Of a DNA stretch of 64,000 nucleotides, positions 1 through 64,000 are shown one piece after another. This DNA comes from a bacterium (lineage in GTDB: Bacteria; UBA8248). Position numbers and translations under genes: made by a program. The DNA is taken from positions 800,001 to 864,000 of the forward strand of contig CBDBBI010000010.1 of NCBI GenBank assembly GCA_965202625.1. The letters run 5' to 3'. How positions within the stretch are numbered: the first letter of the stretch is position 1; the number at the start of each line of letters is the position of its first letter. The notes below the pieces were generated by a model that saw only the letters and a list, made by a program, of their open reading frames with translations, searched no databases and was not told where the DNA came from.

Positions 1-200
1 TGAGTTTCAAAATCAGGTGGGATTTCTCGGTTCAGATACTTAATCGACCCACGAATAAGCACACTTAACAAAATCTGCATCTCTCTGTATCTCTTGGGTT
101 CTTGCGCAGTGTGTGATATAATACTCACTTTGATTCTCCCTTCCGACGCCCTAGCCCTAAGCCGGATGAGCGAAGCTGATGGGAATAGCCTCAAATGAAT

Positions 201-615
201 TCAGAGTGGAAAGGAGACGAGTGCCCTATCACTCACATCTCTCAATGGCGAACTCATGGAATACAGTCTCGAATCAAACCAACACCACCAAGGGGTGATA
301 GCGATGTTTTCCGCTTTCCACAACGAGCTGTCATCAGGCAGATGACTATCTAATCCCCGAATCAAATCATCTTCAACCAAGTTTGCGCCTCGCCACGCCA
401 CATCGGCAATTCTCGTCGTCTTTTATCCGAGCGGCTCACGCCCAGAACGCGCATTTCAGATTGTTTGTTCCGGGAAATGACTTCGCGCCTCATAGCTCCC
501 ATCCAAATTTGGCATAGGTTTTTCCCCGCCAGCTCTCGACAGTCCCAGTGCTTCCATCTTCGCTCCGAGGGCAGTCATCATCTCAGATTGTCATGAATCC
601 CTCGCGCAGGTGGAT
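201..615 (-). pseudogene. Heavily degraded D-2-hydroxyacid dehydrogenase remnant
   Basis: Minus-strand fragments in different frames (ELAGK / NLCQIWMGAMRREV / MRVLGVSRS / RGANLVEDDLIRG-LD..LPDDSSLWKAENIAITP) follow the order of the NAD-binding and C-terminal motifs of this family. Boundaries approximate. Confidence 0.45.
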
Positions 616-895
616 ACGACACCAGCATGCAATACGGATAAAGACAGAATATAGTCCACGCCCTCGGACACCATTTGTACCCATTTTAGGGTATGACAAC
701 GATTTAAAAGCGTGTTCTCTACTTTCTGCTCCTAGGGTAGTATCAAACGACGACAAATCTAGCGGTGCGCAGCACCTCGGGTCACTGCAACCAACCCCGG
801 AATGTCCGGTGCTTGCCGATTTAACTCTTCTCCGTATTGTTGATGGTAGGGACTCACAAGGAGGACGCCGCCATGCGATAAAAGGGAAGTTCTCC

Positions 896-3800
896 TTACT
901 TAGAGCTCTTGACGCCGAACAAACTACGCAGTCCTTTTTTCAAAGTATCCTCAAGCGCTTTTCCCAATTTTTCCACTTGTTTTTTCCCGAGAGTATGCTC
1001 TTTTCGACCAGAGGTTGTTCCCTCACTCCCCAGCCCTGGCACTACTTTTTGCACCCCCTCAATTGCCGGACCAAGAATACCCGTCAATATATTCTTCGCA
1101 TCGCCCAATAAACGCTCGATCTGCTCAAACAAATTTGCAAACATGGGCTCTACAACGGCGTTTAACAAATGGAAGTCAGGATCATCCAGTCGCCCTTCTA
1201 CCTGGACATTGAGCGAAATCGTATCGTTCCGCTTCTCGAAAAGGCGCAACAATGAAGCCCGAACAGCCTTCTTAACGAGATCAGGCAGAGAGGCTCTCTC
1301 GTCCGGTCGTAAGCGTAATCCGACAATCTTAGCGCTTCCCTTCAATTTTAGGTGTTTATTTCTCAATGAATAGGTAGAGTGAAAATTCAATTTTCCCTTC
1401 GTTATCTCAGTGCCTCGTATCAATGAAGCACTTAAGGAATCTCCCCGCATATCTCGGGCATAAGGAGATATCTTCCGCAGATCAAAACGCGAGAGATTGA
1501 GAACCCCTTCTATATCTGGAGGCACGAAGCTCGGATTCAGAGTGGCCTTCGCAAAAACTGATGGCGACCCTTGAAGCGTTTTTATCTCTAGGTGTGCTTC
1601 GCGCAAGTTTGGTGCCATGCGCGTATCAAAGCTCGTCATCAAGATTCTCGAGTCAGGAATCTGCAAAACAATCGGAGGTTTGTTCTTCGCAAGCAGCTCT
1701 TCAAAATGAAACTTCATTTTTTCAATTTTAAATTTTTCGATTTTAATTACGGGCAACAGCGGCTCGCTCGTTTTACCCCTTATCCCTTGAGATTGTCTGG
1801 ATGCTCTCTTTGCTTGTGAACGTATCGGGGGAGTAGAAAGTTTTTTGGGGGGAGTCGCTTTTCGGCTTCCTCCCCTCCTCATCGGCAAGGAGCGTTCCTC
1901 ATTTAATGCTTGAAGCAAAGAATCGAAATTACTTTTTCTCTTTGTATCATATAAGTAACGCACCCTTAAGGTTTTCATCTGAATGTTCGATGCGCGTATC
2001 TCTCCCTGCATCAGGGGCGCTCGACGAAAAGATGCTCTCAAACCTTGTAGGATGACGTCAGGCTCCGCATGTGGCCTGCCCAAATCATTTACCTTTATTT
2101 CAGGGATTCGAATTTTTATCACATCATCACCCACCTGCCCCACAATACTGCCCGACACGTTAAAATTGGGATAATTAACGTAAACAAGGGACTTCAGATC
2201 GGCCGCCACTGACCATCTTGTCGAAATCGACTGCATGCGATCGCCGCTTCTTGAAATGGCGACCAAACCACTGGCGCTACCCTTCATCAAAAATTGTGAT
2301 AGGGGCGCTCCCAAAAAACCTCTGAGCCACGGAGTCGCACCTTCAAGGCTCGTTATCGTCCATTTGAACCGGCCTGAATCTACCCCGTTCGGGCTCCAAT
2401 GGATGGGTTCTGACATTTGAATGCGGCCGAACGGCAGAAAAAGGTTAAAGTATCGTAATCTTACAGATTGGTCTTGGAAACTATAAGAGCCAGCAGTCCG
2501 AACGCTGCTCTTCCTCATACGCAACGCGCTCCACTTCTGGGCCATCGGCGCAAAGAATTCTGCGCTCAAGTGATCGCTCGTGAATTCCAGGCTCCAGGCA
2601 ACTTTCTTCTCAGGAACATAGACAAATTCTACCTCCCCGGCGATTGCTCCCCTCAAGTTACGAAGAGAAGGAGGGAGACGCACGAGTTCCGCCAAAGGGG
2701 AAACCTGGATGGGAGCAAACGAAGCAGACGCTTTATAGGAAAAACCAAGCCCCTTTCTTCTACCCCTCGTGCCTGACAGTAAAATTTTGAGTTTCTCCCT
2801 TCCGCTTCCCAAATTAACGTCTACGTAAGCATCACGCGATCTTCCATTGGAAATGATTTTCACTCTCACGCCGACTTTCTTCCCCGTGAGGTCCGCATTC
2901 CAACGAACGACGCCATTCGGCATGAAAGAGACTTGCAACGCACCCTCAACTTGACCCGTAGGCTTTTTCAGATAGCTGGGAAAAGGGAACAAACTGGCGA
3001 GTGATGCAATTGGCAAAGAGTGAAAACGCGCATTCACATCTGCTTTCAAAAGCAAGGAGGTTTTTCTATTTCGCGCCACGGCAACGTCAAAATGTATTTT
3101 TGCGTCTTTGGGAACATCTTCAAGCGATACCGTTCCAATACGCTCTAGCAAATCCATCGCAGAGGAGAGGTCACGCACATCAACCGAGAAAACGATTTGT
3201 CCATCACCAGATACGTCCCATTGCGCAGGTTTTCTGAGTTCGGATCTCGCGAAGGGCAACTCGATCTCTAGGACGCTGATTTGTACGGATTCATTTTGTA
3301 TATCGAAGCTCCCTTTTGAGCGGATAGCGGACTCTTTTAACTGCACGCGCTCCCACCGTCGCCCCTTTTCCACCCTCAATCTGGCGCTCACAGCCCGAGC
3401 TTTCAAATCCACATCCCACTGCACCCGCCTGCCAAAAACAAAAACCGTATGCGCTCTTCCACTGATGGTTCCTTCTATTTTCGAGACATTATGAGTGAAA
3501 GGGACGAACTCGCCGGCCGGAGTCCACTCAACAGGAACAAACTGAGATGCCACTTCTATAGCAACCGCATTATCCAGGACCCGTCGATCCCTCTTCGCCG
3601 ATATCGCGAGCTTTGTCGTCGCGCCTTTTTTTAACACCTGAATGGGCATCCCAAAGATTCGAGAAACCCAGCCTCTGACTTCGCTGATATTGCTAATATG
3701 CGCCGCCATATGAACTTCATCTTTCGCCGAAACATTCCAAAATGAAGGCTTCGTCATTTTTACGCTGACGAAAGGGGTCTCAATAAGGAAAGATTCTATA

Positions 3801-4834
3801 TGAGCGGAGCTTGTGAGCGGATCGTACTGACCCTTCGTTTTTAACTTCAATTCAGGCAATACCAAGTTTTGCCATTTTGCTTGTCGATTCGTTTGAAAAT
3901 CTACGTGCACAGACCGTCCCTTCAAGTCGACATCCCAGACAATCGGGTTTCCAACAACATAGGCAAATTTCAGATAGCCCCCCAAAGTTCCTTTTCTTAA
4001 GCGATATACTTGGCTTTTCGGCGCCATTGAGGCCACGGAAGATAAATCAAACAGAGGCACTACGAGCGATGCGCGATAATTTTGTCTATCCGCATTGATG
4101 TGCGCATCACCTTGTAGTTGGATAAGTTGCAAGTCACCGGGTTTTTGACATTTCCCATCGAAAAAGATATCCAATGGCTTGCTTCGCTGTATTTTATCTA
4201 CCTCTATGTGCGTAAAAGAACATGAAATATCTAAGGCGGGCATGGCATCACCGGCGTCGAACCGAAATTCTCCTGTTACGTCGTGCAGATCGAGTTCGTG
4301 AATCGTAAAACTGAAACCTGTCCCGACGTTTTGAGTCCCGCTCTCGGTCGCTTCGGCGGACGCCTGAAAGGAAAAAGGAATTTTTATGTTGTTCGCCTGC
4401 GCCAGATTCGTCTTTTTCCCGGGTCGATTCAAACTCTTTATAATATCTTGAAAGTTGAATTTTCCATTCACATCCCGTTTTATCCGTGCGGAGACGCCTC
4501 TGATGGTCAGCTGAACGATACTGAGGTGTCGGTAAATGAGAGTCGATGGGTTAAGCGCCACCTCGACATCCCTGAACCGAACAAAGGGCTGGCTCTTTGT
4601 TCCGACTTTTTCTCTTTTTGCCTCTATGATAACGTCACTGGCCTTAATCTTGAACAATCCCAAATCGAGCCGAGCGATAGATACTCTTCTCCCTAGAATT
4701 TTCCGCCCTTCTCTCTCTGCAATCCTGATGACTTCGTCCGAGGAAATAAAAACTTTTACAGCGATGATTCCGACAATGATGAAAACAAAAGATATGCTGG
4801 TAATCCAAGCTATCCATTTCAAAAATCGATACAT
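896..4834 (-). CDS. Large AsmA-like / DUF748-domain envelope protein
   Basis: About 1310 aa; N-terminal TM anchor, AsmA-like N-terminus (GRRVSIARLDL...RDVNGKFNFQD), beta-rich body and DUF748-like C-terminal ISLNVQVEGRLDDPDF. ATG at 4834 preferred over TTG 4849. Confidence 0.75.
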   Translation of the reverse strand: MYRFLKWIAWITSISFVFIIVGIIAVKVFISSDEVIRIAEREGRKILGRRVSIARLDLGLFKIKASDVIIEAKREKVGTKSQPFVRFRDVEVALNPSTLIYRHLSIVQLTIRGVSARIKRDVNGKFNFQDIIKSLNRPGKKTNLAQANNIKIPFSFQASAEATESGTQNVGTGFSFTIHELDLHDVTGEFRFDAGDAMPALDISCSFTHIEVDKIQRSKPLDIFFDGKCQKPGDLQLIQLQGDAHINADRQNYRASLVVPLFDLSSVASMAPKSQVYRLRKGTLGGYLKFAYVVGNPIVWDVDLKGRSVHVDFQTNRQAKWQNLVLPELKLKTKGQYDPLTSSAHIESFLIETPFVSVKMTKPSFWNVSAKDEVHMAAHISNISEVRGWVSRIFGMPIQVLKKGATTKLAISAKRDRRVLDNAVAIEVASQFVPVEWTPAGEFVPFTHNVSKIEGTISGRAHTVFVFGRRVQWDVDLKARAVSARLRVEKGRRWERVQLKESAIRSKGSFDIQNESVQISVLEIELPFARSELRKPAQWDVSGDGQIVFSVDVRDLSSAMDLLERIGTVSLEDVPKDAKIHFDVAVARNRKTSLLLKADVNARFHSLPIASLASLFPFPSYLKKPTGQVEGALQVSFMPNGVVRWNADLTGKKVGVRVKIISNGRSRDAYVDVNLGSGREKLKILLSGTRGRRKGLGFSYKASASFAPIQVSPLAELVRLPPSLRNLRGAIAGEVEFVYVPEKKVAWSLEFTSDHLSAEFFAPMAQKWSALRMRKSSVRTAGSYSFQDQSVRLRYFNLFLPFGRIQMSEPIHWSPNGVDSGRFKWTITSLEGATPWLRGFLGAPLSQFLMKGSASGLVAISRSGDRMQSISTRWSVAADLKSLVYVNYPNFNVSGSIVGQVGDDVIKIRIPEIKVNDLGRPHAEPDVILQGLRASFRRAPLMQGEIRASNIQMKTLRVRYLYDTKRKSNFDSLLQALNEERSLPMRRGGSRKATPPKKLSTPPIRSQAKRASRQSQGIRGKTSEPLLPVIKIEKFKIEKMKFHFEELLAKNKPPIVLQIPDSRILMTSFDTRMAPNLREAHLEIKTLQGSPSVFAKATLNPSFVPPDIEGVLNLSRFDLRKISPYARDMRGDSLSASLIRGTEITKGKLNFHSTYSLRNKHLKLKGSAKIVGLRLRPDERASLPDLVKKAVRASLLRLFEKRNDTISLNVQVEGRLDDPDFHLLNAVVEPMFANLFEQIERLLGDAKNILTGILGPAIEGVQKVVPGLGSEGTTSGRKEHTLGKKQVEKLGKALEDTLKKGLRSLFGVKSSK

Positions 4835-5011
4835 CAGTGACTCACACAAGAAAGACCCGCAAGCGGCTCATGAGATATAGCCATAAAATGGATTCCGATT
4901 TCGCGTGACGGCTTATTCTGATATATATTAGCAGAATACGAAGCGCTTTTGCTTTTTATAGTCGCAATGGAATCGTCCGTCATTCTCAAAAATTCTCAGA
5001 AAACTGCCCAC

Positions 5012-6298
5012 ATGAAGAAAAATCGCGTTGCCTCAAATGCAAGCATCAATAAATTGAAACCGATTCAAGGCCGTGAAATTTTCTCTTGGTGCATGTATGA
5101 CTTCGCAAACTCAGCCTTCACCACGCTAATCGTTACAATTGCATATAGCGTGTATTTCAGGACCATTGTGGCGGGCGGGACGAGAGAAGCAGATTTTCTC
5201 TGGGGATTGGCGCTCGCCCTCTCCATGATTTTAAGCGTTACTATCACCCCGCCTTTAAGTGCCATCGCAGACAGGAACGGAGGACGCAAACGCTTCTTGC
5301 TCCTTTGCGCGTATATTTGCGTAGGGGCTACTGCGCTTTTGGCAAGGGTGGGGCCCGGAATGATCATCGCCGGCATGTTGCTTTTCATCATTGCCAACGC
5401 CGCCTTCGAGAGCTCTCTCATCTTTTACAATTCTTTTTTGCCCGACATATCGAACCAAACGACCATTGGCAAAATCAGTGGGTGGGGCTGGGCGCTTGGC
5501 TACATAGGTGGTTTGCTTTGCCTGTTCATGGTCAAACCGTTCTTAGATGGAGGATTCTCAAAGGAGAACCTACCGTTATTTCGTATGAGCTTCGTTGCAG
5601 TCGCCGGATTTCACGGCCTATTTATGCTTCCGCTCATTTTCTGGCTGCGAGAAACCAAAATACAATCCATCAGCCGCAACTCCAAAAGCGCTTTCCTTAA
5701 TCTCCGGCAAACGTTGCGGGATATGCGAAAAACTCCGGGCGCGCTCAAATTCCTCATCGCTTTTTTTCTCTACAACGATGGCATTGTGACGGTCATCTCA
5801 TTCAGTTCCATCTATGCGGTTTCCACCCTAAAGTTCAGCATGAGCCAAACTCTAAGCCTGTTCCTCGCAGTTCAGGTATCCGCTGCAATCGGCGCGTTCA
5901 CAATGGGATACTTGGCGGACGCATGGAGCCCACGAAAAACCATTTTGCTGACCCTAATAAATTGGTGTGTAGTTGTCATTGTCGCTTATTTCACCAGCTC
6001 AAAATATATTTTCTGGGGCATCTCCTTACTAGCGGGACTCTCACTTGGCTCTAGCCAATCGGTAAGTAGAACCCTGATGGCCAGCTATATCCCGCAGAGG
6101 AAATCAGCGCAATCATATTCATTTTATGGCATCTGCGGAAAAATGAGCTCGGTTCTAGGGCCGTTAGTTTTTGGAGGTGTCTCAGCACTTACGGGAGAGC
6201 AAAGATTAGCGATACTTTCTATCCTCGCTTTTTTTCTCCTAGGCGGTGTCCTGCTTTGGCTGACGCCAGAAACCAAGAAGTTGAATGTATCCAGATAA
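5012..6298 (+). CDS. MFS transporter (UMF1/Atg22-like)
   Basis: SWCMYDFANSAF motif, YNSFLPDIS...GKISGWGWALGYIGG, multiple hydrophobic segments. Start uncertain (ATG 5012 chosen). Confidence 0.85.
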   Translation: MKKNRVASNASINKLKPIQGREIFSWCMYDFANSAFTTLIVTIAYSVYFRTIVAGGTREADFLWGLALALSMILSVTITPPLSAIADRNGGRKRFLLLCAYICVGATALLARVGPGMIIAGMLLFIIANAAFESSLIFYNSFLPDISNQTTIGKISGWGWALGYIGGLLCLFMVKPFLDGGFSKENLPLFRMSFVAVAGFHGLFMLPLIFWLRETKIQSISRNSKSAFLNLRQTLRDMRKTPGALKFLIAFFLYNDGIVTVISFSSIYAVSTLKFSMSQTLSLFLAVQVSAAIGAFTMGYLADAWSPRKTILLTLINWCVVVIVAYFTSSKYIFWGISLLAGLSLGSSQSVSRTLMASYIPQRKSAQSYSFYGICGKMSSVLGPLVFGGVSALTGEQRLAILSILAFFLLGGVLLWLTPETKKLNVSR

Positions 6299-6381
6299 GG
6301 AACATAGTATGCTCGTCCTATTCAATCAAAAGCGCAACATGCTAAACATACCGTTTGGCGTGGTCGTTTCTCGGAGTTGCC

Positions 6382-6747
6382 TTGGATTTTCGTGAACAGA
6401 TTTACCAAAGACTCATGTTTCATTTTGAAGAAGCAGACGTCAGGCGAGAAACCGTAGAAGCCTTCATTTCAGATATCGTTCATATTCTCGATCGCCTCAC
6501 CCAAGACAGGTTGTACGAAGCAAGTTTGCGCCAAATTCTTCAACGCTATGCCGACGAATGGGCCGAGCAATCCTCCCGTAGGGTTTTAGACGCTCGACGC
6601 GATGAGGCCACAGAAATTATTTATGAAATGAGCGATCGCCAAGCGAGAAATCGCGCCGTTCGTGCGCTGCAAAAAGTCTTGCTGGACAGACTCAAAGACC
6701 AGAAAAAACCGTTAGACGATCTCGATTTTTTTGACGAAATTGATTAA
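6382..6747 (+). CDS. Hypothetical helical protein
   Basis: Protein-like charged helical ORF; GGAG precedes TTG at 6382; no recognisable motif. Confidence 0.55.
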   Translation: MDFREQIYQRLMFHFEEADVRRETVEAFISDIVHILDRLTQDRLYEASLRQILQRYADEWAEQSSRRVLDARRDEATEIIYEMSDRQARNRAVRALQKVLLDRLKDQKKPLDDLDFFDEID

Positions 6748-6772
6748 ACGATTCCGAACATGGGTGTCCACT

Positions 6773-7175
6773 ATGCCAGACAAAAAATTTAGCCGACGAA
6801 ATTGCCAAACGCAGAGAGCACAGATACCCGACTTATGAATTCATCGCCGAAAAATTTCCGACCGCATAGATACCCTTTTGCATCTTGATGAAATCATCCA
6901 GACGGAACAGAGAAGATTCGACAAACCAACGCACGAGTTGTTTTATATTCTGGCACTCGCAGTTGAAGGATCAAAACCGACACAACCAACCACATCTCAA
7001 ACAGCACTTCCAAAAGGGAATTAAACTGGGCTTGTCCCCCGAGGAAACCGCGGAAGCACCGATGGTCTGCGTGAACCCGGCCGGATCTAAAGTTCTCAAT
7101 TACGGAGTTACCTGTATGTTTGAAGCAATAAAGGAAACTAAGAGATGCGGGATGGACATACCCCGACTAAAATGA
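6773..7175 (+). pseudogene. Frameshifted carboxymuconolactone decarboxylase (CMD) family gene
   Basis: Pieces in successive frames: NLADEIAKRREHRYPTYEFIAEKFPTA* / FDKPTHELFYILALAVEG / HLKQHFQKGIKLGLSPEETAEA..VCVNPAG, matching the CMD pattern LD.KT.EL..IA.....LK.H...A...G.T.EEI.EA. Confidence 0.6.
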
Positions 7176-7205
7176 AGGTTATTTTCTTCCACATCGCAAC
7201 GATAT

Positions 7206-7535
7206 TCACGCTTCCGCCCGAATCGCCTCCTCACGCAAAGGCGAATATATTCCGATATATGTAATAGGCGTCAGCGCATCCAGCCGATGCGGAACTCCTC
7301 TAGGTATATGAACCACCTGCCCCGCTTTTACTTTGCGTGTTTCGTCAGCAACGGTAAATGTAGCTTCGCCTTTTATAAGATATACGAGTTGCTCTACGTC
7401 GTGCGTATGGTCTTGCTCCGTTCCCCCCTCTCTTTCAATATACAACATCATGACATTTTCACCGACGACGATCCTCCGTTCTCTGCCCGGCATTTTTTGC
7501 GGTTCGATTTCTGCAAGATCATAAAAATACTGCAT
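7206..7535 (-). CDS. Cupin domain protein
   Basis: HTHDVEQLVYLIKGE and GQVVHIPRGVPH cupin motifs; RBS GAGGAGG before ATG 7535. Confidence 0.85.
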   Translation of the reverse strand: MQYFYDLAEIEPQKMPGRERRIVVGENVMMLYIEREGGTEQDHTHDVEQLVYLIKGEATFTVADETRKVKAGQVVHIPRGVPHRLDALTPITYIGIYSPLREEAIRAEA

Positions 7536-7700
7536 TTGTCTTCTCCTCCTCATTTTCGCTTTGCGCTTGTTTCCGATTGTTGGCTTTCCACAAACCGATT
7601 GCAAGATCGTAGCAAGAGCCTCCTTGCAATCACGCATCATACATTCCTAGAATCAACCCTATTGACTGGAACCCGCCACGAGGCCAAAGGACAAACCCTC

Positions 7701-9113
7701 ATGAACGCTGACATCCGAGTTCGTTTTGCTCCATCAAACACAGGACACCTCCACATCGGCGGTGCGCGCACAGCGCTTTTTAATTGGTTTTTTGCGAGAC
7801 ATCACGAAGGTGCCACGATCTTGAGAGTTGAAGACACCGACCGGCAACGATCTAAAGAGGAGTATTACGACGCGATCCTCAAAGCGTTCGATTGGCTGGG
7901 GCTCGAGTGGGACGAAGGGCCATATCGTCAGTCCCATCGCATGGACATGTATCAAGAAGCGGCCCAGAAACTCCTGTCCTCTGGCGGCGTCTATCGATGC
8001 ACATGCACACCTGAGGAAGTAAACGCCATGCGCGACCGTGCTCGCGTTCAGGGGAAAACGCCGAAATATGACGGAACTTGCCGGGATCGTTACGACAAGG
8101 ACCCTCACGCTCCATTTTGTCTCCGTCTTAGAACTCCGGACACTGGCGAGACGACTGTTACCGACATACTTGCGGGAGATGTCGTATTCGAGAATTCGCA
8201 GATAGACGACATGGTTATCATGCGCACCGATGGCACGCCGACATACAATTTCTGTGTGGCTGTGGACGACATCAACATGGAGATCACGCACGTAATACGC
8301 GGCAACGACCATTTATCGAACACACCCAAACAAATCCTTGTCTATCAATCTCTGAATGAGGCGACGCCAAAATTTGCACACATCTCGATGATATTGGGTC
8401 CTGACAAAAAAAGACTATCCAAACGACACGGCGCAGACTCGGTATTGGAATATAAAAACCAGGGATTTCTTCCTGAAGCGTTGCTCAACTACCTGGTGCG
8501 GCTTGGATGGAGCCACGGAGACCAGGAGATATTCTCTAAAGAGGAGATCATCAAAAACTTTTCCTTGGAAAACTTGAACAGAGCCCCCGCGATCTTCAAT
8601 CCCCAGAAATTATTATGGGTGAATCAAGAATATATAAAATCAGCCGATAGTGATTTCCTGGTGGAATCGTTAGATACAGGACTTAAAGAGCGGGGTTTAT
8701 CCCCAAGTATCCTAAGGACTGAAACACGCAGGGGCATCGTCGACGAGCTCAGAACGCGCTCAGGAACCCTGGTCGACATGATAGAGGGAGCTCGTTTTTT
8801 CTTTGAAAACGAAATCGAGTTAGACGAGAAAGACGCGTCAAAGTTCCTGAAACCGGAAATCGCAACTTCGCTCATGAAACTGCGAGATAAATTAACCAAA
8901 CTCGACGCGTTTTCAGTCGAAAAAATAAAATCAGCCTTTCATCACATCCTAGAAGAAGAGGAATTAAAACTTGGCAAACTGGCCCAACCCGTGCGCGTCG
9001 CCATTACGGGTAGAACCATGAGTCCGGGTATTTTTGAAACGCTCAGCCTTCTCGGCAGAGATAGAACCATCCGCCGCCTCGACGCTGCATTGTCCAGAAT
9101 CACGAGTAAGTGA
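7701..9113 (+). CDS. gltX: Glutamate--tRNA ligase
   Basis: RVRFAPSNTGHLHIGG (HIGH), LRVEDTD, CTC...C zinc site, RLSKR (KMSKS), LAQPVRVAITG C-terminus. Confidence 0.97.
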   Translation: MNADIRVRFAPSNTGHLHIGGARTALFNWFFARHHEGATILRVEDTDRQRSKEEYYDAILKAFDWLGLEWDEGPYRQSHRMDMYQEAAQKLLSSGGVYRCTCTPEEVNAMRDRARVQGKTPKYDGTCRDRYDKDPHAPFCLRLRTPDTGETTVTDILAGDVVFENSQIDDMVIMRTDGTPTYNFCVAVDDINMEITHVIRGNDHLSNTPKQILVYQSLNEATPKFAHISMILGPDKKRLSKRHGADSVLEYKNQGFLPEALLNYLVRLGWSHGDQEIFSKEEIIKNFSLENLNRAPAIFNPQKLLWVNQEYIKSADSDFLVESLDTGLKERGLSPSILRTETRRGIVDELRTRSGTLVDMIEGARFFFENEIELDEKDASKFLKPEIATSLMKLRDKLTKLDAFSVEKIKSAFHHILEEEELKLGKLAQPVRVAITGRTMSPGIFETLSLLGRDRTIRRLDAALSRITSK

Positions 9114-9127
9114 TTTTGAACTCGTCC

Positions 9128-9156
9128 TTGACGAACCAAGGTCTCATACATATAAA
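9128..9156 (+). promoter_or_regulatory. Sigma70-type promoter for tRNA-Gln
   Basis: TTGACG-N17-TATAAA ending 14 nt before the tRNA. Confidence 0.65.
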
Positions 9157-9170
9157 CATCTAGGCTTTCT

Positions 9171-9244
9171 TGGGGGATCGTCTAGCGGCAGGACACCAGA
9201 CTCTGGATCTGGGTACGGAGGTTCGAATCCTCCTCCCCCAGCCA
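9171..9244 (+). tRNA. tRNA-Gln (anticodon CTG)
   Basis: Cloverleaf: acceptor TGGGGGA/TCCCCCA (U1-A72), anticodon arm CCAGA-CT CTG GA-TCTGG, T arm GGAGG-TTCGAAT-CCTCC, encoded CCA. Confidence 0.97.
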
Positions 9245-9579
9245 CTCCTTCCGGTGAATCTGTATTCGCCTCACCTCAATTTCCAAATCTTTGCCCATTC
9301 CCGATATATCCCTTAGGTTACGCTAAAAAGTTCTGTTCCACTTATACTTCGCTCGTATCACCCCACTCTTCAGGAAAACAACCCATCACCTCGTTTCATA
9401 AACCATTCTCCGACCCCCGCGCAGATTCCTAAACGAACCCGCTGTTTCTACCCATTTGATAAGTCAGTAGTTGCATCGGGAGAAAACATAGACTACATTT
9501 GACCCTGTGAGTCGCACGCACGAGAAGCGACGAATACATGGTGTATGAGATGAAAATATCTTTCCCGAGGAGAGTAACA

Positions 9580-10236
9580 ATGACGTTAAGAATGAATGAT
9601 GAGGCACCAGATTTCTCCGCTGACACAACGCAAGGACCCATCAATTTTCACGAGTGGATCGGTGATGGTTGGGCCATCGTTTTTTCGCACCCAAAGGATT
9701 TTACGCCGGTCTGCACTACAGAACTCGGAACAATGGCCGGACTCAGTCCAGAGTTCGAAAAAAGGAACTGCAAAGTACTCGGCATCAGCGTTGATGGCGT
9801 CTCCGATCATGAGAAATGGTCCAAAGATATCGCAAGCACCCAAGGCCACGCTGTAAATTATCCTTTGATTGGCGATCCTGAACTCAAGGTGGTCAAAGCC
9901 TACGACATGCTGCCAGCCGATGCGGGCGACACGTCAGAGGGGCGGACAGCTGCCCACAACGCAACAGCCCGTTCGGTTTTCGTGATTGGACCAGACAAGA
10001 GAATCAAGGCGACGCTTACTTATCCAATGAGCACTGGCCGAAATTTTAGTGAAATTCTCCGACTGTTAGATTCCTGCCAGTTGACGGCGAATGAGCAGGT
10101 AGCGACTCCGGCGAACTGGGAACAGGGCGGGGACGTGATCATCCTACCAGCCGTTTCGGATGAGGATGCGAAGAAAAAATACCCCGATGGTTGGGAGACG
10201 CCGCTTCCTTATATTCGAATTGTAAAACAACCATAA
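9580..10236 (+). CDS. 1-Cys peroxiredoxin (Prx6 family)
   Basis: FSHPKDFTPVCTTE signature, YPMSTGRNF, VATPANW; RBS GAGGAG. Confidence 0.93.
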   Translation: MTLRMNDEAPDFSADTTQGPINFHEWIGDGWAIVFSHPKDFTPVCTTELGTMAGLSPEFEKRNCKVLGISVDGVSDHEKWSKDIASTQGHAVNYPLIGDPELKVVKAYDMLPADAGDTSEGRTAAHNATARSVFVIGPDKRIKATLTYPMSTGRNFSEILRLLDSCQLTANEQVATPANWEQGGDVIILPAVSDEDAKKKYPDGWETPLPYIRIVKQP

Positions 10237-10325
10237 AAAATATGGATGTTGCGCCCGAGCATAGCGACAAGAAGTAGCGAAAATCAGGTAATGAGACCGA
10301 ATATCTCGCCTAGTACACTTTGCTC

Positions 10326-10377
10326 AAATACAAAAAGGCCGCTGCTAACAACACATAGCAGCGGCCTTTTTGTATTT
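10326..10377. terminator. Bidirectional intrinsic terminator
   Basis: Perfect 22-bp inverted repeat AAATACAAAAAGGCCGCTGCTA-N8-TAGCAGCGGCCTTTTTGTATTT between convergent genes, with A/T tracts on both sides. Confidence 0.85.
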
Positions 10378-10391
10378 CGGTGTCTTGGGAA

Positions 10392-11384
10392 TTAGTTTTT
10401 CCAGCCCTCGGCTGCGATGGCATTTCTCACCATGCTCAAGTCCATACCTTCTTTACGAAGATCAACCACACGTTTCGCCTTGCGCTTCTTCACGAGCACC
10501 TCACCCATGAAGTCAAACCACTTGTAATCCGTCTCGGTCGGGAGAAGACCAAAATCCAAGTCTCCAACGGACACTTCCACGATTTTCAGCTTGATCTTTG
10601 AGCCCTTCGACTGCAAGTGGTTTAGATAGACGCGCGCAAATTTATCGCGATTTTCCCTGTGCAATTTCATGCCACGAATATAGCCCCTCAAAAACTTCGT
10701 ATACACGTCTTTGTCTCTTTTAAGGGTTTTTCCGTTGGCCATCAAAATCCACAAGTTGTTCGCATATTTGCAATACGTTTCCACCGTGCGCGCCCATCCC
10801 CTCTCGACGGCAATGGCGGCTTGCGGGTTATTCAAGCCTACCATGTCTACCGTCCGGGATTTGAGGGCAGACATGCGGGTGTCGGTGTTCATGTTCACGG
10901 TCGTAAAATCTTTTTCACTCAAGCCATATTTTGGCAAGATGAAAGTAGTGAGGGTGAAATACGAACCCGTAGCCTTTCCAATTCCAAGCCTTTTGCCCTT
11001 CATGTCATGGAGGGTTTTGATAGACGAATCGGGAGACGTCAGAATTTTGTTCGACCTGCACCAGTAGTTGGCGTTTGCGATACCGGGCGCGTTTGCGCCT
11101 TTCGAGATGGCGGAGAGGAAAGCACGGTCAGCAGCACCGCCAACATCAAGCGAGTTCGCCAGAATTGCCTGCCTCATCAATTTGCCCTGAGGAAATTGCT
11201 TGATCGTATATTTCCCTTTTCCGATGGTTTGATCAAAATAACCCATTTTGTGGGCCACTACAGTAACAGAGCCCATAACAGCGCGATGGTGGCCGATGCG
11301 GAACGGGGCCGCACTCGCAGCAAATGAAGCCAACAAAATTCCTGCAGTAGCCATCACAACAACGAGACACATAATCTTTCTCAT
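10392..11384 (-). CDS. ABC transporter substrate-binding protein (SsuA/NMT1-like)
   Basis: Signal peptide ending ASA-A; SIKTLHDMKGKRLGIGKATG motif; RBS AAAGGAGG. Confidence 0.85.
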   Translation of the reverse strand: MRKIMCLVVVMATAGILLASFAASAAPFRIGHHRAVMGSVTVVAHKMGYFDQTIGKGKYTIKQFPQGKLMRQAILANSLDVGGAADRAFLSAISKGANAPGIANANYWCRSNKILTSPDSSIKTLHDMKGKRLGIGKATGSYFTLTTFILPKYGLSEKDFTTVNMNTDTRMSALKSRTVDMVGLNNPQAAIAVERGWARTVETYCKYANNLWILMANGKTLKRDKDVYTKFLRGYIRGMKLHRENRDKFARVYLNHLQSKGSKIKLKIVEVSVGDLDFGLLPTETDYKWFDFMGEVLVKKRKAKRVVDLRKEGMDLSMVRNAIAAEGWKN

Positions 11385-11757
11385 TACACAATCCTCCTTT
11401 CTGCAAACTCGTGAGCCCGAAGGCATTCGTAAATAACAAAGCGGAGAATCCGCCATTGGGAAGCAAGCCTCAAAACTATAGATTCTGATTATTTGTCCAT
11501 GTTAGGCTATGATAGCATATATTTACATGCTTTTGCATTGCACTTCACTTCATTAACATTTGCCGATTATTCTTCGCCTGCGAAAACCACTATGAACGTC
11601 TCGTTTACCCGAAGCAATACCAAACCACGCCTTCTTTGCTCAGCCGTCTCTTCACCTCTTGCCAGCAAAAGGGATCGGCCAGGTCGACTTCCTATAAACT
11701 CAGATATTTTGGTTCTAGGTCATACGGAAACCAGCCAAGGATAGCAACAAAACATTT

Positions 11758-12966
11758 TTAATCGGCGACGGGTTCCGGGTTTTGTCTTGGCAAAAACAAA
11801 GCCAAAACGAGGCCTACGAGCAAAACAATGGGAATCACCCAAAAAGCATTCAGCATCCCTACCCTCTCGCCGAGTAAAGAAATGGGAATCGCCGTTAATC
11901 CGGCGAGTATCCACCCCCCGCCCAGCATCAATGAACTTGCGAAACCTCTGTGTTCCGGCAGGTATTCCTGTGCCAATGCAACGGATACTCCCATTGGCAC
12001 AAAAACCCCTGCGCCAATGATTGCGAGAGACATATAAGCCCACTCCAAGGGAGACAACTGAAACGCCAACATTCCCGCCAAAGCGCATCCAATGCCGATA
12101 GTAATAACTTTTGGCTTTCCATATCTATCACCCATAACACCCCCAAGCATCACACCGATGGCGCCTGAGAAAAAAATAATCGCGTTAGCCATGCCGCCCC
12201 GCCAAAGCCCTAAACCTTTGTCAAAAAATACCGTGGGTAGAAAACCCCCTAAATTCGCCAGAGTCGTCCCCCGGACAACGGCAATCCCAAACAGAAGAAA
12301 AATGGGGCCACGAACGTGTCGAAACGCCGCGATCAATCCCTCGCGCTCATCCCCCTTGTCGCCTTTTTTCTTTCGCCGGGGAGAAGCGGGCATTCCCAAC
12401 TTCACCCCTGCCATCGCAACCAGAGCCACAATGACAAACACCCATAAATGCTCCATGCCCATCGTTTCCGCTATGAGGATGGCGATTAAGGGGCCAATCG
12501 CAAAACCAAGCCTTCCACCCGTTACAAACAGGCTGACAATAAAACCGGCATGCTCAGAACTCAGCCTGCCCGCGCGGGCAGCCATATCCGGATGACATAG
12601 TCCAAAAAGAATTCCACCCGTGGTGAGAGCGACCGCCAAGCCATATACGCTTGCCACCCATCCAATCGCCGTAAAAGCAATGGAACTTCCCACCAGACCT
12701 ACAGCGAGCCAAGGCAACCAAGGCCACCGGTCGATGACAACGCCGGTAATGGGTTGCGTGATTGAGCCGCTCACTGCTTGAACCGAAATCAGAAAACCGA
12801 CCGTCGTGATGCTGATGTCCAATTTTTCTTTTAACAAAGGGATAAGGGGCGCAAAGAAATTCGCTTGGCTATCGACCACAAAATGCGCAAAGAATATGAA
12901 ACCTGCTCCCGTCCAGGGAAAAGCATGAAAAGATGGCTTTCTCAGTTTGGTGGGGTTTTTCCTCAT
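11758..12966 (-). CDS. MFS transporter (Fsr-like)
   Basis: AHFVVD...PLIPLL, HPD...SLFVTGGRLGFAIGP, AQEYLPEHRGFASSL. Confidence 0.85.
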   Translation of the reverse strand: MRKNPTKLRKPSFHAFPWTGAGFIFFAHFVVDSQANFFAPLIPLLKEKLDISITTVGFLISVQAVSGSITQPITGVVIDRWPWLPWLAVGLVGSSIAFTAIGWVASVYGLAVALTTGGILFGLCHPDMAARAGRLSSEHAGFIVSLFVTGGRLGFAIGPLIAILIAETMGMEHLWVFVIVALVAMAGVKLGMPASPRRKKKGDKGDEREGLIAAFRHVRGPIFLLFGIAVVRGTTLANLGGFLPTVFFDKGLGLWRGGMANAIIFFSGAIGVMLGGVMGDRYGKPKVITIGIGCALAGMLAFQLSPLEWAYMSLAIIGAGVFVPMGVSVALAQEYLPEHRGFASSLMLGGGWILAGLTAIPISLLGERVGMLNAFWVIPIVLLVGLVLALFLPRQNPEPVAD

Positions 12967-13970
12967 GTAGATCTATCCGGGGCCAAGCCATTTAGCGTCC
13001 GTTCCACCGCTTCTTGATAACTTTCGCCTTTCAGCACCGGATCTATCATCAAAATGGGCATGTCTACCCCGGCATCCCGAAAGGCACTCAATCGCTCCCG
13101 GCACCTCTGCGACGGACCAACAAGGCAAAACTCATCAATGATCGCATCCGTAATTCCATCTCGCAAAGCCTTCTGATCGCCGCGCTCGAAAGCCGTTTTT
13201 ATGCGCTCTGCCTCTCGCTCATAGCCACTCTCTCGAATGGAGCGATTATATGCGGGAAGCCCCAGCCAATACGTCAAAGTTCGTCGGGCGGCTTCTCTGG
13301 CCAAGATGAGATCATCGCATAGAAAAGTATGTATTCCGAGGTCGATCTCTATATGCCGGGGGTTCCTGCCCGCTCGCTTCGCTCCTTTGTCTCTCGCCTC
13401 CCAAAAAGAGCCCATCCTTGACAGTGGAACCATATATGGCAACAATCCATCGGCAATCTCTCCGCCAAGCGCCGTCATCTTGGGGCCGACAGCCGCCATG
13501 TATACGCGAATCGGATGCTTTGAGCGCCTGAACTTCAACTCCTCGCCCTGATAAGTCTGAAGAGGCAAAGGATAGACGGAATCACCCTCTAATACGCCTT
13601 TCACTTCACCCACATACTTGCGCATATCCTCAAGAGGATTCCCCATCTTTATTCCCATCGCCTCAATCCGGGGCGGATGTCCAAGCCCAAGACCTAAAAT
13701 ATAGCGGCCGCCGGAGATTTCGCTGATCGTTACGGCGCCCTGAGCAGCCAAAGAGGGGTGGCGCAAATAAATGATCGCGACAGAGCTGCCAATCTCGATC
13801 TTGGACGTGTAGGTCGCCATGAATTGATTAATGGCCAAAGCGTCCGTGAGGGATTCGGTCGTATAGACACGATGATATCCCAGTTCTTCACCAAGCCTTG
13901 CGACCTCTCCCATACCTCTGAATGAAATATCGGCGAACGTGAGAAGCCAAAAACCGAGGCGGTGGGTCAT
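12963..13970 (-). CDS. LLM-class flavin-dependent oxidoreductase
   Basis: TSKIEIGSSV..IYLRHP, SGGRYILGLG, YMAAVGPKMTALGGEIADG; 4-bp overlap with the downstream MFS gene. Confidence 0.88.
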   Translation of the reverse strand: MTHRLGFWLLTFADISFRGMGEVARLGEELGYHRVYTTESLTDALAINQFMATYTSKIEIGSSVAIIYLRHPSLAAQGAVTISEISGGRYILGLGLGHPPRIEAMGIKMGNPLEDMRKYVGEVKGVLEGDSVYPLPLQTYQGEELKFRRSKHPIRVYMAAVGPKMTALGGEIADGLLPYMVPLSRMGSFWEARDKGAKRAGRNPRHIEIDLGIHTFLCDDLILAREAARRTLTYWLGLPAYNRSIRESGYEREAERIKTAFERGDQKALRDGITDAIIDEFCLVGPSQRCRERLSAFRDAGVDMPILMIDPVLKGESYQEAVERTLNGLAPDRST

Positions 13971-14219
13971 ATATGCAAGTCCCTCTTCGACAAACAAATT
14001 CCCATCATGACGATTGGCGTAATTGACTCCCGGCAATCAGAGCACCGGCCTGGCTGATGGGCGCAGCCTTGATGAGAAAACGTCAAAACGGCATACCTGA
14101 GGAGCTCCCCTGGAGGCGCGCAATCTGACAGCATATGACCCATCCGTTTTTCTTGTATCCGTCTTCGTTTCCGCGCGACGCTTTGCGCCCTCCTCAATAT
14201 CACTTGTCACATTATCCCT

Positions 14220-14768
14220 TCACCTTAACGGGAGCGCTTCCCCCTCAGGGACTTCGAGTTCAAACGCGTTGAGCGTCATGGAGACAGTCGTATAATGCCC
14301 AATGAGACCGATCAACTCTACGAGCCCGCGCTCCCCAAAATGATCGAGCGCATTTTGATAGATTTCTTCATCCACAAAGTGATTTTCGTGCAACGTCTTA
14401 CAAAAATCATAGAGCGCGCACTCATCCGGGGCCATTCGAGCGGGGCGCTCATTCTTTTGGATATCGCTGATAATCTCAGGGGACAACCCCGCCTTCCTCG
14501 CCAAGGGCTCATGGGCGTACCATTCGTATTGCGCGCTCCAGAAGCGGGCGGTAATCAAAATCGCAAACTCGCTCAGCCGTGGGGCAAACAAAGAGTCATA
14601 TCGCAGATAACGCCCCGTTTCCTCCAATTTTTCGAGATAGTCCGGGCTTTTCAGCCACGCCAGAAACGGGCCTCTCACGCCTCCCCTGGGGCCAGAGGCG
14701 ATTTTTTCATACAGATTTCTCTGTGCTTGCGTCATCCGTTCTGTCGGCGTTTCCATTATGCGGGACAT
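14220..14768 (-). CDS. Carboxymuconolactone decarboxylase family protein
   Basis: GPRGGVRGPFLAWL, RLSEFAILITAR..SAQYEWYAH, LVELIGLIGHY. Confidence 0.87.
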   Translation of the reverse strand: MSRIMETPTERMTQAQRNLYEKIASGPRGGVRGPFLAWLKSPDYLEKLEETGRYLRYDSLFAPRLSEFAILITARFWSAQYEWYAHEPLARKAGLSPEIISDIQKNERPARMAPDECALYDFCKTLHENHFVDEEIYQNALDHFGERGLVELIGLIGHYTTVSMTLNAFELEVPEGEALPLR

Positions 14769-14986
14769 TAGGCGTCTATTCTCCTCTTGACTCCGAAGGC
14801 GCGAGCGGTGCACATTCACCTCCTACATAAGAAATGTGGAGGTTGCAAGATAACGCTTAGTCTGATAAGTATTCTACAAGGCTGCGGCCGGCGCGGCCAA
14901 CCCAAGTTTTCTGGAAATGCAGTTGAAGTGAAACGACGCATCAGATTCACCTCTCTCCATTTCCAAAACATGCAGGAGATGCACAA

Positions 14987-15202
14987 GTGCCAGAAGGAAC
15001 AGTAAAGTGGTTCAATGACGCAAAGGGCTATGGTTTCATTTCCCAAGCGGACGGGGACGATGTTTTCGTTCACTTCTCCGCCATCCAGGGAGACGGGTTC
15101 AAAACCCTGGAGGAAGGACAGAACGTCAATTTCGAAATTGTCCAGGGCCCGAAAGGGCTTCAGGCGTCCAACGTTACAAAAGGGGGTGAATCCGTAGAAT
15201 AG
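14987..15202 (+). CDS. Cold-shock protein (CspA family)
   Basis: [15 protein letters not shown] (RNP1), DVFVHFSAI (RNP2); GTG start with AGGAG RBS. Confidence 0.95.
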
Positions 15203-15222
15203 CGCTCAGAGACGAAACTTAT

Positions 15223-15255
15223 AACGACGGCTCACTTTGAGCCGTCGTTTTTTTT
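15223..15255 (+). terminator. Intrinsic terminator of csp
   Basis: AACGACGGCTCA-CTT-TGAGCCGTCGTT followed by a T run. Confidence 0.85.
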
Positions 15256-15360
15256 GTCTGTCCATCTGCTTCTTCCCCCCTTGCGAGAGGATGAAGCCTT
15301 CATGTTATAACCCCATCCGTAGCTTCGGCTGGACAGACCAATACGGTGGAAAGGCATCTC

Positions 15361-16464
15361 ATGCGTGACGTCATCATCATCGGCGGCGGCATCATGGGTC
15401 TCTTGATGGCGCGATCGCTCGGCAAGGCAGGCAGAAGGGTTGCCATCCTCGACAAGGGCCGGCTGGGCGCGGGCGCCACGTGGGCCTCCGCAGGAATCGT
15501 CTCCGCCCACGGCACGAGCGGCTCTGCCGACGTCGCGGGCGCGCCAGGTCTCAAGCTCCGAACCGCCTCTTTTGCTCAATGGCCTCTTCTGGCGAACGAT
15601 GTCGCCGAGGAGAGCGGGACTGACGTTGAGTATCGCCTCACAGGCGTTCTCCTGATAGCATTGGACGAAGAAGAGGCGGGCGCCATCCAAGAGAAGGCGC
15701 GCGCGCGCGAATGGGGCGACACCGAGTGGATGCCGCCGAACGCTCTGAGAAGCGAGGAACCTTGCCTGTCGGATACCCTATCGGGCGCCCTGCTCGTGGC
15801 GGGAGGAAACCTTGAAGTCCGAAAGCTGGGGCCCGCCCTGGAGATCGCCTGCCGACGCCTGGGGGTGGAGATCATGGCGGGACGCGCGGCGATGGAAGTG
15901 GTGAGCGACGGGGCGAGAGTCAAAGGCGTTCGCACGGACGCCGGAATACTTGAGGCGCCCGCCGTCTTCATCTGCGCGGGAGTCGGCAGCCCTCGTCTGC
16001 ACGGCGCCGTCCCGCAGGCGCCCATCACCCCTCAGCGCGGACAGATGCTCGCCCTGGACGCCCGCGCGGTCGGCCTCAGGCGCGTGGCGCTGACCGTCAA
16101 CGACCCCTATCTCGTGCCACGCGCGGACGGCCGCCTCATTCTGGGCGCCACGCGCGAGTTCGCCGGCGAGGACCCGAGGCTCACCGTAGGCGGCCTCTCC
16201 TGGTTGCTTCGAGAGGGCGCCCGCATCGCCCCCGCCATCGCCGCCTGCGCCATTGAGGAGACCTGGAGCGGCTTCAGACCCACCACGTCCGACTACCTGC
16301 CCCTCATTGGTCGGGGCGGCCTGGAAGGTCTGTATTTCTGCACCGGGCATGGGCCCTCCGGCATCGGGCCCGCACCCGCCAGCGTCCGCCTGGCGGCGGC
16401 GCTCTATCTGGGAGACGCCCCCCCGATCGACCCCGCTCCCTACGACCCCATGCGTTTCGCCTAG
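15361..16464 (+). CDS. Glycine oxidase ThiO-like / DAO-family FAD oxidoreductase
   Basis: DVIIIGGGIMG, GATWASAG, PQRGQML, YLVPRADGRLILGAT, WSGFRP. Confidence 0.85.
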   Translation: MRDVIIIGGGIMGLLMARSLGKAGRRVAILDKGRLGAGATWASAGIVSAHGTSGSADVAGAPGLKLRTASFAQWPLLANDVAEESGTDVEYRLTGVLLIALDEEEAGAIQEKARAREWGDTEWMPPNALRSEEPCLSDTLSGALLVAGGNLEVRKLGPALEIACRRLGVEIMAGRAAMEVVSDGARVKGVRTDAGILEAPAVFICAGVGSPRLHGAVPQAPITPQRGQMLALDARAVGLRRVALTVNDPYLVPRADGRLILGATREFAGEDPRLTVGGLSWLLREGARIAPAIAACAIEETWSGFRPTTSDYLPLIGRGGLEGLYFCTGHGPSGIGPAPASVRLAAALYLGDAPPIDPAPYDPMRFA

Positions 16465-17252
16465 CGAATGCGGGCAAGCACGCGCGACAAAAAACAAATG
16501 TGTAAAAATGAAGAAAAACCTAATTTAATACTTAGCGTATATTGATATAAATAGATACTTAATCCCTTCTCATAAATTTTCGCATATTTTCACCTGCTTC
16601 TCATTCCGGCTTCATCCCTTCGCTGTATGTAGCCGGACAAAAATAATGGCGAATGGCCTGGAAAAAGCCGATCAAAGAGGGCTGTCGAGCGTGATGGCGG
16701 CGGGGACGTCCCCGCGGACGCGGGGATGTCCTTAATCAAGACAGAAAACGAACGAAGCGTCAGGTGGATGACGACTGAGAAATAAAATTTCTATAGGATA
16801 ATTTCGTCAATTAGCGATTTATGCAATAATGCCGACGTCTGAGAGAATGGGCCCCGCCGGGCGACTTTGCGATTCTCATATCCCCTCAAGCAACTCCTTC
16901 CAGCGTTTTCGGTTGCTCGGCTGCGTGTTGTATACGTCGAGTTGTCTTCCCACGTTTTCCAAAAAGTTTCTTCTACCAGGCTCGCCGGTGAGGGAAAGAG
17001 CAACTCGAATGCGTTTATCGCGTAGCACCCTCCCTTCTTTCTAAATTCTGAAATGCGTCCCCAGTGCTTGGAACACGGCGGCTGCGACGCTAAGGCTCCG
17101 GTCGCCTCGCGCCCAGGCGAGCCGGAATGGACCCCCGCCCTGTAGAATCTGCCCGCACCAAAACGGCTCCACCGGACACGCGCGCACCAAAGGGGACGGG
17201 GGATTCCCGGCGTGCCCGCATGAGAGCGAGGAAGGAGGATTTGTCGTCTGCT

Positions 17253-17573
17253 TTAATCAGCTCGCCCGAATGAAACTTCCTCGCGCAAGGGTTTTCTGAA
17301 AGCCAGGGCCGCCACGTCGAAGAACTCGATGGTGGCGCCGTTCGCCTTGCGGAAGCCGCGCTGCTTCTCGGAGTTGAACCAGGCGTCGGCGGTCGCCCGG
17401 TCCTCAAAATGATAGACCGAGGCCATGCGGCCCGTCTCCTCGTTCATGCCCCAGGTCTTGTCCATGAGGCCGGGGATTTCGTTCTCAAAGAAGGGAACGG
17501 ATTTTTCCTTATCCTCCCGCACCTCTCGGAGCGTGGGCGCGACAGCGGGATAGTATAAAATCACCATGATCAT
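17253..17573 (-). CDS. YdhR-like small monooxygenase-fold protein
   Basis: IPGLMDKTWGMNEETGRMASVYHFED resembles the YdhR-family PGL..K.W..NEET...GG.YLFED pattern; RBS GAGGAGG. Confidence 0.65.
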   Translation of the reverse strand: MIMVILYYPAVAPTLREVREDKEKSVPFFENEIPGLMDKTWGMNEETGRMASVYHFEDRATADAWFNSEKQRGFRKANGATIEFFDVAALAFRKPLREEVSFGRAD

Positions 17574-17734
17574 GGCGGCATCCTCCTCAGGCGTTTACAT
17601 GGCGGCGGCGCCCCTCTTCTCGCTGGACGCTGAGCGATGCAGGCAGGATAGCCCGGCGAAGGCGGCGGCGCCAAGCGGCGGGCGGCGCGCTGAAAGCCTA
17701 AGGGCGAAACCTTACGCGAGTGAGAGAGGGACAG

Positions 17735-18457
17735 ATGAACGAACAAACCTATCAGGCCATCTACGAGCGGGCGCGGGAGAACGTCGAGAAGGCGGGGGGA
17801 GACGCCAACCCGTTCGACGTCTTCGGGCCCGCACATCCGGGGACGGCGGCGGCGCGGGGCGGGATACGAGCGGTTCGGCCTTAAGATACGCCTTTTAATG
17901 ACGGACGAGGCAGACACGGGCTTCGACTTCACGGGCAAGAGGCTGCGCGGGCCTATCATGACCGCCTTGATGAGCGAGAACACCCTGGGCCGCCACCGGC
18001 GCGACGCCTTCCGAGCGGTGGCCGAGGGGGCGGCGCGCTTCGGCACCCAATACTGGATGGGCGACTGCGCGGATGCGACCTGGCGGAAAGTCGCGGCCCT
18101 CAGCGGTACGAATCGTAAAACCCTGGAGAGAGTGCGGGCGCGTTGGCCGTAGGCGTGGACTTTGAGTCGGGCTTCTACAGCGAGGAGTGGCGCCCCGCAG
18201 GCGGCGGACGCCCTCGCCAAATACGTCCGCGCCACCGGGCTGCCCTTCGTCTTCAAGGCGTGCAGCTCCGCCGAGAGCGCGCGCATCGCCCGGGGCGCCA
18301 GGGGGACGCTTTCGGGCTGGGGCTGGTGCTCGGCCTGTTCGCCGATGGCGTGGCGCGCATGCTGGAGCTGTTGAACGAGGAGTTGAAGCGGGCCATGATC
18401 ATGGCGGGATGCGCAAACATCGCCTCCATCTCCGAGGAGATACCCATTCCCCGGTAG
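17735..18457 (+). pseudogene. Degraded FMN-dependent alpha-hydroxy-acid oxidase
   Basis: Fragments in several frames: DTGFDFTGKRLRGPIMTA / VRATGLPFVFKACSSAESARIA / GVARMLELLNEELKRAMIMAGCANIASI; large internal deletions. Confidence 0.7.
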
Positions 18458-18557
18458 GGGGGAATTCACATGAACCACCCCTGTCCTGTCCATATGAAAG
18501 GACTACGGGATATTAGGTGATTCCACCGATGCCACCTGTATTGAAGATGCTTGCCCA

Positions 18558-19697
18558 TCATTTCTTCACCAAATTAAATTCAAGGCAACTTTGAACTACG
18601 ATTTCCTGAATTACTCCTGATAATCTGCCATCAACTAAAATTGCCTCAAACCTTTCCAGTAGAGTGGGGATATTGATAATTTCTTCAATGCAATCCATAT
18701 ACCTTTGCACAACGTTATTCACATGGTAGAGACACTTCGCCTGTTCTTGAACTTTCCTCCTAATTACCTCTATTTCGTCAGTGGTCTTTACCACGAAAGT
18801 AATTGGATATCGCTGCACTTTATCTATATCAAGAAAGTATTTCCCTACATCTACGGTTTCAGTGACCTGGAAAAATCGCCCGAAAGGTTTCATCACAAAG
18901 TCAATTCCGCCATCGTTGGCATTGGTCCTACCCGTCTTGTATAAGGCCAAAGGTTCTTCTGTAAGTTCGGTTGGAGACCAGCCCCAAAAAATAGCCTGAT
19001 CTGCGTAATACTCCTTGAGTATGGCGTAGCTGACTATCTCATAAATACGAGCATCTACATTAGGTTTCATCAAACTCTCGATAAACTCAACAGATTGGGA
19101 ATTATTTTTCTCTTTTATTTGGCCTATTTGCTCACATTGATCTATAAACGCATAAAATGCCGATTCTCGAGCTACAATGTAAGCCTCTATTATCTCTTTA
19201 GTTGCTTGGGCAATATTAAAAATATTCGGTCCAATTTTTATTTTAATTAGGTTCTCGTTGAACCAATACCTATTGGTTGAGGCATCTCTGATTATTGGAA
19301 TGTACCCACAGGTTGGAAAATATTTCTTAAACTCTTCATTCAGACGATGATTAAGAGCATGGTTCTGTAATTTACTCCCAAATGGTAGCTCCCTTTGCCT
19401 TGTTAATAGAGCACTAAACCTCGCTCCTCCATATCCTTCGTAGGATTTTTCCGCGTGAAATCCACCATTTATATAATCTTCTATGAGGACATAAATTGCA
19501 TAGTGATTCGCGAAGCCAGCTCTCGCTTTTGAACCTCTGTTTGCTGCACGTGTTTTGATGTTCAGGTACTGGATCAATTCGCTTTTTTCAAAAATATCAG
19601 GAGTCTTTGCACCAAAATGGTTCCTTAGTATCTCGTTAATTTTTTCTGTAAATCTGTGCCTAAACTTTGACATTAAAAAAACCTTCTTGATACTCAT
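18558..19697 (-). CDS. Type II restriction endonuclease (partner of YhdJ-like MTase)
   Basis: Low-GC 379-aa ORF overlapping the MTase stop by 4 bp; TNANDGGIDF...FFQVT nuclease-like motif. Confidence 0.72.
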   Translation of the reverse strand: MSIKKVFLMSKFRHRFTEKINEILRNHFGAKTPDIFEKSELIQYLNIKTRAANRGSKARAGFANHYAIYVLIEDYINGGFHAEKSYEGYGGARFSALLTRQRELPFGSKLQNHALNHRLNEEFKKYFPTCGYIPIIRDASTNRYWFNENLIKIKIGPNIFNIAQATKEIIEAYIVARESAFYAFIDQCEQIGQIKEKNNSQSVEFIESLMKPNVDARIYEIVSYAILKEYYADQAIFWGWSPTELTEEPLALYKTGRTNANDGGIDFVMKPFGRFFQVTETVDVGKYFLDIDKVQRYPITFVVKTTDEIEVIRRKVQEQAKCLYHVNNVVQRYMDCIEEIINIPTLLERFEAILVDGRLSGVIQEIVVQSCLEFNLVKK

Positions 19698-20518
19698 CCA
19701 CTTTTTCGCATGTATCTTTTTGTGGGACTTTGAATAGGTATTCCATTGAGAGAATTTTGAATTCCCAGCCGGCGAAGACCAATTCTTACGTACTCTTCTT
19801 GCAATTCAATACCAATCGTTTTTCGCTTGAGTTTTTTGGCAACAGCCGAAGTCGTGAAAGTTCCCGAAAAAGGATCCATTACCCAATCCCCCTGACAACT
19901 GCTTGCCCTGACAATTCTCTCCAAGAGTGCTTCAGGCTTCTGGCTTGGATGTTCTTCATATTCGGCCATGCGATAGCGTACTCTGGGCAGAGGCCAGACA
20001 TTTCCTGGGATTTTATGGGTGTTATATGGAGCGGGCACAGGCTTCCGATAGTCGATTAAATTCCTTCTGGCCCCCGTTTTGGCTTCAATGAGAATATCGT
20101 CTGCATTGAAAGTGTAGTTGTTCTTGTCTTTGACGCAATGCAAAATCGGCTCATAAAGGGAACCGAAGTATTTTTTCGCCTGCACTCCAGAGCTGTCATA
20201 GCTCCACACGATTCTTGAGAGAATATGCACTCGCCCTCTTAGGTAAATGTCGATATATGGCATTGCCTGAGTGCTGGCCATGAGATACAGCGTGCCTGTT
20301 GGTTTTAATTTCCTGACACACAGTTCAAGCCACCTTTCGCACCATTGGGCATATTCTACCTCCGATGGCCATTTATCCAGAAAACCGGAAAATTTCTTCC
20401 CGATATTGTATGGGGGGTCGGCGAATATCAACGATATGGACTCATCATCGATCCCCTGCAACACCTCAATGGCATCGCCCCAAAATACTCTATGGTCGAC
20501 GGTCCCGAATTTCATCAC
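19694..20518 (-). CDS. Adenine DNA methyltransferase, beta class, YhdJ-like
   Basis: IFADPPY before DPFSGTFTT; IVWSYDSSGVQAKK..GS.YEPIL and VPAPYN..KIPGNVW..PRVRY closely resemble E. coli YhdJ as recalled. Confidence 0.92.
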   Translation of the reverse strand: MMKFGTVDHRVFWGDAIEVLQGIDDESISLIFADPPYNIGKKFSGFLDKWPSEVEYAQWCERWLELCVRKLKPTGTLYLMASTQAMPYIDIYLRGRVHILSRIVWSYDSSGVQAKKYFGSLYEPILHCVKDKNNYTFNADDILIEAKTGARRNLIDYRKPVPAPYNTHKIPGNVWPLPRVRYRMAEYEEHPSQKPEALLERIVRASSCQGDWVMDPFSGTFTTSAVAKKLKRKTIGIELQEEYVRIGLRRLGIQNSLNGIPIQSPTKRYMRKSG

Positions 20519-20783
20519 CTGAGTACCATTTCCATGGGTTTCTCCCCCTCAATTTCCTTCCGTCATTTTATCTCACAGACTTAAAGTAGAGGATTACTCC
20601 CGTCAGCCACATGGGATCAAAAACTCTTTCCTCATGCTAAGTGTGCAAATCCTGATTTCATATTGAGCGAATGGTTCGTGGCAATTCCCTAGGCACCAAA
20701 TTAAAAAATAGCACAATTAAGAAAATCAGTTTTTGGAAAAAGCGATCGACTTCCTAAACATTAGCAGTGCCGCCAATTTAATT

Positions 20784-21878
20784 TTAGAACGGAACCGCTT
20801 CCGGCAGAAGGGGCAGGAGATACTTTCCAAAATTTTTGGCCTCGGCATCGTGCGGCCAGCCGGAGAGGATAAAGGTAGTGGCTCCGATATCGATGTATTC
20901 GCGCATGGCGTCGGCTACCACTTGCGGGCTGCCCACGAGCATCGTGCCCGCCCCCTGGCGCACGAGGTTGACGCCGGAGAAAAGCGCCGGGCCGTGCCAG
21001 AGCCTGCCTTCCGCCGTCATGGCGTTCATGCGCTGCTGGGAGACGGACTCCACCTCGCCGGCGACCTCGCCGGTGACGGATGAAGTCTCGCCGTAGGAAG
21101 CCGTGCCCGCGATGATCTCCTCCGCCTCCCTTTTCGCCTGCGCGTCATCCTCCCGAACGAGAACGTGGAACCGCACGCCCAGCCTGAGGTCTCGGCCATA
21201 GACCTCGCGCGCCATATTCCGAACTTCACCGTATTCCTCCTCTATCTGCCAGGGCGGCTCCCCCCACTTCAGAAACACGTCGGCGTGCTTGGCGATGACT
21301 CTCTTGGCGGCGGGCGAGCTTCCGCCGAAATAGAGCGGCGGACCGCCCCTGCGCGCGGGGCCGGGAAAGACGAAGCCGTCCTTCACCCGGTAGTGCGCGC
21401 CTTCGTGGTTCACTCGCCCCTCCTCCGCCCAGAACGCGCGCGCGACCTCGAGAAACTCGTCCGCCCGCTCGTAGCGCGCGTCATGATCCGCCCAGTCGCC
21501 ATAGCGTCTCGCGTCCACCGAGGAACCACCCGGCACGACGTTGACCGTCAGCCTGCCGCCCGAGATGAAGTCCAGCGTGTTCGCCTGCTGCACGGCGAAG
21601 CTCGGCGTGGTGAGGCCGGGCCGGACGGCCACGCAGAATTTGATGCGCTCCGTCTCGCGCGCGATGGCGGCGGCCAGAAGCCAGCCGTCTGAGCAAGAGG
21701 TGTTGCACGGAATGAGCATGTTCGTGAGGCCGTTCGCCTCCGCCGTCCGCGCCACGTGGACGAGATAGTCAATCTCGGGCGGAATCTCCACCTCGCCGGT
21801 ACCGAGGCGCGTGGCGTCTCCCCTCCGGTTCGAGGGCAGATACCAGGCGTATTCAATGACGTTTCGCTTCTCGTTCAT
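20784..21878 (-). CDS. LLM-class monooxygenase, SsuD-like
   Basis: ETERIKFCVAVRPG, SGGRLTVNVVPGG, HDARYERADEFL, PPLYFGGSSPAA, FILSGWPH. Confidence 0.88.
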   Translation of the reverse strand: MNEKRNVIEYAWYLPSNRRGDATRLGTGEVEIPPEIDYLVHVARTAEANGLTNMLIPCNTSCSDGWLLAAAIARETERIKFCVAVRPGLTTPSFAVQQANTLDFISGGRLTVNVVPGGSSVDARRYGDWADHDARYERADEFLEVARAFWAEEGRVNHEGAHYRVKDGFVFPGPARRGGPPLYFGGSSPAAKRVIAKHADVFLKWGEPPWQIEEEYGEVRNMAREVYGRDLRLGVRFHVLVREDDAQAKREAEEIIAGTASYGETSSVTGEVAGEVESVSQQRMNAMTAEGRLWHGPALFSGVNLVRQGAGTMLVGSPQVVADAMREYIDIGATTFILSGWPHDAEAKNFGKYLLPLLPEAVPF

Positions 21879-21920
21879 AAAACGCACCGACCATTCGGTA
21901 GATACAAAATTTTTCCCAAG

Positions 21921-22337
21921 CTACTCCAGGGGCTTCAATTTCAACGCAGTACCGCTCGCCACCAGAAAAAGCATCCCCTTGCCCTTTCCGCTGAACTCGT
22001 TGTAATCCAGGTTGACCCCTAGTACGGCGTCCGCGCCCACCGAGAGAGCTTCCTGTTTCAACTCCATGAGCACTCTCTGCCGGGCGTCACGCAAGACATT
22101 CTGGGTGGCCTTGCTTCGCCCGCCGAAAATGTCAGTCATGCCCGCAAAAAAATCGCGAAAAATGTTCATTCCGAACGCGCATTCTGCGGAGACGATCTCG
22201 ATCTCACGCTCTATCTCTCGATTGGCGACGGAAAAGGCTGTCGTCAGCGTAATGCGGCGTTGATCCGCTGCTTCTTTGTTGTCACCGCCTCGCTTCCGCC
22301 GCCTCGCTTCCAAATCTACCTCTATCATGAGACTCAT
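21921..22337 (-). CDS. YbjQ/UPF0145 family protein (probable N-terminal zinc ribbon frameshifted off, ATG 22404)
   Basis: GMNIFRDFFAGMTDIFGGRS...GADAVLGVNLDY...VASGTA. Confidence 0.85.
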   Translation of the reverse strand: MSLMIEVDLEARRRKRGGDNKEAADQRRITLTTAFSVANREIEREIEIVSAECAFGMNIFRDFFAGMTDIFGGRSKATQNVLRDARQRVLMELKQEALSVGADAVLGVNLDYNEFSGKGKGMLFLVASGTALKLKPLE

Positions 22338-22534
22338 TCGCCCGCCGCAGTTAGGGCAAACATTCGCGCTGTCAGCCTCATCTTCCGCAAATGTCGCATT
22401 TCATCCAAGCCATCGCCGCCACTCACTCATATTCTCATTCTTCAGGCGTCAAGTTTGCGAAAAACGCGCCCCGCCCGCAAGGGGGCGAGACGTTTTATCG
22501 AAGTGCTCCGTCACGTTCTGGAACGTCGGTCGAT

Positions 22535-24460
22535 TCAGCCGATGCGGCCCCCATCGTCGCGCGTGATGGCGATCACGGCTGAACGGGGAACCGCGTCACC
22601 GCCGTCGGGGAAGTGACTATCGCCTCCCTTCTCGCCTGGATGCTGGATGCCCACGAACATGGTCTTACCGTCCGCACTCCACTCGATTCCAGTAACCTCG
22701 CATTGCCTGGGTCCCACCATGAAGCGGCGAATCTCGCCCGACTCAGGATCGCCTACGAGCATCTGGTTGTTGCCCTGGCCCGCGAATCCCTTCGCGTTGG
22801 AGTATTCTCCGTCGGTCTGTATCCACAACATGCCGTTGCCGTCGAACGCGAGACCGTCGGGCGAGTTGAACATGTTGTCCGCGTTGACGTTCGCCGAACC
22901 CGCGTTAGTCCCCTCGTGGACGGCGGGGTTGCCCGCGATCACGTACAAATCCCAAGAGAAGGCGGCGGAGAGGTGATCGCCCCTATCCGGCGTCCAGCGC
23001 ACGATCTGGCCGTAGGAATTGTTCGCACGCGGATTCGGGCCGCCGACCGGAATCGGATCTCCGCCCTTATTGGGCTTTCTGCCCCGGTTCTTATTGTTGG
23101 TGAGACAGCAATAAACCTCGGCCCTCTTCGGGTGCGCCGCTACCCATTCGGCGCGATCCATGGTAGTCGCCTTCACCGCCGAGGCCGCCATGCGGGTGTG
23201 AACGCAAATTTCAGATTGCGAGGCCATGCCCGTGGATTCCGGCGTCAGCACCATCCACTCGCCCCGGCCGTCATCGGCGAACTTCGCCGCGAACAGCTTG
23301 CCCGCATGCAGAAGGTCGGTGTTCTTTCCACCCTCGGCGTAGCGCCCATCGCTCACGAACTTGTAGATGAACTCGCCGCGCTCGTCGTCGCCCATATAGA
23401 CGACCACCTGTCCGTTGGCGGCGAGCACGACCTCGGCGTTCTCGTGCTTGAAACGTCCCAGGGCGGTGCGCTTCTTGGGCGTCGCTTGAGGGTCCAGAGG
23501 GTCTATCTCGACGATGTAGCCCGCGCGGTTCGGCTCGTTGGGGTGCCTGGAGACGTCGAAGCGCGCGTCCGTCGTCTCCCAGGCGTATCCCCGCCCCTTG
23601 GGGCCAACGCCGTAGCGCCTGAACGCGGGACCGACCTCGACTTCCGGATCGCTCGATGCGAAATAGCCGTGAAAATTCTCCTCGCAGGAGAGATAGGTGC
23701 CCCACGGAGTGCGGCAGCCCCCGCAGTTGTTCCAGGTGCCGAGGCTGCGGACGCCTTCGGGGTCGGCGGCCGTCTTGAGGAGATCGTGCCCGCGCGCCGG
23801 CCCGGTGATCTCCATCGGAGTATCGGGCGTGATCTTGCGGTTGTAAGGCGAATCCTTAACGATCGACCATCGCCCGCCCTTCTGGACGATTTCCAGGATC
23901 GACACCCCGTGCGCGGCCTTGCCCTTGCGGACGTCATCGGCGGTTTGGGGCCGACCTCCCCCCTCCCCGCCGTATATGACGTCGAGATTCACGTATTCGT
24001 TGTTGACGGCGAGAACGTTCCTATCGCCCGCCCTGAACAGCGCCATCCCGTCGTTGTTGTCGCCAAAGGCGAGCTCCTGGATCGCTCCAGTGCCGCGCGT
24101 CGCCTGGTCGAACTCGGGCCCGCGCGCCCACATCGGATCCCCCCACCGCACGACCACGTGCCAGCCATACCCCTTCGGAACGGTGAGCGTGTCGAGATCG
24201 TTGGCGGGGACGGCCTCGAACCCGAACTGATCAGAACCAGCGAGGGCGGAGAGGGAGCCGACTCCTCCGGTGCTCATGACGAATGGCGTCGCGGCAAGGG
24301 CGGCACTCCGGCACAGAAACCCGCGCCGCGACATCATCCTCTCGGCGAGTCTCTCGAAGTCGCTCTCCTCCGAACGCGGATGGTGGAACTCGTCGAACGC
24401 ATTCGGGGATCGTTCGCACTCTGTGGCGATTTGCGCGTCCAACGCTCCTTTCTTCCGCAT
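22535..24460 (-). CDS. phoX: PhoX-family (DUF839) Tat-exported alkaline phosphatase
   Basis: SRRGFL Tat motif, FGDNNDGM, NNC...TPWGTYLSCEEN, LGRFKHE, IQHPGE. Confidence 0.92.
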   Translation of the reverse strand: MRKKGALDAQIATECERSPNAFDEFHHPRSEESDFERLAERMMSRRGFLCRSAALAATPFVMSTGGVGSLSALAGSDQFGFEAVPANDLDTLTVPKGYGWHVVVRWGDPMWARGPEFDQATRGTGAIQELAFGDNNDGMALFRAGDRNVLAVNNEYVNLDVIYGGEGGGRPQTADDVRKGKAAHGVSILEIVQKGGRWSIVKDSPYNRKITPDTPMEITGPARGHDLLKTAADPEGVRSLGTWNNCGGCRTPWGTYLSCEENFHGYFASSDPEVEVGPAFRRYGVGPKGRGYAWETTDARFDVSRHPNEPNRAGYIVEIDPLDPQATPKKRTALGRFKHENAEVVLAANGQVVVYMGDDERGEFIYKFVSDGRYAEGGKNTDLLHAGKLFAAKFADDGRGEWMVLTPESTGMASQSEICVHTRMAASAVKATTMDRAEWVAAHPKRAEVYCCLTNNKNRGRKPNKGGDPIPVGGPNPRANNSYGQIVRWTPDRGDHLSAAFSWDLYVIAGNPAVHEGTNAGSANVNADNMFNSPDGLAFDGNGMLWIQTDGEYSNAKGFAGQGNNQMLVGDPESGEIRRFMVGPRQCEVTGIEWSADGKTMFVGIQHPGEKGGDSHFPDGGDAVPRSAVIAITRDDGGRIG

Positions 24461-24746
24461 TCCTCCCCCCCAAGGCGTGAAATTCCCGTAAAGGCGCTGA
24501 CTCCCCCGAATGCGGAAGCGAGTGTTGACACGCGCTATTCTAGATGGAAAGCATCACGTCCACGTTACAAAATGGTGAAAAGCGCGTAAAATACGTTCTG
24601 CGGCAGCATCTTGGGCGCGAGCGTTTCGTACGAGAAACTTCCGTCTCCGCTTTCCAAGACGACGCGCGGCTTGTAGATTGACACGCACGACACAGAACGC
24701 GCGCGGCGCCCCGCCGACGAGAGTGCCTCGTCTGCCTGAGAACCGA

Positions 24747-25631
24747 ATGAACCCCCAGCTCATCGCCGCATCCTACGCCATGTCCACCGCCGTGGTCTTC
24801 GCCACCTTCAGCGTATTCATCCGCAAGGGCGGAGAGCACGCCAACGCGCTGACGGGCGTATTCATCGGCATGTGCGCCTCCCTGCCCGTGATGCTCGCTC
24901 TCACCTGGCATCACTGGGAACCTGAATGGTGGAGCCCCCCCGCGTTTTTCTTCTTCACTCTGGCGGGACTGGCGGGGCCGGCAACCTCGCGCGTCCTGTT
25001 GTATTTGAGCATCTCCTATCTCGGAGTCGCGCGCGCCATGCCCTTCAACTCGCTGACTCCCTTGTTCTCCACTTCGCTCGCCATCACCTTCCTCGGCGAG
25101 AGGCCGGGGGGGCTCATTCTGGCCGGCACGCTCTTCATCGTCCTCGGCGGCGCGGCGCTCACCTACAAGAGGACGGACGACGCCACATGGCGGCGAAAGC
25201 ACCTCTGGCTCGCCCTGGGGAGCAGCGTCGCCGCCGCGATCTCGTTCCTGTTCCGAAAACTCGCCTTCGCCCACGCGACGGCCCCGCTCATGGGCGCCAC
25301 CCTCTCCACGCTGGCGGGCTTCATTTTTCTCATCGCCTTCGTTCCGCTCTTTCCGAAAGAGCAGAAACCGAATCAGTTCCGCCGGCCCAAAGCCTGGCTC
25401 ATCTTCGGCTTCTGCGGGCTGCTCAACGCGCTGGGCTTCATCCTGCACTTCACCGCCATCAGCATCGGCGACCTTTCGATCGTGGCCCCGCTCACCTCGA
25501 CGGCACCCATATTCAGCCTCATCATGAGCTACTTCATGCTTCGGCGCATGGAGCGCATCACGCCCGCCATCATCCTCGGCACGGCCTGCATGGTGATCGG
25601 CGCCACCCTCATCGGCTGGCGCGTCCGCTGA
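24747..25631 (+). CDS. EamA/DMT family transporter
   Basis: Two EamA-like halves (LGVARAMP...FLGERP; IVAPLTSTAPIF...ERIT), highly hydrophobic. Confidence 0.85.
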   Translation: MNPQLIAASYAMSTAVVFATFSVFIRKGGEHANALTGVFIGMCASLPVMLALTWHHWEPEWWSPPAFFFFTLAGLAGPATSRVLLYLSISYLGVARAMPFNSLTPLFSTSLAITFLGERPGGLILAGTLFIVLGGAALTYKRTDDATWRRKHLWLALGSSVAAAISFLFRKLAFAHATAPLMGATLSTLAGFIFLIAFVPLFPKEQKPNQFRRPKAWLIFGFCGLLNALGFILHFTAISIGDLSIVAPLTSTAPIFSLIMSYFMLRRMERITPAIILGTACMVIGATLIGWRVR

Positions 25632-25847
25632 GAAAACGAAGCGCAAGAGAAGCGCCATAAAGCGTCGCGCAAGGACAACCGCGCGGGGTCTTACAGACGA
25701 GAAGCGCACGGAGGGAAAACAGGCATCGCGTGAACGACGGAATTTCCGCTATAATAGCGTATGCGGGACGCCCATGACGAAGCGCGCCTCGCACCTCCGC
25801 CCCCGCGCACGGGGAGAGCGGAACCGGAGGATAAGGAGGATCGCCGA

Positions 25848-27077
25848 ATGCTGTTTCGATTCTCTCTGTATGGCTTCCTTAAAAACCAGACGTATTTCGA
25901 GCCTTTTCTTCTCCTCGCCTTTCTGGAGAAAGACCTCTCCTTCTTCCAGATCGGCCTCCTCGTCGGCTTCCGTGAGGCGTGCATCAACGTCTTCGAGATT
26001 CCCAGCGGCGCGGTGGCCGACCTATACGGCAGAAGGCGCTCAATGATTTTCTCGTTCCTCGCCTACATCGCCTCTTTTCTCGCCTTCGCCTACTCATCCG
26101 CCTTCTCCACCCTGCTCCTCGCCATGCTCGCCTTCGCCCTCGGCGATTCGTTCCGCACCGGAACGCACAAGGCGATGATCTTCGAGTGGCTGCGCATTCA
26201 GGGCCGGGAGGAGGAGCGCACCCGCGTCTACGGGTTCACGCGCTCATGGTCGAAGATGGGATCGGCCGTCTCGGTCGTGATCGCCAGCGCGTTCGTATTC
26301 ACGGGAGCGCGCTACAGCAACATCTTCCTCCTCGCCGTCATCCCCTACGCGATAAACATCGTGAACTTCATGGGCTACCCGCGCGCCCTCGACGGGACGC
26401 GTGCACCGGACGCAAAAATTCCGAGCGTCTGGGGGCATCTGAAGACCTCCATGCGCATGGCATTATCCGACAAGCCCCTGCGCGGCGTCCTCATCGAGTC
26501 GATGGGCTACGAGGGCACCTACAAAATCGCTAAAGACTACATTCAGCCCGTCATCCAGCAGGCCGCCCTGGGTCTCACCCTGCTCGCCGCCTGGCAGCAG
26601 CAACAGCGCGTGGCACTACTGGTGGGCGTCGTCTATTTCGTCCTGCATCTGCTCTCCAGCTTCGCCTCGCGCGGGGGGCACCGCCTCGTCCGGGCGGTCG
26701 GCTCCGAGGAGGCCGCTTCGAATGCGCTCTGGGGCGTCACCTCCTGCGTCTACGCCGTCCTCGCATGGGGGCTTTGGGCGGGCTGGGAGTCGGTCGCGAT
26801 CGCGGGCTTCGTCGTCCTGGCCGTGCTGCAAAACTTCTGGCGTCCCGTGCTGATGAGCCGCATCGACGCCCACAGCACGCCCGAGGCGGGCGCCACGATC
26901 TTGTCCGTGGAGACGCAAAGCAAATCCCTCCTCGCCATGGGGCTGGCGCCTCTCATCGGCTTCTGCGTGGACGCCTTCGGCCTGGTGGGGATAGGAGTGG
27001 TCGGAACGCTTCTCACCCTGCCCTTCGCCCTGTCGAGCCTCAGGGGTCCGCGCCCCAGAGCACTGCCCCATCCATAG
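25848..27077 (+). CDS. MFS transporter
   Basis: FEIPSGAVADLYGRRRS motif A, GDSFRTGTHKA; RBS AAGGAGG. Confidence 0.85.
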   Translation: MLFRFSLYGFLKNQTYFEPFLLLAFLEKDLSFFQIGLLVGFREACINVFEIPSGAVADLYGRRRSMIFSFLAYIASFLAFAYSSAFSTLLLAMLAFALGDSFRTGTHKAMIFEWLRIQGREEERTRVYGFTRSWSKMGSAVSVVIASAFVFTGARYSNIFLLAVIPYAINIVNFMGYPRALDGTRAPDAKIPSVWGHLKTSMRMALSDKPLRGVLIESMGYEGTYKIAKDYIQPVIQQAALGLTLLAAWQQQQRVALLVGVVYFVLHLLSSFASRGGHRLVRAVGSEEAASNALWGVTSCVYAVLAWGLWAGWESVAIAGFVVLAVLQNFWRPVLMSRIDAHSTPEAGATILSVETQSKSLLAMGLAPLIGFCVDAFGLVGIGVVGTLLTLPFALSSLRGPRPRALPHP

Positions 27078-27138
27078 GCGGAGGGGATGGAGAAGCATAC
27101 CGCCTCCCAAAAACCTTCGATTGGAGGAATATACGGAC

Positions 27139-27876
27139 ATGAGCAGCCTGTTTGCCGGGACGCGCGACATGGAGGACGTCGGGGAAATATACGACCAAAT
27201 GAAGGCCAACTGCCCCCATCCCTCCTCTAATTCCAAAAGTCTTTGGAAGCTGCGGCGCGCAACCTATATTTGCGCTAGCAGTCCGAAGAAGGAGACCATG
27301 CTCGAGAAAGCCGTCGCCATGCTGGCGGACAACTGCCACATGCCCACATGGTTTAACCAGTGCCCAACGGCTTCGGGAATCACCGACTCATCCAGAAACA
27401 AGAAAAGCAGCGTCGATCTCGTTCACTGGAACGAATCAACCAAACATGCGCGCCTGGTCGAGCTGAAATGGGAGAGCAACGATCCGCTTTACGCGCTATG
27501 CGAAGTTCTTCAATACGGCGCCGCCTACGTCTTCTGTCGGGCGCACAGAGGCAAACTGCCTCTTCAAGACCGGCCTTTGATGGACGCCCGACACGTCGCG
27601 CTCGAGGTCGCCGCACCCGCGCACTACTATGATGGCTGTGAAGTGAAAGTGAAAAACGCGCTCGCGCAGATGCGAGCACACCTTGATGCGTTCGACGTCG
27701 GCTCCCGAATCGACGGACTGACAATGTCTTTGGACGCGCTGCAATTTCCAGAACATTTCCGGCAACTGCCATTCAAGAACGGGCAAGAGGTGAAGCAAAA
27801 ATGCGGCTCTCCCCGCTTGACCCCCGAAGGACAGAAAATCCGCGGCGCGTTCTACCAGCTGACTCCCGTCGCGTGA
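27139..27876 (+). CDS. Hypothetical protein, PD-(D/E)xK nuclease-like
   Basis: VDLV...LVELK...EVLQYG pattern; RBS GGAGG. Confidence 0.6.
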   Translation: MSSLFAGTRDMEDVGEIYDQMKANCPHPSSNSKSLWKLRRATYICASSPKKETMLEKAVAMLADNCHMPTWFNQCPTASGITDSSRNKKSSVDLVHWNESTKHARLVELKWESNDPLYALCEVLQYGAAYVFCRAHRGKLPLQDRPLMDARHVALEVAAPAHYYDGCEVKVKNALAQMRAHLDAFDVGSRIDGLTMSLDALQFPEHFRQLPFKNGQEVKQKCGSPRLTPEGQKIRGAFYQLTPVA

Positions 27877-28183
27877 GAGGAACAGCAGAAGCGGCTCTGC
27901 GGATGGCGGCGGTTCCCGCATCCGCATCTGCGCCACTCCGGCCTCGCCGTTTGACGAGTGCGGGCACAGCCCCTAACATGACGCCATCATGGGCCCATCA
28001 GGGGTGCCGAGGCATGAGAATCGCTTGACGCCCTGAGCCGCACCGGGACGTTTAACGGGCGCACCCTGAATCGCCTCAATTCCGGCTTCTCTTGACGCCC
28101 GACCCACTTTCATAAGACAAAGTTCTCCCATGATCGCATCGTCTTGAAGCGCCCTGCGGGCCGCACTCACGAGGGAGGAGATC

Positions 28184-29338
28184 GTGACCAACGCCGAGAA
28201 TCGCGACGCGCTTTCCATCACCCTCGGAATCGAAGAGGAACTCTTTCTCACCGATCCCGAATCCCGCGCCCTCATCGCCGACCCTTCCCCCGCCATACTG
28301 GAACAATGCGAGCGGAGAAGCGGACCGCACAGGGTCGTGCCCGAATTCCTCCGCTCCGAGCTCGAGACCAACACCCGGGTGTGCGGGTCGGTGGCCGAGA
28401 CGCGCGAGGCGCTGCTTGAGACTCGGCGCATCGTCATTGAGGCGGCCGAGGCGCACGGAGCCGTGCCAATGGCCGCCTCCATCCATCCTTTCGCGGCGTG
28501 GGAGGCGCAGGTGGTCACGGCGAAGGAGCGCTACGAGCAGTTCGTGATCACCTACCAGGAGAGCATGCGGCGGGTTATGCTCGGCGCGATGCACATCCAG
28601 GCCGGCTTCGGCGATCCGGAGTCGCGGATTCGAATCATGACCGCAGTGCGGCGGCACCTGCCCCTGTTCCACGCCCTCTCCACTTCCTCGCCGTTCCACG
28701 CCGGCAGCGAGACGGGCTTCAAGTCCTGGCGACTCAACCTCCTTGGCGTGCTGCCGCGCACCGGCGTTCCCGGCCCGATACGCACCCGGGCGGAATACGA
28801 CCGCATCGTCTCCGGCTACCAGAAGATGAACATCATCAAGAACGACAGCGAGCTGTGGTGGGACATTCGCCCCTCCCACGCCTACCCGACGGTGGAGTTG
28901 CGGATATGCGACGTCTGCACGCGGGTCGAGGACACCATGAGCATCGTGGCACTCTATGCCTCCCTCCTCCGGCGACTGATGCGCCAGGACCGCGAGGGCG
29001 CGCTGCCGCCCGACCCGCCAACGGAGCTCATCGCCGAGAACCGCTGGCTCGCCCAGCGATACGGCGTCCTCGCCTTTCTGGGCGACACCGAGCGCGGCGG
29101 GCGGGTGGACATCGCCGACTACGCGGCGGAGCTCGTGGAGGAGCTCGCCCCCGACGCCCGCGCACTGGGCTGCGAAGCCGAAATCCGCCGCGTGAATACC
29201 ATCATCCGGGAAGGCACGAGCGCCGATCGGCAGGTGGACCTCTATCGCCTGCGCCGCCTGGAGGGCGACACCCAAGAGGAGGCAATGCGGCGCGTGGTGG
29301 ACATGGTGACCGCCGAAACCCGGAAGGGGGTCGCTTGA
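28184..29338 (+). CDS. ybdK: Carboxylate-amine ligase (glutamate-cysteine ligase family 2, YbdK-like)
   Basis: TLGIEEEL, ALSTSSPF, LWWDIRP, TVELRICD, ENRWLAQRYG; GTG start with GGAGG. Confidence 0.9.
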   Translation: MTNAENRDALSITLGIEEELFLTDPESRALIADPSPAILEQCERRSGPHRVVPEFLRSELETNTRVCGSVAETREALLETRRIVIEAAEAHGAVPMAASIHPFAAWEAQVVTAKERYEQFVITYQESMRRVMLGAMHIQAGFGDPESRIRIMTAVRRHLPLFHALSTSSPFHAGSETGFKSWRLNLLGVLPRTGVPGPIRTRAEYDRIVSGYQKMNIIKNDSELWWDIRPSHAYPTVELRICDVCTRVEDTMSIVALYASLLRRLMRQDREGALPPDPPTELIAENRWLAQRYGVLAFLGDTERGGRVDIADYAAELVEELAPDARALGCEAEIRRVNTIIREGTSADRQVDLYRLRRLEGDTQEEAMRRVVDMVTAETRKGVA

Positions 29339-29394
29339 ACGCCGGCCCATCAGGGGCGCGCGGCGGGCTGGACGACAGAAAAAGCGTCGCCCGC
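29237..29394 (+). repeat. Direct repeat A, copy 1 (3' end of ybdK plus trailer)
   Basis: GACCTCTATC..GCGTGGTGGACATGGTGA.CGCCGAAACCCGGAAGGGGGTCGCTTGAACG.CGGCCCATCAGG recurs at 31547-31663. Confidence 0.9.
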
Positions 29395-29481
29395 TAGAGA
29401 TATGAACGCGCGCAAGCGATGAAATCCACGCCGCCTACGGGTTCGACGAAAGCGGCCAGCGAACCTCTCCTGAAACCTTCA

Positions 29482-29662
29482 CAGCCGCGCATCCCGACAT
29501 TAAGAGCGCGACGGACGCGGACGCCCTCGCCGCCATCACGCTCGACGACCTGCTTTGAGCGGCTTTTTCAACGCCCTTGCACGGCCGTTTTCCAAGCCGC
29601 CTATGCCCCCAAAAATCCGCCGTTTTCCCAAGCCATTCGCAATTATTTTTGTCCGGCTACAA
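29482..29662 (+). repeat. Direct repeat B, copy 1
   Basis: CAGCCGCGCATCCCGACATT (20 nt identical) through CAAGCCATTCGCAAT recurs at 34249-34387 with an internal deletion. Confidence 0.85.
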
Positions 29663-29798
29663 TGACAAACCACCTGTCCTGGAGGACAAGGACGGAAGGC
29701 GGCAGTTGACAAATTTATGGGGCGTTTCCGATAATTGCGGGCGTGAATTTGGTGGTTCGCTGTTTGTTGGTCTTTTCCCTTTTTCGAGAGAAGCAGAC

Positions 29799-30554
29799 AT
29801 GATTTCCAGAATTTTTCGTTTATGCCTGGCGTTGGCGACAGGGGTGATTCTCGCGTTCGCCGGCGTTCCGGATGCCATAGCCAAATGCGGCGGGGAAACC
29901 AGAATCCGCAACCTCGTCGCCTTTCTCAATTGCGACCCCACCGGCATTTCCTACAAAAAGATCTCCCGGGCGATGGACAAAGACATCGACAAAATTTGTC
30001 GGAAGGCTTGTTCCAATATCAAAAATTTTAACGACCAAAAAAATTGTCAAAGGGAATATCTCAAGGTGATTGATCGCCATCAAAGAGCCGTGAAAAGATA
30101 TGCCAGAAGCAAAGGTTGCAAATTCAGGGGCAAATACTTCGAGGCGGAATTCAAAGCGGCGGGGGGGAAACGGACGGGAAGCACGATGCTCAAAGGCTGC
30201 AAGACCGTCGGCAATTGGAAGAGAACCGTCTACAGGCCGTCGGCCGAGGCCCGCTCTCGCTGCGACTTTCTCGTCAAAGACGCCATTATTTGTGCAATTG
30301 TACTGTCGTGCGAAGCCCATTCGGAACTCCATAAAATGCACCCGAAGCAACTGGCTGACCTCGGTGCCTTTGAGGCGAACGGCTACTGTCTGGCCAATCA
30401 AGAGACGGGAGACTGCCCTTCCGTTAGGAAGTGTGTAAAGGGCAAAACTATTGACGGCGGTCAAAAATACTCCAAAAACTACAGAAAACGGGGGATCAAG
30501 GGGCAGAGCCTAGAGGAACAAGAAGGGCCCTCGCCTTCCATTAGAGTAGAATGA
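29799..30554 (+). CDS. Secreted cysteine-rich protein, paralog 1
   Basis: Signal peptide ending AIA-K; 13 Cys in the mature part; candidate promoter TTGACA-N18-GATAAT at 29706-29735. Confidence 0.8.
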   Translation: MISRIFRLCLALATGVILAFAGVPDAIAKCGGETRIRNLVAFLNCDPTGISYKKISRAMDKDIDKICRKACSNIKNFNDQKNCQREYLKVIDRHQRAVKRYARSKGCKFRGKYFEAEFKAAGGKRTGSTMLKGCKTVGNWKRTVYRPSAEARSRCDFLVKDAIICAIVLSCEAHSELHKMHPKQLADLGAFEANGYCLANQETGDCPSVRKCVKGKTIDGGQKYSKNYRKRGIKGQSLEEQEGPSPSIRVE

Positions 30555-30759
30555 AGCCATCGACCACCACCCTTTCCGGGGGCGGCCTCCCCTTTGTTCC
30601 ATTTGCCGAAGTCGGGTTTTAGGGAGACCGTCGGTGGCATTTTGCCGTTGACGAATTTGCGGGATGTTTCGTATAAGCAAGGGTATGGGGTCGGTCGTTC
30701 CCTGTTCGTTTGCGCAAACCTGACAACCCGATAGACGTCTTGACCGGAGAGAAGCAGAC

Positions 30760-31485
30760 ATGATTTCCAGAATTTTTCGTTTGTGCCTGGCGTTGGCGAC
30801 AGGGGTGATTCTCGCGTTCGCCGGCGCTCCGGATGCCATAGCCAAATGCGGCGGCGAAACCAAAATCGGCAACCTCGTCGCCTTCCTCGATTGCGACCCG
30901 GGCGGCATTTCCTACAAAAAGATCTCCCGGGCGATGGACCAAGACGTGGATAAAATTTGCCGCAGGGCCTGCTCCAACGCCAGAAGCGCCAAATGTCGCA
31001 AGGAATACCTCGGCTTAATTGATCGCCATCAAAGCGCCGTAAAAAGATATGCCCGCAACAAAGGCTGCAAATTCAGGAGCGAATATTTCGAGGGGCAATT
31101 CAAAGAGGCGGGGGGGCGGGCAAAAAGCGCCATGTTTAAAAAATGCAAGACCATCGGCAACTGGAAGAGAGTCGTCTACAAACCCTCCGCCGCGGCCCGC
31201 TCCCACTGTGAATTTCTTATGAAAGACGCCGTCCTTTGTGAAATCAAAATGTGGTGCAATGGCTATTCCGAGTTTCACAAAAAATATGATAAGGATTTCT
31301 CCTTGGTTCTTGATATGACCGTCTCCTGTCTGGCCGATGAGGGCACCCGGGAGTGCCCTTCCGTCAGGGAGTGCGTAGAGAGTGAGCGGGTCGGCGGCCA
31401 AAACTACTCCAAAAACTACAAAAGACTGGGGGTCAAAGGGGAGGTCCTGGAGGAACAAAAGGGGCCTTCCAGCAGATCCAAATAA
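30760..31485 (+). CDS. Secreted cysteine-rich protein, paralog 2
   Basis: Near-identical RBS, signal peptide and N-terminus to paralog 1, same 13 Cys; candidate promoter TTGACG-N18-TATAAG at 30648-30677. Confidence 0.8.
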   Translation: MISRIFRLCLALATGVILAFAGAPDAIAKCGGETKIGNLVAFLDCDPGGISYKKISRAMDQDVDKICRRACSNARSAKCRKEYLGLIDRHQSAVKRYARNKGCKFRSEYFEGQFKEAGGRAKSAMFKKCKTIGNWKRVVYKPSAAARSHCEFLMKDAVLCEIKMWCNGYSEFHKKYDKDFSLVLDMTVSCLADEGTRECPSVRECVESERVGGQNYSKNYKRLGVKGEVLEEQKGPSSRSK

Positions 31486-31546
31486 CCCGTCGAATCGCTC
31501 CATTTAACCACCCGCTTCCACCCCCGCCGGCCGCTTATTAGAAATA

Positions 31547-31663
31547 GACCTCTATCACCTGCGGGGCGTGGTGGACATGGTGATCGCCGAAACCCGGAAG
31601 GGGGTCGCTTGAACGTCGGCCCATCAGGCGCGCGCGGCTGGACGGCAGAGAAAACGTCGCCGC
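31547..31663 (+). repeat. Direct repeat A, copy 2 (partial duplicate of ybdK 3' end)
   Basis: Matches 29237-29394 with a few substitutions and an internal deletion of roughly 35 nt. Confidence 0.9.
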
Positions 31664-31773
31664 AAACGCCAAAGGCGGAGCCTTCCCCCTTTACGCGATG
31701 AGAGGCGAAGCGCCACGTTCGCCTGACCAAAATCACGCTCCTCCATCGCGCGAGAACAAGGGAGCGGATCAAT

Positions 31774-32739
31774 ATGAAACGAAGGGCGCCGAGAAACCGA
31801 ACGCTGATTTGCGGCCCCGAAGAGGTGGCGCGCTTGTCGACCCAAATCCTTCGTGCTGCCGATCTGGCGTCCGGCGAGGATATCAGCGGCAAAATCATTT
31901 GTGGAGACACGTTCGAGATAGCGGAAAGTCTGCCCGAAAGGTTCGTCGATCTGCTCGTTCTGGACCCTCCCTATAACCTGTCCAAAAACTACGGCGGCCG
32001 CCTATTCAGGGAGAAGGACAAGGCGGATTATCAAGAATGGTTTGAGCGCGCCGTTCAGATTCTGAAGCCGACTCTCAAGCCGACGGCGACGGCGTACGTA
32101 TGCTCTGACTGGAAAACGTCCACCCTCATCGCTCCGGTTCTCGAAACGTATTTTCACGTTCGCAACCGCATCACCTGGGAGAGGGAAAAGGGACGCGGAG
32201 CGAAAGCGAACTGGAAGAACAACGCCGAGGACATCTGGTTTTGCACGGTCTCCGACGCATACCATTTCGACGTGAACGCCGTGAAGCTCAAGCGCAAGGT
32301 GCGCGCTCCCTACCGGACGAACGGAAAGCCCAAGGACTGGCGCGAGGAGGAGAGCGGCGACTATCGCCTCACGCATCCCTCCAACGTCTGGACGGATGTG
32401 ACAGTTCCGTTCTGGTCAATGCCCGAGAACACCGACCACCCGACGCAGAAGCCGGAAAAACTCATCGCCAAGCTCGTTCTCGCCAGTTCGAGGGCGGGCG
32501 ACTTCGTGTTCGACCCGTTTCTGGGCAGCGGTGCGACGGCCGCGGTCGCCGAAAAGCTGGGCAGGAATTTTTGCGGAATCGAGATTTCCGAGGAATACTG
32601 CTGCTGGGCACTGAAACGCCTGGAGAGAGCCGCCTCCGCTCCTGAAATTCAAGGATACGCAGGCGGCGTCTTCTGGGAGAGAAACACCCTCGCCGAGCAG
32701 CCCGTGGGCGAGACGCGACAAGAAAAACTTCCGCTATGA
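31774..32739 (+). CDS. Site-specific DNA methyltransferase (N6A/N4C, beta class)
   Basis: LDPPY, HPTQKP, DPFLGSG in beta order. Confidence 0.93.
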   Translation: MKRRAPRNRTLICGPEEVARLSTQILRAADLASGEDISGKIICGDTFEIAESLPERFVDLLVLDPPYNLSKNYGGRLFREKDKADYQEWFERAVQILKPTLKPTATAYVCSDWKTSTLIAPVLETYFHVRNRITWEREKGRGAKANWKNNAEDIWFCTVSDAYHFDVNAVKLKRKVRAPYRTNGKPKDWREEESGDYRLTHPSNVWTDVTVPFWSMPENTDHPTQKPEKLIAKLVLASSRAGDFVFDPFLGSGATAAVAEKLGRNFCGIEISEEYCCWALKRLERAASAPEIQGYAGGVFWERNTLAEQPVGETRQEKLPL

Positions 32740-33407
32740 AGTCGTCTTTTTATTACGACGGCCACTATCGGAAGGTGGCCGAGAAAATTAAGGGCTACGT
32801 CAACGCTTCACCCGATTTTCTTTCTCCTCAGACCGCTGGCAGCACGAGGGCTACCGGAGACGCAATAGAATCTCTGATTTCAGAAAAATTCAATGCGTTT
32901 TTGGAGGATTGGTGTGCTGAATACTCCAGCGACTTCGCGCGCAGGGCAATGGCCGACCTCGCCTTCACCGACAAGGAAGGCTTTTATTCCGTCGTTGACG
33001 TAAAGACACACAGGGAAGATACGAAATTCAATATGCCGAATCTGACATCGGTGGAGCGATTGACGAGGTTTTATGAATCGGATATGAACGTTTTTTCTCT
33101 CATCATGGTCAAATATGCCATGGACGAAACCCGTTTGAGAGCAACGGAAGTCCTTTTTTCTCCTATCGAATACCTAGACTGGGATTGTCTCACCGTCGGG
33201 GCGTTGGGATGGGGACAGATTCAAATAGCCAACTCCAACTACATCAAGATAAACGGTGGATACTCGCGCAAGAAATGGATGCTTCAGCTTTGCGACGCAA
33301 TGCTTGATTTCTACCCAAAAGAAATTCAAAAGATCAAAAACCGCATAGGAAGGTTCGATGACGTGAAAACCCATTGGGAATCGAGAGAGGATATTTGGGA
33401 CGGATAA
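32736..33407 (+). CDS. Probable type II restriction endonuclease
   Basis: ATGA overlap with the MTase, lower GC, ADLAF...VVDVKT PD-(D/E)xK-like motif. Confidence 0.72.
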   Translation: MKSSFYYDGHYRKVAEKIKGYVNASPDFLSPQTAGSTRATGDAIESLISEKFNAFLEDWCAEYSSDFARRAMADLAFTDKEGFYSVVDVKTHREDTKFNMPNLTSVERLTRFYESDMNVFSLIMVKYAMDETRLRATEVLFSPIEYLDWDCLTVGALGWGQIQIANSNYIKINGGYSRKKWMLQLCDAMLDFYPKEIQKIKNRIGRFDDVKTHWESREDIWDG

Positions 33408-33444
33408 GCCGCGCCGGATGGCGATAGAATTGCGAGAGGAAAAC

Positions 33445-34272
33445 ATGAAATGGTGGGAGAAACTGGATAAGAAGAAAGGGAGCCGTCCACGCTGCCTGTT
33501 GCTGGTTGACGGTGACCGGAATGCGGTCGCCGAACGCCTGAGACGGCTGGTGGATTATCGAGGCGTGAAGGTTTCGCCTGATGATAAATGGATGCCCTAT
33601 GGCAAGCCTGTCTGCAAGAACGGCTCGGGGGGTAACGATCCAGCGGAAGAGGCACAACTGGACAACGCAAATCCCCTCGTATCGCCCAAGATACAGGAGG
33701 AGCTTCAGACTTGGTGGCTAGTAAACGTGGGAAGAACCACGCCGAACTGGGACATCGCCAGCACCTGCAAAATTATGAATACGCAGGGACTCCTTCTGAT
33801 CGAAGCCAAAGCCCATGAGAAGGAACTGTCCGAATCCGACAAGTCTAGAGCAACTGACTCGGCGAATCGTAAGCAAATCTGCCAGGCGATCAAGGAGGCG
33901 AACGCCGGGCTCGGGGAATTAACGGAAGATAGGAATGCCTGGAATCTCTCCCGGGATTCTCACTACGAGATGTCGAACAGGTTTGCGTGGTCATGGAAGC
34001 TGGCTTCGCTGTGCATCCCCGTCGTTCTCGTCTATCTCGGATTTCTGAATGCGACGGACATGAAGGATGGACGGTTATTCCATCTACATGGAGATTGGGA
34101 GCGCGCGCTCAAGGAATATAGCAAAGACACAATGGATAATTCGTGTTGGGAAACATCCCTGAACGTCAAAGGGAGGCCCCTCATTCCGCTGATTCGCTCG
34201 ATTGACCAACCTTTCAACCCACGCTGCCCTTCATCCTCTTTTACGGATCAGCCGCGCATCCCGACATTGTGA
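33445..34272 (+). CDS. Hypothetical protein, PD-(D/E)xK nuclease-like
   Basis: PNWDIA...LLLIEAKAH motif; GAGGA RBS before ATG 33445 (alternative start 33418). Confidence 0.62.
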   Translation: MKWWEKLDKKKGSRPRCLLLVDGDRNAVAERLRRLVDYRGVKVSPDDKWMPYGKPVCKNGSGGNDPAEEAQLDNANPLVSPKIQEELQTWWLVNVGRTTPNWDIASTCKIMNTQGLLLIEAKAHEKELSESDKSRATDSANRKQICQAIKEANAGLGELTEDRNAWNLSRDSHYEMSNRFAWSWKLASLCIPVVLVYLGFLNATDMKDGRLFHLHGDWERALKEYSKDTMDNSCWETSLNVKGRPLIPLIRSIDQPFNPRCPSSSFTDQPRIPTL

Positions 34273-34387
34273 GCGCGGCGGACGCAAACGCCCTCGCCCG
34301 CTCTTTCACGGCTTTTTTCGAGCCGCTTATGCCCCGGAAAACGGCCATTTTTCCAAGCCATTCGCAATGATTTTTGTTTGGCTGCAA
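34211..34387 (+). repeat. Overlapping repeat C copy 1 (34211-34261) and repeat B copy 2 (34249-34387)
   Basis: CTTTCAACCCA...GCCCTTCATCCT..TTTACGGATCAGCCGCG recurs at 35508-35559; the B part matches 29482-29662. Confidence 0.85.
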
Positions 34388-34452
34388 CCTGACGAGTCTC
34401 TACTGCGAGCGGTGAACCGTTTTTACGATGAACTCGCTTCACTACGTAGTTT

Positions 34453-35199
34453 TTAATGCACATCAACGTATTTGTAAATCGAAAATAATTCCTTCCCGCC
34501 TATACAGAGTTTGTGAGCGAGGGCAATTTGGCTGCCGCATGATGGCTTCTGTTCGCCACGGACACACTTCACAAATTTCTCGTAATCCTTATAGTTTTTA
34601 TCACCTTTTCCTTTCTCGTATGCGCACGTCCTGAAAACCAGGACGCAGAAAACCGCTATGTCTATCTCTTTTCTTTTCGTCACCGCAACTATTCCCGCCG
34701 TAGCAGTCAGCAACTGATAACGGATGCAGGAAAACTTGGACTCGCCAGGCAGATCCGTATCCAAAAAATACTTCGAGAGCAATTCCTCTACCCGCTCAGG
34801 CGCGTTGGTTGGCTTACCATCGCATCGGTCTTTCTTGGCTTTGCGATACCTTTCGCCCACCGTTTTTCCAAACGCTTCATCAACCTTCGCCTCTAATCCC
34901 ACAAACATCCTCTTTCCGGAGCAAACCCGTCCATATAATCCCAAGTCAAGATTGCTCGGCCCTCTGTAGCAATCAAACTTCGCTTGGTATTCTGGCGTGG
35001 CCCGCTCGAAAGCGACCTTTGGAAATTGAGGCAAAACGGACCCTATATCCGATTCCAGGTCTTCCGCTCCTCCTTTGTTCATCATGTAGTCGGCAAGCGC
35101 GTAGGCACTTCGTCCCTTTTTCCACTGTCCAGCCTTAACGTGACTCTTCCATTCTTCCAGAGTCGAAATCTCATTATCCTCATAATCTAGAATTTTCAT
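34453..35199 (-). CDS. Hypothetical nuclease-like protein (DUF6946-like)
   Basis: QWKKGRSAYALA, NLDL...GLEAKVDEAFG, RYQLLTATAG. Confidence 0.65.
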   Translation of the reverse strand: MKILDYEDNEISTLEEWKSHVKAGQWKKGRSAYALADYMMNKGGAEDLESDIGSVLPQFPKVAFERATPEYQAKFDCYRGPSNLDLGLYGRVCSGKRMFVGLEAKVDEAFGKTVGERYRKAKKDRCDGKPTNAPERVEELLSKYFLDTDLPGESKFSCIRYQLLTATAGIVAVTKRKEIDIAVFCVLVFRTCAYEKGKGDKNYKDYEKFVKCVRGEQKPSCGSQIALAHKLCIGGKELFSIYKYVDVH

Positions 35200-35507
35200 A
35201 TCTTCGCTCCCTACAGGATTGGACGTTCAAAACGCCGCACGGATGATTCCGCAGGGCAGACGCAGACGGGACAAGCTGTCCCCGCATCGTCGCTTTTGGT
35301 CAATTTGTCTTTCTCATTCTCTGACGCATCGACCGGAAAACCGCTGGGCTGACCCGAAGAGGGCATTCAACATGGCATTACGATACCCCTATACGCACCC
35401 CATCCACGCGAAAAATATCATAGCGGGGGCATTGCCTTATCATCCACATGGAGCGGACCGCAACGTAGCGGAATTAGGCATTTCACACGCCGACTGACGC
35501 CCCCCGT

Positions 35508-35559
35508 CTTTCAACCCATACCGCCCTTCATCCTACTTTACGGATCAGCCGCGTATTCC
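35508..35559 (+). repeat. Direct repeat C, copy 2
   Basis: Matches 34211-34261 with several substitutions. Confidence 0.8.
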
Positions 35560-35578
35560 ACTCCTAACGCCCCTTCGT

Positions 35579-35607
35579 TTGACGCACCGCGCGAAACAAA
35601 CTAGATT
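35579..35607 (+). promoter_or_regulatory. Candidate sigma70 promoter of the TRAP operon
   Basis: TTGACG-N17-TAGATT upstream of dctQ. Confidence 0.5.
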
Positions 35608-35682
35608 AGTTTTTATCCACCAGACGACGCAGACGACGGCGAAACGAGCGGCTCTATTTCTCGCAAGACGGGAAAGCGAATC

Positions 35683-36177
35683 GTGCCGAACATTGAGCGA
35701 AATCTCTCATGGGTGCTTCTGCTCTCCCTCACCTTGATGCTCACCGCCCAGGTGATCGCGCGCTACGTATTCTTCACGTCGATCAGCTGGATCGAGGAGT
35801 TCTCGCGCATTGTCTTCATCTGGTTCATCTACCTGACCATCAGCTGGATCATCCTTCAGGGGCGGCACATCCGCGTGAACGCCATCGAGATGATCGCCCC
35901 CGCCTCCTGGGCACGCCCGATAGTCTTTCTGGCCGATTGCCTGTGGATGGCCTTCAACGTTTTGATGACGTATTTCGGCTATCTCTTCGTGCGCAGCGAG
36001 ATCGAGGTCTGGTCGGAGACGGATATCCTGCAGATACCCGAGGCCGCGGTTCACTCGATCATCCCCATTGGGTTCGGGTTGATGACCCTGCGCCTCGCCC
36101 AATACATGTATCGCGTCTATGTGCTGGGCGGGCCCGAGGTGGTCTATGAGGTCGACAAGCAGGAGGAGGAAAGATGA
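35683..36177 (+). CDS. dctQ: TRAP transporter small permease
   Basis: QVIARYVF...WIEEFSR...HIRV; four TM segments. Confidence 0.9.
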   Translation: MPNIERNLSWVLLLSLTLMLTAQVIARYVFFTSISWIEEFSRIVFIWFIYLTISWIILQGRHIRVNAIEMIAPASWARPIVFLADCLWMAFNVLMTYFGYLFVRSEIEVWSETDILQIPEAAVHSIIPIGFGLMTLRLAQYMYRVYVLGGPEVVYEVDKQEEER

Positions 36178-37460
36178 ACGTGCCCCTTCTGCTGCTCGGC
36201 TCCCTCGCCCTGCTCCTATTCATCCGCGTGCCGGTGGGCGCCTCCCTGGGTGCAGCCTCCATCCTCGTCTATTACGCCACCGGTGAGCACTTCGAGAGCC
36301 TGGCGCTCTCTTATTATGACGGGTTGGACAAGTTCCCCTTCATCGCCGTGCCCATGTTTCTGCTGGCCGGCGCGCTGATGGAGAAGGGCGGCATCAGCAG
36401 GCGCCTCATCGCGGTGGCGGATTGCTTCGTGGGCAACGTGCAGGGCGGCCTCGCTCACGTCACCATTCTTGCGTGCATGCTCTTCTCGGCCATATCGGGC
36501 TCCGGCCCAGCCACCACCGCCGCCGTGGGCGGACTCATGATCCCCACCATGCTCAGGCGCCAATACGACAAGAACTACTCGGGCGCCGTCTCCGCCTGCG
36601 GGGGGACGCTCGGCATACTCATTCCTCCGAGCATCACCCTCATCGTCTATGGGGTGAGCGCGGATCAATCCGTCACGCGGCTGTTCATCGCCGGCTTTCT
36701 GCCCGGCATCCTGCTCGGCTGCATGCTCATGTGCTGCGCCACGATCATGGCGCGCTTCATGACGGTGGAATCCGACTCTGAGCCCTTCTCCGTCTCGCGG
36801 ACGCTGCGCACCATCTGGGAGGCGCGCTGGGCGCTCCTTGCTCCGGGCGTCATCATCGGCGGCATCTACGGCGGCTTCGTCACGCCGACGGAGAGCGCCG
36901 TCATCGCCGTCCTCTACGGCTGGGCGGTCGGCACCTTCGTCTACAAGGAGCTCGACTGGCGCAGAACGCGCGAATGCCTGGAAATCGCGGCCCTGGTCAC
37001 AGGCACCATCGCCATCATCTGGGGGGCGTCGCTCGCGTTCGGCGAGCTGATCACCATTCACCAGATTCCCCAGCTGGTCACCGCCTTCATCCAGGAGGTT
37101 ACGACCTCGCCGTTCTTCATCCTCATACTCATCAGCCTGTTTCTCACTTTCGTGGGAATGTGGCTCAACACCATGGCGCAGGTCATCATCCTCACGCCGA
37201 TGTTCCTCCCCGTCATCAAGGCGGCCGGAATAGACCCCATCCACTTCGGCATCGTTTTCGTGGTGAACTGCGAGATTGGCTACCTCACGCCGCCCCTGGG
37301 CACGAGCCTGTTCGTGGCGATGGGCATCGCGGACACGACGCTTGGCGCCATCGCCAAGGCCGTCCTGCCCTTCATCGTGACGATGTTGCTCTGCATTCTC
37401 GTTCTGTCGTATTTCCCCAGCATCTCCCTTGTCCTGCCGAACCTCATCCTCGGCAGATGA
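36174..37460 (+). CDS. dctM: TRAP transporter large permease
   Basis: AVPMFLLAG, FSAISGSG, LIPPSI, TPTESA, IGYLTPPLG. Confidence 0.95.
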   Translation: MNVPLLLLGSLALLLFIRVPVGASLGAASILVYYATGEHFESLALSYYDGLDKFPFIAVPMFLLAGALMEKGGISRRLIAVADCFVGNVQGGLAHVTILACMLFSAISGSGPATTAAVGGLMIPTMLRRQYDKNYSGAVSACGGTLGILIPPSITLIVYGVSADQSVTRLFIAGFLPGILLGCMLMCCATIMARFMTVESDSEPFSVSRTLRTIWEARWALLAPGVIIGGIYGGFVTPTESAVIAVLYGWAVGTFVYKELDWRRTRECLEIAALVTGTIAIIWGASLAFGELITIHQIPQLVTAFIQEVTTSPFFILILISLFLTFVGMWLNTMAQVIILTPMFLPVIKAAGIDPIHFGIVFVVNCEIGYLTPPLGTSLFVAMGIADTTLGAIAKAVLPFIVTMLLCILVLSYFPSISLVLPNLILGR

Positions 37461-37490
37461 GGGGGGCGCCAAGCCAAAAGGAGGCAAACC

Positions 37491-38504
37491 ATGCGACATC
37501 TGAAACGAAGTTTCATGGCGATCGCGGGCGGCGTCCTCGTCGCCGGGCTGCTCGGCTTCACTCTCCCGCAAGCCGAGGCCGCCAAATACGTCATGAGGTT
37601 CGCCCACAACAACCCGCCCAAGCCGCAGCTCCTCTACCAGGCCACGGCCCTCACCATGCGAAAAAACCTCCAGGTCTATTCGAAGGGAGACATCGACATC
37701 CAGATATTCCCCTCCTCCCAGCTCGGCAAAGATCGCGTGGCCGCGAAGAAGGTGCAGCTCGGCTCGGTGCAGATGCAGTTAGTCGCCTCGAACAACATCA
37801 CGGCCTTCGACAGACGTCTTGACATCTTCACCCTGCCCTTCATGTTCAGCAGTTTCAAAGGCGCGGCCAAGGTGTTCAACAGCGACATAGGCAAGACCAT
37901 CGGCGAGAATTTCCGAAAGAAATCGGGCATCCGCGTGCTCGGCTTCGTCGCAACGGGCTTTCGGAACATGATGAACAGCAAACACTCCATCATGAAGCCG
38001 ACGGACCTCGGCGACTTGCGGATGCGAATCGCGAAAAACCCCATCATGGTCGAGACCTACAAATCCCTGGGCGGCAGCACCATCGGCATGGCACCGACCG
38101 AGCTCTTCAGCGCGCTGAGCACCAGGACGGTGGACGGCCACGACGGAGGCTCGAGCTGGGCGTGGGCGATGAAGCTCTACGAGGTGCAGAAATACCTCTC
38201 CATCACCCGGCACCAGCTCGTCGCGGGCGCGCTCATCATGAACGACAAATACTACGAGAATCTGCCCGGGGCCATGCGCAAGGCCGTCCTACTAGCGGCG
38301 CGCGACACCATCGCATGGGCGAACGCCTACGCGGAGGAGGCCGAGAAGGACATCATGAAGGGTTTCGCCGAGAAGGGATTGACCGTCTCCACGCCCGACC
38401 TCAAGCCCTTCCGAAAGGCTGTGCGGCCCGTTCACCAGAAATTCGCCGACAAGGTGGGCGGCATCGACCTCATCAACCGCATACTGAAAATGCAGGAAGG
38501 CTAA
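37491..38504 (+). CDS. dctP: TRAP substrate-binding protein
   Basis: Signal peptide, IFPSSQLG, GFRNM, DLGDLRMRI (conserved carboxylate-binding Arg). Confidence 0.92.
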   Translation: MRHLKRSFMAIAGGVLVAGLLGFTLPQAEAAKYVMRFAHNNPPKPQLLYQATALTMRKNLQVYSKGDIDIQIFPSSQLGKDRVAAKKVQLGSVQMQLVASNNITAFDRRLDIFTLPFMFSSFKGAAKVFNSDIGKTIGENFRKKSGIRVLGFVATGFRNMMNSKHSIMKPTDLGDLRMRIAKNPIMVETYKSLGGSTIGMAPTELFSALSTRTVDGHDGGSSWAWAMKLYEVQKYLSITRHQLVAGALIMNDKYYENLPGAMRKAVLLAARDTIAWANAYAEEAEKDIMKGFAEKGLTVSTPDLKPFRKAVRPVHQKFADKVGGIDLINRILKMQEG

Positions 38505-38557
38505 GCGAAGGAGGGGGCGGGCGGCGTTTTATCTCACGAAGAAAAGAAGGAGCGCGC

Positions 38558-39313
38558 ATGAGAGGCTTTGAGGGACAAAGCGCCATCGTCACGGGCGCGG
38601 CGACGGGAATCGGCGCGTCCACGGCGAGAATTCTCGCGCGCGAGGGGGCGGAGGTCACGCTCATGGACATCGACGCGGACGGCGCGGAGGCGGTCGCGAA
38701 ATCCATCGGCGAGAGCGGCGGAGCGGCCCGCATCGCCGTCGTCAACCTCACCGACTGGGAGGCGACACGCGCGGCCGTGGAGGAGGCACACCGTCGGACA
38801 GGGCGGATGGACGTCCTCGTTCACAGCGCGGGCGGCTTTCCCCGCTACGTGAGCCTGCTCGATTGCCCGGTCGAAGCGTGGGACGGCGTAGTGGACTCAA
38901 ACCTCAAGTCGATGTTCTACCTCCTCAAAGCCGTCGCCCCCCTCATGGCGGCGGCACGCTACGGGCGGTTCGTCACCCTCTCGAGCATGGCCGCGCGCAG
39001 CGGCGTGAACCCCAATCCGCCGCATTACACGGCCGCCAAGGCGGGGGTGCTGGGACTCACACGCCAGGCGGCGCGCGAGCTCGGGCCGCACGGCGTCACC
39101 GTCAACGCCGTGGCGCCGGCCAACGTGCGAACGCCGAGAACCCTCGCCATCCGCAAGCCCGAGCGCATCGCCCACATTGAGCACTCCTCCCCTGTGGGCA
39201 GGCTCTCCGAACCCGTCGAGATAGCGGAGGCGGTCGTCTTTCTCTGCCGAAAGGAGGCGGCCTATATCACCGGCGCCACCCTGGACGTGAACGGCGGCGC
39301 GACGATGATCTGA
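38558..39313 (+). CDS. SDR family oxidoreductase
   Basis: TGAATGIG, YTAAK catalytic motif, VNAVAP, YITGATLDVNGG. Confidence 0.92.
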   Translation: MRGFEGQSAIVTGAATGIGASTARILAREGAEVTLMDIDADGAEAVAKSIGESGGAARIAVVNLTDWEATRAAVEEAHRRTGRMDVLVHSAGGFPRYVSLLDCPVEAWDGVVDSNLKSMFYLLKAVAPLMAAARYGRFVTLSSMAARSGVNPNPPHYTAAKAGVLGLTRQAARELGPHGVTVNAVAPANVRTPRTLAIRKPERIAHIEHSSPVGRLSEPVEIAEAVVFLCRKEAAYITGATLDVNGGATMI

Positions 39314-39464
39314 AACGCTCCCTCACTCCGCACCTGTCGAGACGGCGGTTGCGCACGTGGACGGCAGGGAGGGACGCGCCTCCGCCCGCTTTGGGAACGC
39401 GAAAATGCGATTTTCAGCCGATGGACGTCCGCTGGCAGAGGCTCGGCGCGCGTTCCCCTGCGCG

Positions 39465-40364
39465 TCAGGCGGTTTTGAGCGCCTCGCGCACGAGGGGAAC
39501 GATTTCAGAAAATTTCTCCGCCACGAGGACGCCAGCTTCTCTCAGCAGCCTCTTTTTGAGCGAGGGCGCGCCGCGTCCCTTACTCATGAGCGCGCCGGTG
39601 TGGCTCACGCTGGCCGGCGTGGGTGAAGTTTCCCAGAACGCGCCGGGCACCATGGCCACCACGGGTTTCGTGAACCCGCCCGAGGCGATGAAGCGGGCCG
39701 CCTCTTCCTCCCTGTCCGTGCCGGGCTCTCCGAACATGACGACGGCACGGGTCTCGGGGTCCTCCTCGAACAGCGTGAGCATCTCAACGAACGACGCGCC
39801 GATGAGCAGGTCGCCCCCCAGTGCCACGTAGGTGCTCTGGCCGATTCCCGCCCGCGTCAAAAAAAGGCAAATCTCCGCGCCCATTCCTCCGCTTCGGCTC
39901 ACCACGCCCACGGGGCCAGGGCGAAACATGAGGTCCGGCGTCTCGCCCCCCGTGCCGCCGAGTTTCGACTTGCCCGGACTCACCATGCCCTGGCTGTTGG
40001 GGCCGATGACGAAGACGCCCCTTTGCGCCGCGCGCGTCAGTAGCGCACAGGCGTCATGATGCGGAACGCCCTCGGCGAGAACGTGGAGGGTGGGCACGCC
40101 CGCCTCGATAGCCTCCAGGGCGGCGGCGCGTACGAAGCGCGCCGGAACAAAAAGTACGGAGAGGTCCACCTCGTGCGCGCGTAGGGCGTCGGCCACCGCG
40201 TCGTAGATCGGAACGTCCCCGACCCGGGCGCCTCCCCTCCCCGGAGACACGCCCGCCACCACGCGGGTGCCGTAAGCCGTCATGGTGGGCAGCAGCCGCC
40301 GCGCCTCTCCTCCCGTCGCTCCCTGCACGAGCACCCGGGTTTCGGAATCCAGCAGAATGCTCAT
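39465..40364 (-). CDS. SucD-like CoA-binding alpha subunit of an ADP-forming CoA ligase
   Basis: VLVQGATG, IGPNSQG, VVSRSGG, FGEPG, phospho-His motif SHTGA. Confidence 0.88.
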   Translation of the reverse strand: MSILLDSETRVLVQGATGGEARRLLPTMTAYGTRVVAGVSPGRGGARVGDVPIYDAVADALRAHEVDLSVLFVPARFVRAAALEAIEAGVPTLHVLAEGVPHHDACALLTRAAQRGVFVIGPNSQGMVSPGKSKLGGTGGETPDLMFRPGPVGVVSRSGGMGAEICLFLTRAGIGQSTYVALGGDLLIGASFVEMLTLFEEDPETRAVVMFGEPGTDREEEAARFIASGGFTKPVVAMVPGAFWETSPTPASVSHTGALMSKGRGAPSLKKRLLREAGVLVAEKFSEIVPLVREALKTA

Positions 40365-40511
40365 TCGCCTCTCCCCAAAAATCGCCCTCGCGCGAGGGCG
40401 GCTCGGCGGCGGCACCCCGCCAAACTCCCGATGCGCTTCACAATTCGGATAATTCCAACGGCTGCTTCAGCGAGTCGAACGATCATGGCGATCGCGCCCA
40501 TGACGCGCCAT

Positions 40512-41780
40512 TCACTTTTCCGGGTTTGCGGCGTCCGACGGGACTTTCCCCTCATGGAACGCGGGCACAGGCGGCGCATCCCCATAGACGCGCGCCATGA
40601 CACGCTCGGCGAGATATTCTATCGACGCCTCCTCCTCGTGCCACTCCACGCCCGGAACCTCGGCGATGCACCGTCGCGCCTCCTCCACCCCCGGGCCAGC
40701 GTAGCGGACGATGACGGGAAATTTTTCATAGTCGAGGTCCATTTCCTTGAGGGCGCGCGCCACACCCGCCGCCTTGACGTCCACCCGCGTGAAGTTGCTC
40801 ACGTTTCCCGCCAGAAGCAATCCCTTGAGGCCGGGCATGGAGAGCACGGCCTTGACCGCCTCGCGCATCTTTTCGTCGTAGCGTCCGGGCGTGATGTCAA
40901 ACGTAGTGGCCGGCCTCCCTCCCCGGCGCAGAAGCGCCTCCATACTCGAGAGGCCGTAGCCGCCGCCGGTGACCATGAAGCCGACGTCGCCGTCGAGCTC
41001 ATTGAAGCGAATCGCGCCCACCTCGGGGTCGATGGCGTCCACCTCGCGCATTCGCATCTCCAGTTCGGTGAAAGGACGCCAGCCGTTTCCCCCCTCGGCG
41101 CCCAGCCTGGCAGCCAGGTCCGGATGGCGGAAAAGCGCCTGCGCGTCGAGCTGCGCGGCAGCGGCGGCGACGACCACGCGGCCGTCGGCCAGTTCCGCCA
41201 GCGGGTTCACCTCGATCATCTCGCATTCATGGGCGCAGAAGACTTCATACGTCGCGCCGACCGCGCGGGCGACCTGGCCGGCGAGGCCCCCTGAAAGTCC
41301 CGCGCGCCGCGCCAGGCGGAGGGCGTCGGCGGCGTTGAGTCCTTCCAGAATGTTCACGGGGCATTCAAGGAGTTTCTCCGGATGGGCGCAAGCGAGCGTC
41401 TCTACGTCCACGCCGCCCTCCGCGCTGAAGAGGATGAGCGGACATTTTCTCCCCGCGTCGAAGGAGACGGAGCAGAACATCTCGCGCCTGATGTCGAGCG
41501 CCTCCATCACGATGAGGCGTTTGACGGGAAAGCGCCGCACCTCCATGTCGAGAATCGCCTCCGCGCGCGCGCGCGCTTCCTCCGCCGAGGCGGCGAACTG
41601 CACCGCGCCCGACCTGCCCCGCTTTCCGACCGGCACGAGCCCCTTGATGACGACGCGTCCGCCCAGGCGCGCGAGGGCATCGGCGGTCTCCTCCGCACTC
41701 GCGCACACCTCGAAATTTGGGACGGGGACGCCGCGCGCAGCGAGTAGAGCCAAAGAGTCGTTCTCCAGAAGGCGTGACAC
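40512..41780 (-). CDS. SucC/ATP-citrate-lyase-beta-like ATP-grasp subunit
   Basis: VVIK...GKRGRSGAV, SAEGGVDVE, IEVNPL; C-domain has NFTRVD rather than SucC GGIVRCD; GTG start with GGAGG. Confidence 0.85.
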   Translation of the reverse strand: MSRLLENDSLALLAARGVPVPNFEVCASAEETADALARLGGRVVIKGLVPVGKRGRSGAVQFAASAEEARARAEAILDMEVRRFPVKRLIVMEALDIRREMFCSVSFDAGRKCPLILFSAEGGVDVETLACAHPEKLLECPVNILEGLNAADALRLARRAGLSGGLAGQVARAVGATYEVFCAHECEMIEVNPLAELADGRVVVAAAAAQLDAQALFRHPDLAARLGAEGGNGWRPFTELEMRMREVDAIDPEVGAIRFNELDGDVGFMVTGGGYGLSSMEALLRRGGRPATTFDITPGRYDEKMREAVKAVLSMPGLKGLLLAGNVSNFTRVDVKAAGVARALKEMDLDYEKFPVIVRYAGPGVEEARRCIAEVPGVEWHEEEASIEYLAERVMARVYGDAPPVPAFHEGKVPSDAANPEK

Positions 41781-42126
41781 GCGCGACCTCCAAGAAGGGG
41801 CGATCCGTCTCGTTCCTCCGCGCCCGAAAACCGGCGAAGGGGGCGTACGATTCTTAACCTCTCCGCCCCCACGCGTCAAGATTCCGGCGGTTTCCGGAAC
41901 CCGACCCATGCGTAGGGACGGACACACGTGTCCGCCCGCCCGCAGAGGGACGACCGCCCGGGGACGGGACAATCGCACATCATGCGCGACGACCACAGGG
42001 AGTTGTCCCTAAGCCTCTCCCCTCCCCAAACGCGCGGAAACGCCGTAGTGTGGGGACACCGCGTTTTTGTTCACGCCCCCTCAGGCGGGGCGGCCCGTCG
42101 CTCCGGTTTTTGGGGGAGGACGTTCG

Positions 42127-42770
42127 ATGGCCCCGACGACGAAACCGCCGGTTCTCACGAAGCGCGAGGGCGCGATCGCCGCCCTCACTCTCCACCGTCC
42201 CGAGAAAAGAAACGCCCTGAACGCAGAGTTCATCCGCCAGGGGCAGTAGCGATAGAGGCACTGGAGGGGCAGCGCCGCTTTCTTCACCGGGGCCAACCTT
42301 GTCGAGATGGACGCCTTGACGCGCGAGAGAGCGCGGGACTTCATCTCCAACCTCCACACCTCATCCGCAGCCTCCGCGAATTTCCCCATCCGGTGGTCTG
42401 CAAGTGCCACGGGCGCGTTCTAGGCGGCGACTTACACCTCGCCGACGACGATACGCACTTCTCCATACCCGATGTGAGGCTGGGCGTCCCCCTCCGTCAT
42501 AGAGGCGGCGCCGTTTCCACCCGTCTACAGTCTCGGCGCCGCGCAGGACTTCCTTCTCACAGGCAGGGAATTTGACGCGCGAGGGGCGGCATCGGCATCG
42601 TTCAGCGGATATGCTCGCCGCCCTAGGGGTGCTGTGCGCCCAGAAAAGGCTGCTGTGGGGTTGGGACGCGCGCGTATCTGGACGCCGCCGTTCCGCCTTC
42701 CATCGACACCTTCGAGGCTTCCTTCGATAGCGGCGAGCCGCAAGAGGAGATGGCCGTCGCGCGGGAGACG
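42127..42770 (+). pseudogene. Degraded enoyl-CoA hydratase/crotonase
   Basis: IAALTLHRPEKRNALN* ... FFTGANLVEM ... FPHPVVCKCHGRVLGG ... FSIPDVRLGVP with stops and frameshifts; end approximate. Confidence 0.75.
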
Positions 42771-42832
42771 AATAGAGTCGCGCGGATCGGCAAGGTTGTG
42801 AATCCTGCGCCCATACGCTATAAAAAAACCTG

Positions 42833-42849
42833 TTATGTCAAAGACATAA
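42833..42849. promoter_or_regulatory. Palindromic candidate operator
   Basis: TTATGTC-AAA-GACATAA in an AT-rich stretch upstream of the aminotransferase gene. Confidence 0.4.
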
Positions 42850-43025
42850 AAGCAGAGTTTCTCCCAAAGTTTCTGGAATGCGAAGAAAGCGCATCGTTGG
42901 CGAGAAGCTCAACCATGTATCAAAAGACGGAGGCGCGCTACACGAGGACGAAACTGCGAAGAGCTCTCGCCCCCTCTCCGGCTGAAAAAGCGCGACGGGC
43001 GCGCGTCCTCCTAGTGGCCGGAGAA

Positions 43026-44177
43026 ATGATGAAAAGACGCATCGCCAGAACCGTCGCCGAGATTTCGGGCGGAGAGCGCGCTGACCACATGACTGCAAGA
43101 ATGCCGCCGGGCATGGCGCGTCTCGATTCGGGAACGCCGAACTTCCCCACGCCCGAGCACGTCAGGAAAGCCGCCAAGGAAGCTCTCAATGCGGGACTCA
43201 CGGGCTACGCCCCTGGTCAGGGGGACCCCGAGTTTCTCGAAGCCGTGTGCGAGCACGTCGAGCGAGAGGCGGAGGCGAGATATACGCCCCGTTCGATCAT
43301 CACCACGAACGGGGCAAGCTCGGGCATCTACGCCGTCATGACGACGTTTCTCAACCCGGGGGATGAGGTCGTCCTGATGGACCCCACGTTCTCCCTCTAC
43401 GCCCACGTGGCACGCCAGCTGGGTGCCGTCCCCGTCCAGGCACCCCATGCCGGAGATTACCACCTCGACCTTGAAGCCGTCCGACGCGCCATCTCGCCCC
43501 GCGCGCGCCTGCTCCTCATCAACAACCCGAACAATCCTACGGGCGTGGTCTATCGGCACGACGAACTGGAGGCACTGCTCGAGCTCGCCGCCGCGCACGA
43601 CCTCATGGTCGTCTCAGACGAGGCGTACGCGAAAATCCTGCAACCCGGCTTCGAGCATGTCCCCCTGCTCTCTTTCACTGCGCATGCGGAGCGCCTCATA
43701 CTTCTTGACACCTTCTCCAAGACCTATTCGATGACCGGTTGGCGTCTCGGCTTCATGGTCGTTCCAGAGGACCTCGCCCGGACGATGTTCGGCGTTCATC
43801 GCTCGATCAACGGGCCGATCAACACCTTCGTCCAGCGTGCGGGCGCGGCCGCGCTCAGAGGCTCCCAAGAGTGCGTGGCGGAAATGGCGCGCGTCTATCA
43901 CAGGCGGGGCCGGCTCATTCACGAGATGGCGCGAGAGATTTCCGGCCTAACGCCGGTTCCGCCCCAGGGCGGCTTCTATCAATACTGCCGATATGCGTAC
44001 CCCCTCCCCTCGGCAGAGATGAGAAAGCGCATCTGGGAGGCCGGGGCTGCCGTCCGCAGCGGCTCTGAGTTCGGCGATTCGGGCGAAGGCCACCTGCGCT
44101 TCACCTATTCGGTGGACGAAGAGGTGATTGCGAAGGGCATGGAGGTTGTGGGCGACGTGTTTCGGCGCCTGGGCTGA
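43026..44177 (+). CDS. PLP-dependent aminotransferase class I/II
   Basis: GTPNFPTP, NNPNNPTG, SDEAY, FSKTYSMTGWRLG. Confidence 0.93.
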   Translation: MMKRRIARTVAEISGGERADHMTARMPPGMARLDSGTPNFPTPEHVRKAAKEALNAGLTGYAPGQGDPEFLEAVCEHVEREAEARYTPRSIITTNGASSGIYAVMTTFLNPGDEVVLMDPTFSLYAHVARQLGAVPVQAPHAGDYHLDLEAVRRAISPRARLLLINNPNNPTGVVYRHDELEALLELAAAHDLMVVSDEAYAKILQPGFEHVPLLSFTAHAERLILLDTFSKTYSMTGWRLGFMVVPEDLARTMFGVHRSINGPINTFVQRAGAAALRGSQECVAEMARVYHRRGRLIHEMAREISGLTPVPPQGGFYQYCRYAYPLPSAEMRKRIWEAGAAVRSGSEFGDSGEGHLRFTYSVDEEVIAKGMEVVGDVFRRLG

Positions 44178-44407
44178 GGCCGGCGGCGGATTCAGAGAAA
44201 AAGGCGCGTGCGGGGGCGGCTGTAAGCAGAGCAGAATAATTGTGAATTTCGCGTGTAAAAGGCGAAAACATGCCCTTTCTCTTCCTTTTTCAAGGGCGTT
44301 TATCGTGGGGATTTTCAGCGTTCCAACTCCCCCGCTGTGGCATATTCGCCACATAAGAACGTTTGCGGAGATTGTCGCGGATCATCTGAAAGTAAGGGGA
44401 GACGTTC

Positions 44408-45172
44408 TTGAAGGTTCATTTGAGCGGACTAAGGTTAAGGTTGCATCGCGCCCTTAAATCGAAAGAAATCAAGATAAGGGGCGTTCGATTGCACGCGAGC
44501 GAAGGTTTTGTCCCCCGATCTGTGCAATCTGCATTGTACAAGAAAAAATGGGAACGTGCCGAATCTCGTTTATTGGAATCGGTGCTGCGGCCGCAGCACC
44601 GGGTACTGGAGATTGGGGCCGGCATCGGGTTCACCTCCTTGCTCGCAACGAAGCTGACGCAAGAGGGCCAGGTGCTCTCTTATGAGGCGAATCCCGCTAT
44701 GCGGCGCGTGATCGAGGCGAACTTTCGATTGAACGATCTGACCCCCAACTTGCGGATGCGGGCGATTACGCGAGATGGGTCGAAAGTCCGGTTTTTCGTG
44801 GAGCAAAACCCGCAATCCTCCTCCCTACTCCAACGAAGCCAAGAGGCAACCCTCATTCAGGTGGAGAGCGACGCGATTGGAGACGTCATAGAGGCCCATC
44901 GGCCGGATGTGATTCTCATGGATGCTGAAGGGGCGGAAAGAGAACTGATTGCCGCCGCGAATTTTGAGACGGTGGATTTTTTGATTATAGAATTTCATCG
45001 CCGCCTTGTTGGAGAGGCGCAAGCGGATTCCTCGGTGAGATGCCTCGAAAACTCCGGTTTTGAAGTGGTGAAAAGGCTTGGGAAGAGGCATGTCCTATTT
45101 GAAAACAAGGGGACAAACAGAGAATCGATGGGAGCGGCGGAGGCGCGGGTCCAGCCCCATCATGCGAGATGA
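44408..45172 (+). CDS. FkbM-family SAM methyltransferase
   Basis: VLEIGAGIG, YEANP, ILMDAEGAE, IIEFH. Confidence 0.85.
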   Translation: MKVHLSGLRLRLHRALKSKEIKIRGVRLHASEGFVPRSVQSALYKKKWERAESRLLESVLRPQHRVLEIGAGIGFTSLLATKLTQEGQVLSYEANPAMRRVIEANFRLNDLTPNLRMRAITRDGSKVRFFVEQNPQSSSLLQRSQEATLIQVESDAIGDVIEAHRPDVILMDAEGAERELIAAANFETVDFLIIEFHRRLVGEAQADSSVRCLENSGFEVVKRLGKRHVLFENKGTNRESMGAAEARVQPHHAR

Positions 45173-45313
45173 AAGCGCCCTCCCCCTGCCTTTGAGAAAC
45201 CGCCCAGGAGGCGCGCGCCGCGTCCCCGTCTTGACGTTCGTCCACGCTTCGGCGTAGCGTTGCTCCGGCACCTAAGCGGCGAACTTCAACGTCCTCCCCA
45301 TCTGGAGACATCC

Positions 45314-46684
45314 ATGCAGCAGCCAGCGGACACGGCCAAGATCGCGGACGCCTATGCGGAATCGCTGCCCGCCTCGCGCGCCTTGTTCGAGCGGGCGAAG
45401 GAGATTTTCCCCGACGGGGTGACGCACGACAACCGCAGGATGCGCCCGTTTCCTATCTATGTCGAGCGTGCCGAGGGCGCGTATAAATGGGATGTGGACG
45501 GCAACCGCTATGTGGACTACTGGATGGGCCACGGCGCCCTTATGTTCGGGCACAATCCGCCCCACATCCAGGAAGCCGTGAACGAGGCCGTGCTTCAAGG
45601 CTCACATCACGGTGCGAGCCATCGGCGAGAGGTGGAATGGGGCGAATGGGTGCGTCGTCTGGTACCGAGCGCCGAGCGGGTGCGCTTCACCGCCTCGGGC
45701 ACCGAGGCTACGCACATGGCGCTCAGACTCGCGCGCGCCGCCACGGGAAGAAAGCGCGTGCTCAAGTTCGCGGGCCACTTTCACGGCTGGCACGAGGGAC
45801 TGGAGATCGGCGTACGCCCCCCCTACACGAACGCGCCCGAGGCGGGGCAGCTCGAGGAGGTGACGAATCTCGTCACCGTCTGTCCGCCGAACGACCTTGC
45901 AGCCGTGCGCGCCGCGCTCGCCTCGAACCAGGTCGCCGCGCTCATCCTCGAGCCGACCGGCGGACACTTTGGCACTATCCCCATGCGGGGGGATTTCGTG
46001 GCCTCCCTTAAAGAGGAGACCGCGAAAGCAGGCGCCCTCCTCATTTTCGACGAAGTGGTGAGCGGGTTTCGCGTGTCGCCGGGCGGAGCGCAAGCCCGCA
46101 TCGGGGTGACGCCCGACCTCACCGCCCTTGCGAAAATACTCTCAGGCGGCCTTCCGGGCGGAGCCGTCGCCGGACGGGCGGACGTCATGGAACACCTCGC
46201 CACCAAGGCGGACCCGCAAGCCGACCGGCGCGCGAAGATCGCCCATCACGGCACCTTCAACGCCAACCCTATCTCGGCGGCCGCGGGGTGTGCCATGCTC
46301 TCCTCTTTGGCCGATGGCGAGGCCACGAAACAGGCGAACGCACAGGCCGAGAGACTGCGCTACGGAATGAACGAGATTTTGGCGCGAGAGGCGTTGCCCT
46401 GGAAGGTGTATGGCGCATACAGCGACTGGAAAATTTTCTTCGGCGCCGACGCTCCGCCGCGTGAGGGGGCGGACCAGGACGTGAGCGGGTTCGAATGGCA
46501 ACGCCTGGACGCCAAGGACGCGGACAAGAGCCGCGCGCTACGGCAGGCGCTGATCCTCCACGGAGTGGACTTTAACGGCGCACGCGCCCTCGTGGGCGTT
46601 TGCCACACGGACGACGTTATAGAGGAGACGCTCGCCGCCTTCCTGGCGGGGATTCAGGCCATGAAGGCGGAGGGCGTCGTCTAG
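45314..46684 (+). CDS. Aminotransferase class III (GSA-aminomutase-like)
   Basis: WDVDGNRYVDY, RFTASGTEA, LIFDEVVSGFR, LAKILSGGLP, GTFNANP. Confidence 0.9.
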   Translation: MQQPADTAKIADAYAESLPASRALFERAKEIFPDGVTHDNRRMRPFPIYVERAEGAYKWDVDGNRYVDYWMGHGALMFGHNPPHIQEAVNEAVLQGSHHGASHRREVEWGEWVRRLVPSAERVRFTASGTEATHMALRLARAATGRKRVLKFAGHFHGWHEGLEIGVRPPYTNAPEAGQLEEVTNLVTVCPPNDLAAVRAALASNQVAALILEPTGGHFGTIPMRGDFVASLKEETAKAGALLIFDEVVSGFRVSPGGAQARIGVTPDLTALAKILSGGLPGGAVAGRADVMEHLATKADPQADRRAKIAHHGTFNANPISAAAGCAMLSSLADGEATKQANAQAERLRYGMNEILAREALPWKVYGAYSDWKIFFGADAPPREGADQDVSGFEWQRLDAKDADKSRALRQALILHGVDFNGARALVGVCHTDDVIEETLAAFLAGIQAMKAEGVV

Positions 46685-46895
46685 GAGGGTTTCTGGGCGC
46701 GTGCGTCGCACAAGTCGCTCACACGGGCGCGCTAGAATCACGGCGTCTCGTCGGCGATGTTTTCCGCCCGTTTGGCCGCGTCGCCTGAAGAGAGCGTAGC
46801 GCCCCGCATCAAGGGTCCCCTTCGCTCATCAAAACGAATCGCGCGTGGGACGGAGGAAGCGGCCCGCCGTCCTAGACGCTTGAGGAGAGGCCAAT

Positions 46896-48146
46896 TTGTA
46901 TAGTGCGCTGCAGGGTCTGCTGAGCCTGGATTCAGGGAGAATCGCGGACGACATGAAACACCCCTTTGCCTGCCCGGACACGGGTGGAAGCCTGCGGGGC
47001 AGCTACGACCTCGAATGGGTGAAGGCGTGCGTGGACAGGGACGAGGTCGCACGCAGACCCAAGGGCATCTGGCGTTGGCATGAACTGTTGCCCGTCCGGA
47101 ATGAGAAAAACGTAGTCTCGCTCGTCGAGGGCGACACCCCCCTCATTCACGCCGAGAGGCTGGGGGAGGCACTCGGATTCAAGAACCTCTACCTTCTGGA
47201 CGAATCGAGAAACCCCACCGGCTCGTTCAAAGATCGCGGCGGCTCCGTCACCATCAGCAAATGCAGGGAAGTCGGCGTCGGTAGGATAGTGCTGCCATCA
47301 TCCGGCAACGCGGCCGCCTGCTTCAGCGCCTACTGCGCGCGGGGGGGGATCGAATTCATCGGCTTCGTGCGCGAGGATAGCTCCGCCGTTCATTGCCTCC
47401 AAGTGGGCGCATATGGAGCGTTCACGCTCCTCGTCGAGGGCGATCAGGGCGTGGGCGGCCGCTTCGCCGAGGAGGTGTCGAAGGAGCTGGGCTGTCTGCA
47501 CGCCACCCTACCGCGAAACCTGTACCGAATCGAAGGAAAAAAGACAGCCGCTTATGAGATCGCGGAAAAGCTCGGCTGGCGCGCGCCCGAGCGCGTCGTC
47601 TGCCCCACCGCGGGCGGCACGATGGCCCTCGCGATGGAACAAGGCTTCCGAGAGTTACTCGCCTTGGGCTGGATCGAGAGGATGCCGGCGATTGACGTCG
47701 TGCAGGCCGGGGGTTGCGCGCCCATCGTAAAGGCACTGCGCACGGGCGGAAGAGTCGCGCCCTGGGGCGAGGTGCGGACGAAATCGGCAGGCCTCACGAG
47801 TCCTTTCCCGGGGGCGGGCGACCGCGTGGCCGATGCCGTGCGAGACTCCGGAGGACAAGGCGTGGTGGTGAACGATGAGATGAACATCGAGGCGGAGTTC
47901 CTCATCGCCAGGAGCGAGGGGCTGTTCCTGCAACCCGCCTCGGCAGCGTCTGTGGCCAGCCTCATGGAGAGCGCGGATCGGCCGGAGCGTCCGGCGGCGG
48001 ATGAAACCATCGTCTGCATCGGCACGGGCACGGGCAAGAACGCGGCGGAGGTGGCAAGCGCGGTGCTCGGAAAGCCAGAGCAGATTTCACCGGATATAGA
48101 TGCGTTCAAAAAGGCATACGCATCCTGGAGAGGCGGCCGCCTGTAG
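46896..48146 (+). CDS. Threonine synthase-like PLP enzyme
   Basis: EGDTPL, NPTGSFKDRG, YRIEGKKT, IGTGTGKN; TTG start after GAGGAG. Confidence 0.88.
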   Translation: MYSALQGLLSLDSGRIADDMKHPFACPDTGGSLRGSYDLEWVKACVDRDEVARRPKGIWRWHELLPVRNEKNVVSLVEGDTPLIHAERLGEALGFKNLYLLDESRNPTGSFKDRGGSVTISKCREVGVGRIVLPSSGNAAACFSAYCARGGIEFIGFVREDSSAVHCLQVGAYGAFTLLVEGDQGVGGRFAEEVSKELGCLHATLPRNLYRIEGKKTAAYEIAEKLGWRAPERVVCPTAGGTMALAMEQGFRELLALGWIERMPAIDVVQAGGCAPIVKALRTGGRVAPWGEVRTKSAGLTSPFPGAGDRVADAVRDSGGQGVVVNDEMNIEAEFLIARSEGLFLQPASAASVASLMESADRPERPAADETIVCIGTGTGKNAAEVASAVLGKPEQISPDIDAFKKAYASWRGGRL

Positions 48147-48457
48147 CCTGTAATAAATACCCTCACGGCGCAATGCGCTTGCGATGGGGGGGTGGCATCA
48201 GCGCGAGAGCGAAATGCGTAGAGTGCGGCGTCAGACATGCCCGAAAGCGGATGACGCGAATTTTCACCAGATTCCGAAAAAACTTCCACGCAAAGAACTC
48301 GCTTTTCAGAGTGCTCATTCCATGCCACTCACCCAGACACGCCCCGCGCGCCTCAAAGCCCCCGGCTTCCCAAAAGACGGAGCAAGGGAGAAGAACGCTA
48401 TAGATTTTCGTTTTATTTTCTCTTATATTCTTCTTTTCTCATCCAGACAAAGGAAGA

Positions 48458-49708
48458 ATGGCGATGGTGACAGAGAAAACCCTTCAGAAACTGGCCATCC
48501 TCGGCGGACAATCCTTCGACGACAGGGAAGGCCCGCCCGGCGCGCGACGGTGGCAGAAATACCGGCGAAAATTCCAGGGTTCGGACGCGCCGGCGATATT
48601 CCCCGTCCCCTTCTCCGGCGGACGTGTCATGCCGCTTCTCTCCACCATGATGACAAACGCCTGCAGCTACGATTGTCATTATTGTCCCATGCGCGCCTCG
48701 CGCGATATGCCGCGCTACGCCTTCGGCCCCGATGAGCTGGCCGAGGCTTTCATGGTGCTGAGGAGAAAAAACCGCGCCCAAGGGCTTTTTCTCACAAGCG
48801 GAATTCCGGGCAGCGGGATCGCCGGCGTGGACAGGATGATAGCGGCGGCCGAGCTTCTGCGCTTCAAGTATCGTTTCGGGGGCTACATTCACCTCAAAAT
48901 GCTGCCAGGGGTTCAGGACACCCAACTCAACCGCGCCGCACAGGTGGCCACGAGGCTTTCGGTGAACCTTGAAGCCGCCACCGAGGGGGGCCTTCGCGCC
49001 ATGGCACCCGAGAAAAAACTGGACGCCGACCTCAGACCCTCCCTTCGACACGTAGGAAAAATCGCGCGCGAGGCGTCTGTGGAAAACACCGGACTCATCC
49101 CCGGAGGCGTCACAACGCAGTTCATCGTGGGGGCCAGCGGGGAGAGGGACGTAGACGTTCTTGCGGCGTCCCACTCCCTACAGAAGGAGGGACTCCTACG
49201 GCACGCGCACTTCAGCGCCTTCAAGCCGGTTGCGGACACGCCGATGGACAGCCTGCCCACAATCTCCAAAACACGCGAGCACCGCCTCTATCAGGCAGAG
49301 CGCCTGCTCCGGGAGTATGCGTTCACGCTCGATGAAATTCCCGTCTCACAAGGCAATCTGGCACTTGATGAGGACCCCAAAATGGCGTGGGCGAAGCAAA
49401 ACCGCTCGAAATTTCCCGTAGAGATCATGACCGCCGACCCGAAAACCCTGATGCGCGTGCCGGGAATCGGCCCTACGTGGGCGAAGCGCCTCGGCAACGT
49501 AAGGAGAGAGGCGCACTTTCGGGACTTCAAAGACCTCGCACGCCTGGGTCGCATTCGACAATCGGCGGCGGGCTGGCTCACCCTACGCGGCAAACGCCTG
49601 GGGCCAGAGCCGGTATTCGCCACGCAGCTGAGCCTCGACCTGCGAATGAAGCGCAAAAGGCGCGCTTTCGCCTCGAGACAAACCCTGCCGCCCTGCTCGT
49701 TTCGATGA
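48458..49708 (+). CDS. Putative DNA modification/repair radical SAM protein with helix-hairpin-helix
   Basis: CSYDCHYC, YIHLK, RLSVNLE, REHRLYQA, LMRVPGIG (TIGR03916-like architecture). Confidence 0.88.
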   Translation: MAMVTEKTLQKLAILGGQSFDDREGPPGARRWQKYRRKFQGSDAPAIFPVPFSGGRVMPLLSTMMTNACSYDCHYCPMRASRDMPRYAFGPDELAEAFMVLRRKNRAQGLFLTSGIPGSGIAGVDRMIAAAELLRFKYRFGGYIHLKMLPGVQDTQLNRAAQVATRLSVNLEAATEGGLRAMAPEKKLDADLRPSLRHVGKIAREASVENTGLIPGGVTTQFIVGASGERDVDVLAASHSLQKEGLLRHAHFSAFKPVADTPMDSLPTISKTREHRLYQAERLLREYAFTLDEIPVSQGNLALDEDPKMAWAKQNRSKFPVEIMTADPKTLMRVPGIGPTWAKRLGNVRREAHFRDFKDLARLGRIRQSAAGWLTLRGKRLGPEPVFATQLSLDLRMKRKRRAFASRQTLPPCSFR

Positions 49709-49727
49709 TGAGGCGTGTGAGATGCAC

Positions 49728-49756
49728 TTGACGAGAAAAACCAATGGGACTACCCT
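49728..49756 (+). promoter_or_regulatory. Candidate promoter of tRNA-Glu
   Basis: TTGACG-N17-TACCCT. Confidence 0.45.
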
Positions 49757-49820
49757 TCTCTCTGTCGCCATCGGGTTGCGGTTGCGCGCGATGGGTGGGG
49801 TGGGGGAGACACCGCGTTAT

Positions 49821-49895
49821 GGCCCCTTCGTCTAGCGGTCAGGACACCGGCCTCTCACGCCGGGAACAGGGGTTCGAGTCCCCTAGGGGTCACCA
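49821..49895 (+). tRNA. tRNA-Glu (anticodon CTC)
   Basis: Acceptor GGCCCCT/AGGGGTC, anticodon arm CCGGC-CT CTC AC-GCCGG, T arm AGGGG-TTCGAGT-CCCCT, encoded CCA. Confidence 0.97.
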
Positions 49896-50037
49896 CACCA
49901 CCCCTGAAAAGCGTTTTCGCTCTCTTAGCGGCCAGCTAACGTGTTGTGCGAAAAAGTCAGTAGGATCCTTCGACAAGGTGCTCGTGCGACATGTCTTGAC
50001 CGCTCGAAACTCGACCGAAATCAATGAGGAGGAACGC

Positions 50038-50361
50038 ATGAAACGCGCGTTGCTTTGCGTTGCTTTTTTTGCAGTGATTTTCTCTGTCCCCACGCAAGCA
50101 TACGCGGCGCAATTATGTCCGGATGGCTCCTATGTCGCCTATGCCCCATGTCATCTGTGCCCCGACGGATCTTACGTAGGTGGTGGCCGCGGCTGCCGGA
50201 TGACGCCGAGAGGCACCTATGTCCCTGACCGAGGCCCGGCCCAGATGGCACCCGACGGCTCATACGTTCCTGGGGGCGGCAACGTGAGAGCGTGTCCGGA
50301 CGGCAGCTACGTAACCGGACGCTGCTTCCTCGCGCCAGATGGAACCTATGTCGGCAAGTAG
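50038..50361 (+). CDS. Small secreted protein with six (C/A)PDG(S/T)YV-type repeats
   Basis: RBS GAGGAGG, signal peptide ending AYA-A, tandem CPDGSYV-like motifs. Confidence 0.8.
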   Translation: MKRALLCVAFFAVIFSVPTQAYAAQLCPDGSYVAYAPCHLCPDGSYVGGGRGCRMTPRGTYVPDRGPAQMAPDGSYVPGGGNVRACPDGSYVTGRCFLAPDGTYVGK

Positions 50362-50578
50362 CTTCGGCGCGCGGAGATGGACACAAGAACAGGGTTTCTG
50401 GGTCATTGAACGCGACGGGGTGCTCAACCCCAAGCATTCCATATACGCGATCCCGTTGATTGAACAACCCGCGACGAGATGAAAACAGGTCCCCAGCACA
50501 TCGATCATCAGAATGCGCGCCGCCGCGGGACTCTGAAGGCAAAGCCAGGGGGCTTTCGTCAACTAGCCGCGTCAAAAC

Positions 50579-51223
50579 TCAAGGCCAGGCGTTCACGCCC
50601 ACAATCTTATCCAACGGACACCGATCGGCGGGCTTGAAACGGGTTCCCAGCGTATAGGCCACCGGAATAAGCGCCACCTGCATAAAATCATCCGGCACGC
50701 CGAGCAAGTCTGCCGCCTCCGCCTCACAGCGTAGATGCAGGGTGGTGAACACGGAGCCCAGGCCGCGCGACCTGAGCGCCAGCTGAAAATTCCAGACCGC
50801 CGGTATGATGGAGCCCAAGAGGCCTGCCCACATGAACCTCGGCGGATCATCAGGCAGGAAATTCTCGATGCAGGGAATCACATGAACGGGCGCACGCTCA
50901 ATATTCTCGGCCAGATAGATGGCGGAATCGAACACCCGCTCGTTTTGCGCCGACTCTCCGCGCCGCGCGGAAGCCCTGCCCTGCTCCAAATAGTCCCCCG
51001 CTCCCTTGCGGTAGAGAGCACCGAGGCTTCGCCGCAGGGCCGCATCCGTCACGACCACCCAACGCCAGCCCTGGCGGTTCGACCCCGTGGGCGCCTGAAC
51101 CGAGAGATGGAGGCACTCCATCACGACTTCAAGAGGCACCTCGCGGTCGAAATCCAGGCGCTTCCTCACCGAGCGCGTCGTAGAGAGCAGCCTATCGGTC
51201 GTTTCGAGATCAAAATCCGCCAT
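50579..51223 (-). CDS. Nitroreductase family protein
   Basis: TTRSVRKR, APTGSNRQGWRWVVV, LALRSRGLGS. Confidence 0.9.
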   Translation of the reverse strand: MADFDLETTDRLLSTTRSVRKRLDFDREVPLEVVMECLHLSVQAPTGSNRQGWRWVVVTDAALRRSLGALYRKGAGDYLEQGRASARRGESAQNERVFDSAIYLAENIERAPVHVIPCIENFLPDDPPRFMWAGLLGSIIPAVWNFQLALRSRGLGSVFTTLHLRCEAEAADLLGVPDDFMQVALIPVAYTLGTRFKPADRCPLDKIVGVNAWP

Positions 51224-51440
51224 GCGCGGCTCCTTTCAGATGCTTGACCCAAGGATTCTCAGGCGAAGCGGGAATGCGACATGCTAGCAAAAACCGTCAG
51301 CTCCTCCCATATTCGCCGCGCGCATGCGCCCATCGCGGGCCCGAGGCGCCCGCCGCGTCAAGCAAGCCCATTCCCAAACAGAGCGAGGTTCATATATAAT
51401 GATGCCACCTGAACGTCTAAAAGCCAAGATGAGGAAATCC

Positions 51441-52124
51441 ATGCCCAACCAAGCGCAGCGGACTAGCAAAATTCAGATGGTCAACCCCCGGAACGCGGCG
51501 GGCGACACGGCCCGGTTTTTCGAGGCGACGCGCGAGTTTCTCGGCCGCATACCCCATTCAGCGCGCGTGATGGCGAACACGCCCTACGTCGCAAGGCTCT
51601 ACCTGCCCTTCAACGCGACCCTCCAGCGCGAGGGCATGGGTGGGCTACTCACATGCAGGATCAAGGAAATCGTCGTCCTCAAGACGAGCTTCGTGAACGC
51701 CTGCGCCTACTGAATCGCGCACAACACGGCGCTTGGTCAAGCGACGGGACTCACCGATGCGCAGATCGAGACGATCGCCTCCGATGCGTACATGACCTCG
51801 CCCCTCTTAAGCCCCCGGGAGCGTGCCGCCTGCCTCTGGGCGGAACACTTTACGAAGAACACCGCGCGCGCGAACCCCGAAGTCCTTGATGAGGTGAAAA
51901 AGCAGTTCACCGACGGCGAGATCGTCGAGATGTCCCTGATGAGCGGCAAGCAGGGGATGATGAACCGCTTTATGGACTCGTTCGGGATACCCATCGAGGA
52001 GGAGGGCGAGGTGAACAAGATCAAAAAATCGGTGCGGGGCGACCCGCAGAAAATGAAGGCGTATCTGCAATCGCTAATCGACAACTGGCCGGAGGCGTTC
52101 CCCGAACCTCACCCGGATGCGTAG
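51441..52124 (+). CDS. AhpD/CMD-family selenoprotein (TGA 51711-51713 read as Sec)
   Basis: ORFs 51324-51713 and 51792-52124 are in the same frame, separated only by one TGA inside KEIVVLKTSFVNACAY*IAHN (the AhpD CxxC position); SECIS-like hairpin follows. Confidence 0.82.
51730..51743 (+). promoter_or_regulatory. Candidate bacterial SECIS apical hairpin
   Basis: CGCTT-GGTC-AAGCG, with 21 nt between the TGA and a G-first loop, similar to the GGUC loop core of the E. coli fdhF SECIS. Confidence 0.65.
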
Positions 52125-52161
52125 GCTTCCTACGCTGTGCGGCGCTCTTCCGCCCTCCCGA

Positions 52162-53196
52162 TTATAAATAGTCCTTCAGTTCGACCGTACGGGACAAGCG
52201 CGAGCTCGCCTCGGCCGCATACACGACGGCGAGGTTCTCGTGTGCCACTCGACCGTCGACCTCGGGCGTGCGATCCTCGCGCACGCAATCCGCGAAATCC
52301 TCGAGCGCGTCCCTGAACATGTCGCCCTCCGGCATGTCGTAGACGACATCCTCGCCCAGCGGCTCCCTGTCAACGTGGAGACGAACCGGTTCCGGTGCCA
52401 TAGAGGGGTCGCGCCACTGCTGGCCGGTAATGCGAAAATGCGCGATTCCCTTCGTGCCATGCACGTTCATCTGAAACGCCCAGGGACACGCCCAGCCGCC
52501 CCCTACGTAGGAGAGTCTCCCGTTTTCGTGCTCGAGAATCATCATCGAGGCGTCATCCACATCCTCGGTCGCATACATGCGCTTCAGTCTGGCGGTGACG
52601 GACTTTATGGGGCCGTGAAGGTAGCGAAAGGTGTCGACGTGGTGGATGGACAGCTGGATGACCACGCCCGTCGGGTTGAGTTCCCGGCTCGATCGCCACT
52701 TTTCGGGCGTCAGCTCCAGGCCACGCTCCGTGCAAAAATTACTCTCGCTCATCGAGATTTGCCCAAGCGCATCGGCCTCGATCAGCGCCTTCATACGTCT
52801 CGACGCGGCGAGGCGGCGCGCACTGTGGCCTATCGCCAGTTTAGAGCCGGCGCCCTCGACCGCATCGACGATGGCTTTGGAGTGCGCCATGCTGTGGGCG
52901 ATGGGTTTTTCGCAGTATACGTGCTTGCCCGCAACAGCCAGCGCCTCGATGTGCTCCTTGTGATTGTGGTTCGGCGTCGTAAGAATGACGGCCTCGATCT
53001 CCTCATCCCTCAAGAGCGCCTCGAAACTCTCTGCCTCCCGCGCACCGTATCGCTCCATGAAGTCGCGCCGCTTCTCGGGCGTTCGGCTGAAGCACGAGAC
53101 GAGCCGCATCTTGCCTCCACGCAGCGCGGCGTCGGCGAGCACGTTGGACCAACGCCCCAGGCCCATTGAGGCGGCACGCACGGGTTCAAACAACAT
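52162..53196 (-). CDS. Gfo/Idh/MocA family oxidoreductase
   Basis: MGLGRW, TTPNHNH, GKHVYCEKP, IHHVD. Confidence 0.9.
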   Translation of the reverse strand: MLFEPVRAASMGLGRWSNVLADAALRGGKMRLVSCFSRTPEKRRDFMERYGAREAESFEALLRDEEIEAVILTTPNHNHKEHIEALAVAGKHVYCEKPIAHSMAHSKAIVDAVEGAGSKLAIGHSARRLAASRRMKALIEADALGQISMSESNFCTERGLELTPEKWRSSRELNPTGVVIQLSIHHVDTFRYLHGPIKSVTARLKRMYATEDVDDASMMILEHENGRLSYVGGGWACPWAFQMNVHGTKGIAHFRITGQQWRDPSMAPEPVRLHVDREPLGEDVVYDMPEGDMFRDALEDFADCVREDRTPEVDGRVAHENLAVVYAAEASSRLSRTVELKDYL

Positions 53197-53298
53197 GACC
53201 TCCCTCCTTTAGCAATTGCAAGCGACACGACCGGTCGAGCGCGCCACACACGCGCCTAAGCGAGAGGAAAGAAGCACCTACCCGTCGCGGCGTCTCCG

Positions 53299-53754
53299 CT
53301 AGATGCTCACCTGGAAATTCGGCAGACGGGCGTCTCCCCCATCGGCCGAGCGCACGCTCAAATCCTCCAGAGTGGTTTCCCGCAGCGTCTTCTCTATCGC
53401 GTCTTCTAGTTTTTTCCACAAAAGACGGCTTCCGCAGGTCGGAATGTGCGGGCACGGAACCGAAGGCGGGCCCTCGCCGCAGTCCACCGGCTGAATCGTC
53501 TCCCCCACCGCAAACAAAACATCCTTCATGTTGATTTGGGATGGCGGCAGCGCCAGAACGTAGCCGCCTCCCGGCCCTCTCGTGCTGCTCACCAGAGAAG
53601 CCCTCCGCATTTTCACGAACAACTGCTCAAGGTAGTGCTGGCTGATTTTCAGCCCGCCGGCTATCTGGGGCAAGGGAACGGGGTGCGCTTGCGAATGCCT
53701 AGATAGTTCGATCATGGCGAGCACGGCGTAGCGTCCCTTGGTCGATATCTTCAT
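53299..53754 (-). CDS. Rrf2 family regulator (IscR/CymR-like, three Cys)
   Basis: MKISTKGRYA, YLEQL, STRGPGGGY, C..C..C cluster ligands. Confidence 0.92.
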   Translation of the reverse strand: MKISTKGRYAVLAMIELSRHSQAHPVPLPQIAGGLKISQHYLEQLFVKMRRASLVSSTRGPGGGYVLALPPSQINMKDVLFAVGETIQPVDCGEGPPSVPCPHIPTCGSRLLWKKLEDAIEKTLRETTLEDLSVRSADGGDARLPNFQVSI

Positions 53755-54578
53755 TCGCGGCGTCCCCCCGTCTCGCTTCTCGGCATTGTCCGCTCAACGA
53801 ACGCTTTTCGGCCCGCGGGGGTTTGCGCTTTCCGGCGCCGCGCGAGGGCGCAAGCCGGACAACGCGGGTCTTGCGCCACCGTCAGTCCCCCAAAGGCGTC
53901 ACTCCAAAAATCAGCCGTCAGTAGCCTGTTCAACCAGGTCGGTTTCCGCCCTGCGAGAATCCGGAGCGCGTCGGCCGCCTGCGCCATGCCTACGAAACCC
54001 GCCACGGCACCAAAGACGCCCGTCTCCGCGCAGTCAAGACCCTTTACGCTCACGCCCTCATCCCCCACCAAGCACCGCAAACACGCACTCTCGCCTGGGA
54101 AAATCGTCATTACCTGCCCAAAAAATCGCAAGACACCCCCCATCACCCAAGGCTTGCCCAACGAGGCGCACGCGCTGTTCAGGGCGAGCTTTGAGGGTAA
54201 ATTATCACTTCCATCAACCACGACGCCGTAGGGCGCGATGATTTCGGCGGCGTTCTTCGGCGTGAGCTTTAGAGGAATCCTGTCCACCGACACGCACGTG
54301 GAGAACCGCGATAGGAAATCCGCGCCCGAGTCCACTTTCTTCCGGCCAACATCCTCCGTTCGGTGGAGAATCTGGCGCGCCAGGTTGTCAAGGGTAACGA
54401 CGTCGTGATCCACCATCCCGATCCGCCCCACACCAGAGGCCGCAAGAGCGAGAGCAGCGGGCGAACCCAGACCGCCGACCCCCAGAACAAGCGCGGACGA
54501 AGCCGCCAGCGCGCCCGCGGAACTTGCGCAGTCCCCAAACGCGCCTTCGGACACCGCCAGAGCGTTCGCGCAGTTCAC
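53751..54578 (-). CDS. MoeB/ThiF E1-like adenylyltransferase lacking the N-terminal RYSR helix
   Basis: GVGGLG, DHDVVTLDNLARQ, DGSDN, CLRC and CPAC zinc site, DCAETGV; GTG start overlaps the JAB gene stop. Confidence 0.88.
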   Translation of the reverse strand: MNCANALAVSEGAFGDCASSAGALAASSALVLGVGGLGSPAALALAASGVGRIGMVDHDVVTLDNLARQILHRTEDVGRKKVDSGADFLSRFSTCVSVDRIPLKLTPKNAAEIIAPYGVVVDGSDNLPSKLALNSACASLGKPWVMGGVLRFFGQVMTIFPGESACLRCLVGDEGVSVKGLDCAETGVFGAVAGFVGMAQAADALRILAGRKPTWLNRLLTADFWSDAFGGLTVAQDPRCPACALARRRKAQTPAGRKAFVERTMPRSETGGRRE

Positions 54579-55069
54579 GCTCCCGCCTCCTCTACGATTT
54601 CCAGCTCGCTTGGGACGAAAGTCTTCCGCCCCCCATCCCAGGAAAACACCTTCTGGCCGCAAACCAAGCCCTCACGCACGCTCATGACGACATGCTCCGC
54701 TTCCGGAAACGATGGGACGTCGCCAAAGGGAAGCGCCGCGTCCTTGTCCTCCTGCGAGAAATAGGCGTCCTCGTCCGGGTGGCTGTGATATATGCCGCGA
54801 ATCACCTCGCCAGTTTCTCTCGCGCGCTCAAGAATGCGTTTAAACTCGAAGGGATCAATCAGAAAAGCGCGGCGTGCCGTCCGGGGATAGGCTTGGGGGT
54901 CTCGCCCATGCATTTCGTTCTGAACGTTTCTGCAGGGTAGAAGACGGAAGCGCGCGCATATCCGCTCCTCCGCGCGCGGCGGACCGAGGATCAGGCCACA
55001 ACATTCATCGGGATAGGCCTCCCGCGCACACCGGCGCATCACCTCTACCTGTTCACGATTCAAGCGCAA
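54575..55069 (-). CDS. JAB/MPN+ (Mec-like, M67) metallopeptidase
   Basis: YPDECCG and YHSHPDEDAYFSQED JAMM motif. Confidence 0.92.
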   Translation of the reverse strand: MRLNREQVEVMRRCAREAYPDECCGLILGPPRAEERICARFRLLPCRNVQNEMHGRDPQAYPRTARRAFLIDPFEFKRILERARETGEVIRGIYHSHPDEDAYFSQEDKDAALPFGDVPSFPEAEHVVMSVREGLVCGQKVFSWDGGRKTFVPSELEIVEEAGA

Positions 55070-55070
55070 A

Positions 55071-56033
55071 TCAAGCCTCCTGGCGCGCCTCGCTCAAATA
55101 TCTGTCTCCGCCATCAGGAAACAGGGTGACGATGACGCCCCTTTCTATCCGCTTCGCCACCTCGCGGACTCCAACGAGCGCGGCGCCTGCGGAGTGGCCG
55201 ATAAAAAGCCCCTCCTCTTTCGCGGCCCTCTCGGCCAACACGTAGCTTTCCTCGGTGCTCGCCAAAATCAGCCGATCGTGGACGCTCTCATCGTAAATTC
55301 CCGGGCGAATGGCCGTGGGGATATGCTTCATGCCTTCGAGACCGTGGAATGACTCTGAAGGCATCACCGCGTGAACCTCAACGTCAGTCTTCCTCGTTTT
55401 CAGGCCGCGTCCTGTGCCCACAAGGGTGCCCGTCGTACCGAGGCCAGCGACGAAATGCGCCACGCACCCATCGGTCTGTTCCAAAATTTCCACTGCCGTA
55501 GTTTCGGCATGGGCGCGAGGGTTCGCCGGGTTGTCGTATTGACATGGCAAGAAGTATTTCTCCGGCTCATCTCGATACATTTTCGCCGCGAGACGCTGCG
55601 CGCCGTCCGAGCCTTCCATCGGATCCGAAAAAATGACGTCGGCCCCATAGCCCCGCAACGTCGCCTTGCGCTCATCGCTCGCGTTCGCCGGAAGGACGAG
55701 GCGGACGGGAATTCCCAGCGCCGCTCCAATCATGGCGTAGGCGATGCCGGTATTCCCGCTCGTAGAATCGAGAAGAACCTTGCCGGAGCGCAATCGCCCG
55801 GATTCCAAGCCATCCCTTACCATGAAGAGCGCGGGCCGATCCTTCACCGAGCCGCCTGGGTTGAACCACTCCGCTTTGGCATACGCTTCCACATGAGGGA
55901 ACTCGCTCCTGAACAAGTTGAGTGCGAGCAGGGGTGTGTTGCCGATACATTTGAGAATGGCAGAATCCTCTATGTCCCTGAACACGCTTCCGGAATTTCG
56001 CACCGTGGATTCGATCATTGGCATGGCCCCCAT
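55071..56033 (-). CDS. cysM: Cysteine synthase, CysM-like
   Basis: IGNTPL, NPGGSVKDR, STSGNTG, GLGTTGT, FPDGGDRYLS. Start may be a few codons downstream. Confidence 0.88.
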   Translation of the reverse strand: MGAMPMIESTVRNSGSVFRDIEDSAILKCIGNTPLLALNLFRSEFPHVEAYAKAEWFNPGGSVKDRPALFMVRDGLESGRLRSGKVLLDSTSGNTGIAYAMIGAALGIPVRLVLPANASDERKATLRGYGADVIFSDPMEGSDGAQRLAAKMYRDEPEKYFLPCQYDNPANPRAHAETTAVEILEQTDGCVAHFVAGLGTTGTLVGTGRGLKTRKTDVEVHAVMPSESFHGLEGMKHIPTAIRPGIYDESVHDRLILASTEESYVLAERAAKEEGLFIGHSAGAALVGVREVAKRIERGVIVTLFPDGGDRYLSEARQEA

Positions 56034-56042
56034 TCTGACGTC

Positions 56043-56696
56043 CTAAAACGTTCCAGGAGACGATCGCGTTCGCTTCGTGGCGCCGCGTGAAAGATCAAAA
56101 CGGGCCTGAGTAGTCGACCCCACCGTGTCCGCCCCATCAACTAGGCGCCGCAAGGCCCTAGCTGCTAGCCACGCGCCCAAAACGCCCTGAGTCGCCGCCA
56201 TTTGCGCCTCTCTACCGGGTGAGGCCGCGTCGCCCCCCTCAGACGCTCCACTCCCCTCGAGAATCTCTGCCACGGCGCCGCGCACGACAATTCTTTTTGC
56301 GGCTTTGAACGCCGCGAAATCCTCAACGGATTCATCGCCCAGCCAAACAAGCAAGTCGAAATGCGCCCCGACTACCTCGTTCGGACGATACCGAATGAAC
56401 CGCGCATCCGGGTTGAGGCTCTGGACACCACCGCAGGCGCCGAGAAATGGAGAGAGGGAAAATTCATCTCGAAGCCGCCCACCCTCGGTATCGAATCCAT
56501 CGAGTGGACACCACCCAATGCGGCCTACACCTGCGGCCGCCAGGTAGACCAAGGCGAGGGCCGCGGCGCCTTCTTCATTTATCGAAAACGCGATAAGGAC
56601 GGATGAAGCCAAAAGACGCTCTTGCCCGACTCCTCCCACCTCGGGAAGCAGAACGTGGCGGCTGTATCGCTGGATCTGCTCCTCCGTCAAGTTCAA
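56043..56696 (-). CDS. Catalytically degenerate MoeB/ThiF-like protein
   Basis: Keeps RYSRHVLLPEVGGVGQERL, YLAAAGVGRIG, LNPD and GVLGAWLAARALRRL, but has no GxGxxG, no NLxRQ and no CxxC. Confidence 0.8.
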   Translation of the reverse strand: MNLTEEQIQRYSRHVLLPEVGGVGQERLLASSVLIAFSINEEGAAALALVYLAAAGVGRIGWCPLDGFDTEGGRLRDEFSLSPFLGACGGVQSLNPDARFIRYRPNEVVGAHFDLLVWLGDESVEDFAAFKAAKRIVVRGAVAEILEGSGASEGGDAASPGREAQMAATQGVLGAWLAARALRRLVDGADTVGSTTQARFDLSRGATKRTRSSPGTF

Positions 56697-56729
56697 AGAG
56701 CGGCTCTCCTTTCAGGCTGTAGAAAGCGG

Positions 56730-57008
56730 CTACAGCCCGCCCGCAATCGCTGGCACGATAGAGAGTTCATCGCCATCGCTCACCGCCGTTCCCTCGCCTT
56801 GCAAGAAGCGAATATCCTCCTGATTCACGTAGATGTTCACGAAACGGCGCAACCTAGCTTCATCGTCATAGAGACGCTGGCGAATGCCGGCGAATCGCCT
56901 ATCAAGGTTCTCAAGTACCTCCCTAACGTCCTCGCCCTCGATCTCCACGGCGTCTCGCTGCTGCGTGAACTCTTGCAAAGGTGTCGGAATACGAACCGTT
57001 ACCGCCAT
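56730..57008 (-). CDS. Ubiquitin-like sulfur carrier (CysO/MoaD/ThiS family) ending GG-L
   Basis: VTVRIPTPL, RFVNIYVNQEDIRFL, IVPAIAGGL*. Confidence 0.92.
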   Translation of the reverse strand: MAVTVRIPTPLQEFTQQRDAVEIEGEDVREVLENLDRRFAGIRQRLYDDEARLRRFVNIYVNQEDIRFLQGEGTAVSDGDELSIVPAIAGGL

Positions 57009-57060
57009 TTCCGCCTCCTGATCTGAAAACCCCTCTTAGGGGATGGTCGAAATAAAATTC

Positions 57061-58020
57061 CTAACGAAACTGCCGCTCCAGACTATAATATCTCTCCCAG
57101 CCATCGGGTATGACCACCACCATGTTCTCATCCGGATGCATCCGCCTAGCCACGCGCAGGGCGGCGCAAACAGCTGCGCCCGCCGAGATGCCGGCGGCCA
57201 TACCTTCCTCCCGGCTCAGGGATTTACTCATGTCGTAGGCCTCTTCATCCGTCACTTGGACCACCTCGTCAATGATATTTCGATTCAAAACTCCGGGAAT
57301 GAAGCCGGCGCCAATCCCCTGTATTTGGTGCGGTGCCGGCTCTCCGCCAGAGAGAACGGGAGAGGCGGAGGGCTCCACGCCGACGATCAGGATTTGCGGC
57401 CTCCTCTCCTTCAAAACCTCGCCCACACCCGTGATTGTCCCCCCTGTGCCCACGCCCGCCACGAAGGCGTCCACCGATTCCATACCCATGTCGCGCAGAA
57501 TCTCCCGCGCCGTGGTTCTGCGATGAATTTCCGGATTGGCCGGATTGTTAAACTGCTGGGGCATAAAATAATCCGGATTCTCCGCCAAAAGGGCCTCCGC
57601 CTTCACGAGCGAGCCGTACATGCCCCCTTCGCTTGAGCTGAACACCACCTCCGCCCCGTAGCCCGTGAGCAGTGCGTGCCGCTCGTGGCTCATGCTCCTG
57701 CTCAAGACGATGATCGTCCGATAGCCTCGAATGGCGCCGATGAGCGCGAGACCGATGCCCGTGTTACCGCTCGTAGGCTCGATGATCGTTCCGCCGGGCT
57801 TGAGCAAACCGCGCCGCTCGCCGTCCAACACCATACTGAGCGCAATACGATCCTTCACGCTTCCGCCGGGGTTGTATTGCTCCAGCTTGGCGAACACGCG
57901 CGCTCCCGACGAATCGGGGAGACGCCGCAGCTGGACGAGACTCGTGCTCCCGATACCATCAAGTAGCGAGGGGAGCGCTCTCAAAATCCGAGGCGGGCGG
58001 CCCCGGGTGCCCAACGCCAT
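57061..58020 (-). CDS. cysK: Cysteine synthase A
   Basis: NPGGSVKDRIA, EPTSGNTGIGLA, QQFNNPANP, GVGTGGT, HQIQGIG. Confidence 0.92.
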   Translation of the reverse strand: MALGTRGRPPRILRALPSLLDGIGSTSLVQLRRLPDSSGARVFAKLEQYNPGGSVKDRIALSMVLDGERRGLLKPGGTIIEPTSGNTGIGLALIGAIRGYRTIIVLSRSMSHERHALLTGYGAEVVFSSSEGGMYGSLVKAEALLAENPDYFMPQQFNNPANPEIHRRTTAREILRDMGMESVDAFVAGVGTGGTITGVGEVLKERRPQILIVGVEPSASPVLSGGEPAPHQIQGIGAGFIPGVLNRNIIDEVVQVTDEEAYDMSKSLSREEGMAAGISAGAAVCAALRVARRMHPDENMVVVIPDGWERYYSLERQFR

Positions 58021-58072
58021 CAGAGTTCCCCCTTCCCCCAAAATCCCCTCACGCGAAAACCCTAACCCACGA

Positions 58073-58107
58073 GAGACTATAATTCCTAAATAAAAGTGTC
58101 AAGAATT
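58073..58107 (-). promoter_or_regulatory. Promoter of the cys/sulfur-carrier operon with overlapping candidate Rrf2 operator
   Basis: Minus strand TTGACA-N17-TAGTCT; imperfect palindrome AATTCCTAAA-N7-GTCAAGAATT (58081-58107) covers the -35. Confidence 0.55.
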
Positions 58108-58215
58108 TCTAAATTCCGTGATTTTACATTTTCTCCAGCACACTCCCAATATATTCTCCTTATGCTACATTCTCATGGCGCGCACGTCTTATGATATGAT
58201 GTAAGGAGAGTGGAC

Positions 58216-59037
58216 ATGAGAAAATCCCCGACGATTCCCCCCATCGCCTTGACGATAGCGGGATCAGACTCCGGCGGCGGTGCGGGAATTCAAGCCGACC
58301 TGAAAACTTTCGGTGCGTTCGGCGTCTATGGCGCCTCGATCATCACCGCCCTGACGGCGCAAAACACCGTGGGCGTCCAAGCGACGCACGACGTACCGCC
58401 CGACTTCATCGGAGCGCAACTCAACTCGGTGTGCTCTGACCTTGCAATCGCGAGTGCCAAAATCGGTATGCTCGCCACGGCCGAGGTCATCGAGGTAATC
58501 GCCGAGAGGGTGAAAGCGCACGCGGTCGCTCCCGTCGTGCTTGACCCGGTGATGGTCGCAAAAAGCGGGGATCGGCTTTTGCTGTCTGACGCGAAAGACG
58601 CGCTCGTTGAAAAGCTCTTTCCGTTGGCGGAAATCATCACTCCCAACGCGGATGAGGCGCGGGACATTCTAGAAATAGGGGAAATCAGAAACCTATCGGA
58701 CATGAAAACGGCCGCCCGCATGCTCCACGAGCGAGGAGCCAGACGCGTTTTGTTGAAGGGGGGACACATCACCGAAGGGGCAGTAGATTTCTTTTTCGAC
58801 GGGGAAAACGAGGTCACCCTGAAAGGCAGGCGCGTCGACACGCCACACACCCACGGGACGGGGTGCACGCTGTCCTCGGCCATCGCCGCGAGCATGGCGC
58901 TGGGCGCATCGACCATTGAGGCGACGAGGCGGGCGAAGCGCTTCATTCAAGGCGCCATCGAGAACGCACTGGACATCGGAAACGGAAGAGGGCCGCTTAA
59001 CCACATGTATCGCCAACGCAAAGAGGAACTGCCATAA
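58216..59037 (+). CDS. thiD: Hydroxymethylpyrimidine/phosphomethylpyrimidine kinase
   Basis: LTIAGSDSGGGAGIQADLKT, LDPVM, LKGGH, THGTGCTLS. Confidence 0.95.
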   Translation: MRKSPTIPPIALTIAGSDSGGGAGIQADLKTFGAFGVYGASIITALTAQNTVGVQATHDVPPDFIGAQLNSVCSDLAIASAKIGMLATAEVIEVIAERVKAHAVAPVVLDPVMVAKSGDRLLLSDAKDALVEKLFPLAEIITPNADEARDILEIGEIRNLSDMKTAARMLHERGARRVLLKGGHITEGAVDFFFDGENEVTLKGRRVDTPHTHGTGCTLSSAIAASMALGASTIEATRRAKRFIQGAIENALDIGNGRGPLNHMYRQRKEELP

Positions 59038-59114
59038 GTCGTCCACCCCTGGGGGCGTGAATCGTTTGTATTTCGGGTCATACGGGTCCCCATTCATGCC
59101 GAGAAGGAGCCGCC

Positions 59115-59528
59115 ATGAATCGTCGTCCCCATGACAAGCCCTTGCGCGTGCGGGAGCGCGAGGCCTCGAGTGGAGAGCTGCCCGTGCCCGGAGGCAGGAG
59201 CGTGTTTCGAATTCTGCTGGACGAGGAGAGCGTGGGTGCCAAACGCTTCGCCCTGCTCGTCAACGAGTTCGAACCAGGGTTGACCTCTGTCGCTCACAAG
59301 CACGATACAGAGGAACACGCTTTCTACGTCATCAGCGGAACAGGGGTGGTCGAGGTGGAGCGAGAGAAAATATACGTGACGCCGGGAGATGCGGTTTTCG
59401 TGCCACCGGGCAAAATGCACCAAATATCGAGCACGGGTGACGCGCCACTCAAATATGTGGTTCTATACTCTCCGCCAGGTCCCAACATGGCGCTCAGGGA
59501 AAAAGGCGCCTATGGACTCGCCGAATGA
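59115..59528 (+). CDS. Cupin domain protein
   Basis: HKHDTEEHAFYVISG and PGDAVFVPPGKMH. Confidence 0.88.
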   Translation: MNRRPHDKPLRVREREASSGELPVPGGRSVFRILLDEESVGAKRFALLVNEFEPGLTSVAHKHDTEEHAFYVISGTGVVEVEREKIYVTPGDAVFVPPGKMHQISSTGDAPLKYVVLYSPPGPNMALREKGAYGLAE

Positions 59529-59612
59529 CGGGGGCTCGTTCGCCGAATCGTCTCCACGTCTTTACAAAAAAGCGGCCGGAAATCAAAATCAAACCCTTCT
59601 CGGAAATAAAAA

Positions 59613-62162
59613 ATGAACACTGTGCTCTCGTTTCAGGTCGTTCCCAAGGTTCCTTCCGGATTGAAAGAACTTGAAGCCATCGCCAGCAACGTTGCCTTTG
59701 ACTGGAACCATCGTGCGCGCGCGCTGTTCAAACAACTGGACAAAACCCAGTGGGAGGAGTGTCACTACAACCCCGTCAAGATGCTGGGGTGCGTCTCTCA
59801 GAGGCGGCTCAATGAAGTAGTGCGCGATGCGCATTTCCTCAGCGAGATGAAAAGCGTCCTGAAGGAGCTTCACGCATATCTCGAAAAACCCACCTGGTAC
59901 CAAAACTTGCCCGAAAGCGAGAGGGACGCCGACCTCAGCATCGCCTATTTCAGTATGGAATTTGGGCTGACGGAATCCGTGCCCAACTACTCAGGCGGCC
60001 TAGGCGTCCTCGCCGGCGACCACATGAAATCCGCAAGCGACCTAGGGCTGCCCCTCATCGGTGTCGGGCTCTTATATAGCCAAGGATATTTTCGGCAACA
60101 CCTTGGTCCTGACGGCTGGCAGCAAGAGCGCTATCCGGACAACGATTTTCATCTCATGCCCCTCCATCTCGAGCGCGACGAGAGCGGCGCACCCATCACG
60201 GTAGAGATCGACTACCCCGACGGCCTTCTCACCGCGCAAATCTGGCGTGTTCAGGTTGGCCGCAACCCTATCTATCTCATGGACGCGAACATCCCCGAAA
60301 ACGCAACCTCGCTGCGCGAAATTACTTTAGCCCTTTATGGTGGGGACATGGAGACGCGAATTCGCCAGGAGATATTGCTCGGCATCGGCGGCGTAAGGCT
60401 GCTCCACAAGCTGAATCTCCCGCCCGTCGTCTGCCACATGAACGAGGGGCATTCCGCCTTCCTTGCACTCGAGAGAATCCGATTCTCGATGGAGAAATTC
60501 GGGATCAACGCCGGCACTGCTCGAGAGTTGACCTCGGCGAGCAACATCTTCACGACGCACACGCCCGTTCCGGCGGGCATCGATATTTTTCCACCCGACA
60601 TGATGGAAAAATACTTCCGCGCTTATGCGAAATCCCTCTCGATGGACTGGGACGACTTTCTGGGACTGGGCCGGGTCCACCCCGAACAGGGGGCTGAGCC
60701 CTTCAACATGGCCGTCCTCGCACTGCGCCTCTCCTCTGCGGCGAACGGCGTCAGCAAACTTCATGGAGAAGTCTCCCGAAAAATGTGGCAATCGATGTGG
60801 CCGGAAGTCCCCGAACACGATATCCCCATCGACTCGGTCACGAACGGCGTTCATTTCCCCACCTGGGTGTCTACCGAGATAAAAGGGGTGTTCGATCATT
60901 ACCTGGGCGGCGTTTGGGCGGATGAGACGGACAACTCCGAGATATGGGAGAGAGCCGCCTCCATTCCGGAGAGCGAGCTCTGGGCTGTCAAAGAGAAAAA
61001 TCGCGAGCGTCTCATCCGCTTTTGTCGTGAACACATCCTCAGGGGGCCGTTGGGGGGCATCCACCACTCCGGCGGCGCCATACTCCCCAACCCCAAAGCC
61101 CTGACGATTGGGTTCGCCAGACGCTTCGCCACCTACAAGCGCCCTACCCTTTTGCTCAAACGGCCAGAACGCCTCGTCTCACTCCTCACGAACGAAGAGA
61201 AGCCCATTCAGATCATATTCGCCGGCAAGGCGCACCCCAAAGACATGGAAGGCAAGAGCTTCATCCGAGAACTCATTCATTTCGCCCGAAGAGAGAACGT
61301 GCAACAGAAGCTTATATTCCTGGAGGATTACGACGTCCACGCCGCGCGGCAACTCGTGCAAGGGGTGGATTTATGGCTCAACAACCCGCGTCGCCCGCAA
61401 GAAGCGAGCGGAACGAGCGGCATGAAAGCCGCCGTCAACGGCGCCTTGAACCTGAGCATACTGGACGGCTGGTGGGCGGAGGGGTATTCGAGTCGTCTGG
61501 GGTGGGCCATCGGCGGCCCGGAGGAGTATGACGACCCTGGCTATCAAGATGAGATGGAGTGCGAGAGTTTATTTAATATTCTCGAGCAGGCCGTGGTTCC
61601 CCTTTTCTACGAGCGCAACCAGGAAGGGGTTCCGCATCGCTGGATGGAGATGGTCAAAAATTCCCTAAAATCCCTTTGCCCGCTATTCAACACCACTCGA
61701 ATGGTTCGTGAATACACCGAGAAATTCTATCTGCCCTTAGGGGCGCACCACGCGCGCCTCATGGAGGATGAGAGGGCGGCCGCGAAGGCGCTCTCCGAGT
61801 GGAAAAAGTGCGCGAGAGACGCATGGCCCGGAGTCGAGATCACCCGCATTTCGATGGCGCAAAACGGCGTCGTCCCGCTGGGCACGAAAATGAGGATCGA
61901 AGCGGAAGTTTCTCTTGGAAGGCTCTCGCCGGAAGAGGTTCGTATCGAAATTTATGAGGGCGCCATGAAGGAGCATAATCACTTAACCGGCGGTGTCGCC
62001 TCCCCCATGACCTTCACGGAAGACTTAGGGGGCGGCACTTACCGTTTTCAAGGCGAGATCGAGTGCTGCAGAACGGGGGCGCATGGCCTCTCGGTTCGCG
62101 CTGTCCCCCATCACCCACACCTCCTTCATCCTTTCAGCCTGCACCTCCTGACATGGGGATAG
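59613..62162 (+). CDS. glgP: Alpha-glucan (glycogen) phosphorylase
   Basis: YSGGLGVLAGD, HMNEGH, FARRFATYKR, EASGTSGMKA (PLP lysine). Confidence 0.96.
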   Translation: MNTVLSFQVVPKVPSGLKELEAIASNVAFDWNHRARALFKQLDKTQWEECHYNPVKMLGCVSQRRLNEVVRDAHFLSEMKSVLKELHAYLEKPTWYQNLPESERDADLSIAYFSMEFGLTESVPNYSGGLGVLAGDHMKSASDLGLPLIGVGLLYSQGYFRQHLGPDGWQQERYPDNDFHLMPLHLERDESGAPITVEIDYPDGLLTAQIWRVQVGRNPIYLMDANIPENATSLREITLALYGGDMETRIRQEILLGIGGVRLLHKLNLPPVVCHMNEGHSAFLALERIRFSMEKFGINAGTARELTSASNIFTTHTPVPAGIDIFPPDMMEKYFRAYAKSLSMDWDDFLGLGRVHPEQGAEPFNMAVLALRLSSAANGVSKLHGEVSRKMWQSMWPEVPEHDIPIDSVTNGVHFPTWVSTEIKGVFDHYLGGVWADETDNSEIWERAASIPESELWAVKEKNRERLIRFCREHILRGPLGGIHHSGGAILPNPKALTIGFARRFATYKRPTLLLKRPERLVSLLTNEEKPIQIIFAGKAHPKDMEGKSFIRELIHFARRENVQQKLIFLEDYDVHAARQLVQGVDLWLNNPRRPQEASGTSGMKAAVNGALNLSILDGWWAEGYSSRLGWAIGGPEEYDDPGYQDEMECESLFNILEQAVVPLFYERNQEGVPHRWMEMVKNSLKSLCPLFNTTRMVREYTEKFYLPLGAHHARLMEDERAAAKALSEWKKCARDAWPGVEITRISMAQNGVVPLGTKMRIEAEVSLGRLSPEEVRIEIYEGAMKEHNHLTGGVASPMTFTEDLGGGTYRFQGEIECCRTGAHGLSVRAVPHHPHLLHPFSLHLLTWG

Positions 62163-62189
62163 CCGCTCGCGCGCAGAGGAGAACACGGC

Positions 62190-62504
62190 ATGAGCGACAA
62201 CAAACCGCACATCGTCGAAATCGGACGCGGGGGAAGAATCCGCCTCCCCAAGGAAATCATGAAATCCATGGGAGCTGTGCCTGGCAACCAGATCAGGTTC
62301 GAGGTGGAGGGAGGCTCCGTGCGAATTCTGCGGCATCAGGTGAAAGACCCGTTCGCCGAAGCCGCCAGAAAAAAGATCCCCGACATCCAGGAATTGATGA
62401 GCCAGCAAGCGGCACGGAAGAAAGAGGCGGCCGACCTTTTCGACAAAGGGATTCAGGAGAAGCACAACATCAGGCCCGAAGATCGGGAAGATTTTTGGCG
62501 ATAA
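62190..62504 (+). CDS. AbrB/MazE/SpoVT-like DNA-binding protein
   Basis: GRGGRIRLPKEI...GAVPGNQIRFEV; no toxin gene adjacent. Confidence 0.75.
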   Translation: MSDNKPHIVEIGRGGRIRLPKEIMKSMGAVPGNQIRFEVEGGSVRILRHQVKDPFAEAARKKIPDIQELMSQQAARKKEAADLFDKGIQEKHNIRPEDREDFWR

Positions 62505-62531
62505 CGGCGAAAGCGCGATCAGCCGAAAACC

Positions 62532-64000
62532 CTAGGCGCTGAATCCCTCCTCAAAGCGCACGTTGGCCGCTTGCCTAAGCTTTTCCAAATACAGCCCAAA
62601 CGCCAGCGCACTTTTCAGGCGAAGCATATCGCGCCAAAAATCCGCTTTCTCGGATTCGAATTTTTTTCCGTTCACCTTAGGCCCCTCTAATACCTCGAAC
62701 AAAATTACGTCTCCGGCAGATTCCGCCATACCGAAATCGCCTTTGTCGAGGGAGAAAGCGACGTCCGATAGATTCATCGAGGGACCAAGCGAGCGAGGGA
62801 CGCCCACGCGCTTGAAAGGTCTGGGCGTGAGCGCTTTCAGTTGGACTCCCTCGGCGACGGAGAGCAGATCGCGCTTTTTGTCCTTCAACTCCTGAAGCCA
62901 TAGTTCCGCCTTTCGTTTTGCGATCTCCGCGCCCTGGAACCGCAAAAACGACTTCTCCGCCACTTCGCGCACGTCCGAAAATTCCGGAACAAAGGGCGCC
63001 CTTTTCGCTTCGAGCCGCACAAAGCTGACGCCCCCCTCGCCTTCTCTCTCCCTGGATATTCGCTCTTTTCCGCTCAAACCAAAGGCAAGCGCGCTCACCA
63101 CTCCAGACGCAGGAACCGTCCGGGGAAGTCGACCTCTTTCAAAGAAATCGGTTTTCCCCTTTCTCAGGCCGGCGAGGGAAGGCTCCGCCTTTTTGTCTTC
63201 GATCGTATAGCGAATTTTTCTCAACGCGCTCCTCGCCTGCTGCTTCGCCCGCAGTCCCCGCAAATCTTTTTCCACCTCGCCTCGAACTTCCTCGAACGGC
63301 CTCTGGCCGGCCAACACCCGATCCTTCACCCATAGGAGATGCATCCCAAAGGAAGTCTTCACCGGCGCGCTCACTCCCCCTTTTTCCAGCCCAAACGCCA
63401 CTTTCTCCAACTCCGGCAGCATCTGTCCCCTGCCGAACGTGCCGAGAGCACCTCCCTGGCTCGCGGCTGGGCCCTCGGAGTGGGTCTTCGCCAATTTGAC
63501 GAACTTCTCGCCTTTGACGATGCGCTCGCGCAATTTTTCGAGTCGTTCCCTGGCCGCCTCAATTCGTTCTTTGTTCACATTCGGCGGAAGTTTCAATAGA
63601 ATTTGATGGGGCCATATGCTCTCCTGACGTTCATACTTCGCGCGGGTTCGGTTATAGTGAGACATTAGGTCCCCGTCGCTGAGCTCGATTTTCTTCTCCA
63701 CCTCGGAGAATGGGAGATGCCACCAAGACACCTTCCTTTGGGGTCCGGTTTTGAATTCGTTCCTGTTTTTCTCATAGTAGGTTTTCAAGTCCGTCTCCGA
63801 GGCCAAAACTTCTTCGGCGAACATCTCCGGTCGCAGACGAATCGCGACCACCTTGATTTCCGCGTTTCTCCACTCATACGCGTCACCCACCTCCTGCGCG
63901 CTGATCGACACGCCCATGCTCACGTAATCCCGAAATTGGCTGAGCAGAGCGCTTCGCCTTTGTCCCTCCTCAAATTGGCGAGGGGTGAGGCCGTTCGCCT
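62532..64000 (-). CDS. PpiD/SurA-like parvulin peptidyl-prolyl isomerase (5' part outside the window)
   Basis: Frame open to the window edge; FVKLAKTHSEGP...GGALG.F.RGQM...PVKTSFGMH rotamase motifs. Confidence 0.88.
   Translation of the reverse strand, partial: ANGLTPRQFEEGQRRSALLSQFRDYVSMGVSISAQEVGDAYEWRNAEIKVVAIRLRPEMFAEEVLASETDLKTYYEKNRNEFKTGPQRKVSWWHLPFSEVEKKIELSDGDLMSHYNRTRAKYERQESIWPHQILLKLPPNVNKERIEAARERLEKLRERIVKGEKFVKLAKTHSEGPAASQGGALGTFGRGQMLPELEKVAFGLEKGGVSAPVKTSFGMHLLWVKDRVLAGQRPFEEVRGEVEKDLRGLRAKQQARSALRKIRYTIEDKKAEPSLAGLRKGKTDFFERGRLPRTVPASGVVSALAFGLSGKERISREREGEGGVSFVRLEAKRAPFVPEFSDVREVAEKSFLRFQGAEIAKRKAELWLQELKDKKRDLLSVAEGVQLKALTPRPFKRVGVPRSLGPSMNLSDVAFSLDKGDFGMAESAGDVILFEVLEGPKVNGKKFESEKADFWRDMLRLKSALAFGLYLEKLRQAANVRFEEGFSA

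Follow-up and report, generated by a model that had tools for sequence, protein, structure and literature searches.

A helix-bearing, degenerate ThiF-fold protein and a helix-less MoeB-type enzyme encoded in one Nitrospinota operon as a probable inactive/active E1-like pair

The minus strand of the window, by which we mean the whole 64,000-nucleotide stretch of DNA analysed here, carries a tight operon of a Nitrospinota bacterium in the order cysK-thiS-E1i-cysM-JAMM-E1a-Rrf2. Its genes are:

57061..58041, minus strand: cysK-type cysteine synthase A, 326 aa, the first operon gene
56730..57008, minus strand: ThiS/MoaD/CysO-like sulfur-carrier (ubiquitin-like) protein, 92 aa (Pfam ThiS, 64.4 bits)
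56043..56696, minus strand: E1i, degenerate paralogue of predicted ThiF fold, 217 aa, the proposed non-catalytic subunit
55071..56033, minus strand: cysM-type cysteine synthase B, 320 aa (best model TIGR01138; Pfam PALP)
54575..55069, minus strand: JAMM/JAB (Mec+-like) metallopeptidase, 164 aa (Pfam Prok-JAB, 65.2 bits)
53751..54578, minus strand: E1a, putative catalytic MoeB/ThiF-type adenylyltransferase, 275 aa (ThiF match and MoeB motifs)
53299..53754, minus strand: Rrf2-family (IscR/CymR-like) regulator, the last operon gene, whose start overlaps the E1a stop

This order is kept in seven of nine related loci, contig ends cutting the other two. The cysK gene exceeds the TIGR01139 cut-off (404 against 350.95 bits), has a Pfam PALP match and is syntenic at 72-90% identity in loci L003-L011. 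The cysM gene is also syntenic in relatives, and TIGR01138 is its best model, yet at 330.9 bits it falls under the cut-off of 394.2. The carrier matches NCBIfam MoaD_arch (50.7, cut-off 49.5) and SAMP1 (55.1), ends in AIAGG-L, that is, in Gly-Gly plus one residue, and has a dN/dS of 0.04. The regulator (Pfam Rrf2, 122.5 bits; TIGR00738, 123.7 bits) is syntenic in all seven loci long enough to include its position. With its ThiS-like Gly-Gly carrier, CysM, JAMM peptidase and E1-like enzyme side by side, the cluster has the gene set of a putative CysO/CysM/Mec+-type pathway. Pfam and NCBIfam profiles gave no rhodanese match in E1a, E1i or any other operon gene, and no E2-like gene among the seven; a full-length rhodanese-MoeB is encoded elsewhere in the genome (G000 C10:1288082-1288792), 434 kb from the operon. 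The operon has neither a catalytic-Cys domain insertion nor a ubiquitin-fold domain, E1a being collinear with MoeB over its 275 aa. Four metatranscriptome runs from one study contain contigs that match E1i, the thiS-E1i junction and E1a at 99% identity or more, a support that is weak because DNA carry-over is possible; these data are contigs, so operon parts lacking contig cover are uninformative and absence is not demonstrable from them.

E1a has an intact reading frame. Its GTG start overlaps the stop codon of the JAMM gene (GTGA) and follows a GGAGG at a distance of 7 nt. It matches Pfam ThiF (PF00899) at 203.6 bits (cut-off 28.1), the match covering positions 17-237 of the 238-position profile, and scores 120-124 bits against MoeB (1JW9) and ThiF (1ZUD). 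Its catalytic set comprises GVGGLG (G33-G38), Arg68 of NLARQ (MoeB Arg73), Lys81 (Lys86), Asp125 (Asp130), Cys183 as the equivalent of the MoeB catalytic Cys187, and the zinc CxxC pairs C166/C169 and C240/C243; the ATP, Zn and Cys motif residues are invariant in 8/8 orthologues. The alignment with E. coli MoeB (1JW9_B) begins only at MoeB residue 28. The RYSR segment, as an RY(S/N)R(Q/H) helix, is absent from E1a, and none lies upstream in frame in any of the eight orthologues, five of which begin about 10 residues ahead of strand 1. Identity among relatives is 58-71% and dN/dS 0.23. The current annotation of E1a is plain MoeB.

E1i retains what E1a has lost. Its intact frame opens with a TTG located 8 nt downstream of GGAG, and it scores 15.7 bits against PF00899, under the cut-off of 28.1, and at best 52.5 bits against MoeB-type NCBIfam models (cut-off 633), with alignments confined to residues 1-70 (2-70 for the best-scoring model). 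FSINEEG occupies the P-loop position, and GxGxxG, NLxRQ, CxxC and the conserved catalytic Cys are all missing from the 26 aligned E1i family members. Invariant positions in these 26 are concentrated in residues 7-29, where the N-terminal helix pair reads QRYSRH..LLP.VGG.GQ..LL; Arg13 aligns with MoeB Arg14 and ThiF Arg11, and this finger position is His in one relative (P0061). The family profile aligns with MoeB residues 3-212 and ThiF residues 3-195. The AF2 monomer model is only moderate (pLDDT 68.7) and matches ThiF, Uba4 and MoeB (E 4e-7 to 7e-6, TM 0.55-0.60) as well as SAE1 and APPBP1 chains; judged by profile alignment and predicted structure, E1i has a ThiF-type Rossmann-like fold. 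The reciprocal losses described by the first-pass annotation, an inactive gene keeping the RYSRH helix and fold beside an active gene with every catalytic motif and no RYSR, are thus borne out by profiles, family alignment, MoeB alignments and model. About 75 clusters of the E1i family score above ordinary MoeB, and FastTree placed the degenerate E1i-like proteins in a long-branched grade. Most E1i-like proteins are annotated as hypothetical. A metagenome scan with P0139 returned a single distant locus, L096, which was left out of the analysis.

The first-pass annotation had suggested testing whether the reciprocal pattern co-occurs across genomes, and it does. Among 51 Nitrospinota genomes, E1i is found in 30 and an E1a-type gene (orthologues at E <= 2e-89) in 29, all 29 of which also carry E1i, and none of the 21 genomes lacking E1i has an E1a-type gene. 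In the lone genome with E1i but no E1a, E1i sits 1 kb from a contig end. Canonical MoeB is present in 50/51. Because E1i and E1a always share one operon in Nitrospinota, linkage and co-occurrence cannot be separated in that phylum. The pair is also present in a second phylum, Binatia, where among 81 sampled genomes the 10 best E1a-type genomes are also the 10 best E1i-like genomes. In Binatia the two genes are adjacent in three genomes and 930 kb apart in another (G051), and two seeming loners proved to carry an E1i-like gene no more than 3 kb away. The reciprocal-loss pattern is not chance, since every orthologous locus examined shows it, as does a second phylum. A tree clade uniting all two-gene E1a, including a second Binatia subfamily, has a support of only 0.33.

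The same architecture is also found in single chains. Fused proteins of about 460 aa (37 clusters) join a degenerate N-half to an N-truncated active C-half, with a P-loop or NLxRQ in 0/36 N-halves and RYxR in 0/36 C-halves. We place these fusions in Clostridia and, within a wider reading to which we give a slim chance (see below), in Calditrichales as well. The model of one Clostridial fusion (pTM 0.88) has as its top matches the single-chain UBA6, UBA1 and UBA7, which span both halves over about 550-580 columns. An IscU gene lies upstream of the Clostridial fusions, accompanied in 3/7 loci by cysK and Rrf2, and tblastn found neither ThiS nor JAMM beside them; for this reason we do not extend the operon's pathway to the fusions. 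Their C-halves form a clade apart from two-gene E1a, which together with the different context means that they demonstrate architecture and not orthology.

A complex model of E1a, E1i and ATP scored 0.88 against 0.00 for the best control, with at least 50% of contacts in common between runs and a partner pLDDT of at least 64. This mark was reached by 58/80 solved complexes and 2/110 mismatched pairs. Similar dimers have already been solved, so the model may merely reproduce known structures of MoeB/ThiF homodimers and E1 heterodimers. In the modelled complex, E1i residues 9-14 contact E1a residues 63-68, setting the RYSRH helix against the NLARQ loop, and 14 invariant E1i residues fall at the interface where 5.6 are expected (P = 1.3e-4). 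A conserved C-terminal block of E1i, VGST.QARFD, lies outside this interface and could therefore be a second binding surface.

We consider it probable that E1i and E1a together form an asymmetric dimer of the MoeB/ThiF type, with only one active site, working in a protein-thiocarboxylate cysteine route of the CysO/CysM/Mec+ type. Pairing as an inactive/active dimer is the most likely relation of the two proteins, and there is good support for such pairing around the operon's ThiS-like carrier: both genes are conserved, they co-occur strictly, in one case unlinked, and the fusions and the complex model agree. The physical binding of E1i to E1a is inferred, as are the part played by the arginine, the identity of the substrate and that of the sulfur donor. 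In the mechanism we propose, the JAMM peptidase would first trim the residue after the carrier Gly-Gly, and E1a would bind ATP and the carrier C-terminus and adenylate the carrier. E1i, predicted to be unable to bind ATP, would pair with E1a by way of the surface at which ThiF proteins normally dimerise. Its invariant N-terminal helix, with Arg10 and Arg13, would then cover the NLARQ loop with which E1a binds phosphate, replacing in trans what the second identical subunit gives in a MoeB homodimer. The carrier acyl-adenylate would be converted to a thiocarboxylate, from which CysM would form a carrier-cysteine adduct, and the JAMM peptidase would free cysteine from that adduct.

According to PMC13139853, the MoeB Arg14/ThiF Arg11 finger is supplied in trans by the neighbouring subunit, is catalytically non-essential and is absent from TcdA. 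The first-pass annotation had inferred an obligate heterodimer. The inactive/active pairing is well supported, but obligacy through the arginine is not established, because the finger is reported as non-essential and is His in 1/26 E1i relatives.

Several known systems resemble the pair in part. MoeB-MoaD and ThiF-ThiS (PDB 1JW9, 1ZUD) share the ATP, Zn and Cys motifs of E1a, the fold of E1i and a beta-grasp ThiS/MoaD-type carrier with Gly-Gly. They are described as symmetric homodimers with two active sites (PMC12355090, PMC10557695), whereas the operon splits helix and active site between two polypeptides, one of them dead. Eukaryotic canonical E1s are described as having only one ATP site, with the inactive half providing a key arginine (PMC10557695), and the heterodimers SAE1-UBA2 and NAE1(APPBP1)-UBA3 and the single-chain IAD-AAD enzymes UBA1/UBA6/UBA7 combine one inactive and one active adenylation domain, as E1i and E1a would. 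The parallel with eukaryotic E1s drawn by the first-pass annotation holds for this core dimer only: the operon lacks an E2, a catalytic-Cys domain and a ubiquitin-fold domain, E1a keeps MoeB-type Zn CxxC pairs unlike eukaryotic E1s, and the context is sulfur transfer, with a thiocarboxylate for cysteine synthesis and not a conjugate as the expected product. BilD, the E1 of Bil antiviral operons, is likewise bacterial; its N-terminal adenylation domain is inactive and its C-terminal one active, and it is described as a single-chain IAD-AAD pseudo-dimer with Arg9 from the IAD (PMC10557695). It differs in being one chain with a CYS domain, an E2 partner and Ubl conjugation in phage defence, where the system described here uses two genes (or MoeB-type fusions in Clostridia) and belongs to sulfur metabolism. 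In yeast Tcd1-Tcd2 (ct6A), the impaired ThiF-family Tcd1 is reported to supply the arginine finger that completes its partner's active site, a case that rests on a structural model and genetics and in which the finger mutant kept most activity (PMC13139853); unlike the operon pair, it is eukaryotic, anchored to the mitochondrial membrane and acts on tRNA t6A. M. tuberculosis CysO-CysM-Mec+-MoeZ, as presented in PMC3227635, and the type 4c operon of Iyer et al. 2006, as given in Table 1 of PMC1779556, have the same neighbourhood of carrier, CysM, JAMM and E1-like genes. In MoeZ and type 4c the E1 is one protein fused to a rhodanese domain, whereas the operon E1 lacks both the rhodanese and the N-terminal helix and is accompanied by E1i.

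Three other explanations of E1i have to be weighed against such a dimer. E1i has lost every catalytic motif and is under less constraint than any other operon gene, with 45-60% identity among relatives and the highest dN/dS, as a functionless, decaying duplicate would be. However, its frame is intact in 29/30 genomes, with a TGA in one copy, its start has a ribosome-binding site, and the gene occurs in a second phylum. Furthermore, 32 columns are invariant over 26 sequences with identity down to 42%, and dN/dS, for which the first-pass annotation had asked a value below 1, is 0.30 (8 sequences; each of the 28 pairs between 0.18 and 0.39) and falls to 0.10 in residues 1-32, which contradicts neutral evolution. 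Substitution patterns thus indicate that E1i is under purifying selection; decay is already contradicted at the level of sequence, and we give it a vanishingly small probability.

A more serious contender is that E1a might act alone, as a homodimer or a monomer with no finger, E1i being a pseudoenzyme that serves some other purpose, such as holding the carrier or its thiocarboxylate, recruiting CysM or a sulfur donor, or regulating E1a. The reported dispensability of the finger in MoeB/ThiF and its absence from TcdA (PMC13139853) favour this explanation, as do the VGST.QARFD block beyond the modelled interface and the lack of an operon rhodanese. Against it, the best-conserved part of E1i is exactly the helix missing from E1a, co-occurrence is strict even where one pair is unlinked, and the fusions put a helix-bearing degenerate half before a helix-less active half. 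We regard a self-sufficient E1a as unlikely but deserving attention, and it would be compatible with E1i-E1a dimerisation. E1i could also partner the canonical rhodanese-MoeB, or link it to E1a, and so bring persulfide chemistry to the operon carrier, in keeping with a rhodanese encoded outside the operon, in the full-length rhodanese-MoeB. The canonical enzyme, however, carries its own RYSR helix and is present in genomes without E1i, so nothing ties it to E1i, and we hold this explanation to be very improbable.

Bacterial sulfur-carrier E1-like enzymes are described as symmetric homodimers, and inactive/active asymmetry as a trait of eukaryotic canonical E1s to which BilD is the sole exception in bacteria (PMC10557695, PMC12355090, PMC11354881, PMC11601596); PMC10557695 presents all known bacterial E1-like proteins apart from BilD as homodimers, and the Bub E1 is reported as homodimeric in PMC11601596. 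In the literature searched, which did not include the 2009 survey of the E1-like superfamily by Burroughs, Iyer and Aravind that may list inactive bacterial E1 paralogues, we found no description of a two-gene bacterial E1-like heterodimer or of the Nitrospinota system. A two-gene version and a MoeB-type fused version of this asymmetry, conserved in ordinary sulfur metabolism, would indicate that E1 asymmetry can arise through duplication, reciprocal loss and fusion without conjugation machinery. They would also offer a small, tractable system for probing the contribution of the inactive half and the arginine helix, a question that extends to MoeB and ThiF, and would correct the annotation of most E1i-like proteins as hypothetical and of E1a as plain MoeB. 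On a bolder reading, which we think unlikely, the operon pair represents a widespread type of asymmetric E1-like enzyme in bacteria that the literature searched does not describe, encoded by two genes in Nitrospinota and Binatia and by one in Clostridia and Calditrichales. Its inactive/active design would have evolved within the metabolism of sulfur carriers, earlier than protein conjugation and without any link to it. MoeB-type fusions whose core resembles UBA1 might in that case be the nearest prokaryotic kin of the core of eukaryotic canonical E1s.

The first-pass annotation proposed that two MoeB/ThiF genes of one operon have undergone reciprocal losses and encode an obligate inactive/active E1 heterodimer. 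Our analysis finds the losses to be real and the core of the inactive/active interpretation to be well supported, its obligate character less so. The two genes, referred to here as E1a (the catalytic protein, 275 aa) and E1i (the degenerate paralogue, 217 aa), belong to a run of seven (window 53299-58041), all on the minus strand, at most 52 bp apart and in places overlapping by 4 bp, whose families were assigned with Pfam and NCBIfam:

57061-58041, minus strand, cysK
56730-57008, minus strand, ThiS/MoaD-type carrier (thiS), 92 aa, C-terminus AIAGG-L
56043-56696, minus strand, E1i
55071-56033, minus strand, cysM
54575-55069, minus strand, JAMM/JAB peptidase
53751-54578, minus strand, E1a
53299-53754, minus strand, Rrf2 regulator

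The GTG start codon of E1a overlaps the TGA of JAMM and has GGAGG 7 nt before it; E1i starts at a TTG with GGAG 8 nt before it, its N-terminus agreeing with the start pattern of its orthologues (M-x-L-[ST]-E-E-Q). The six genes flanking the operon have no evident connection to it:

48458-49708, radical-SAM protein with HhH domain
50579-51223, nitroreductase
52162-53196, Gfo/Idh/MocA oxidoreductase
58210-59037, ThiD (phosphomethylpyrimidine kinase)
59115-59528, cupin
59613-62162, alpha-glucan phosphorylase with DUF3417

A ThrC-like PALP gene also lies 5 kb from the operon (window 46896-48146).

E1a is a complete catalytic half that lacks the N-terminal helix. Its Pfam ThiF match (203.6 bits) begins only at profile position 17, and its alignment begins at residue 28 of E. 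coli MoeB (1JW9_B) and residue 26 of ThiF. The ATP site comprises a GVGGLG loop, NLARQ with R68 equivalent to MoeB Arg73, K81 (Lys86) and D125 (Asp130), while C183, in an LDCAETGV block, aligns with the MoeB Cys187 block and two CxxC pairs are present; all of these are invariant in 8/8 orthologues. The helix is absent from all eight E1a proteins (the window and seven other loci), five of which begin about 10 residues ahead of strand 1 and three of which, the window's included, carry a non-conserved leader of 22-36 residues.

E1i has the complementary set. Its match to MoeB-type models is confined to residues 1-70, it reaches 15.7 bits with Pfam ThiF, where the cut-off is 28.1, the P-loop position is occupied by FSINEEG, and neither the sequence nor the family alignment contains NLxRQ, CxxC or a conserved Cys. 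The RYSR helix and the fold are retained: Arg13 aligns with ThiF Arg11 and MoeB Arg14, and the family profile can be aligned to MoeB 3-212, ThiF 3-195 and Uba4 4-163. The AF2 model (pLDDT 68.7, pTM 0.69) has ThiF, Uba4 and MoeB as its top structural matches (E 4e-7 to 7e-6, TM 0.55-0.60), followed by the inactive subunits SAE1 and APPBP1 (E 4e-5 to 6e-4). A word-indexed search recovered ~75 clusters of ~216 aa (E 7e-135 to ~4e-17), the named ones labelled Nitrospinae, Nitrospinota or 'bacterium', and the next-lower scores belonged to ordinary MoeB proteins matched in their N-terminal half only; an exhaustive search of representatives returned only 8 proteins at E <= 1e-30. Across 26 members, with identity down to 42%, 32 columns are invariant, 14 of them within residues 7-29 (Q7, R10, Y11, S12, H14, L16, L17, P18, V20, G21, G24, Q25, L28 and L29); R13 is conserved in 25/26, with His in P0061, one of the protein matches.

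E1i is a conserved gene rather than a wreck. By the Nei-Gojobori method (8 sequences, 28 pairs), dN/dS is 0.30 for E1i (range 0.18-0.39), 0.23 for E1a, 0.14 for JAMM, 0.11 for Rrf2, 0.08 for both cysK and cysM and 0.04 for thiS. Of the seven genes, E1i is thus under the weakest constraint, yet clearly under purifying selection; compared between the window and seven loci, residues 1-32 give 0.10 and the remainder 0.25. In one study, four marine metatranscriptome runs contain contigs that match pieces of the operon at >=99% identity, covering E1i (56134-56431, 56195-56345), the thiS-E1i junction (56560-57031, 56674-57088), E1a (53749-53924, 53772-53946), cysM and JAMM, which is weak evidence of expression since RNA-library contigs may be DNA carry-over.

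The pair also travels together. Among nine Nitrospinota loci compared, seven contain all seven genes in identical order and two end at a contig boundary after cysM; the overlap between JAMM stop and E1a start is present in 7/7 complete loci. One locus has ~300 bp extra between cysM and JAMM (L005:7626-7946), missing in the others. We surveyed 51 genomes of the phylum (E1i at E <= 1e-25; E1a-type at E <= 2e-89, the next best match being 3e-65) and found E1i in 30, all within one family, including 20/22 genomes of the window's genus and 0/9 outside the family. E1a-type genes occur in 29/51 genomes, all 29 of which also have E1i, and in 0/21 genomes without E1i, although in Nitrospinota the two genes always share one operon and their co-occurrence is not independent of linkage. 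In the sole E1i-only genome (G022), the contig ends 1 kb from the gene and the downstream genes fall beyond it. A canonical MoeB (~400-aa open frame, E ~1e-51 to 1e-65) is found in 50/51 genomes; in the window's genome this gene encodes a rhodanese-MoeB that has an NRYSRH helix of its own. Two genomes of the window's genus (G023 and G034, 100% and 99% complete) have lost the E1i/E1a pair, perhaps with the whole operon, and keep the canonical MoeB. In genome G041 both E1i matches contain a TGA (G041:C49:225-929 and G041:C447:7184-7528, the second covering the C-terminal half only), which could reflect gene disruption, an error in sequencing or a contig split. Both genes occur at two loci each in G029, though with 16% contamination.

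A second phylum, represented by the class Binatia, supports the pattern independently. Among 80 representative matches of at least 190 aa, obtained with a query profile biased towards degenerate ThiF relatives, 33 have RYSR without P-loop and NLxRQ, 8 lack NLxRQ only and 26 are canonical. One of the degenerate, RYSR-bearing proteins (P0205) led to Binatia loci, of which L083, L084 and L086 each contain an E1a-like gene, ThiS, CysM and an E1i-like gene. Reading of the ORFs in L083 and L086 gave the order E1a, ThrC-like PLP enzyme, ThiS, CysM, small ORF, E1i; the L083 small ORF, just before E1i, is a NIL-domain protein (Pfam). The L083 E1a starts directly at strand 1, and RYSR is absent from the L086 frame. 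Whole-genome ThiF scans of three Binatia genomes each yielded exactly three genes: one of full length, one truncated at the N-terminus and one matched in the first 48 positions only; G051 has the latter two separated by 930 kb. Across 81 sampled genomes of the class, E1i-like (E <= 2e-27) and E1a-type (E <= 1e-78) genes mark the identical set of 10 genomes and are adjacent in 3/10. Nine lower-scoring E1a-like genes were inspected: seven are ordinary MoeBs with RYSR, and two (G095, G132) are N-truncated, G095 having an ORF with RYSR and no P-loop 1.7 kb away and G132 a stretch after cysM that matches E1i residues 1-55. Further pairs occur in G130, G078 and G086. The L083 gene order and E1a start and the G052 row of the ThiF scans rest on G052, the unpublished genome to which L083 belongs and whose publication requires the depositors' permission; the Binatia conclusions stand without it on L084, L086 (genome G053), G051 and the other genomes.

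In the carriers of the window (56730-57008), L083 (4103-4381) and L086 (4017-4295), a single residue (L, R or A) follows the C-terminal Gly-Gly. These proteins need C-terminal trimming to be activated, a step for which the operon's JAMM peptidase is presumably responsible in the window; in the Binatia loci, tblastn detected no JAMM gene. The ThrC-like enzyme that follows Binatia E1a has an N-terminal zinc ribbon (L083:2688-4040, L086:2684-3946, L100:159-1508), and the ThrC-like and NIL genes may be a sign of homocysteine or methionine chemistry that depends on the carrier, besides cysteine. In two Binatia genomes, ORFs with a GLSGAGKST Walker A motif, which we take to be putative adenylylsulfate kinases (CysC), lie directly after the E1i-like gene in L085 (6901-7518), despite E1a being 930 kb away, and ~0.8 kb downstream in L086 (7025-7570).

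In single-chain relatives the two kinds of half, a dead one with the helix and a live one without it, are indeed joined as one unit. Three representative matches (P0160, P0247 and P0261/P0272; 448-481 aa) have an N-half with RY(S/M/L)R(Q/H), lacking P-loop and NLxRQ, and a C-half that is a complete MoeB starting at about model position 21-28. The P0247 N-half as query found 37 clusters of ~460 aa, which, where named, carry the labels Clostridia, Gudongella and, twice, Pseudomonadota. At seven fusion loci (L106-L112), including one Gudongella isolate genome and one labelled Calditrichales, the window's E1i N-terminus matches the first half in 7/7 and E1a the second half in 7/7, from residue 22-24 in 6/7. 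Among 36 fusions of at least 430 aa, P-loop and NLxRQ are absent from every N-half and RYxR from every C-half, and 24 satisfy the complete regular expression for the reciprocal pattern. Modelled with AF2 (pLDDT 82.4, pTM 0.88, 21-row alignment), P0247 has UBA6, UBA1 and UBA7 as its best Foldseek matches (TMq 0.53-0.62, E from 5e-16, ~550-580 columns); ThiF ranks below them and covers one half only. In contrast to the window system, the fusions have an IscU/NifU_N gene directly upstream, as seen for both fusions whose loci were scanned (L110:4625-6440, L106:4602-6386), and their C-halves form their own clade (support 0.96), apart from two-gene E1a; they are accordingly taken to bear on architecture and not on orthology. 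In 3/7 loci the fusion has a divergent cysK and an Rrf2 gene next to it. To our knowledge, the ~460-aa tandem ThiF fusion family has no assigned function.

Complex prediction agrees with such a pairing. E1a (8-row alignment), E1i (26 rows) and ATP scored 0.88, 0.88 and 0.89, against 0.00 for the best of three controls, although MoeB/ThiF homodimers and E1 heterodimers are already solved and a pass may reflect likeness to them rather than pair-specific binding; the mark used for such scores is reached by 58/80 solved complexes and 2/110 mismatched pairs. At least 50% of contacts were common to the runs, with partner pLDDT of 64-66. The modelled interface sets E1i 6, 9-14, 16-17 and 19-20 against E1a 63-68, 70 and 73-74, including the NLARQ loop, and brings the two long C-terminal helices together (E1i 166-183, E1a 186-205). 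It is enriched in invariant residues of both E1i (14 observed, 5.6 expected, P = 1.3e-4) and E1a (23 observed, 13.0 expected, P = 2.5e-4).

Earlier work provides the points of comparison. MoeB Arg14 and ThiF Arg11 are described as arginine fingers from the adjacent subunit, reported to be non-essential; TcdA is given as having none, and in yeast Tcd1 provides the finger to Tcd2 (PMC13139853). Published accounts present bacterial ThiF, MoeB, Cap2 and BubCD as homodimers (PMC10557695, PMC11601596; reviews PMC12355090, PMC11354881), and BilD as a single chain of inactive and active adenylation domains with Arg9 from the inactive one, 'like these eukaryotic E1s' (PMC10557695). A 2006 catalogue lists operons that combine ThiS, JAB and cysteine synthase with an E1 fused to rhodanese (PMC1779556, Table 1 row 4c), and the CysO/CysM/Mec+/MoeZ pathway comes from M. 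tuberculosis (PMC3227635). Our literature search, with the 2009 E1-superfamily survey outside its scope, found no description of a two-gene bacterial E1-like heterodimer.

We consider it likely that E1i is the non-catalytic partner of E1a, the two forming a predicted one-site MoeB-type dimer that would activate the carrier for cysteine synthesis. The asymmetric E1 design recurs in bacterial sulfur metabolism, as a gene pair in at least two phyla and as a fusion in others.
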